A stretch of 32,000 nucleotides of DNA from an uncultured Ructibacterium sp. (lineage in GTDB: Bacteria; Bacillota; Clostridia; Monoglobales; Monoglobaceae). The notes beneath the pieces were generated by a model. The model was not told the DNA's origin. It ran no database searches and saw only the letters and a list, made by a program, of their open reading frames with translations. Shown piece by piece: positions 1 through 32,000 of this stretch; positions within the stretch are counted from its first letter, which is position 1; the number at the start of each line of letters is the position of its first letter. Where the stretch lies: the NCBI GenBank assembly GCA_965146665.1, contig CBCTHE010000003.1:90545-122544 (forward strand), in the 5' to 3' direction. The position numbers and the translations under genes were made by a program.

Positions 1-119
1 CAGCTCCCGGCAAAAGCGTAGGAATGGGTAACATTTAATACATAAATGGAACCTTGTGCATATGTCCCTGTCCCCGGCGGGCAGTATCAGTATGAGGAAA
101 AGGTGAAAGGAGCAGCATT

Positions 120-2717
120 ATGGAGGAATTCAAAAAAAGCGGTGAAGCGGTCTTAAGAGACTTGAAGACAAACAGCGAGGGGCTGTCCGGTCAGGAGGCC
201 GCCCAAAGGCTGGAGCGGTATGGAAAAAACGGTCTAGCGGAGGGAAAACGAAAGGGGATGATTCAGGTATTCCTGGAACAGTTCAAGGACCTGCTGATTG
301 CCATTTTGATTGTGGCCGGTATTGTCTCAATGTTTTCCGGACAGTTTGAGAGCACCATCGTAATCTTTGCCGTCATTGTCCTCAACGCTGTTTTGGGTAC
401 GATTCAGCATTTCAAGGCGGAAAAATCCCTGGCAAGTCTGAAAGAACTGTCCTCTCCCACAGCCAAGGTTATGCGCGATGATATCAAGCTTGAAGTGCGC
501 TCAGAGGACCTGGTGCCAGGGGATATTCTCATTCTGGAAGCCGGCGATCTGGTGACGGCGGATGCCAGAATACTCGAAAACTATTCACTGAAGGTGAACG
601 AGAGCTCTCTGACCGGTGAGTCTGAACCCGTGGAAAAAACAACCGGCGCCATAGACGGAGAAAAGGTGGCGCTGGGGGATCGGAAAAACATGGTCTTTTC
701 CGGCTCTCTGGTCACCTATGGGCGAGCCGTGGCCGTGGTTACGGCCACCGGCATGGAGACAGAGCTGGGGAAGATTGCAGGCTTGCTGAACCGCACTGCG
801 CAGCGTCGGACGCCGCTGCAGATCACTCTGGATCATTTCAGCCAGAAGCTCGCCTTGGTGATCATTGGAATCTGCTTTGTGGTCTTTGGCCTTTCTCTGT
901 ATCGGCAGATGCCGATTCTGGATGCCCTGCTGTTCGCCGTGGCGCTGGCTGTTGCCGCCATTCCGGAAGCACTCAGCTCCATTGTGACCATAGTTCTCGC
1001 CATGGGAACACAAAAGATGGCACGGGAGAACGCGGTCATGAAGGATCTGAAAGCGGTGGAGAGTCTTGGCAGCGTTTCTGTGATCTGCTCGGATAAGACC
1101 GGCACGCTGACCCAGAACCGGATGGAGGTACAGGAGATGTACGCAGGCGGCCGCCTGTTTCGTCAGGAGACGCTGGATCTGAAGCATGCGGCTGAATACA
1201 TGCTGCTCAAGGAAGCCATCCTTGTCAATGACGCCACAGTGTCTGACGGCAAGGAAATTGGTGATCCTACCGAGACAGCCCTGGTACAGCTGGCCGCGAA
1301 ATTTGGCGTTGACGCGCCCTCCTATCGGAGCCAGCATCCGAGACTGGGTGAACTGGCGTTTGATTCGGACCGAAAGCTCATGAGTACCGTTCACCGGATG
1401 GAAGGGGAGAATGTGATCTGTACCAAAGGCGCCATGGATGTTTTGATGGGACGCATCACACATATTATGACTGCGGATGGAGTTGTGCCGTTTAACGATA
1501 CCCACCGCCGTGAAATTGAGGATACCAACCGGATGTTGTCCGAAAAGGGGCTCCGGGTTCTGTGTTTCGCGGTATGTTCGCTTGGGGAACAGGAGGCGGT
1601 TTCCCTTGCCGACGAAAAGGATTATACCTTTGTGGGGCTCATATCCATGATGGATCCTCCCCGGGAGGAAGCTGTTCAGGCTGTGGCAGACGCCAAAAAA
1701 GGAGGCGTCAGAACGGTCATGATAACCGGGGATCACAAGATCACAGCGGCGGCCATTGCGGCGCAGATCGGCATTTTAGAGCCAGGAGACCTAGCGGTGG
1801 AGGGGACGGAGCTTGACGGTATGACGGATCAGGAACTGTCGGAAAAGCTTGAGCGCATCCGTGTCTATGCCCGGGTGTCTCCGGAGCATAAAATCCGCAT
1901 TGTGGATATGTGGCAGCGAAAGGGCAATATTGTGTCCATGACAGGGGATGGGGTCAATGATGCCCCCGCTCTGAAGCAGGCGGATATTGGTGTTGCCATG
2001 GGGATTACAGGGACTGAGGTGGCAAAAGACGCGGCTTCCATGATTCTCGCAGACGATAATTTTGCCACGATCGTGAAGGCTGTGGTCAATGGACGAAGCG
2101 TGTATGAGAATATTAAGAATGCCATTCAGTTTCTGCTCTCCGGCAACGCCGCCGGGATCCTCTGCGTGCTGTTCACCTCTCTGGCTGGGCTTGCCGTGCC
2201 TTTTATGCCGGTTCATCTGCTGTTTATCAACCTGCTGACCGACAGTCTTCCCGCTATTGCCATCGGGATGGAGCCCGCCCGGAAGGGTCTGCTGAACCGG
2301 CCGCCCCGCAACCCAAAGGAATCCATTTTAAATCGGAAAACCCTTGCAAGAATTGGTGTTCAGGGAGCCTTGATCGGAGGCTTCACCATGGCCGCGTATT
2401 TTATTGGCCTGCAAACCGGCACGGCGGCCGCCAGCACTATGGCCTTTGCCACGCTGACACTGGCACGGCTGTTCCATGGCTTTAACTGCCGGGGCGAGGA
2501 GTCCATTTTCCGGCTGAAATTGCACACCAATCAATACAGTGTCGGCGCTTTTCTGCTCGGCGTACTGCTTTTGGCGGGGGTTCTGTTTATTCCAGCCCTG
2601 GAAGGGCTGTTTATGGTAAGTCCGCTTTCTGGGCCGCAGACCGGATGGATTGTACTGCTGGCCTTTGTGCCCACCGTGCTGATTCAGATTTGGAAAGTTC
2701 TGCGCGCGAACAGATAA
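120..2717 (+). CDS. P-type cation-translocating ATPase (Ca2+/P2-type-like)
   Basis: 865-aa ORF with SD aaaggag 7 nt upstream of the ATG. P-type hallmarks are present: LTGESEPV (actuator TGES), CSDKTGTLT (phospho-Asp), MITGDH and TGDGVNDAPALK hinge. There are multiple TM segments at both ends. The TM4 motif reads IPEAL instead of the canonical PEGL. Confidence 0.95.
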   Translation: MEEFKKSGEAVLRDLKTNSEGLSGQEAAQRLERYGKNGLAEGKRKGMIQVFLEQFKDLLIAILIVAGIVSMFSGQFESTIVIFAVIVLNAVLGTIQHFKAEKSLASLKELSSPTAKVMRDDIKLEVRSEDLVPGDILILEAGDLVTADARILENYSLKVNESSLTGESEPVEKTTGAIDGEKVALGDRKNMVFSGSLVTYGRAVAVVTATGMETELGKIAGLLNRTAQRRTPLQITLDHFSQKLALVIIGICFVVFGLSLYRQMPILDALLFAVALAVAAIPEALSSIVTIVLAMGTQKMARENAVMKDLKAVESLGSVSVICSDKTGTLTQNRMEVQEMYAGGRLFRQETLDLKHAAEYMLLKEAILVNDATVSDGKEIGDPTETALVQLAAKFGVDAPSYRSQHPRLGELAFDSDRKLMSTVHRMEGENVICTKGAMDVLMGRITHIMTADGVVPFNDTHRREIEDTNRMLSEKGLRVLCFAVCSLGEQEAVSLADEKDYTFVGLISMMDPPREEAVQAVADAKKGGVRTVMITGDHKITAAAIAAQIGILEPGDLAVEGTELDGMTDQELSEKLERIRVYARVSPEHKIRIVDMWQRKGNIVSMTGDGVNDAPALKQADIGVAMGITGTEVAKDAASMILADDNFATIVKAVVNGRSVYENIKNAIQFLLSGNAAGILCVLFTSLAGLAVPFMPVHLLFINLLTDSLPAIAIGMEPARKGLLNRPPRNPKESILNRKTLARIGVQGALIGGFTMAAYFIGLQTGTAAASTMAFATLTLARLFHGFNCRGEESIFRLKLHTNQYSVGAFLLGVLLLAGVLFIPALEGLFMVSPLSGPQTGWIVLLAFVPTVLIQIWKVLRANR

Positions 2718-2724
2718 CGCATTT

Positions 2725-2760
2725 GAAAAGGACCTGCGGTCTATTCCGCAGGTCCTTTTC
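2725..2760. terminator. Bidirectional intrinsic terminator between the convergent ATPase and malQ genes
   Basis: Perfect hairpin gaaaaggacctgcgg / tctatt / ccgcaggtccttttc. A-run and T-run arms allow termination in both directions. It lies in the 53-nt gap between two convergent stop codons. Confidence 0.8.
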
Positions 2761-2770
2761 AAATGATCGT

Positions 2771-4249
2771 TTACCGGCTGTAGATTTGACAGAGGCGGCG
2801 CAGTTTTTCGGCCAGTCCGCCGCTGAGGCAGTTCATGTCACGCATACGCCACTGCCAGTTTCCGCCAAGGGTTGAGGGGGTATTCATTCTGGCGCCGGTC
2901 CCCAGCCCAAGAAGATCCTGCAGGGTGAAGATCACCGTATCGGCGGGCGAGGCCAGCATGGTTTGCACAAAGCCCCACTGAATGCTCTGATCCTGGGTCC
3001 GCATGTAATCCAGGGCAAATTCCCGGACCGTCTGACTTTCCTGTTCGAACCATCCGCGCAGGGTATCGTTGTCATGAGTTCCGATATAAGCCACAGCGTT
3101 TTTCGGATAGTTGTGGGGGAGATACTCGCTGTTCTCTCCAGGAGTCAGCCCAAACTGTACGACCTTCATACCCGGAAATCCCGTCTCCCGCAGAAGCTCG
3201 CGCACGGCATCGTCCAGAGAGCCCAAATCCTCGGCAATGATGGGCAGTCCTGCGCCGAGTGCGGTGCGCAGGGCATCAAAGAAGCTTTTGCCCGGACCTT
3301 TGACCCATTCCCCAATTACCGCGTCCTTCATGCCATAGGGAATGGAGTAGAAGGCGGAAAAACCGCGGAAATGGTCGATCCGGACAATGTCGTACATGGA
3401 GAGCGCCGCCCGTACCCGCTCGATCCACCACTCATAGCCCTGGTTCTTGAGTGCATCCCAGTCATAAAGGGGATTGCCCCAAAGCTGCCCTTTGGGCGCA
3501 AAGTAATCCGGCGGGCAACCGGCAACCTTGATGGGGTGCCGGTCTCCGTCCAGCTGGAGCACCTCGTTATGCGCCCAGGCGTCCGCGCTGTCTTCGGCCA
3601 CATAGATGGGGATATCGCCGATCATTTGAATTCCGCGGCAGTGGGCATATTCTTTCAGAGCATTCCACTGCTGAAAAAAGCGGTACTGGACATAGATCCA
3701 AAATTCTATGTCGTCCACAAGCCTGTCAAAAGCGGCTGTGATAGCCTCTGGTTTCCGGCATTTCAGATCCGGTTCCCACTCCTGATAGGAGCGCAGGCCA
3801 TGCTCTTCTTTGAGTGCCATATACATGGCATAGTTTTCGGCCCAATAGGCGTTCTGAGAACGGAACTGCAGCAGTGCGTTTCGCAGACGCCCGCGGTCAT
3901 TCTGCCAGGCTTTTTTTAAAACGCCGAACCGCTGCTTGAACACTGCTTCATAGTCCACGGCCTCCGGATTATCCCCCCACATCAGGCCGTCATAGTCGGA
4001 TTTCTGCAGAGAGCCTTCCTCAGCCAGCAGGTCAAAATCAATAAAATAGGGATTGCCGGCAAAAGTAGAAAAGGACTGATATGGAGAGTCCCCGTAGCTG
4101 GTGGGGCCCACGGGCAGGAGCTGCCAATACTTTTGGCCGGCTTGCTCCAGAAAATCCACAAAAGCATAGGCCTCTTTTCCCATGGTTCCGATGCCGTATG
4201 GTGACGGCAGAGATGAGAGATGGAGGAGGATGCCGCTTCCGCGCTGCAT
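2771..4249 (-). CDS. malQ: 4-alpha-glucanotransferase (amylomaltase, GH77)
   Basis: 492-aa ORF. The N-terminus RGSGILLHLSSLPSPYGIGTMG...YWQLLPVGPT is typical of MalQ/GH77. Also present: DIVRIDHFRGF, WGNPLYDW and GTHDNDT motifs. Confidence 0.95.
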   Translation of the reverse strand: MQRGSGILLHLSSLPSPYGIGTMGKEAYAFVDFLEQAGQKYWQLLPVGPTSYGDSPYQSFSTFAGNPYFIDFDLLAEEGSLQKSDYDGLMWGDNPEAVDYEAVFKQRFGVLKKAWQNDRGRLRNALLQFRSQNAYWAENYAMYMALKEEHGLRSYQEWEPDLKCRKPEAITAAFDRLVDDIEFWIYVQYRFFQQWNALKEYAHCRGIQMIGDIPIYVAEDSADAWAHNEVLQLDGDRHPIKVAGCPPDYFAPKGQLWGNPLYDWDALKNQGYEWWIERVRAALSMYDIVRIDHFRGFSAFYSIPYGMKDAVIGEWVKGPGKSFFDALRTALGAGLPIIAEDLGSLDDAVRELLRETGFPGMKVVQFGLTPGENSEYLPHNYPKNAVAYIGTHDNDTLRGWFEQESQTVREFALDYMRTQDQSIQWGFVQTMLASPADTVIFTLQDLLGLGTGARMNTPSTLGGNWQWRMRDMNCLSGGLAEKLRRLCQIYSR

Positions 4250-4294
4250 AGTATCATCTTCTTTCTGAATTTTTAGCCTTTTTAGCCGTCAGGC

Positions 4295-6013
4295 TCAGAG
4301 CTGGCTGAGTTTGCTGTACATGCTTTCAGGATCTGCCAAAAGCTCTGCATGAGTGCCCATCTCGGCGATCCGCCCATCGGAAATCACGGCAATTTTGTCA
4401 CAGTTCCGAATGGTGGAGAGACGATGAGCGATAATGATGGTGGTTCGATTTTGAATCACGTTTTCGATTGCTGTATGAATCAGTTTCTCGGTGGTGTTGT
4501 CCACTGCCGCGGTTGCTTCGTCCAGAATCAGAATCGGTTTGTCGCGCAGGATCGCGCGGGCGATGGAGAGACGCTGTTTCTGGCCGCCCGAGAGCTTGAC
4601 ACCCCGTTCGCCGATAATGGTATTATAGCCGTCCGGCATCTCAATGATAAAGCTGTGGGCATTGGCAATCTTGGCGGCCCGAATAATCTCGTCCTCCGTG
4701 GGATGTTCGACACCGTACGCGATGTTTTCGGCCACTGTGCCATGAAAGAGAAAGACATCCTGCAGAACAATGCTGACATTGTCCCGGAGAGAGCGGAAAC
4801 TCAAATCCCGCAGATCGTGTCCGTCCAATGTGACCGAGCCGGAGTCCGGATCATAGAACCGTGTGATCAGGCTGGCAATGGTGGTTTTCCCGCCGCCTGT
4901 CGGGCCCACCAGAGCTACCTTTTCGCCGGGTGCAATGTGAAGGTTCACATGCTCCAGCACAGCATTGTTTTTTTCGTAGGAGAAGCACACGTCCCGCAGG
5001 GTGATTTCTCCTTTGACATTGGTGATGTCAAGAGGCGCGGCCTTTTCCTTGACCTGGGATTCTACGCTGAAAAGATCCAGCACACGCTCGCCGGCGGCCA
5101 GGGAGTTCTGAAGATCCTCACTGATGCGCGCAAAGGCACTGATGGGCGTGTAAAGCATGTTCAGATAGAGGACAAATTTTACAATTTCCGAGGATCGGAT
5201 CCCGCCCGCGGCCGCCAGAACGCCGCCGGCGGCAATCACCAGAGCAACTCCGAACTGGTTGAAAAATCCGATCATGGGGTGAAAGACCGCGCTTTTCTTT
5301 AGAGCACTGAGGTTCAGGTCTGTAAAGGTTTGGGACACGGAGCGGACCCGGTCATATTCATAGTCCTGCTTGTTAAAGATGGTGATTTCCTTGATTCCGG
5401 AGAGATCATCCTGGACAATTCCCATAAGTTCCGCAGTCTTTTGATGGGCCGTTTTGAACTGAGGGCGTACCCGTTTTGCAAAATAAAAGGTCGAGATGAG
5501 AATCAGCGGAATCACAATCATGGCAACAAGGGCCAGCATGACGTTTTGCGCAAAAAGAATCGCCATGATGGTGGAGAAGAGCAGAACATCCAGAATTACC
5601 TCAGGACCGGCGTGTGCGATCAGCAGTTCGAGCACATTGGTGTCAGAGAGAATCTGGCTCATGAGCTGGCCAGTCTGTTTATCCTGAAAAAAGCCCATGG
5701 AAAGCCGCTGTACATGGTCAAAAAGGCGGGCGCGGATGTCATGGATACTGCGCCATGCCGCCACATGGGAAAAATAGGAACGCAGTCCCTGCGTCAGGGC
5801 CTGAAGTGCGGCCAAAAACAGGAGCAGTACGCCCGCCTTGACCGATTCCCGGGCCAGATTTGGCACCTGATCCTCTACGAGGTTGAGAAAGTTGCCAATC
5901 AGATTTGGCGCAAAGACCTGAGAAAGAATCTGCAGGATCATACAGACGCCAACGATCACAAAGCACCAGGTATATTTTTTCGTCATTTTGAAGATTCCGA
6001 TAAAGGTTTTCAT
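4295..6013 (-). CDS. ABC transporter, fused permease/ATP-binding exporter (MsbA/LmrA-like half transporter)
   Basis: 572 aa with SD aaggagg upstream of the ATG. The N-terminal domain has six predicted TM helices. Walker A GPTGGGKTT, signature LSGGQKQR, Walker B ILILDEATAAVD, H-loop IIIAHRLST. Only 45 nt separate it from the downstream malQ on the same strand. Confidence 0.9.
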   Translation of the reverse strand: MKTFIGIFKMTKKYTWCFVIVGVCMILQILSQVFAPNLIGNFLNLVEDQVPNLARESVKAGVLLLFLAALQALTQGLRSYFSHVAAWRSIHDIRARLFDHVQRLSMGFFQDKQTGQLMSQILSDTNVLELLIAHAGPEVILDVLLFSTIMAILFAQNVMLALVAMIVIPLILISTFYFAKRVRPQFKTAHQKTAELMGIVQDDLSGIKEITIFNKQDYEYDRVRSVSQTFTDLNLSALKKSAVFHPMIGFFNQFGVALVIAAGGVLAAAGGIRSSEIVKFVLYLNMLYTPISAFARISEDLQNSLAAGERVLDLFSVESQVKEKAAPLDITNVKGEITLRDVCFSYEKNNAVLEHVNLHIAPGEKVALVGPTGGGKTTIASLITRFYDPDSGSVTLDGHDLRDLSFRSLRDNVSIVLQDVFLFHGTVAENIAYGVEHPTEDEIIRAAKIANAHSFIIEMPDGYNTIIGERGVKLSGGQKQRLSIARAILRDKPILILDEATAAVDNTTEKLIHTAIENVIQNRTTIIIAHRLSTIRNCDKIAVISDGRIAEMGTHAELLADPESMYSKLSQL

Positions 6014-6061
6014 GGGACCTCCTTAACTAGTATATGCAGAAAATTACAGATATCATCAAAA

Positions 6062-6092
6062 GAAAAAACGCAACCTGTGCCGGAGGCGCAGG
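6062..6092 (-). terminator. Probable intrinsic terminator after ilvE
   Basis: On the minus strand, a cctgcgcc/tccg/gcacagg-type hairpin with one mismatch is followed by gcgtttttt. It lies about 35 nt downstream of the ilvE stop. Confidence 0.5.
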
Positions 6093-6126
6093 TCACGTGT
6101 CAAAATTCAGCTTATTGCGGCAGGGA

Positions 6127-7200
6127 TCAGTCCACCGTCACGACCCAGTTCATTTCATCGGGCATGGTGCCAGTCTGAATTCCGGTTATGGTATCAAAGA
6201 TACGCTGCGTCACCTGACCAATCTGGTTATTGTTGATGGTCATGACGTGCTCATCCCAGCGAAGCTCACCCACAGGAGAGATGATAGCGGCGGTGCCGGT
6301 ACCGAAGCATTCCTCCAGTTTGCCGTCCTGATAGGCGTCAAAGACCTCCTGAATGGAGATCCTGCGCTCAGATACGGGAATACCCCATTTCTTTAAAAGC
6401 TCTATGGCGGACATACGGGTGATACCGCTCAGAATACTGCCGTTGAGCATGGGGGTGACAACCTCGCCGCCAATCTTGAAGAAGATGTTCATGGAGCCCA
6501 CTTCTTCAATGTATTTCTGTTCCACGCCATCCAGCCACAAAACCTGAGAATAGCCGCGCTCATGGGCGATAACCTGCGCCTTGATACTGCTTGCATAGTT
6601 CCCGCCGGTCTTGGTGAAACCGGTTGCGCCGCGGACAGTACGGACATAATTGTCCTCAACATAAATCTTGACCGGATCCAGTCCCTCCGGATAATAAAGA
6701 CCGCTGGGTGAACAGATAATCATGAATTTGTATGTATCAGAAGGCCGGACACCCAGATATTCGTCTGTCGCGATGATGAAAGGACGAATATACAGGGAGG
6801 CGCCCTCCTGCTCCGGAATCCAGTCACGGTCCAGCTCCACCAGCTGCTTCAGAGCCTCGACACAGAAATCGGCATCAAGTGCCGGAATGGCCAAACGCTC
6901 TGCGGAGACATTCATACGCTCAAAATTTTTATAGGGACGGAAGAGACGGACATGGCCATCCTTGGACTTGTATGCCTTCAAGCCCTCAAAAATCTCCTGT
7001 GCGTAATGAAATACCATGGCCGACGGATCCAATTCCAAAGGTCCATAGGGAACGATACGGGGATCATACCACCCTTTTCCCTCCGCATAGTCCATCACAA
7101 ACATGTGATCGGAAAAAAACTTGCCAAAGGGCAGATTGTCCATTGCAGGCTTTGCCTTTGGCGCAGTTGTTTTTGTTATGCTGATATTCACCTTGTTCAA
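6127..7200 (-). CDS. ilvE: Branched-chain amino acid aminotransferase (class IV PLP enzyme)
   Basis: 357 aa with motifs EIFEGLKAYK, TGGNYASSI and ECFGTGTAAIISPV. The track start at 7200 is TTG. GTG at 7191 has better spacing to the SD ggaaagaagg, so the true start may be 7191. Confidence 0.93.
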   Translation of the reverse strand: MNKVNISITKTTAPKAKPAMDNLPFGKFFSDHMFVMDYAEGKGWYDPRIVPYGPLELDPSAMVFHYAQEIFEGLKAYKSKDGHVRLFRPYKNFERMNVSAERLAIPALDADFCVEALKQLVELDRDWIPEQEGASLYIRPFIIATDEYLGVRPSDTYKFMIICSPSGLYYPEGLDPVKIYVEDNYVRTVRGATGFTKTGGNYASSIKAQVIAHERGYSQVLWLDGVEQKYIEEVGSMNIFFKIGGEVVTPMLNGSILSGITRMSAIELLKKWGIPVSERRISIQEVFDAYQDGKLEECFGTGTAAIISPVGELRWDEHVMTINNNQIGQVTQRIFDTITGIQTGTMPDEMNWVVTVD

Positions 7201-7244
7201 CCTTCTTTCCTAATTTTCGTCACGATTTGCTTGATAACTTTTAT

Positions 7245-7273
7245 AGTATAGCACAGGGATTCTGAAAATTCAA
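7245..7273 (-). promoter_or_regulatory. Sigma-A type promoter for ilvE
   Basis: The minus strand reads TTGAAT, a 17-nt spacer, then TATACT, about 45 nt upstream of the ilvE start. Confidence 0.5.
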
Positions 7274-7411
7274 TATGAAAACTTTATAAAAATGCAAGAA
7301 GTTTCGATAGAATTTAAAACCGTTTTCGGGAAAGAGCAGTTTGAAAAAGGACTGCCATGTGCGGCGGACGCGGCAATGCTGTGAAGCTGGTTCTATGGCA
7401 GACTGCGGATG

Positions 7412-7449
7412 CAAAAAACCGGGGACACAGTGAATGGCTGTGAACCCGG
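7412..7449 (-). terminator. Intrinsic terminator after the SSB-like gene
   Basis: Hairpin ccggg(ga)cacag / tgaatgg / ctgtg(aa)cccgg. On the minus strand it is followed by tttttt (complement of 7412-7418). It starts 8 nt after the stop at 7457. Confidence 0.65.
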
Positions 7450-7456
7450 CTGATTT

Positions 7457-8113
7457 TTATTCAACGTTTTCCGTCTCGTGCTGTTCTCCGGTTTCCAGCT
7501 CCATTTTGGATACAGAGATTTCATAGGCGGTCTTGACAATAAAATGTTCTTCATCCAGCCGTTTTTGATATTCCCGGCTCTGGATTCGTCCCCAAACCTT
7601 CAGATGCGTGCCAACAGCCAGCCGTTCAGCAAATTTTGCGTTGCGTCCCCATGCGATGCAGGGGATATAGTCCGATTTATTATAAAAGCGGTTCACAGCC
7701 AAAAGAATGTCCGCTATTTCCCGCTGAAATGGCGTGGTGCGATATACGGGCGGCTTACAGATATAGCCATTCAGAAATATCTGATTGGGATTCTGGAATT
7801 CGGAAAGATCGCTGACCCGCTCCATTTCCTTGGCAAAAACGGTCAGAACAAGCTTATTTCCGGTGTCGGAAAAATTGTTATAGGAGCGAAACTGCCCCTC
7901 GATATGCAGGATATCACCGGGCTTTGGTTCAATATCCGGAAAAAAGCGTTCTGATACGGTCACATTGATGGTATCATAGTTCTCGCTGAGCCTTGGAATC
8001 TGAAGCTGAAACAGGTAAAACCGTTCTCCATAAATCATATGTGAGAAGGAAAGCTCACTGCATACTTCGCCTGCGACTGTAACTTTATTGTTCTCAAAGT
8101 AAGTATTTTCCAC
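7457..8113 (-). CDS. SSB-like protein with two OB-fold-like halves (function uncertain)
   Basis: The ORF track gives a TTG start at 8131. GTG at 8113 sits 8 nt after the SD aggag. Two halves each resemble SSB/PriB-type OB folds (VTVAGEV...INVTV...GDILHIEGQFRSYN and IFLNGYICK...IPCIAWGRNA...HLKVWGRIQSREYQK). The assignment is by pattern only. Confidence 0.6.
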   Translation of the reverse strand: MENTYFENNKVTVAGEVCSELSFSHMIYGERFYLFQLQIPRLSENYDTINVTVSERFFPDIEPKPGDILHIEGQFRSYNNFSDTGNKLVLTVFAKEMERVSDLSEFQNPNQIFLNGYICKPPVYRTTPFQREIADILLAVNRFYNKSDYIPCIAWGRNAKFAERLAVGTHLKVWGRIQSREYQKRLDEEHFIVKTAYEISVSKMELETGEQHETENVE

Positions 8114-8182
8114 ATTATTCACTCCTGTCAAAATTTACATCTGACTGCTTTGCTCTGTAAAGTATATTCCGGATTCGGGAAC

Positions 8183-8503
8183 TTAGAACTTTAAACACGC
8201 AAAGACTTCCGTGGAAACCCCACAGAGCAGAAGCAGTGTTACAAGAGCGAGATAGGGATAAATGTCCTTTGGCTTTCTGGACCAGCGGACATTGAATTCC
8301 TGAGGCGGCAGTTCTTGCCGGTCAAGGGTAAGGATGCCCCGCTGGAGACAGTATGTGAACCCGTCGTCATCAATGCTGGAAGCCGTGACCGTTGCGCGCA
8401 GAGAGAGACCGCAGGTCAGCGGACAGAGCTCGGAAAGATCCAGCCCTTGAAAGTCTGTTTGCTGGTCGCCGTTTAAAATCAAAGTATTGCCGATTTGTAT
8501 CAT
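8183..8503 (-). CDS. Hypothetical protein with a C-terminal TM anchor
   Basis: 106-109 aa. The start is ambiguous (GTG 8512, ATG 8509, ATG 8503). ATG 8503 has the best spacing to ggaaggg. The C-terminus has a hydrophobic stretch, YPYLALVTLLLLCGV. No family recognised. Confidence 0.45.
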   Translation of the reverse strand: MIQIGNTLILNGDQQTDFQGLDLSELCPLTCGLSLRATVTASSIDDDGFTYCLQRGILTLDRQELPPQEFNVRWSRKPKDIYPYLALVTLLLLCGVSTEVFACLKF

Positions 8504-8630
8504 TTTCATCACCCTTCCATAGGGTTTCCTTTAATTTCACGGGATATTCTGATTTTGACAAACTCATGGGGATTTTTTCGTATGATTGAGTGAAATAGCT
8601 CATATACTGGAACCAAAAGGAGAGATGAAT

Positions 8631-9209
8631 ATGAAAATTTGGGTAATCAGCAAAAAAACAGGTATTTTGTGTGCGGTTTTGTTCGTCGCCCTTCTGGCAT
8701 TGATCTGGGTTGGTAAGAGTGATGTGGTTTCTGTTTCCAAAACGCAGCGGGACCTTCCAATTTATTGCGTGGATAAAGCGGAGGAGGACAAAGTGCTTTC
8801 CATTAGTTTTGATGCAGCATGGGGAAATGAAGATACGCAGCAGCTCATTGACATTTTGGAAAAGTATCATGTGAAAGCAACCTTCTTTGTGGTCGGCGGA
8901 TGGGTGGACAATTTTCCGGAGTCAGTGAAGGCACTGTCAGACGCAGGACACGAGGTTATGAACCACTCCAACACCCATCCCCACATGACACAGATTTCAA
9001 AAGAAAAAATGAAGGAAGAAGTTGAAACCTGTAATCAAAAGATTGAGCAGATAACAGGAAAACGGCCGACGCTTCTTCGTGCTCCCTACGGAGACTATAA
9101 CAACGACGTGGTTCAGGCTGTACGGGAAGCCGGCTGTTTTACCATCCAATGGGATGTTGATAGTCTGGAAACAAAAAACGAAAATTATGCAAAAAATCTT
9201 ATTTTATAG
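8631..9209 (+). CDS. Polysaccharide deacetylase (NodB/CE4, PdaA/PdaB-like), native C-terminus replaced at the junction with an integrated element
   Basis: Likely start is ATG 8631 (SD aaaggagag); the track start 8586 is TTG. There is an N-terminal TM anchor. NodB motifs SFDAAWG, HSNTHPH and LRAPYG are present. The DxxDW motif is cut after WDVDSL, and the ORF then runs into an AT-rich tail (ETKNENYAKNLIL*). The final LxH motif is absent. Confidence 0.85.
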   Translation: MKIWVISKKTGILCAVLFVALLALIWVGKSDVVSVSKTQRDLPIYCVDKAEEDKVLSISFDAAWGNEDTQQLIDILEKYHVKATFFVVGGWVDNFPESVKALSDAGHEVMNHSNTHPHMTQISKEKMKEEVETCNQKIEQITGKRPTLLRAPYGDYNNDVVQAVREAGCFTIQWDVDSLETKNENYAKNLIL

Positions 9210-9213
9210 AGAA

Positions 9214-10692
9214 TCAATATTTCCATAGTATTTCCAGTGTATTTTTCCTGATGTATATTTTGTCGATGAGCTGATGGGCCAGCTCGCGCTTTTGGTCAAA
9301 GCTGGCGCTGATCCATGCATCGGGGGCCGGGATATCCATTTGGGAATGCACAAGGGTATTTGCGCTGAGCTGATTCAGAAGCGTCTGCTTCTGGGAATCC
9401 AACTCAGCGATTTTTTTATTGATATAATCCATGGTCACGTCTTCGGCGTCCATGAGCCGGGCAAGCAGGGTTTCGATTTGTTCATTGAGCTTGTGAATCT
9501 GAATTTTCAGCTGACTGCACGCAAAATCTTCCCGGACGGAAAAAGCGGTATTTTCGTCCCGGTCTACAGTGTGCAAAAATTCGTAAACAAACTGGTCCGC
9601 AACTGGCTCAAACTCCTCCAGTAAAAGCGTTTCCGGCTCCACACTGCACAAATTGTTTTGCCGGCCGGAGCAGTAGAGATATTTGGTATCCTTATAGGTT
9701 TTGATCACTAGGCTGTGCCCGCATTCTGCACACTTCATCAAACCTGTCATCCAGGTGTGCTTCCCCTTGCCCGTATTTTTGATCTGCCGGTTTGCCTCCA
9801 GCTTTTGCTGGCATTTGAGGAAGGTAGAGGAGTCGATGACGCCTGGGATAAGGGAAAGCGCGGCAACATGCTCCGTGAGGTTTCGGTATTTATTGGCGCC
9901 GCGGTCCCGTTTGCCGTACAGTATAAGACTCCGGCGGCCATCATATGCCTCGATTTCGTTGATCAGAATACAGCCAAGCTCCCGGTAGTATTGGTAGATG
10001 TCTGCATCAGCCTTCACATAAATTGGGTTGTGCAGAATCCGTGCCAGTTTGATATTATTCCACACTCCCATAGAATCTCCGTAAGACGTTCTCATTTCCC
10101 GGGCTATATTTCCCAGAGACATGCCGGTTTCCGAATAATCAGCAAACAGCTTTTCCACAATGCAGAGTTTATCTGTAGGCTTTAAGGTAGAAACGTGTTT
10201 GCCGTCCAGTACAGTTTTAGACGTTTCAAAGCCAAAGGGAGCCGGACCGCCAAGCCAGACTCCATTTTTGCCGCGGCTGTAATAATTGTCGCGGATGCGT
10301 TCGGCAATGGTCTCCCGTTCCAGTTGTGCGAATACCATGATGATAAACAGCATGGCACGCCCCATGGGCGTAGAGGTGTCGAATTTTTCCGATACAGAGG
10401 TAAAACTCACCGTATGTCTTTCAAGCACATCCATTATTCCGGCAAAGTCCGTAATGCTTCTGCTGATTCGGTCCAGCCGGTATATGATAATCCGTTCTAT
10501 AAGCCCTTGCTCTACATCCTCCATCAAATGCTGAAATTCTGGTCTGTTGGTGTTTTTCCCACTAAAGCCTTTGTCCGTGTATACACGATAATTTTCGCAT
10601 TGGACCAGTTCCTTTTTGCACAGAGATACCTGAGTTTCGATGCTGATACTATCTTTTTTATCAAGGCTTTGCCGGCCATAGATGCCAGTCAT
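9214..10692 (-). CDS. Large serine recombinase (resolvase/invertase N-terminal domain + recombinase domain + Zn ribbon + coiled coil)
   Basis: 492 aa with SD aaggag. The catalytic region GIYGRQSLDKKDSISIETQ contains the nucleophile Ser. Also present: RLDRISRS, a zinc ribbon CAECGHSL...YLYCSG...NLC, and a C-terminal coiled coil. Confidence 0.93.
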   Translation of the reverse strand: MTGIYGRQSLDKKDSISIETQVSLCKKELVQCENYRVYTDKGFSGKNTNRPEFQHLMEDVEQGLIERIIIYRLDRISRSITDFAGIMDVLERHTVSFTSVSEKFDTSTPMGRAMLFIIMVFAQLERETIAERIRDNYYSRGKNGVWLGGPAPFGFETSKTVLDGKHVSTLKPTDKLCIVEKLFADYSETGMSLGNIAREMRTSYGDSMGVWNNIKLARILHNPIYVKADADIYQYYRELGCILINEIEAYDGRRSLILYGKRDRGANKYRNLTEHVAALSLIPGVIDSSTFLKCQQKLEANRQIKNTGKGKHTWMTGLMKCAECGHSLVIKTYKDTKYLYCSGRQNNLCSVEPETLLLEEFEPVADQFVYEFLHTVDRDENTAFSVREDFACSQLKIQIHKLNEQIETLLARLMDAEDVTMDYINKKIAELDSQKQTLLNQLSANTLVHSQMDIPAPDAWISASFDQKRELAHQLIDKIYIRKNTLEILWKY

Positions 10693-10879
10693 GAGTATCC
10701 ACTCCTTTTGATGATATGCACTTCTATATCCATATGAAAGAGCAGTCTCAATTATTATAAATAGGAGCGTAACTCTCTTTACTCCCTGTGGGGAATGTTT
10801 TATTCCTGAATCGATTTGTGGCGGGGCGAATTAGGACAAACTGCAGCCGCATAAATTTGTTATGAGAGGAGTGGATTGC

Positions 10880-11098
10880 ATGCATAAACCAGTTAAGGAG
10901 TGGACGGAGGAACAGGAAGGCCGACAGTACCGCATGACTTTGTACCGCATAAGCAGCGGCGGAAAACAGTTTCATGTGGTGAATCGCAGGCCGGTGGTTC
11001 CTCCGGAGACAGCAAAACGAAACAATGCGAGGCTTTGTGAAATTATGCGGCGGAGTCTGCAGCAGAACCCCTGTCATGAGAGGACTGAATCCAGTTGA
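10880..11098 (+). CDS. Hypothetical small protein (72 aa), divergent from the recombinase
   Basis: ATG at 10880 lies 8 nt after the SD gaggag (the track start 10862 lacks an SD). The sequence MHKPVKEWTEEQEGRQYRMTLYRISSGGKQFHVV... has ordinary composition. No family recognised. Confidence 0.4.
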   Translation: MHKPVKEWTEEQEGRQYRMTLYRISSGGKQFHVVNRRPVVPPETAKRNNARLCEIMRRSLQQNPCHERTESS

Positions 11099-11335
11099 GG
11101 AAAAAAGCAGAGAAGCGCGCGGAATGAAAGGGGGAAGCCAACTGATTGTTGCAATGCAACCCTACGGAAATTTGTTGAAAATATACTGGCAAAACTTTTT
11201 GGCGTAAGACAGTAATTATGATTTGAGCTATGATTCTGATTTTACGCATTATAATTCGCATTCGAGAAAAAGAGACACAAACAGTCAAAATTCTCCTATA
11301 TAATAAGCCGATAAAGTGTAAAGGAGGAAAATTTT

Positions 11336-11668
11336 ATGACATTACAGCAATCAAAAAACACGCTGTCCGAGAATGTGAAGAAACACAGAACTGCAGTCAG
11401 TATGTCAACGGAAGCCCTGTCAAACATATGCGGTGTGAACCAGAGAACCATTCAGGATATTGAGAGCGGGGTGGCTAATCCGCAGTTTGAAACGATTTAT
11501 AAAATTGCGGATACACTTGGCATACCGCTCTTTGAACTGCTGATTCCGCAAAGCACAGCCGGAGATATTGCAAACCGGAAAGAGCTGATGCAATACATTG
11601 ACCAAAACATTGCAAATCTTCAGGCAATGAAACGTTATGAGATGAAAAAAGCGGGTATTGCGTATTAA
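11336..11668 (+). CDS. XRE-family helix-turn-helix transcriptional regulator
   Basis: 110 aa with a strong SD aaaggagg. The HTH_3 pattern is VSMSTEALSNICGVNQRTIQDIESGVANPQFETIYKIADTLGIPLFELL. Confidence 0.85.
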   Translation: MTLQQSKNTLSENVKKHRTAVSMSTEALSNICGVNQRTIQDIESGVANPQFETIYKIADTLGIPLFELLIPQSTAGDIANRKELMQYIDQNIANLQAMKRYEMKKAGIAY

Positions 11669-11736
11669 GTGACAGAACATAAGGATTAGGTACGCGAAAA
11701 ACGGGATTGCCGGAACACAATACATAGTAAAGTCAC

Positions 11737-11763
11737 CTGCGGCATAGGGTAATATTGCCGCAG
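11737..11763. terminator. Hairpin between the convergent XRE gene and amidase remnant
   Basis: ctgcggca / tagggtaatat / tgccgcag, an 8-bp perfect stem. There is no clear T-run on either side. Confidence 0.35.
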
Positions 11764-11778
11764 ATGACTTTGTCATGC

Positions 11779-12029
11779 CTATTCTCTGGCTCCGTCAATA
11801 TGAAGCAGACGGCAGGCGGCATAAGAATACGTGTGCAGGGGGCGGTGGACCTGGTCATCAGTATGGGGGGCAACATAGGCATCAGCCTTGTCAAGATCAA
11901 TGACAAATACAGAGTGTCCAAATGCGTTGCCTTCAAAGCTCAGTTGGATTACATCCCCAATTTGTGCCTCTTTCAGGGACAGCTCCCTTGATAGGCATAT
12001 GCAGCGGCGGCTTTGCGGTTGTATGCCAT
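11779..12029 (-). pseudogene. Remnant of a putative amidase-domain (Amidase_6-like) gene with an internal deletion and frameshift
   Basis: ATG at 12029 (SD aaggagaag) gives MAYNRKAAAAYAYQ, a typical N-terminus of this family, and then stops after 18 aa. A second frame continues with the family C-terminus ...GDVIQLSFEGNAFGHSVFVIDLD...APHTDD...LLHIDG. The central part that normally carries the catalytic Cys is missing. Confidence 0.6.
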
Positions 12030-12137
12030 ATGAAACTTCTCCTTGATGCAGTATATGCACAAACGACACCAAGTGCTCCTGCACAGTCCCGGAAATACGG
12101 CTGTCAGGGATGGTACTGCCTGTGATTGTGACTTTTC

Positions 12138-12152
12138 TGTGAATTTTTCACA
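12138..12152. promoter_or_regulatory. Perfect palindrome TGTGAATTTTTCACA, a candidate operator just upstream of the -35 box
   Basis: 6-3-6 inverted repeat (TGTGAA TTT TTCACA) ending 6 nt before the TTGCAA -35 element. Confidence 0.35.
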
Positions 12153-12158
12153 AACTTC

Positions 12159-12187
12159 TTGCAATTTGTAAAAAGAAAGGTTATAAT
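12159..12187 (+). promoter_or_regulatory. Near-consensus sigma-A promoter for the PucR-type regulator gene
   Basis: TTGCAA, a 17-nt spacer, then TATAAT, 57 nt upstream of ATG 12245. Confidence 0.6.
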
Positions 12188-12244
12188 GAAAAGCATATAA
12201 AATAGTTCTTGCTATATACTGGTATCATTTTGGGAGGTGGCGTT

Positions 12245-13330
12245 ATGCAAAACAGACTGTTTCAAAATACTTTGACGCAGTTAAAAAAAGATGTTAAGCG
12301 TGTGGTTGGAGTGATAGACGATTCAGAAACAGTGATTGCCTGCAGCGACGAAAGCCGGATTGGCAATGTCATTGACAATATTTTTACGGTATTTGACAGC
12401 AGCGGCGATATCAAATGTATTGGCGGATTCAGCTATAAAAAAATTGAGACCTTCAACAAAAACGAATATGCTGTTTTTTGTGAGGGCGAGGATGATGTGG
12501 CGGCCAATGCGTGTTGTTTCCTTGGAATCCACTTCCTTACCATCAAGCAGTATTATGATGAAAAATACGACCGCAACAGCTTTGTGAAAAATATCATTGT
12601 GGATAATATTCTGCCGGGTGATGTTCTGTACAGAACCCGGGAGCTGCACCTGACTGTTGAAGCGCACCGGGTGGTTTATCTGATCCGGGTGCAGAAGAGT
12701 GTGGAAAATGCGGCGCTGGATATACTGAAAAATCTGTTTCCTGACCGGAACCGGGACTTTGTGATTCGGATTGATGACCACGACAGCGTGGTTATCAAGG
12801 AGTTCAAAGCCGATGTGGACAAGGAGGAGATCCTCCAGGTTGCGCAGAACATTGTTGATACCTTGAGCACCGAGGATATGATTTCCGTTTCGGTTGGAAT
12901 TTCCACCATGGTGGATACCATTCAGGAACTGGCGCAGGCCTATCGTGAGGCGCGGATCGCGCTGGAGGTTGGCAAGGTATTTGACACGGAAAAAAATATT
13001 ATCAGCTATGATAACCTTGGAATTGGCCGTCTGATCTACCAGCTGCCGACAACACTCTGTGAGCTGTTTTTGAAAGAGGTATTCAAAAAAGAGTCGATCA
13101 ATGTCCTGGACAATGAAACCATTGGAACCATTCAGAAATTCTTTGAAAATAACCTGAATGTATCTGAAACATCCAGAAAACTGTTTGTCCACCGGAACAC
13201 GCTGGTATATCGGCTGGACAAGATTAAAAAGCTGACAGGACTGGACCTGCGGGAGTTTGATGACGCGATTATCTTTAAGGTCGCAATGATGGTCAACAAG
13301 TACCTGACTTCCGAGCCCACCAGAATTTAG
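12245..13330 (+). CDS. PucR/CdaR-family transcriptional regulator
   Basis: Likely start is ATG 12245 (SD gggagg, 7-nt spacing); the track start 12209 is an upstream extension. The C-terminal PucR-type HTH reads NVSETSRKLFVHRNTLVYRLDKIKKLTGLDLREFDDA. Confidence 0.85.
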   Translation: MQNRLFQNTLTQLKKDVKRVVGVIDDSETVIACSDESRIGNVIDNIFTVFDSSGDIKCIGGFSYKKIETFNKNEYAVFCEGEDDVAANACCFLGIHFLTIKQYYDEKYDRNSFVKNIIVDNILPGDVLYRTRELHLTVEAHRVVYLIRVQKSVENAALDILKNLFPDRNRDFVIRIDDHDSVVIKEFKADVDKEEILQVAQNIVDTLSTEDMISVSVGISTMVDTIQELAQAYREARIALEVGKVFDTEKNIISYDNLGIGRLIYQLPTTLCELFLKEVFKKESINVLDNETIGTIQKFFENNLNVSETSRKLFVHRNTLVYRLDKIKKLTGLDLREFDDAIIFKVAMMVNKYLTSEPTRI

Positions 13331-13431
13331 ATACCAGTCCAAAATAAAAGTGTATATCGGGAGTAATCGGCGGGGCTTCGGCTCCGCCTCTGTCGTGCTC
13401 GGGGGTAAAATTTCGTAGGGAACGGTGAAAA

Positions 13432-14118
13432 ATGATTGAATTCCAGAATGTGAGCAAGATTTATAAAGAGACTAGGGTCCGTGCGCTGCGCGATATCAGC
13501 TTGAGAATCGAAAAGGGCGAATTTGTATTTTTGATCGGTGCCACGGGAGCCGGTAAAACGACTATGATTAAATTGCTCCTGCGGGAAGAGGTTGCTGACC
13601 GCGGCCGGGTTATCATTGACGGTGTGGACGTGGCCAGAATGAGCAGGCGCCGTATTCCGCAGCTGCGGCGCGGCATTGGTGTCGTATTCCAGGATTTTCG
13701 TCTCTTACCTGAGCGGACGGTATATGAAAATGCGGCGTTTGCCATGCAGGTTGTTGGGACCCCAAAGCGGGTCATTCGCCATATTGTTCCACAGGTTCTT
13801 GAACTGGTCGGCCTGTCCGATAAAGCGGCGGCAAAACCCGGTCAGCTTTCCGGGGGAGAGCAGCAGAGAGCCTCAATGGCCCGGGCACTGGTTAACAATC
13901 CGCCGCTTCTGATTGCAGATGAACCGACGGGAAACCTCGATCCCGAAACCTCCGGGGAGATCATGGCTCTGCTGGATCGAATCAACCGCCGGGGCACAAC
14001 GGTAATTGTTGCAACACATGCAAAGGAACTGGTTGACCGGATGCAAAAAAGAGTACTCGCCTTGGAGAGCGGCGTTTTGGTTCGGGATGCGGCCCAGGGG
14101 AGGTATGACATTGTTTAG
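13432..14118 (+). CDS. ftsE: Cell-division ABC ATPase FtsE
   Basis: 228 aa with Walker A GATGAGKTT, signature LSGGEQQR and Walker B LLIADEPTGNLD. It is directly followed by ftsX, which overlaps it. Confidence 0.95.
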   Translation: MIEFQNVSKIYKETRVRALRDISLRIEKGEFVFLIGATGAGKTTMIKLLLREEVADRGRVIIDGVDVARMSRRRIPQLRRGIGVVFQDFRLLPERTVYENAAFAMQVVGTPKRVIRHIVPQVLELVGLSDKAAAKPGQLSGGEQQRASMARALVNNPPLLIADEPTGNLDPETSGEIMALLDRINRRGTTVIVATHAKELVDRMQKRVLALESGVLVRDAAQGRYDIV

Positions 14119-15004
14119 AGCACTGGGATATTTTCTGACGAGGGGATTTAAAAATATCTGGGGCAACCGTTTGATGAGCGTTGCTTCGGCCGGCATTGTG
14201 GCGGCGAGTCTGATTTTATTTGGCATTTTTCTTCTTGCCGGACTGAATATCAATGCACTGCTTCGCCAAGTGGAGGATCAATGTGAAATCAACGTTTATC
14301 TTGCGCCGGATGCCGGCGGAGCGACACTGAATCAGATTGAGGGTGACCTTCGGGCGATTCCCGGCGTGCGGGAGGTGCGTTTCTTCTCACGTGAGGAACG
14401 GCTGGAACGGGCAAAGGAAACCACCTATCAGGGGAAGGAGTATATGCTTGAAGATCTGGAAACTGACAATCCCTTGCGGGATTCCTATATTCTTTCGGTA
14501 GAACAGTTGTCGCAGGCCCAGCAGGTGGCTGCGCTGGCGTCTGACGTGCAGGGGGTGGATGAGGTCCAGAACAGGCAGGACTTGGTGGAGCGGATCCGCG
14601 GCATTACAGATGTAATCCAGAGAATTGGGCTCTGGATGATGCTGGCCCTCGGTCTGGTGGCCATGTTCATCGTTGCCAATACCATTCGTCTTGGGTTGCT
14701 TTCGAGGAGCCGTGAGGTCAACGTCATGCGGTTTGTCGGCGCTTCCAACTGGTATATACGCGGACCTTTTATGGTGGAAGGCATTTTATTGGGTATCATT
14801 GGGGCCGTTCTAGCGGCCATATTGGTCCTCTGGGGCTATCGTGCGGGGATACGCATGCTGGACCAGACTATGCAGAGCAGTATGCTTCAGCTGTTGAACG
14901 CGTCGGAGGTCTGGTTCACCATATCCGCAAGCTTTCTTGGTATCGGGGCCGGAATCGGTCTTTTGGGAAGCGGAATATCCATTCGTAAGTATTTAAAGGT
15001 TTAA
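14105..15004 (+). CDS. ftsX: Cell-division ABC permease-like protein FtsX
   Basis: The start MTLFRALGYFLTRGFKNIWGNRLMS is typical of FtsX. ATG 14105 overlaps the ftsE end by 14 nt; the track start 14006 is an artefactual extension inside ftsE. Topology is TM1, a large extracellular loop, then three C-terminal TMs. Confidence 0.9.
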   Translation: MTLFRALGYFLTRGFKNIWGNRLMSVASAGIVAASLILFGIFLLAGLNINALLRQVEDQCEINVYLAPDAGGATLNQIEGDLRAIPGVREVRFFSREERLERAKETTYQGKEYMLEDLETDNPLRDSYILSVEQLSQAQQVAALASDVQGVDEVQNRQDLVERIRGITDVIQRIGLWMMLALGLVAMFIVANTIRLGLLSRSREVNVMRFVGASNWYIRGPFMVEGILLGIIGAVLAAILVLWGYRAGIRMLDQTMQSSMLQLLNASEVWFTISASFLGIGAGIGLLGSGISIRKYLKV

Positions 15005-15016
15005 GGAGTCGAAAAT

Positions 15017-16129
15017 ATGAATAAAAAGACCATGAAAATTGTTGCCATTGTGATTGCATGTCTGTTTTTGCTGGGCATTGCCGCGCCGTTGCTGGCAATG
15101 TTTGTGTTTGCGGAGCCTGAGGATATGACACTGCGGGAATATGATGAAAAGCAGCAGTCTGCTCTCGCGGAGATGCAGGAACTGGAAAAACAGATGAATG
15201 AGGCCGGAGAAAAGGTCTATCAGCTGGAAAAGGCGATGGAGGAAAACGACAGGGAGCTGGAGACTGTGACCCAGGAGCTTTCAGAGGTAGAGGCCAGGGA
15301 AGCGGAACAGATGGACAGTTTCAAAGAACGTTTCAAAGCCACCTGTGAAAATGGGCCCGCATCCTATCTGGAGCTGATTTTTTCGGCGGATAATTTTTCG
15401 GATTTTATTGACCGACTTGTCATAGCACAGGAGATTGCGGAATACGATAAGAATATCCTCAGTTCCATGGAAGAGGTAAAAGAGGATATCAGGGCAGGGA
15501 AAGATCAAAAAGAAGCCATTAGGGCTGAACAGGAAAAGACAAAGGCGGAGCTGGAACAGGCAATGGCGGAGCTGTATCAAAAATCGGCAGAGGCGGCCCA
15601 GTATATGAAGGAGCTTGAAAATGACAAAAAGGCATATGAGCAATATTTAAGGGATAAGGAGGAAGAAGAGCGGCAAACTAAGCTGTCGGCAGGGCTTCAG
15701 GCTGTGGATGGTCCGGCCGACCTGAGCCGTGTTTCGGAGGGAATGTTTCTATGGCCGACGAACACAGAGGTGATCACCAGCGCTTTTTCTCCAAACAGGG
15801 TCAATCCCGTATCGGGTGTGGTGCGGGCACATACCGGTACTGACATCGGTGCAGAGCAGGGGGCGCCAATCTGGGCTGCGCAGAGCGGAACCGTTGTTCT
15901 GGCCGAATACAATGGCGGATATGGAAATTGTGTGATCATTGACCATGGCAATGGGATTACAACTCTGTATGGGCATATGAGCACAATCCTTGTTCAGCAG
16001 GGTGATACGGTGCGTCAGGGCGATCAGATCGGCAGGGTGGGATCCACTGGAAACTCCACAGGCCCGCATCTTCATTTTGAGGTGCTGATCGATGGTACAC
16101 CAGTTAATGCTATGCTGTTTTTTAATTGA
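15017..16129 (+). CDS. Coiled-coil M23/LytM-family peptidoglycan endopeptidase (EnvC/PcsB-like FtsEX partner)
   Basis: N-terminal signal/anchor, then a coiled coil of about 200 aa rich in E, K and Q. The C-terminal M23 domain has HTGTDIGA, DHGNGITTLYGHMS and GPHLHFEV. Confidence 0.92.
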   Translation: MNKKTMKIVAIVIACLFLLGIAAPLLAMFVFAEPEDMTLREYDEKQQSALAEMQELEKQMNEAGEKVYQLEKAMEENDRELETVTQELSEVEAREAEQMDSFKERFKATCENGPASYLELIFSADNFSDFIDRLVIAQEIAEYDKNILSSMEEVKEDIRAGKDQKEAIRAEQEKTKAELEQAMAELYQKSAEAAQYMKELENDKKAYEQYLRDKEEEERQTKLSAGLQAVDGPADLSRVSEGMFLWPTNTEVITSAFSPNRVNPVSGVVRAHTGTDIGAEQGAPIWAAQSGTVVLAEYNGGYGNCVIIDHGNGITTLYGHMSTILVQQGDTVRQGDQIGRVGSTGNSTGPHLHFEVLIDGTPVNAMLFFN

Positions 16130-16154
16130 AGTTCATGAATGAGAGGCGAAATAT

Positions 16155-17324
16155 ATGTATATCAAAAAACCAGTCCTGATCATCGGCGCCATTGTGCTGG
16201 TGATCGTCTCGGCTGTTCTTGCCATCGGTGCGATCAATCCCTTTGGATTTACGGCTCTGGGAGATCTGATTAAATTTACCTATGTGAGCCGGCTGATTGA
16301 CCAGGCTTATTATGAGGATGTTGACAGCGGGACCTATATGAATACAGCGCTCCAGGGGGTTGCGGCCGCCACGGGCGACCCTTATACTGGTTATCTCTGG
16401 GGGGAAAGCGCCCAGGAATACATGGAGGACCTGGAGGGAAACTATCAGGGGATTGGTATTTACATTGAAAATAATATGGAGGATGATACCATTACTGTTG
16501 TCTCGGCCATAGCCGGAACACCTGCCGAGGCCGCGGGGATTACCACCGGAGATAAAATCCTGAAGATCAATGATGAGGTTTTCACGGGACAGCAGATCAA
16601 CGAGGCGGCAAACGCCATGCGCGGCGCGGACGGCAGTCAGGTGACCGTCACGGTAATGCGGAAGTCGACCGGCGCGGTAGAAGATCTGACCTTAACACGA
16701 AAGGAAATCGAAATTCAGAACGTAACCAGCGAAATGCTGACCGGTGATATCGGACGGATTGATATAACCCAATTTACACCGGGAACAGCGGATAAATTTG
16801 TAAAAGCCTATGATGAGCTGAACCAAAAGGGAATGAAAAAGCTGGTTATTGATCTGAGGAACAATCCTGGCGGACTGGTCGATGAGGCGACTGAGATTGC
16901 AAACATGTTTGTCAAGGACGGAAACGTAATCGTCTATACCATGGATAAACACGGCAACCGGACCGACTATCCTGCGACCGGTGACGCGACCCAGATCCCG
17001 ATTGTTCTGCTGACCAACCAGGGCAGTGCGTCTGCCAGCGAAATATTGACGGGAGCACTCAAGGATTATGGGATAGGCTATCAAATTGGAGAGAAGACAT
17101 ATGGAAAGGGCGTTGTGCAGGGCGTGTACAATGTTGGAAAGGACAGCGTTCTCTCTGTGACGTCTGCCCGGTATTATACGCCGAATGGTGTATGTATCCA
17201 CGGAGAGGGGATTGAACCGGATGAGACTGTACCCATGGATGTTGAAAAATATGTACGCCTGTCAGCGCTGGAGCCGGAGAATGATGAACAGCTTCAGGCA
17301 GCAGTCCAGCATCTGAGCCGATAG
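16155..17324 (+). CDS. ctpA: S41 carboxy-terminal processing peptidase
   Basis: N-terminal TM, a PDZ domain (GIGIYIE...GTPAEAAGITTGDKILKIND), and an S41 core with DLRNNPGGLV, GSASASEIL and GEKTYGKG. Confidence 0.93.
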   Translation: MYIKKPVLIIGAIVLVIVSAVLAIGAINPFGFTALGDLIKFTYVSRLIDQAYYEDVDSGTYMNTALQGVAAATGDPYTGYLWGESAQEYMEDLEGNYQGIGIYIENNMEDDTITVVSAIAGTPAEAAGITTGDKILKINDEVFTGQQINEAANAMRGADGSQVTVTVMRKSTGAVEDLTLTRKEIEIQNVTSEMLTGDIGRIDITQFTPGTADKFVKAYDELNQKGMKKLVIDLRNNPGGLVDEATEIANMFVKDGNVIVYTMDKHGNRTDYPATGDATQIPIVLLTNQGSASASEILTGALKDYGIGYQIGEKTYGKGVVQGVYNVGKDSVLSVTSARYYTPNGVCIHGEGIEPDETVPMDVEKYVRLSALEPENDEQLQAAVQHLSR

Positions 17325-17325
17325 G

Positions 17326-18072
17326 ATGCGGCTTGGAATACTTTCGGTGCAAACGACAAAAACGGGATTTTGGAGCAAAATCCGGAATCCTGTGTTTATA
17401 AAAGAGAGTTTTGAATCACCAGTATCCATGACGGTTGCTGAATTTGCTTATACGGCGGAGGAACTGTCAGTGCTTCCGGAGCGCCGCCGAACCGTGCTTT
17501 TGCAAAAGGGAATGGACCTGCTCCGCAGCCAGCATATCTGCGGTATTGTTATGACCCGTGACTGCAGCGCTGTGCTTGGAGAGGGAACATGGACTGCGGG
17601 TGCCCGCATGCCGATACCCAAGGCAAGATTTATAGAATGTGTGGAATTCGGACTGCAGAGAGCCGGAGATTTGCTGTCCGGCCAAACGGTTTATGTTTTG
17701 GACCGGGAAATGCAGACCGTGAGTTATCAGCTGTTGGTAAACATGTGCCGACATGCACGATATCTATGCCTGCTGACCGAAAAGACGGAGATTGCGGAAG
17801 AACTCGCCGACCGTCTCTGTGATGAATACGGCGCCTATCTGGATATCAGAGATTTTTCCTATCATGTACCAGGGCGCGCGGCCTTTGTGGCAGATGTCGA
17901 CCAGGGCACCGTACGGATCGGACGTGACTGCATCATAGACGGTCTGGAGGTTGACGTGGACACACATGGCTATGATGTTGACCCAAATGCGGTTTTGGCG
18001 TACCTGCCGGAACTTTCTGAAAAATTACCCTTTATATCCTGGCTGTCAGGGAAAAAGCGGTTGACAAGATAA
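17326..18072 (+). CDS. Hypothetical protein (soluble, no family recognised)
   Basis: 248-aa ORF starting 1 nt after the ctpA stop. The SD is weak and the start is uncertain (alternative ATG at about 17428). Composition looks coding. Confidence 0.55.
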   Translation: MRLGILSVQTTKTGFWSKIRNPVFIKESFESPVSMTVAEFAYTAEELSVLPERRRTVLLQKGMDLLRSQHICGIVMTRDCSAVLGEGTWTAGARMPIPKARFIECVEFGLQRAGDLLSGQTVYVLDREMQTVSYQLLVNMCRHARYLCLLTEKTEIAEELADRLCDEYGAYLDIRDFSYHVPGRAAFVADVDQGTVRIGRDCIIDGLEVDVDTHGYDVDPNAVLAYLPELSEKLPFISWLSGKKRLTR

Positions 18073-18089
18073 ACGAGTTCGATTATAAT
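18061..18089 (+). promoter_or_regulatory. Consensus sigma-A promoter for greA-lysS
   Basis: TTGACA, a 17-nt spacer, then TATAAT. It spans the end of the preceding ORF and lies 60 nt upstream of the greA start. Confidence 0.6.
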
Positions 18090-18149
18090 ATTGAGATATG
18101 TAAATGAAGAAAACCGTCCTCACAGACGGACAATATGGAGGTCAAAAGA

Positions 18150-18632
18150 ATGGAAGATAAGAAAATAACCCTTACAGTAGATGGTTTAAAAAAGCTGGAA
18201 GATGAGCTTGAATATTTAAAAACAAAAAAAAGAAAAGAGGTTTCAGAGAAGATAAAAGTGGCGCTGGGGTTCGGTGACCTGTCGGAGAACTCAGAATATG
18301 ACGAGGCCAAGAATGAACAGGCCCAGGTGGAAATTCGGATCAGTGAGCTTGAAAATATGCTGAAGAATGTGACTGTCATTGATGCGGATGAAATTGACCG
18401 TACCAAGGTTGGCATTGGCACCAAGGTTCAGATTTTGGATGTGGAATTTGATGAAGCGGAATGGTATACCGTAGTGGGTTCCACAGAGGCGGATCCCACC
18501 CGGGATGATGAGAAGACCATCTCCAATGAGTGTCCCCTGTTTATGGCAATCAAGGGCAAAGGGGTCGGTGAAATGGCGGAAATTGACACACCTGACGGCC
18601 CGGTATCCTATAAGATCCTCGCCATTGAATAA
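18150..18632 (+). CDS. greA: Transcription elongation factor GreA
   Basis: Start ATG 18150 is 8 nt after ggagg (the track start 18135 lies inside the SD). The N-terminal coiled coil contains GDLSENSEYDEAK, followed by a C-terminal FKBP-like domain. Confidence 0.93.
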   Translation: MEDKKITLTVDGLKKLEDELEYLKTKKRKEVSEKIKVALGFGDLSENSEYDEAKNEQAQVEIRISELENMLKNVTVIDADEIDRTKVGIGTKVQILDVEFDEAEWYTVVGSTEADPTRDDEKTISNECPLFMAIKGKGVGEMAEIDTPDGPVSYKILAIE

Positions 18633-18673
18633 CTTGCAAAAGAGAATTGTGATAGAGAGAAAGGAAATCAAGC

Positions 18674-20188
18674 ATGAGTGAACAGAACCAACAAAATGGC
18701 GGACAGGCCGCTGCTGAAAAGGAACTGAATGAGGTGCTGCGGATCCGGAGGGAAAAGCTGGCGGTTCTGCAGGAGGAAGGGGAGAACCCCTTTGATATTA
18801 CGAAGTTTGCCCGTGAAAACCATGCCCGGGATATTGTGGAGCGATATGCGGATTTTGAAGGCAGACTTGTCACTGTTGCAGGCCGGCTGATGTCAAAACG
18901 TGTCATGGGAAAGATGTCTTTTGCCGATTTGCAGGACGGTACGGGCAGGATTCAGCTTTGCGTCAAGCGGGATGAAATGGGGGAAGAGCCCTATAAAAAA
19001 TACAAAAAGCTGGACATTGGCGATATTGTTGGCGTAACGGGCGAGGTATTTACGACCCAAAAGGGCGAGATCTCAATCCGCACCGCTTCGGTCAGGCTTT
19101 TGAGTAAATCTCTGCGTCCCCTGCCGGAAAAATTCCATGGCCTTACCAATCAGGACCTTCGATACCGTCAGCGGTATGTGGATTTGATTATGAATCCGGA
19201 GGTAAAGCGCACCTTTCAGATGCGGAGCAGAATTATGACTGCCATCCGAAATTATCTGGATTCACGGGGATATATGGAAGTCGAGACGCCAATTCTGAAT
19301 ACCATTGCCGGGGGCGCCGCCGCGCGTCCTTTCATTACGCACCACAATACGCTGGATATCGATATGTATCTCCGTATTGCGCCGGAGCTTTATTTAAAGC
19401 GGCTGGTCGTGGGCGGGTTTGAGAAGGTCTATGAGATGGGGCGCCTGTTCCGGAATGAGGGCATGGATGTCAAGCACAACCCGGAATTTACAACCATCGA
19501 ATTATATCAAGCCTATTCCGACTATGTGGATATGATGGACCTGACTGAGGACATGATTCGAACTGTGGCACAAGAGGTTCTGGGAACCACAACCATCACC
19601 TATCAAGGCGAGGAAATTGATCTGGGCAAGCCATGGGCACGAATTACTATGATTGAGGCAATCAAGCAGTATACAGGAGCGGATTTTCGTAACGTAAAGG
19701 ACGCGGCAGAGGCAGAGGCGCTGGCCAAATCCATTGGCGTTGAATTTGCTGAGGACGCGGCGCCCTTGTCCAAGGGTGAAATTATCAGCCTTGCATTTGA
19801 AGAAAAAGTCGAGGAACGGCTGGTACAGCCTACCTTTATTACCGAATATCCGGTTGAGATTTCTCCGCTTGCCAAGCGCTATGCCGACAATCCGGAATTT
19901 ACAGAACGGTTTGAAGTATTCATTACCCGCCGGGAATTTGGAAACGCGTTTTCCGAGCTCAACGATCCCATTGACCAAAAAGAACGCTTCTTAAAGCAGG
20001 TCGAAAAGAGAGAAAAAGGCGATGATGAGGCCAATATGATGGATGAGGACTATGTCAACGCATTGGAGTATGGGCTGCCTCCGACTGGCGGTCTGGGAAT
20101 CGGTATTGACCGGCTGGTCATGCTTTTGACCGACAGTTCATCCATCCGTGATGTACTGTTGTTCCCCACAATGAAGCCGATTGACTGA
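18674..20188 (+). CDS. lysS: Lysyl-tRNA synthetase, class II
   Basis: 504 aa with an N-terminal OB anticodon-binding domain ([23 protein letters not shown]). Class II motifs are present: [18 protein letters not shown]-like FEVFI and [14 protein letters not shown]. Confidence 0.97.
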
Positions 20189-20350
20189 GTAAGTTCGTAT
20201 AAGTTCATACACAGAGGCTTTTAGAGGGTTATGGAGAGTGCTTACCACAGAACTTACCACAATTTACGAAAACCGCACCACAAAAAATGCGGAGCGATTA
20301 TGCAAATCTCCGCAAGCCCCCGCAGCTCTCTGTAAATCTATTTAGCATCG

Positions 20351-20381
20351 AAGCCCACCGAGAAATCGGTGGGCTTTTTTT
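20351..20381 (+). terminator. Strong intrinsic terminator downstream of lysS
   Basis: aagcccaccg / agaaat / cggtgggctt followed by a T7 run. It lies about 160 nt after the lysS stop. Confidence 0.85.
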
Positions 20382-20384
20382 GTT

Positions 20385-20427
20385 GCGCCTGTCGCATTCC
20401 AGAGCGGAATGTGGCAGGCGCTTTTTC
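20385..20427 (+). terminator. Second, tandem hairpin with a T-run
   Basis: gcgcctgtcgcattcc / agagc / ggaatgtggcaggcgc (two mismatches) followed by tttttc. It comes immediately after the first terminator. Confidence 0.55.
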
Positions 20428-20504
20428 TTTTCACAGGCTGCATTTGACCCCAAAAAAATTATTTTGAAAAAGTGGTTTAATTTTTCGAGCTTTTTTTGCT
20501 GTTG

Positions 20505-20870
20505 TGGGGTGTGAGGCAAAACACCTCACGAGTTCCTTGAAAACTGAATACACATTCATCAGGTCGTTCCTGAGCGGAGGGGAAACCCTCAGCCGTATGA
20601 AAGTGCGCCATGATCCTCCTGCCCATAAGGGTAAATGCGGAAAGCAAGGAGGGAGAGCGAAGCCGAACTGTTCTGAAATATCCGGTTGCTACGGATAAGG
20701 CGATGAAACGCATCAGGGTTAATGATACTTCCCTATGGGGCTGGCGGAGAACCCGGCAGAGGTGAGATTCCTATGGACTCGGTTAGCAGCCGAGCGCCTG
20801 ATGACTTCCTATTGTGCTTGGGGTGTCGTGGACAAATAAAGCACATTACATAGCCGCCGAGGGCGGCTAT
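20505..20870 (+). ncRNA. Candidate structured non-coding RNA or long structured leader upstream of parA (family not identified)
   Basis: About 370 nt with no SD-preceded ORF and many local hairpins, with one possible long-range pairing.
- gtgagg/cctcac at 20511-20529.
- gaggg-GAAA-ccctc at 20577-20590.
- cctcctgc/gcaaggagg at 20615-20652.
- gcg-atgaaa-cgc at 20700-20711.
- ctcgg/ccgag at 20778-20794.
- gccgcc-gag-ggcggc at 20853-20867.
- Possible long-range pairing ccggtt (20682) with aacccgg (20750).
The strand is assumed from the parA orientation. Confidence 0.3.
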
Positions 20871-20897
20871 GAATCTAAGAGAAAGGAGGTAAGCCGA

Positions 20898-21722
20898 ATG
20901 AGCGACTGCAAAACCATCGCCATCTGCAATCAGAAGGGCGGTGTAGGAAAGACCACAACGGCGGTCAACTTGGGCATCGGTCTTGCCATGAACGGCAAGA
21001 ATGTCTTGCTTGTTGATGCAGATCCGCAAGGGGATTTAACCACCTGTCTTGGCTGGCAGGATACGGACTCACTCTCTATCACGCTGGCAACAAAGCTGGC
21101 TGAGGTGATGCGGGAGGAACCCAGCGACCCCATGAGCGGCATTCTGCACCATGAGGAAAAGGTCGATGTTCTTCCTGCCAATCTGGAGCTGTCAGCGCTG
21201 GAAATGAGCCTTGTAACGGTAATGAGCAGAGAGACCACATTGCGGACATATCTCAGTCAGGTAAAAGAAAATTATGACTATATCCTGATCGACTGTATGC
21301 CCTCGCTGGGTATGATTACGCTCAATGCCCTTGCTGCGGCGGACAGCGTGATTATCCCTGTTCAGGCACAGTATCTTCCGGCTAAGGGTATGACCCAGCT
21401 ATTGCAGACTGTTTCAAAGGTCAGGAAGCACATCAATCCCAGCTTGAAGATAGACGGTATTCTGCTGACACTGGTGGACGGGCGGACAAACCTCGCCAGA
21501 AGCACTGTGGAAGCCCTCAGAGCGAACTTTGGGAGCGTTATGAGGATTTATAAGGCTTCCATTCCCAGCGCCGTAAAAGCCGCCGAGGTGAGTTCTAAGG
21601 GCAAGAGCATTTTTGCCTATGAGCCGAGCAGTCCAGCGTCAAAGGCTTATACCGACTTCACAAGGGAGGTGTTAGCCAGTGGCAGGCAGAAAGAGCGACT
21701 TCGTTCTGCCGACGCTCGATGA
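20898..21722 (+). CDS. parA: ParA/Soj-family partition ATPase
   Basis: Start ATG 20898 has SD aaaggagg (the track start 20814 is an extension). The deviant Walker A reads NQKGGVGKTTTAVNLG. Also present: DADPQGD and ILIDCMPSLG. Confidence 0.95.
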   Translation: MSDCKTIAICNQKGGVGKTTTAVNLGIGLAMNGKNVLLVDADPQGDLTTCLGWQDTDSLSITLATKLAEVMREEPSDPMSGILHHEEKVDVLPANLELSALEMSLVTVMSRETTLRTYLSQVKENYDYILIDCMPSLGMITLNALAAADSVIIPVQAQYLPAKGMTQLLQTVSKVRKHINPSLKIDGILLTLVDGRTNLARSTVEALRANFGSVMRIYKASIPSAVKAAEVSSKGKSIFAYEPSSPASKAYTDFTREVLASGRQKERLRSADAR

Positions 21723-22629
21723 CCTGTTTTCTACACAGGAGCAGCGGGAGGAAGCAAAGCTCGCCAGAATACGGGATATTCCCATTGAGCTGATAGACAG
21801 CTTTCCCGACCACCCTTTTAAGGTACGGGACGATGAGGACATGACCCAGCTTGTGGAGAGTATCAAGGAGCGGGGGGTGATTACTCCCGCTACGGTGAGA
21901 CCAAAGGACGATGGGCGTTATGAGCTTGTCTCAGGACACCGGCGAAAACGGGCGTGTGAGCTTGCCGGTATGGACACCCTGCGCTGTGAGGTCGTGGAGC
22001 TTACGAGAGATGAAGCCACGATTCTGATGGTGGAGAGCAACTTCCAGCGTTCTCAAATCCTGCCCAGCGAAAAGGCATTTGCCTACAAAATGCGGCTTGA
22101 TGCTATGAGCAGACAGGGTAAGAGAACGGATTTAACTTCTACACCACTGGTGGAGAAGTTGTCTGGAGTTGATGCACTGTCCGTATCAAAGATAGGCGCA
22201 GAAACGGGTGAGAGCCGAGAGCAAATCCGTCGCTATGTCCGCTTGACGAATCTTGTCCCTGAGCTGCTTCAGTTTGTGGACGAGGGCAGAATTAAGATGC
22301 GTCCAGCGGTGGAGCTGTCCTATCTGGACGAGGACTGTCAGCGTGATGTGGTGGACGAAATCGACATGACCGATTCCACCCCCTCCCACGACCAGACTAT
22401 CCGAATGAGGAAGTTCTTTGAAGAAGGCAAGCTGTCAACCGAGGTTATCCAAGCCATCATGGAGGAGGAGAAGCCGAACCAGCGGGAGAAGATCGTGCTG
22501 CGGGGAGAGCGTGTCAGGCAGCTTATCCCGAAGTCTGTACCATTGAACCAGACGGAGGATTATGTCTGCAAGGCGTTGGAGCATTATGCCAGCTTTCTGC
22601 GGCGGAGAGCGGAGCGTGATTCCCGTTAA
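21679..22629 (+). CDS. parB: ParB/Spo0J-like partition/nuclease-domain protein
   Basis: The GTG start is 9 nt after gggagg and overlaps the parA end by 44 nt. The ParB N-terminal domain reads IPIELIDSFPDHPFKV...ITPATVRP...YELVSGHRRKRACELAG (GxRR arginine patch). An HTH-like central region follows. Confidence 0.93.
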   Translation: MAGRKSDFVLPTLDDLFSTQEQREEAKLARIRDIPIELIDSFPDHPFKVRDDEDMTQLVESIKERGVITPATVRPKDDGRYELVSGHRRKRACELAGMDTLRCEVVELTRDEATILMVESNFQRSQILPSEKAFAYKMRLDAMSRQGKRTDLTSTPLVEKLSGVDALSVSKIGAETGESREQIRRYVRLTNLVPELLQFVDEGRIKMRPAVELSYLDEDCQRDVVDEIDMTDSTPSHDQTIRMRKFFEEGKLSTEVIQAIMEEEKPNQREKIVLRGERVRQLIPKSVPLNQTEDYVCKALEHYASFLRRRAERDSR

Positions 22630-22688
22630 TTCCCCCATCTCACACTCTTACCCCCTGAGAACTACCTGACTTACCGAGATAAAATAAA

Positions 22689-22727
22689 CTATCTCCTTTT
22701 TTTCTATCTCTTGAGTCAGTCTATCTC
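22689..22727 (+). repeat. Three direct copies of CTATCTC spaced 15 and 17 nt apart, just downstream of parB
   Basis: CTATCTC occurs at 22689, 22704 and 22721. CTTACC motifs occur nearby at 22657 and 22671. Confidence 0.35.
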
Positions 22728-22870
22728 AACAATCGCATCATTCACGCCGAGCAACAAAGGCTGATATGATAAAAGATTACCCTGCAAATTCCGCCACAAG
22801 TTTTGTCTGTTTTTCGGGAAGTAAGGCAGGAGAGGTCTTTACAGCCGAAAAAACGAAGGGCTATGTTTTC

Positions 22871-22896
22871 CCGCAGTTTCAGACTGCGGTTTTTTT
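22871..22896 (+). terminator. Terminator-like hairpin 32 nt upstream of the surface-protein start
   Basis: ccgcag / tttcaga / ctgcgg followed by a T7 run. It could end the parAB transcript or act as an attenuator for the downstream gene. Confidence 0.55.
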
Positions 22897-22927
22897 GCGC
22901 CCAAAATCTAAAATGGAGGATTCGACA

Positions 22928-25900
22928 ATGAATCACTGTATCAAAACCAATGGAAAGCGAATGACAGCCCTGCTTCTGGTGCTTGTCCTCGCTCTCTCTA
23001 TGTTTTCCACTACGGCGTTTGCTGCTCAGGAGGACAACTACCACGACCCCGCCGAGAATTGGCTCAATGCCGCAAACCGAACCAATGAGCTTGATGCCAA
23101 CGCAACGGTCACGCACGAGACTTTCAACTGCGCTGTGTGCGGCGGCGCTCGCTCCTTTATGGCATGGCGCACACCGGAATATACCCGCAACGGTGAGACC
23201 GCTATGACCCGCAATGTTCGTTATTCGGACGGTACGCTGGTAGGCGGTGAGGGTACAGGTGCGGTAATGGACGGTCTGCCCGGCTCCAACGCATTTTATA
23301 CGGGCTATCATTGGACTAAAGCCTGCTGTGAGACCTGCGGCACCATGAACAGCAATATGGGCATCGGGGATTACAGCTTTGGCAAAAATGTGTACTGGCT
23401 GTACGACTGCGCCCCTGAGTTCACCGAGAAACTGCTCGAACAGGTAAAGTATGAGTATGCCGACAGCACCTATCATACGAAAAGCACAAAGGGCGGCTCT
23501 TACTGCTGCTTCTGCTTTGGCACCAATCACACCAGTTCCTCTGTGCTGGAGCGCCACAATATGCAGACGGAGATCATTCCCCAAATCAGCAATGACCGTT
23601 TTGCCATCGTGAAGCATTGCACAGACTGCGAGTACACCAGCACCACCTATGTGGCGGCGAAGTCCGTCATTGCCGACTACTACGGCGTAGTGGACGGTCA
23701 GCCCCATACGGTCACGATTTCCGATCTGTCCGAGGCTGGAGTATCCACGCAGATTCGCTACGGCAATTCTGCTGAGTCATGCACTCTGACGAGCGCTCCC
23801 AACTATACCGAAAAGGGACAGTATGCCGTTTACTATGAAATCACCTACTCCTATTCCGGCATGACGATGACCGAAAACGGTGTTGCCAATGTCTGGCTGC
23901 ACGATGAGAAGGAAGATACCGACTGTCCCTGTGGCTGCGGCGACCCAGACTGCGACTGCAAGAATCCCGACTGCAACGGAAGCTGCCATAACAAGGGTTG
24001 CGGGGACAATCACAACTTCATCGTCCTTGAGACAGTCAATCCCACCTGCAAGACCCTCGGCTACACTCGCTATCTCTGCGTGGAGTGCGGGAAGATCGAG
24101 AAGCGTGACTATATGAACGCTATCGGTCATGCGTGGCAGAGCATCGTGGTGCGTGACGCTACCTGCGAGGCAGGCGGCAAGGTGCTGAATATCTGCAAAA
24201 ACTGCGGCGAGTGCGAGGAGACAACTACTCCGAAGGGCGAGCATAAGTACGGCGTTTCTGTTGTAAACGCCACCTGCGTCAGCCCCGGCTATACGGTCAA
24301 GGAGTGCGAGGTCTGCGGCGACCGCCACATCACCGACATTCAGAACGCCAAGCCCCACAGATATGAAGCCATTACCACCCCCGCAAACTGCGAGAGCGGC
24401 GGCTATACCCTGCATCTGTGCAAGGGCTGCGGCAGCTCCTTTATCACCGATTACACTGACCCTTTGGGGCATAGCTTCGATAAGGGTACTACTGTGACTT
24501 CGCCCTCCTGCACCGGAGAGGGTGTGACGGAATATCGCTGTGAGCGCTGCGGCTATCACTATGTAGATGGGAATGCGGCAAGCGGGCATAAGGCAGGCGA
24601 GGAAGCCACCTGCACCAATTCCCAGATTTGCACCGTCTGCGGCGCTGTTATCAAGCAGGCGCTTGGACACAGCTATAAGACGGAGATCACCGCTCCCACC
24701 TGCACTGAGATGGGCTTTACCACCTACACATGTGAGCGCTGCGGCGAAAGCTACAAGAGCGACTATGTGAAGGCGACCGGTCACAAGTCGAGCGATTGGA
24801 TCATCGACAAGGAGCCTACCACCAGCAGCGAGGGCAGCAAGCACAAGGAATGCTTGAGCTGTGGCGAGAAGCTGGAAACAGCAACCATTGAAAAGCTCTA
24901 CCTGACTGCCACGACCGACAGTAAGGGTGAGGCTGTTGTGGGCGGCTATCTTGTCATCGTGACTGATACCGACACGGAAAACCCTGTTTCCAATGCCCAT
25001 CTGGTCTTGAACAAGAATGGAAGTCTGTCTATCCGTCTCCCCAATGGGCGTATCATCGACTATGCCGACCAGACAACTGTGACTGTGAAGCTGGTGAAGG
25101 ACAAGTCTCCAGTTTCTGAGCTTCCGATTGCCGTTACCGATAAGAACGACAATTATGCCGCAGGAAAGACCGATAAGGCTGGGCAGATCACTATTCCCAG
25201 CGGCTCCGGTATCACCAACGATGATGGCAAAGCGACCGTAGGCGGCAAAGACGCTGATGGCGACCGCTACACCATTACCGTCAGGGTGATTGATTTTGAA
25301 ACCGGCAGACCCATTGAGGGTGCTATTGTTACCATTGGCAAGACCGGCAATATCACAGTGAAGCTGCCTGATGGCACCGACATGGACGAGAACAACCGCA
25401 TTACCGTCATTGTCACCGATAACCGCAAGAATCCCCTTGAGGACGAGAATGTAACCGTAAAGGGCGATATGGGTCAGACCGCAACCGGCAAGACCGATGA
25501 GGACGGTGAGCTTACCGTTCCTGATGTGATCGAGGAAGAGCGTCATGGCGTTTATATCTATGGCTATGAGGACGGAACCTTCGGCGCAGAGCGCAACATG
25601 ACCCGCAGCGAGGCGGCAGCTATCTTCGCCCGTCTGCTTGCCGAGAAGAAGGGCGACAGCATTCCTGAAAAGGGTTCTGTTACCACCAAATACACCGATA
25701 TTCCCTCTAACGCATGGTATGCGGGGTATGTGAAGTACCTTACGAACTACGGCGTGGTCTATGGTCGTGGCGACAAAATCTTTGCTCCCAACGACGAGAT
25801 CACTCGTGCAGAGTTCACCGTCATGGCTGTGCGTTTCTTTGAGGTCTACGGCGAGGGCGCTGAGGAGATCGTGGAAAAGTACGAGGGCTTCTCCGATGTC

Positions 25901-26194
25901 AGCTCCGGCTATTGGGCGGCTGAATATATCAAAGACGCTGCCATTCATGGCTGGGTTTACGGCTACGGCGACGGAACCTTCCACGCCGACGCCAACATCA
26001 CTCGTGCCGAGGTGGTCTCCCTGATGAACCGTATGCTCGGCAGAACGCCGGACAAAGCATATATCGAGAAGAATATCCGCTATCTCAACACCTTCTATGA
26101 CCTGTCCAGCAAGCATTGGGCATATCTTGCCGTAATGGAAGCGGCAAATGCTCATACCGCAACTCTCGGTGATACCGAGACATGGAGCAAGTAA
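22928..26194 (+). CDS. Large secreted cell-surface protein: Cys-rich N-terminal region, 8 tandem CxxC modules, Ig/CarboxypepD_reg-like repeats, and 3 C-terminal SLH domains
   Basis: Start ATG 22928 is 8 nt after ggagg (the track start 22766 is an extension). Signal peptide: MNHCIKTNGKRMTALLLVLVLALSMFSTTAFA/AQ. Repeated modules have the pattern C-x3-G-[YF]-T-x3-C-x2-C-G-...-G-H. The SLH-type repeats are YGYEDGTFGAERNMTRSEAAAIFARLL, YGRGDKIFAPNDEITRAEFTVMAVRFF and YGYGDGTFHADANITRAEVVSLMNRML. Confidence 0.9.
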   Translation: MNHCIKTNGKRMTALLLVLVLALSMFSTTAFAAQEDNYHDPAENWLNAANRTNELDANATVTHETFNCAVCGGARSFMAWRTPEYTRNGETAMTRNVRYSDGTLVGGEGTGAVMDGLPGSNAFYTGYHWTKACCETCGTMNSNMGIGDYSFGKNVYWLYDCAPEFTEKLLEQVKYEYADSTYHTKSTKGGSYCCFCFGTNHTSSSVLERHNMQTEIIPQISNDRFAIVKHCTDCEYTSTTYVAAKSVIADYYGVVDGQPHTVTISDLSEAGVSTQIRYGNSAESCTLTSAPNYTEKGQYAVYYEITYSYSGMTMTENGVANVWLHDEKEDTDCPCGCGDPDCDCKNPDCNGSCHNKGCGDNHNFIVLETVNPTCKTLGYTRYLCVECGKIEKRDYMNAIGHAWQSIVVRDATCEAGGKVLNICKNCGECEETTTPKGEHKYGVSVVNATCVSPGYTVKECEVCGDRHITDIQNAKPHRYEAITTPANCESGGYTLHLCKGCGSSFITDYTDPLGHSFDKGTTVTSPSCTGEGVTEYRCERCGYHYVDGNAASGHKAGEEATCTNSQICTVCGAVIKQALGHSYKTEITAPTCTEMGFTTYTCERCGESYKSDYVKATGHKSSDWIIDKEPTTSSEGSKHKECLSCGEKLETATIEKLYLTATTDSKGEAVVGGYLVIVTDTDTENPVSNAHLVLNKNGSLSIRLPNGRIIDYADQTTVTVKLVKDKSPVSELPIAVTDKNDNYAAGKTDKAGQITIPSGSGITNDDGKATVGGKDADGDRYTITVRVIDFETGRPIEGAIVTIGKTGNITVKLPDGTDMDENNRITVIVTDNRKNPLEDENVTVKGDMGQTATGKTDEDGELTVPDVIEEERHGVYIYGYEDGTFGAERNMTRSEAAAIFARLLAEKKGDSIPEKGSVTTKYTDIPSNAWYAGYVKYLTNYGVVYGRGDKIFAPNDEITRAEFTVMAVRFFEVYGEGAEEIVEKYEGFSDVSSGYWAAEYIKDAAIHGWVYGYGDGTFHADANITRAEVVSLMNRMLGRTPDKAYIEKNIRYLNTFYDLSSKHWAYLAVMEAANAHTATLGDTETWSK

Positions 26195-26206
26195 CCTATT
26201 GCTCCA

Positions 26207-26230
26207 ACGACCTGCTCATGCAGGTCGTTT
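26207..26230 (+). terminator. Hairpin after the surface-protein gene
   Basis: aacgacctgc / tcat / gcaggtcgtt, a 10-bp perfect stem 13 nt after the stop. Only a short T tail follows. Confidence 0.5.
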
Positions 26231-26328
26231 ACATACACGAGCTGTCTGGACGCAGACGGTTGGTGTATTTAATATAACTCTCATGAAGGAGGGAGAGTGA
26301 AGAACCATGTAGGACAGTGAAAAGAGCG

Positions 26329-26363
26329 CAAAAAATGGCTCCGCCCAAAAAGGACGGAGCCAT
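26329..26363 (-). terminator. Intrinsic terminator of the convergent minus-strand gene
   Basis: On the minus strand, atggctccg / tcctttttggg / cggagccat is followed by tttttt. It lies 14 nt after the stop at 26377. Confidence 0.75.
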
Positions 26364-26376
26364 TTATGCGCCGGGG

Positions 26377-27000
26377 TTATTTGATCCAGACAGAGGCAGG
26401 GGCGAAGTTGCTGAACTCATAGTCGCCGTAAGCAAAGGCTGTGCCGAGATTGTACGATCCGAAGGAGAAGTACATCGTTACGGTATAGCCGGGGTTAAGG
26501 CTCTGTGCTTCAGCGGCGAGCTTCTCAGCCTCTCTCGCAATCTCGTCTTCGCTGAGAGACTTCCACCATGTCTTGAACTCACTCATGCTGAGGGAGCCGG
26601 AGTAGGCAGCGGTGTAGATCTTCTCGCTGCCGTAGTTGGTGACGGGCTTTTCCTTGACCGTCCAAGAGGATGCGAAGCTGTTGGCGGCGGCTGGAGTGCC
26701 GGACACTTTAGCCGGATTTGTGACAGTAGCGGTGTTGCTTTTTGCATCATAGCCAACTTCAAGGTCGTAAGCCTCCGCCAAGGCTCTTAGCGGGGCGTAG
26801 GTTGTGCCGTTGTAGGTGAACACCAGCACATCGTTTCCGTTTGCGTCCTTTGGCTCGAAAATCTGTCCATTGACGAGAACATTGATCGGATACGCTTTGA
26901 TGGACAGAGCGCCATCGGACGCAAGTGCGGAAATGGGGAGTGCAACGAGCATAAGTACGGTGAGAGCGCCTGCAACGAACGATAAGAACTTGTTTTTCAT
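26377..27000 (-). CDS. Secreted protein with a copper-amine-oxidase N-terminal-like (stalk) domain
   Basis: Start ATG 27000 has SD ggagg (the track start 27072 is an extension). The signal peptide is MKNKFLSFVAGALTVLMLVALPISALA. The Cu_amine_oxidN1-like pattern INVLVNGQ...FTYNGTTYAPLRALAEAY is present. The C-terminal half is unassigned. Confidence 0.8.
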   Translation of the reverse strand: MKNKFLSFVAGALTVLMLVALPISALASDGALSIKAYPINVLVNGQIFEPKDANGNDVLVFTYNGTTYAPLRALAEAYDLEVGYDAKSNTATVTNPAKVSGTPAAANSFASSWTVKEKPVTNYGSEKIYTAAYSGSLSMSEFKTWWKSLSEDEIAREAEKLAAEAQSLNPGYTVTMYFSFGSYNLGTAFAYGDYEFSNFAPASVWIK

Positions 27001-27123
27001 TTTCGTGACCTCCAAATATGTAGTTTTGTCTTTCGACACCGTAAGCATACTGCTTTGGGGGTTTAACAGCAATTATGCGACCGGACAGATCGCAGATTTG
27101 AACTTTCGGAAAGGAGAGAGGTT

Positions 27124-27213
27124 ATGAACGCAAAGACCATCATCGGAATTGTTCTGGTCGTCTTTATTTTGGGCGGCTTTGTGTTCCTGCAACTCAGAAA
27201 CCGCAGGAAGTAG
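27124..27213 (+). CDS. 29-aa single-TM peptide (not in the ORF track because it is under 60 aa)
   Basis: SD aaaggagagagg lies 3-6 nt before the ATG. The sequence is MNAKTIIGIVLVVFILGGFVFLQLRNRRK, a hydrophobic helix with a basic tail. A hairpin with a T-run follows it. Confidence 0.5.
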   Translation: MNAKTIIGIVLVVFILGGFVFLQLRNRRK

Positions 27214-27225
27214 GAAACAGGCAAC

Positions 27226-27255
27226 GGGGCGGAGGAAACTTCGCCCCAATTTTTA
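27226..27255 (+). terminator. Hairpin with a T-run after the small peptide ORF
   Basis: ggggcg / gaggaaactt / cgcccc, then aattttt. Confidence 0.5.
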
Positions 27256-27270
27256 TATTGGGAGGAAAAC

Positions 27271-27567
27271 ATGAATCAGACAACAACAGTCGAGAGCCGA
27301 GTGCTTGAGATTATGAGGAACTGCCCTCGCTCCAGATATGACGATATGGCGCTTGCCACGCAGTATTACTGCCGCTTTGGGCATCGAAAGATCGCAGAGC
27401 TGCCCTTTGGGTATGTGATGTTCAACTATAAAAGGTTTGGGCTGCCCTGCTTTGAGACAATCCGAAGGGCGAGGCAGAGGGTGCAGTCCCTTTTCCCTGA
27501 GCTGTCCCGCAGCGCCAGCGAACCGGAAAACACCGAGCTGATCCTGATGCTCCAGATAGGGGGGTGA
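27271..27567 (+). CDS. Hypothetical small protein (98 aa), conjugative-element/phage-type
   Basis: SD gggagg. The pattern ...RSRYDDMALATQYY...GLPCFETIRRARQRVQSLFPEL resembles a small winged-helix-like family seen in phages and ICEs (from memory). Confidence 0.7.
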   Translation: MNQTTTVESRVLEIMRNCPRSRYDDMALATQYYCRFGHRKIAELPFGYVMFNYKRFGLPCFETIRRARQRVQSLFPELSRSASEPENTELILMLQIGG

Positions 27568-27571
27568 AGAT

Positions 27572-27820
27572 ATGCCGAGAACAGCAAATACAACGCCTGT
27601 GACCTTTCAACAAAAGATGAAGGTGCTGACAAAGCTGTATGAGGGCGGCTGCAAGATGGAAAAGGAGCTGCAAGCGCTGGAACTTGCGGAGATGCTGAAA
27701 ATCCCAAACATTACTGTGCAGGAGCTTTCCATCATCGTAGAGCTGCAAAAGAGCGTGAAAGGTCACACTTTCTATTCCTACCTTGGAGGTGGAGACGATG
27801 AACAATCCACTCAGGAATGA
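27572..27820 (+). CDS. Hypothetical small protein (82 aa)
   Basis: It starts 4 nt after the previous stop. Composition is coding-like and the C-terminal tail is acidic. No family recognised. Confidence 0.6.
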   Translation: MPRTANTTPVTFQQKMKVLTKLYEGGCKMEKELQALELAEMLKIPNITVQELSIIVELQKSVKGHTFYSYLGGGDDEQSTQE

Positions 27821-28382
27821 TGGTCGCCGCATTATATGGAGTGACATGGATCTCCACAGGAGGGACTGGCAAGAAGATTTCGAGGAGTATGTCAAGGAAA
27901 ACAGGTTGGATATAGACCCCACAGACGAAGATGCTCTCTACGACTGGATGATTGATACCAACGATAATTATCTTAATGATGAGCGCATGAATCTTGATAT
28001 TCAGCTCACTCAGCCCATCATCGTCATAGGCGACCTCGGACGGTGGAACGGCAGAGTGATGGGCTATAAGATGATCGACTCCGGAAACATCAAGGATTGC
28101 CTGTATTCCGACACCGATTTCACCGAATGGTATGTTGACCGGTACGGAGATCTGCGGGCGGACGCCATTCACCATGACGGGACAAATCACTACCTCTATC
28201 GAGTGTTCAAAGAGGGCGTGACAGACTCCCAGATTGAACGCTTGCAGGACAAAATCTATATGGGGAAAGCGACCAGAGCGGACATCACAAGGGTTACTAA
28301 GAGGCTCGGTGATGAAATCGGCAGGGTTTACGGCTGTGACTTTCCGAAGAGCAGAACAACGGTTGAAAGGGAGGTTGGCTAA
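27798..28382 (+). CDS. Hypothetical protein (194 aa), conserved conjugative-element ORF
   Basis: ATG 27798 is 8 nt after ggagg and overlaps the previous ORF by 23 nt (the track start 27783 is TTG). The protein is acidic and Trp/Tyr-rich. No enzymatic motif recognised. Confidence 0.72.
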   Translation: MNNPLRNDGRRIIWSDMDLHRRDWQEDFEEYVKENRLDIDPTDEDALYDWMIDTNDNYLNDERMNLDIQLTQPIIVIGDLGRWNGRVMGYKMIDSGNIKDCLYSDTDFTEWYVDRYGDLRADAIHHDGTNHYLYRVFKEGVTDSQIERLQDKIYMGKATRADITRVTKRLGDEIGRVYGCDFPKSRTTVEREVG

Positions 28383-29324
28383 ATGGAGCTTCATATCAGA
28401 CCTATGTGCTTTGAGGAGCGCAAATATGCCTATGAGCAAAGCTCGCAGCTCATGAGCCAGACTGGAAGTATTGGGCGGCTTAGAGGCGACTTTGGCTCCG
28501 GTGGCATGGAGTTCTGGACAACTTGGGAGGATCACCAGAAAGACTTGAAAACCGATGCTTTTAAGGCAGAGCTGGATGATGTCATCAATGCTCTGCGCTC
28601 CGAGGAATACGGTTTGCTCAAAGATAGGCGCAGCATGGTGAGCTTTGCACGAAGGGAGCCGGACAGCGCCTTTAAGGGAAACTACACCACCGAGTATGGT
28701 TTTCGTGTGGATACCAAAGAACATGCTTTCCTGATCCGGTGCAATCCCCAGCAGGGCGACTATAACTTCTACTGCTTCTGCTATGTCTCCAAATGGCTGG
28801 ATCAGAACATCGAGGAAGCCCGCAAGGATATTCGTTTCATTGACAGCGGCTACAATGAGCTTTTCAGGCTTCCCGATGGAGAGCAGATTACAATTACTCT
28901 GTCTACCGATGAGAAGCTGGATAGAACCTGCCGCTATATTGACGAAACTCATCTTGAGGTAGGTCGCAGTCTCTATCACATCTGCGAGTTTGCAGAGCGC
29001 ATGGAGCGCAACGGGAACACTTATGCACCGAAAGAGCCGCCGCTCCCGCCGAAGTGTTTTACACTGTTGCCCTCAAGCGGGGACATCATCGAAATCACTC
29101 GCTTTGAAAAGGGATATAGACCTATCCGAAAAAGAGAAGCCTTTGAAACACAGGGTGGAAGAGAGCTGTTTGTGGATACCGCAAACAAGAGAATGGGTGT
29201 GACAAAGGCTCAGGAAGCCGCTATGCTGGCTGGCTCCCTGTTCGGGTGGGACGCCCCCGCCGCAAAGCCGAAAAACTATGATGAGAACGGAAAGGCAATC
29301 AAGCCAAAAGATCGAGAGCGATAA
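28383..29324 (+). CDS. Hypothetical protein (313 aa), conserved conjugative-element ORF
   Basis: The ATG directly abuts the previous TAA, with SD gggagg. Segments such as QTGSIGRLRGDFGSGG, AELDDVINALRSE, YGFRVDT..HAFLIRCNPQQGDYNFYCFCY and YHICEFAERMERNG are familiar from Clostridia ICEs (from memory), with function unknown. Confidence 0.78.
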   Translation: MELHIRPMCFEERKYAYEQSSQLMSQTGSIGRLRGDFGSGGMEFWTTWEDHQKDLKTDAFKAELDDVINALRSEEYGLLKDRRSMVSFARREPDSAFKGNYTTEYGFRVDTKEHAFLIRCNPQQGDYNFYCFCYVSKWLDQNIEEARKDIRFIDSGYNELFRLPDGEQITITLSTDEKLDRTCRYIDETHLEVGRSLYHICEFAERMERNGNTYAPKEPPLPPKCFTLLPSSGDIIEITRFEKGYRPIRKREAFETQGGRELFVDTANKRMGVTKAQEAAMLAGSLFGWDAPAAKPKNYDENGKAIKPKDRER

Positions 29325-29339
29325 AGGAGGTGTAGACCG

Positions 29340-32000
29340 ATGGCTCGAAAGTATGACCTGATTTCTGAACTATACAACCGTACTGCAAAAAGGGTGGTGG
29401 GCAACCCCGAAAGCTGGCAGCAGTTCTTGGATTCAGCTTGCAGGAACTTCAAGCTCCGTTTTGACGAGCAGCTTTTGATCTTTGCCCAGCGCCCCGATGC
29501 AACCGCCGTTTTGGAAATTGAGCGGTGGAACGAGGGTTTTGGCAGATGGGTCAACAGGGGCGCAAGAGGTATCGCCGTTTTTGAGGACAGCGACCGCAGC
29601 CACCAGCGGCTCAAACACTATTTCGATGTTTCGGATACCCACCCCAGCCGGTATTCTCGTCCTGTTCCTATCTGGCAGATGGAGCCGGAGTATGAAGCTG
29701 AGGTAATCGAAACCTTGGAGAGTACCTTCGGTACACTTTCCGAAAAGGACACACTGGAAGCCGCCATTCTGAGCGCCGCCAAGAACGCCGTTGAGGACAA
29801 TATTCCCGATTATGAGCGTGACTTGCTCTATACAGTAAGGGACAGCTTTCTGGAGGAGCTGGACGAGGATATGGTTACGGCGATGTATCGGAAGGTAGTC
29901 CGAAACAGCGTCGCCTATATGCTGATGAGCCGTCTGGGACTGGACACCGGCGACTATTTTGAGCGCAGTGACTTTGAAGATATTATCAACTTCAATACCG
30001 GCGAGACCATGAACGCTTTAGGCTTTGCCACCAGCGACATTGCGGAAATGGCACTGACGGAGATAGCCAGAACGATCAATTCCCTGAATCGGAAAAATCG
30101 CATAATTGCGGGACGGGCGCAGGGCGGTTACAATGATGGCGTAGAAATAACGAAAGAAAGGGGTTCTGAGCATGAGCGAAGTCAGTTACACGATGCAGGG
30201 GGATTACCAGCTCCCGAACCTGAAGCTGCCGGAGCAGCCGGAAGTAACTTTGGGCAAGTACGCAGGGCTGAGGAAGAAATACCTGAAGGAGCATCATCGA
30301 GTGTTGTACTACAATCTGCTGACGAGCTGCAAGCTGGAGGAACATCTGGCGGAGGTAGAGCAGAGGGCGACCTCGATGGAGGAAATGCTGGTGCGTCAGA
30401 TGGCGGACAAGCAGGGCGTGACCGAGCGTCTGAAAGCGGAGGACATGATGGCTTGGGTTCGGAAGATGAACAATCTGAGGAACTCAGCGCAGGAGATCGT
30501 GTTGGCGGAAGTGGTTTACGCCTAAGCTGGCATGAGCGGTCTGATGAGGACAAAACAATTCCGTTCCTTGGTTCCGATGATGATGTAAACGCCATTCTGC
30601 TGGCAACGCCGCACCTGAAAAAGTCTAAGGCGCTCATTCGTGACTTCCTTGAAGGCAAGCCTGACGAGCATACTCGGACAGATTTTATCAAGGAATGTTT
30701 TAATAACGACTACACTGAGGTTATTCTCGATGATGGTCGCAGAATGGGCTATAAGACCTATGAAAATGTGCTGCACCTGTGGGAAGGCAGCTATCTGTCT
30801 CGCACAAAACAGGCATATTATGATTGGGGTGTCATTGCCGCCCACTTCGAGGGCTTACGGCTTTTGGGAGAGCTTCAGGACAACATGAAACCCCTTCCGT
30901 CTATGGAGGGACAGCAGGAAACACTTGCTTTGGCAGAGGAGAAATCCTCTGCCTTTTCCTTTTCACAGGAGATCATCGACGCTGTTCTCACTCGTGGGAG
31001 CAATGTAGAAGAGGGCAAGTTCCGCATCTATGAGCAGTTTCAAAAGAGCTTGTCCGCAAAAGAAAACATTGACTTTCTCAAAAAGGAGTACGGCTGGGGC
31101 GGCATTTATCCCGTTATCACCGGCACAGGTATTGATGAGCAGCACGATGGCAAGGGCATCACCCTGCAAAGAGGATTCGGGGAACACGATCCCCGCATTA
31201 CCCTGAAATGGGATAAGGTTGAAAAGCGGATAGCAGAGCTGATCCGCTTAGACAGATACCTGAATCCCAAAGAGGTGGAGCTTTACCCCGCATGGCTTGC
31301 AAAGCAGGAGGAACGCCGGCAGGAGCAGAGAGAGCGGCAGGCGGTTCGAGAGGTACTGAACACAGCACCGCAGGCGCAGGAGCCAGTGCCGGAGCCGGAA
31401 CCGGAACCAGCATCACACTATGAGTACCATCTGGGGGATAAGGTTTACTTTGGAGCAGACGAGTTTGAAATCCTATCGCTTTCCGGTGACAGGGTTTTGC
31501 TCTATGATACGAAATTCCCCCTGTTCCAAAGGGAAGAGACAAGGGAGGACTTTGAGCGTAAGGTGCAGGAGAATCCGCTCAACGACCATTTGAAGGTGCG
31601 GGACAGCGAGATTGCTACCGTACCGTCTGACACTCCAAAAAAGGAGATTCCAGAAGCCGATGACCGTTTCCATGTAGTAGAGCTGGACAGGGGCTATCAG
31701 ACTGCCTATGGCATTTGGGACGATGAGCATAACTCTGAATATGTGGACGAGGAAGGCGTCAGCGAGGAGTTCCTGAGCGAATGGGAAGCCAATGCTTATG
31801 CAGAAAAGCTCAACACTGCTTGGAGGGAGCAGCCCGTTCAGGAAAAGCCCTCTCAGATTCAGGAATACAGCCGGATAAAGGAAGAGAATCCCGCCAGTGT
31901 TTTGCTGTACCAGAATGGGGATTCCTTTGTGGCTTATCACGAGGACGCAAAAGTGCTTGGGGACTTTCTGGGTATTGCTCCGTCAACACAGGAGTTGGCA
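29340..32000 (+). CDS. N-terminal 887 codons of a very large multidomain (polyvalent-type) conjugative-element protein, open at the window end
   Basis: ATG 29340 is 8 nt after SD aaggagg. I checked every codon by coordinate (codon starts divisible by 3) and found no stop through 32000. It is absent from the ORF track because no stop lies in the window. Layout: a globular N-terminal domain, a low-complexity linker of about 120 aa, further globular segments, a PEPEPEP linker and a MutS-domain-I-like stretch at the end. Confidence 0.85.
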   Translation, partial: MARKYDLISELYNRTAKRVVGNPESWQQFLDSACRNFKLRFDEQLLIFAQRPDATAVLEIERWNEGFGRWVNRGARGIAVFEDSDRSHQRLKHYFDVSDTHPSRYSRPVPIWQMEPEYEAEVIETLESTFGTLSEKDTLEAAILSAAKNAVEDNIPDYERDLLYTVRDSFLEELDEDMVTAMYRKVVRNSVAYMLMSRLGLDTGDYFERSDFEDIINFNTGETMNALGFATSDIAEMALTEIARTINSLNRKNRIIAGRAQGGYNDGVEITKERGSEHERSQLHDAGGLPAPEPEAAGAAGSNFGQVRRAEEEIPEGASSSVVLQSADELQAGGTSGGGRAEGDLDGGNAGASDGGQAGRDRASESGGHDGLGSEDEQSEELSAGDRVGGSGLRLSWHERSDEDKTIPFLGSDDDVNAILLATPHLKKSKALIRDFLEGKPDEHTRTDFIKECFNNDYTEVILDDGRRMGYKTYENVLHLWEGSYLSRTKQAYYDWGVIAAHFEGLRLLGELQDNMKPLPSMEGQQETLALAEEKSSAFSFSQEIIDAVLTRGSNVEEGKFRIYEQFQKSLSAKENIDFLKKEYGWGGIYPVITGTGIDEQHDGKGITLQRGFGEHDPRITLKWDKVEKRIAELIRLDRYLNPKEVELYPAWLAKQEERRQEQRERQAVREVLNTAPQAQEPVPEPEPEPASHYEYHLGDKVYFGADEFEILSLSGDRVLLYDTKFPLFQREETREDFERKVQENPLNDHLKVRDSEIATVPSDTPKKEIPEADDRFHVVELDRGYQTAYGIWDDEHNSEYVDEEGVSEEFLSEWEANAYAEKLNTAWREQPVQEKPSQIQEYSRIKEENPASVLLYQNGDSFVAYHEDAKVLGDFLGIAPSTQELA
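30172..30525 (+). CDS. tnpV: TnpV-family protein ORF, nested in the +1 frame inside the large ORF
   Basis: 117 aa with an SD-like gaaagggg 8 nt upstream. The sequence MSEVSYTMQGDYQLPNLKLPEQPEVTLGKYAGLRKKYLKEHHRVLYYNLLTSCKLEEHLAEVEQRA...QGVTERLKAEDMMAWVRKMNNLRNSAQEIVLAEVVYA matches the TnpV pattern as I recall it (GDYxLPNL, LGKY..R..YL.EH, HLAE, GVTE.LKA.D.M.WV..MNN.R). Whether it is expressed is unknown. Confidence 0.6.
   Translation: MSEVSYTMQGDYQLPNLKLPEQPEVTLGKYAGLRKKYLKEHHRVLYYNLLTSCKLEEHLAEVEQRATSMEEMLVRQMADKQGVTERLKAEDMMAWVRKMNNLRNSAQEIVLAEVVYA

Follow-up and report, generated by a model that had tools for sequence, protein, structure and literature searches.

A tnpV gene nested out of frame in the interdomain linker of a giant polyvalent gene of conjugative elements: comparative evidence for dual coding

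The comS gene of Bacillus subtilis lies on the same strand as srfAB and out of frame with it, and has an internal start within this very large multidomain gene. Nested +1 genes with two functional products are also found in phages, such as Rz1 in Rz of the lambdoid spanins and B in A and E in D of phiX174. To our knowledge, few same-strand nested genes longer than 100 codons have good support in bacteria, and most accepted cases are of phage origin or are tiny peptides. TnpV, the product of the gene studied here, has remained an orphan protein ever since Tn4451.

In E. coli, small ORFs nested on the same strand within annotated genes and missed by annotation, GndA among them, have been reported (PMC11230408). 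Iyer et al. (2017; PMC5512222) described the polyvalent proteins of conjugative elements and phages. A role of TnpV in excision has been postulated from a claimed resemblance to lambda Xis (PMC3158075). We found no published description of a tnpV gene nested in a polyvalent gene.

Here, we analyzed a stretch of 32,000 nucleotides from an uncultured Ructibacterium sp. (the window), in which a complete tnpV gene lies in the +1 frame of a large ORF. Our comparisons indicate a genuine and ancient same-strand nested gene pair, with tnpV in the host linker and both frames coding, and we give this reading, which rests on sequence comparison, a probability of about 0.85. The features are as follows.

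29340-32000, + strand: 5' part of the host gene for a giant polyvalent conjugative-element protein, 886 codons, leaving the window at its 3' end
29340-30122, + strand: host N-terminal domain (aa 1-261), ArdC-like ssDNA-binding by similarity (tblastn)
30096-30134, + strand: conserved element in the host ORF, AATCGCATAATTG, with TTG at 30106-30108, a 17-nt spacer after TTGCGG and TACAAT at 30129-30134
30123-30551, + strand: disordered interdomain linker (host aa 262-404), the host-frame reading of tnpV and its flanks
30156-30163, + strand: tnpV Shine-Dalgarno (SD) sequence, GAAAGGGG in the window and GAAAGGAG in most homologues, 8 nt before ATG 30172
30172-30525, + strand: tnpV, 117 codons plus TAA, +1 frame relative to the host ORF; Pfam TnpV, fixed length, frame-specific selection
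30182-30691, - strand: antisense ORF, 169 aa, a by-product
30552-30880, + strand: first folded host domain past the linker (aa about 405-513), highly conserved (LRLDYYDR...FNNDYTE...), AF2 pLDDT 58-79
31857-31979, + strand: start of a MutS domain I-like module (host aa 840-880), Pfam MutS_I

An earlier, sequence-only reading of the window had proposed an uninterrupted host frame from ATG 29340, a 117-codon +1 ORF with an SD-like element, the hallmarks of TnpV in its product and a low-complexity linker over the same bases, and all four proposals were borne out. The ORF reading of the window showed that the host frame is free of stops to position 32000, and AAGGAGG at 29324-29330 precedes its ATG. 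Intact host homologues have about 2330 to more than 2400 codons, and the frame is open for 2400+ codons in one relative (L001) and for 2332 codons in another (L005). We collected 1580 homologous host proteins, and in the best 120 of the 1580 the linker is spanned as one polypeptide. The homologues of 1955-2324+ aa carry LPD11, MutS_I, Eco57I, WH_1, DUF8437, SNF2/ResIII and Helicase_dom domains, which fits the definition of a polyvalent protein (many unrelated domains in one giant polypeptide); the window holds the first 886 codons, with MutS_I.

No Pfam or NCBIfam model matched the N-terminal domain of the host protein. It is called ArdC-like by similarity, on the basis of tblastn matches (24-30% identity) under CDSs annotated as ArdC-like or SNF2-related, without an HMM match; these lie on plasmids of Listeria, Enterococcus, Clostridium and others. 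AF2 gave a pLDDT of 75-93 for aa 111-261. The domain at aa about 405-513 contains columns that are invariant among homologues, and the Pfam search of the window sequence returned no match for it. The Pfam MutS_I match is close to the cut-off (E = 4e-4, 20.9 bits, cut-off 20.6), and a PDB search with the homologue profile returned MutS structures only (E = 2e-9). The genes parA and parB lie upstream on the same element; an NCBIfam search of the neighbouring genes gave no match, and a megablast of 29340-32000 against plasmids gave none either. The host gene resembles the polyvalent proteins of PMC5512222 in joining an ArdC-like N-terminus, LPD, methylase and SNF2 helicase in a single polypeptide. 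It differs in that the gene nested in the linker is an added layer, and the terms 'TnpV' and 'overlapping' do not occur in that paper.

The product of the nested ORF matches Pfam PF14198 TnpV over its full length (E = 6.8e-44, 148.8 bits against a gathering cut-off of 27, profile positions 2-111 of 111), and no NCBIfam model matched it. With 117 aa and relatives on ICEs and plasmids, it fits the description of a small protein (about 115-125 aa) of mobile elements in Firmicutes and of their derivatives. The family is large, comprising 6558 clusters at 50% identity (E ≤ 1e-3). The AF2 model is confident (pLDDT 92.5) and consists of a beta-hairpin plus helices, but a fold search found nothing significant in PDB (best E = 2.6) or BFVD (best E = 0.83), and no Xis-like protein was among the matches listed from either. 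These searches gave no lead to its function. An Xis-like fold and the excision role drawn from it thus have no fold support in this model, although it was the fold that was tested and not the function.

Related loci were gathered with a host-protein alignment. All 80 of them, from different Clostridia genomes, have a 354-nt tnpV with an ATG inside an uninterrupted host frame, so that with the window the gene has exactly this length, and the host frame is stop-free across the overlap, at 81/81 loci. The identity of TnpV to the window protein is 61-92% across these loci; nucleotide identity of the overlap goes down to 62%, and 18 clusters are below 80%. Nested +1 tnpV copies with their own SD and ATG also occur in distant ArdC-like/SNF2 genes of C. 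perfringens (Pfam TnpV, E = 4.7e-24), C. botulinum (E = 6e-26), S. suis (E = 1.6e-14) and L. monocytogenes (E = 2.8e-6), and in E. faecalis, where the match was obtained with a custom HMM and not with Pfam (E = 3.2e-7). Copies from Cohnella (plasmids), Subdoligranulum and Monoglobus are nested in the same frame. Thus, neither ORF is broken and their relative register is constant across diverged homologues (the 81 loci and the distant plasmid and ICE genes). The earlier suggestion that the arrangement could be conserved in related ICE proteins is met by these loci, and the in-frame host stops that would have refuted dual coding were found in none of the 80. These comparisons show that both frames are kept in many Firmicutes, in Clostridia and in plasmids or ICEs of Listeria, Enterococcus, Streptococcus and Clostridium.

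We compared the variability of codon positions inside and outside the overlap. In the flanks, variability is highest at host position 3 (0.47-0.62), while in 30165-30521 it is highest at host position 1, that is, tnpV position 3 (0.35-0.45), and host position 3 drops to 0.17-0.21. Substitutions were then classified site by site in 29 independent pairs up to 25% divergent, a procedure that yields a few spurious 'stop' classes. Changes silent in TnpV that alter the linker occur at 1.06 times the rate of doubly silent ones (SN/SS = 1.06), and no amino-acid-level constraint on the linker is seen. Changes that alter TnpV are reduced (NS/SS = 0.22, NN/SS = 0.27, omega ~0.25); the host flanks have an omega of 0.17. 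The switch in codon periodicity and the omega value are both those of purifying selection on the nested frame. They support a tnpV frame under ordinary purifying selection and a linker whose amino-acid sequence is neutral.

The outer frame was assessed by stop avoidance. Given the TnpV protein and synonymous codons, the host frame of the window would be open with a probability of 1.8e-5 to 4.5e-4, and the median over homologues is 2.9e-5 or 5.7e-4 depending on the codon-usage model; 61/61 were observed to be open, a count that does not represent independent trials because the loci are mutually related. For the AT-rich plasmids this chance is 1e-8 to 2e-14. T was never found at tnpV third positions before AA/AG/GA codons (0/2232, versus 16.7% elsewhere). 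Four stand-alone tnpV controls have 3, 4, 14 and 4 stops in the host-equivalent frame. Stop avoidance and these controls indicate selection on the outer frame in the overlap; together with the substitution patterns, they make up the frame-specific check that had been proposed, and support dual coding.

These results bear on the view that only tnpV is real and that three separate genes (ArdC-like, tnpV and helicase) appear continuous by accident or by an assembly or indel artefact. Some NCBI and ENA records look like this, in that they call TnpV, place the start of the big gene after it and give the ArdC-like region no annotation, but the host frame of these records continues without a stop for 2332 to more than 2400 codons. 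No stop interrupts it in 81/81 independent assemblies or in the distant plasmids, where the probability of an open frame would be ~1e-4 or less for each sequence, and stand-alone tnpV genes do have stops in this frame. Moreover, the downstream gene has no conserved start or SD, and the starts chosen by annotators vary between records. We regard this view as close to negligible. An assembly indel, one of the origins offered in the sequence-only reading, could not recur in 81 independent assemblies, and a recent fusion of three genes, another of them, had to be given up because the fusion is common to elements whose ArdC-like domains are only ~25-30% identical.

The same reading was right that no host-frame start lies near 30530, the nearest candidates being TTG 30453 and ATG 30744. 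TTG 30453, which has a GGAGG upstream, was considered as an internal host start and rejected: its equivalent is CTG in 13/61 sequences, and conservation of the GGAGG is lacking. In the ENA and NCBI records of L005, the big gene is called from the equivalent of this TTG. The codon is NTG only because it overlaps an invariant Trp of TnpV. For the part of the overlap upstream of 30453 alone, the chance of an open host frame is ~4e-3.

In the host frame, the linker over tnpV reads GGLPAPEPEAAGAAGS...GGQAGRD. It is predicted to be disordered (AF2 pLDDT 24-37 for host aa 262-404, without secondary structure, between two folded segments), and its alignment across homologues is gap-free. Its composition is largely predicted by recoding TnpV codons; hydrophobic residues make up 12.2%, versus 15.5% in the null, and Lys and Cys are depleted. 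Selection for linker composition was rejected, since the shift from the null is only weak and the low-complexity look is mostly automatic. It may also be asked whether the host polyprotein is the sole functional product here, the +1 ORF being a relic or a compositional by-product of a linker rich in Gly, Ala, Glu and Ser. About 26-28% of synonymous recodings of the linker amino acids leave the +1 frame free of stops for 117 codons, so an open +1 frame alone is not surprising. A by-product would, however, hardly have a full-length Pfam TnpV match, a confident AF2 model, a length fixed at 354 nt and a conserved SD and ATG. Codon periodicity and omega follow the tnpV frame with the linker amino acids neutral, and it is the linker composition that is predicted from TnpV codons. 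We consider this explanation very improbable.

The nested gene has its own SD and ATG, as independent initiation requires. GAAAGGAG and the ATG are near-invariant among related loci, with fixed spacing, the SD is the longest conserved run in a 2.2-kb alignment of 61 sequences, and SD and ATG are also found in the distant nested copies. A near-invariant 'ERS/ERG' motif of the host protein coincides with the SD, which means that the host protein is forced to carry it by conservation of the SD. No conserved RNA structure was predicted around the tnpV start (-80 to +60), a result that speaks against sequestration of the SD and against a stimulator of frameshifting.

Mobile elements commonly control product ratios by frameshifting, and TnpV could be made by programmed +1 frameshifting, as part of an ArdC-like-TnpV fusion terminated by the tnpV stop, which would fix the proportion of short to long products. 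A metagenomic protein (P0296, 396 aa) is an in-frame fusion of this kind. Its frame changes far upstream, near 'ATSDI', however, as would be expected from a sequencing or mutational frameshift. In all loci a stop lying 0-156 nt before the ATG closes the tnpV frame (21 nt in the window, and with TAA and ATG directly adjoining in L041), and the near-invariant SD and ATG would be needless. With the shifted frame closed upstream and no structure predicted, the requirements of programmed frameshifting are not met, although slippery motifs were not searched systematically. We think this route very improbable.

On our preferred reading of two nested genes, the host gene would encode an ArdC-like N-terminal domain, a linker and then LPD, MutS_I-like, methylase and SNF2-helicase modules. 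Ribosomes from ATG 29340 would pass through tnpV and read its bases in the -1 frame relative to tnpV, producing ~115 residues of an acidic, Gly/Ser-rich disordered tether. The tether sequence would be free to drift, with stops and frameshifts disallowed, because ~2000 downstream codons have no conserved start of their own. Separate initiation at the conserved SD (30156-30163) and ATG 30172 inside the host ORF would give the folded 117-aa TnpV. That both products are made in vivo is inferred, without transcript, Ribo-seq or peptide data.

The element at 30096-30134 may add a tnpV transcript of its own. Conservation is 92-100% at the host synonymous sites 30098, 30101, 30104 and 30107 and 100% at 30134, whereas outside the overlap just 6.7% of host third positions are conserved to 90% or more. 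Monoglobus L092 has the identical geometry of TTGCGG, spacer and TACAAT. The -10 matches the consensus at 5 of 6 positions and the -35 at only 3 of 6, for which reason the promoter scan made no call, and it could not be recognized in the distant nested copies that are AT-rich or from Bacilli. We infer, without transcript data, a putative internal tnpV promoter 40-75 nt upstream of the gene.

The antisense frame at 30182-30691, correctly described as open, was rejected as a functional ORF. It has no Pfam match and is not conserved: of the antisense frames, the better two are uninterrupted in no more than 44% and 21% of homologues.

Which frame is older is a separate question. Of the earlier idea that tnpV was overprinted on the linker, out-of-frame dual coding in a disordered linker stands, while the data do not settle that tnpV is the younger. 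In that scenario both frames are translated, and tnpV arose de novo in a pre-existing linker and later escaped as a stand-alone gene. All ArdC-like/SNF2 lineages that were examined show nesting, TnpV and its host diverge roughly in parallel, and a linker of such composition readily leaves the +1 frame open. In a neighbour-joining tree two stand-alone TnpVs branch with the Clostridia-ICE nested clade, and thus fall inside the diversity of nested copies. However, the tree rests on 117 columns without support values and includes only these two stand-alone sequences, AT-rich lineages may just evolve faster, and most contexts of the 6558-cluster family are unknown. In cases of overprinting, a constrained and well-folded frame is generally assumed to predate a neutral one of low complexity, and here the former is tnpV and the latter the linker. 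A younger tnpV is a possibility that we lean against. Still more doubtful is the proposal that TnpV was born or fixed nested in an ArdC-like/SNF2 linker and that the Tn4451-type and tet(O) stand-alone genes are escapees with their own promoter and SD; if true, a widespread Pfam family would have its origin in overprinting within a mobile element of bacteria.

In S. suis, tnpV-carrying IMEs with serine recombinases insert into the same snf2 gene (PMC9815147), and could be the vehicle of such an escape. Why snf2 is an IME insertion hot spot is an open question in the S. suis literature, to which the nested tnpV may be relevant. Insertion of these IMEs into the nested tnpV itself was rejected, as the reported 11-bp repeat lies ~530 nt downstream instead. 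An exact match to this repeat was observed only in the window.

All annotated or gene-called records inspected show just one of the two genes. Either TnpV is called and the polyvalent gene is truncated, with loss of the ArdC-like domain, or the giant gene is called and TnpV is omitted. As a result, domain surveys and pangenome counts of such elements are biased. The nested tnpV shows frame-specific selection in 81 loci and is also carried by resistance-spreading plasmids and ICEs of Listeria, Enterococcus, Streptococcus and Clostridium; several tractable hosts have a nested copy.

The TnpVs of Tn4451/Tn4453-type and tet(O)-linked elements belong to the same family and are 36-42% identical to the window protein. 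They are encoded by separate genes that adjoin large serine recombinases or resistance genes and have 3-14 stops in the host-equivalent frame, whereas the window copy is nested and obliges this frame to remain open. Like the GndA-type ORFs, tnpV lies out of frame inside an annotated bacterial gene; those encode peptides of <50 aa with little phylogenetic depth, and tnpV encodes a folded protein of 117 aa with strong comparative support.

Like comS in srfAB, tnpV is wholly embedded out of frame in a very large gene. However, comS has 46 codons, is confined to a narrow group and overlaps a catalytic NRPS module, while tnpV has 117 codons, belongs to a large Pfam family found in elements of Clostridia and Bacilli, and overlaps a disordered linker of unconstrained sequence. 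With Rz1/Rz and the phiX174 pairs it shares a complete +1 gene with its own initiation signals in a mobile genome. Those pairs are found in compact phage genomes and both of their frames are constrained; here, in a conjugative element and no virus, the labour would be divided, with protein-level constraint on the inner gene and the outer giant gene providing a drifting disordered tether, a neutral spacer that must stay open.

The sequence-only reading had described a complete tnpV gene lying out of frame inside an uninterrupted large ORF, and our analysis confirmed this observation. The two coding units, the inner one and its host (a giant polyvalent conjugative-element gene), are as follows.

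29340 to the window end, + strand: host ORF, 886 codons without a stop; AAGGAGG before its ATG
30172-30525, + strand: tnpV, 117 codons, in the +1 frame relative to the host ORF; GAAAGGGG 8 nt 5' of its ATG

The 117-aa product, earlier assigned to TnpV from its pattern alone, is a full-length match to the Pfam TnpV model (E = 6.8e-44; score 148.8 bits, cut-off 27). Its AlphaFold2 model (pLDDT 92.5) shows a beta-hairpin followed by helices. An earlier suggestion is that TnpV acts as an Xis-like excision factor (PMC3158075); structure searches with the TnpV model gave no support for an Xis-like fold.

We scanned one genome per species and found relatives in 328 stretches, from which 80 loci were retained (Lachnospiraceae, Oscillospiraceae, Acutalibacteraceae, Ruminococcus and related groups). 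The TnpV ORF was exactly 354 nt long and in the +1 frame in all 80, with 61-92% identity to the window TnpV. Every locus had an ATG at the aligned tnpV start (offset by one codon in L074) and a host frame that was open across tnpV. Removal of near-duplicates left 61 sequences, in which the overlap separates into 18 clusters that share less than 80% nucleotide identity, the lowest value being 62%. Distant host genes likewise carry a +1 ORF directly 3' of the ArdC-like domain, each with its own SD and ATG and with 114-144 codons counted from the first ATG. The nested TnpV was identified in the following genes.

C. perfringens plasmid helicase gene: Pfam TnpV, E = 4.7e-24
C. botulinum pCDC5900 SNF2 gene: Pfam TnpV, E = 6e-26
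L. monocytogenes pLIS32 SNF2 gene: Pfam TnpV, E = 2.8e-6
S. suis plasmid DEAD/DEAH helicase gene: Pfam TnpV, E = 1.6e-14
E. faecalis pAT22-a SNF2 gene: purpose-built HMM, E = 3.2e-7

Copies in Cohnella, Subdoligranulum and Monoglobus are nested too. The conservation in related large ICE proteins that had been considered possible is therefore real, both in the 80 loci and in distant plasmid genes.

The 886-aa host translation matched 1580 proteins, and the best 120 of these (54-90% identity) were all one polypeptide across the linker, which is the host-frame reading of tnpV and its flanks. Longer host relatives contain LPD11, MutS_I, Eco57I-type methylase, WH_1, DUF8437 and SNF2/ResIII helicase domains, a set that corresponds to the polyvalent-protein architecture of conjugative elements (PMC5512222). 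In tblastn searches, the N-terminal 277 aa matched CDSs labelled 'ArdC-like ssDNA-binding domain-containing protein' or 'SNF2-related protein' on plasmids of Listeria, Enterococcus, Clostridium, Staphylococcus and others. Because no HMM match confirms the ArdC assignment, we name this N-terminus ArdC-like by similarity only. No conserved host-frame start was found 3' of tnpV among the homologues, in agreement with the earlier claim that no in-frame start near 30530 could initiate the downstream host part separately. In eight relatives (L011, L050, L081, L016, L029, L009, L025 and L076), the host ORF stops 550-2700 nt past tnpV and the overlap is intact; truncation or interruption of the polyvalent gene is possible in these cases, and insertions close to the SLSAKEN site are one such possibility for L050 and L081.

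Over the tnpV bases, the host frame is rich in Gly, Ala, Glu, Ser and Asp (an example of a tryptic peptide of the linker in this frame is AEGDLDGGNAGASDGGQAGR), and the linker aligns without gaps among homologues. AlphaFold2, run with 29 homologues, predicted that host aa 262-404 (nt 30123-30551) are unstructured (pLDDT 24-37). On the N-terminal side, this stretch is flanked by a helical segment at aa 111-261 (pLDDT 75-93), and on the C-terminal side by a segment of mixed alpha/beta structure at aa about 410-510. Synonymous recoding of TnpV, conditioned on the absence of host-frame stops, already gave a Gly/Ala/Glu/Ser/Asp/Arg-rich host sequence. Compared with this null, the actual linkers had a slightly lower hydrophobic content (12.2% vs 15.5%) and fewer Lys and Cys.

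We calculated the variability of each codon position in the 61 sequences. Host position 3 was the most variable in the flanks (0.47-0.62). From 30165 to 30521, there is a one-base shift in the pattern: the highest variability was at host position 1, equivalent to tnpV position 3 (0.35-0.45), and host position 3 dropped to 0.17-0.21. Substitution classes were then compared in 29 independent pairs, with rates relative to doubly silent changes. The relative rate was 1.06 for changes that alter the linker and are silent in TnpV, 0.22 for changes that alter TnpV and are silent in the linker, and 0.27 for changes that alter both; N/S in the host flanks was 0.17. These rates indicate that TnpV evolves as an ordinary protein and that the linker residues are effectively unconstrained. 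Conservation is thus frame-specific, and by both measures it follows the tnpV frame in the overlap. The explanation that the +1 ORF is only a by-product is contradicted by this selection pattern and can be excluded. Given the linker protein, the +1 frame was open in about 26-28% of recodings. Its openness is unsurprising and does not carry the case for tnpV, which therefore relies on the HMM match together with the selection pattern and the signals.

A host-frame stop is created by a tnpV codon with a final T followed by one that starts with AA, AG or GA, and each tnpV gene has about 37 junctions where this could happen. T was found at none of the 2232 stop-prone junctions, compared with 16.7% at other third positions. 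Given the TnpV protein and synonymous choice, the median chance of an open host frame was 2.9e-5 under flank codon usage and 5.7e-4 under TnpV usage (1.8e-5 to 4.5e-4 for the window), and it was 1.6e-8 to 2.4e-14 in the AT-rich distant plasmids. Stand-alone tnpV copies, which are not nested in a host gene, were used as controls and contained stops in the host-equivalent frame: 4 in a C. coli plasmid copy adjoining a serine recombinase, 3 in a tet(O/W/32/O)-linked S. gallolyticus copy, 14 in a Salmonella IncHI2 plasmid and 4 in Vescimonas. Judged from these comparisons, selection keeps the host frame open across tnpV; stops would be avoided because a stop would sever about 2000 downstream codons without a start of their own. 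It had also been proposed that an assembly indel created the continuous frame; another alternative is that three separate genes are present. The recurrence of the nesting in every retained locus and the open-frame statistics contradict both, and they are excluded.

An open antisense frame in the tnpV region had been noted as well. The frame exists, but it is not conserved among homologues and was rejected.

The tnpV frame might instead be reached by frameshifting, which would give an ArdC-like-TnpV fusion. The only hint of such a product is P0296, a metagenomic protein of 396 aa, whose ArdC-like domain is 50% identical to that of the window and which continues into an in-frame TnpV fusion after a frame change near 'ATSDI'; this is probably a frameshift mutation or a sequencing error. 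However, the tnpV frame is closed just 5' of its ATG (TAA-ATG in the related locus L041), the tnpV SD and ATG are conserved, and no conserved RNA structure was predicted around the tnpV start. Frameshifting is thus unlikely.

The longest conserved run of the 2.2-kb alignment is GAAAGGAG, 8 nt 5' of the tnpV ATG. It explains the near-invariant host 'ERS/ERG', and the tnpV stop explains host 'LRL'. Upstream in the host ORF, AATCGCATAATTG (30096-30108) and TACAAT (30129-30134) are conserved at host synonymous sites, with a spacing of 17 nt from TTGCGG to TACAAT; outside the overlap, just 6.7% of host third positions are this well conserved. The block at 30096-30134 is possibly an internal promoter for tnpV. 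Its putative -35 is weak, the promoter scan made no call, and no such block was seen in distant nested copies. In the window, the block is also a near-palindrome (CGCA-TAAT-TGCG), and it might act as an operator instead.

We infer that one DNA segment would yield two products. Ribosomes from ATG 29340 would traverse tnpV in the other frame and produce a disordered tether joining the ArdC-like domain to the remaining polyvalent protein, and separate ribosomes would initiate at the internal SD and ATG to produce TnpV. This dual coding, one of the interpretations first offered, is supported by comparative evidence only and has no experimental confirmation.

A constrained, folded tnpV against a neutral linker would suggest, by the usual overprinting logic, that tnpV already existed when the host frame began to be read across it. 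Pointing the other way, nesting was present in every ArdC-like/SNF2 lineage examined, and in a neighbour-joining tree of TnpV, two stand-alone sequences grouped with the Clostridia-ICE nested clade, within the nested diversity, which would fit an escape of the nested gene. This tree is weak: it is small, with 117 columns, no support values and only those two stand-alone sequences. If stand-alone genes formed the deep grade of a rooted tree, the gene would have been captured and the linker would be the new frame; if they fell inside nested clades, the reading would be escape or overprinting.

The surroundings of the host gene contain the following features.

Upstream of about 20.2 kb: ftsE/ftsX-like genes, M23 peptidase, S41 protease, greA and lysS, chromosomal
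After about 20.2 kb: parA, parB, SLH surface protein and small ORFs, element side
31051-31061, + strand: 11-bp repeat copy TGTCCGCAAAA, an exact match to TTTTGCGGACA

The parA/parB/SLH region fits the beginning of an integrated conjugative element. The transition falls between the end of lysS (20188) and the start of parA (20814), and about 20200-20800 is probably one end of the element; no tRNA gene was found in the window. The 1142-aa SLH/Big_1 surface-protein gene (22766-26194, + strand) contains a 792-codon antisense ORF (23777-26155, - strand) without a Pfam match, probably a compositional by-product.

According to PMC9815147, an 11-bp inverted repeat, 5'-TTTTGCGGACA-3', flanks TnpV-carrying serine-integrase IMEs and CIMEs 'inside the snf2 gene' in S. 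suis ICEs. The window copy falls within SLSAKEN, a conserved host motif, about 530 nt 3' of tnpV; by our estimate, chance alone would give about 0.015 exact matches (64 kb of sequence, both strands, divided by 4^11). Among the 61 homologues, the repeat is exact only in the window, with 1-3 mismatches in most of the others. IMEs of this kind may use it as an attB site.

No title or passage on the nested tnpV arrangement was found in the text returned by full-text literature searches, and 'TnpV' and 'overlapping' are both absent from the polyvalent-protein paper (PMC5512222). The public records inspected show one gene or the other, never both. TnpV is called, and the giant gene is truncated or unlisted with loss of the ArdC-like domain, in bacterium D16-76 (L001), an Acutalibacteraceae MAG (L005/L006), Monoglobus (L092) and Cohnella (L099); about 830 nt of ArdC-like coding are unannotated at these loci, although the open frame spans 1200 to more than 2400 codons. 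The giant gene is called and TnpV omitted in S. suis, C. perfringens, C. botulinum, Listeria and E. faecalis. In L. monocytogenes pLM1-2bUG1 (L096), the polyvalent gene is reduced to a 500-aa 'ArdC-like' CDS, and an IS6 transposase gene follows about 570 nt 3' of it; such cut-down genes may be the reason why many Listeria plasmids are annotated with an ArdC-like protein only. Same-strand nesting of genes is an arrangement already known, and tnpV in its host gene adds a new example, one of unusual size and deep conservation.
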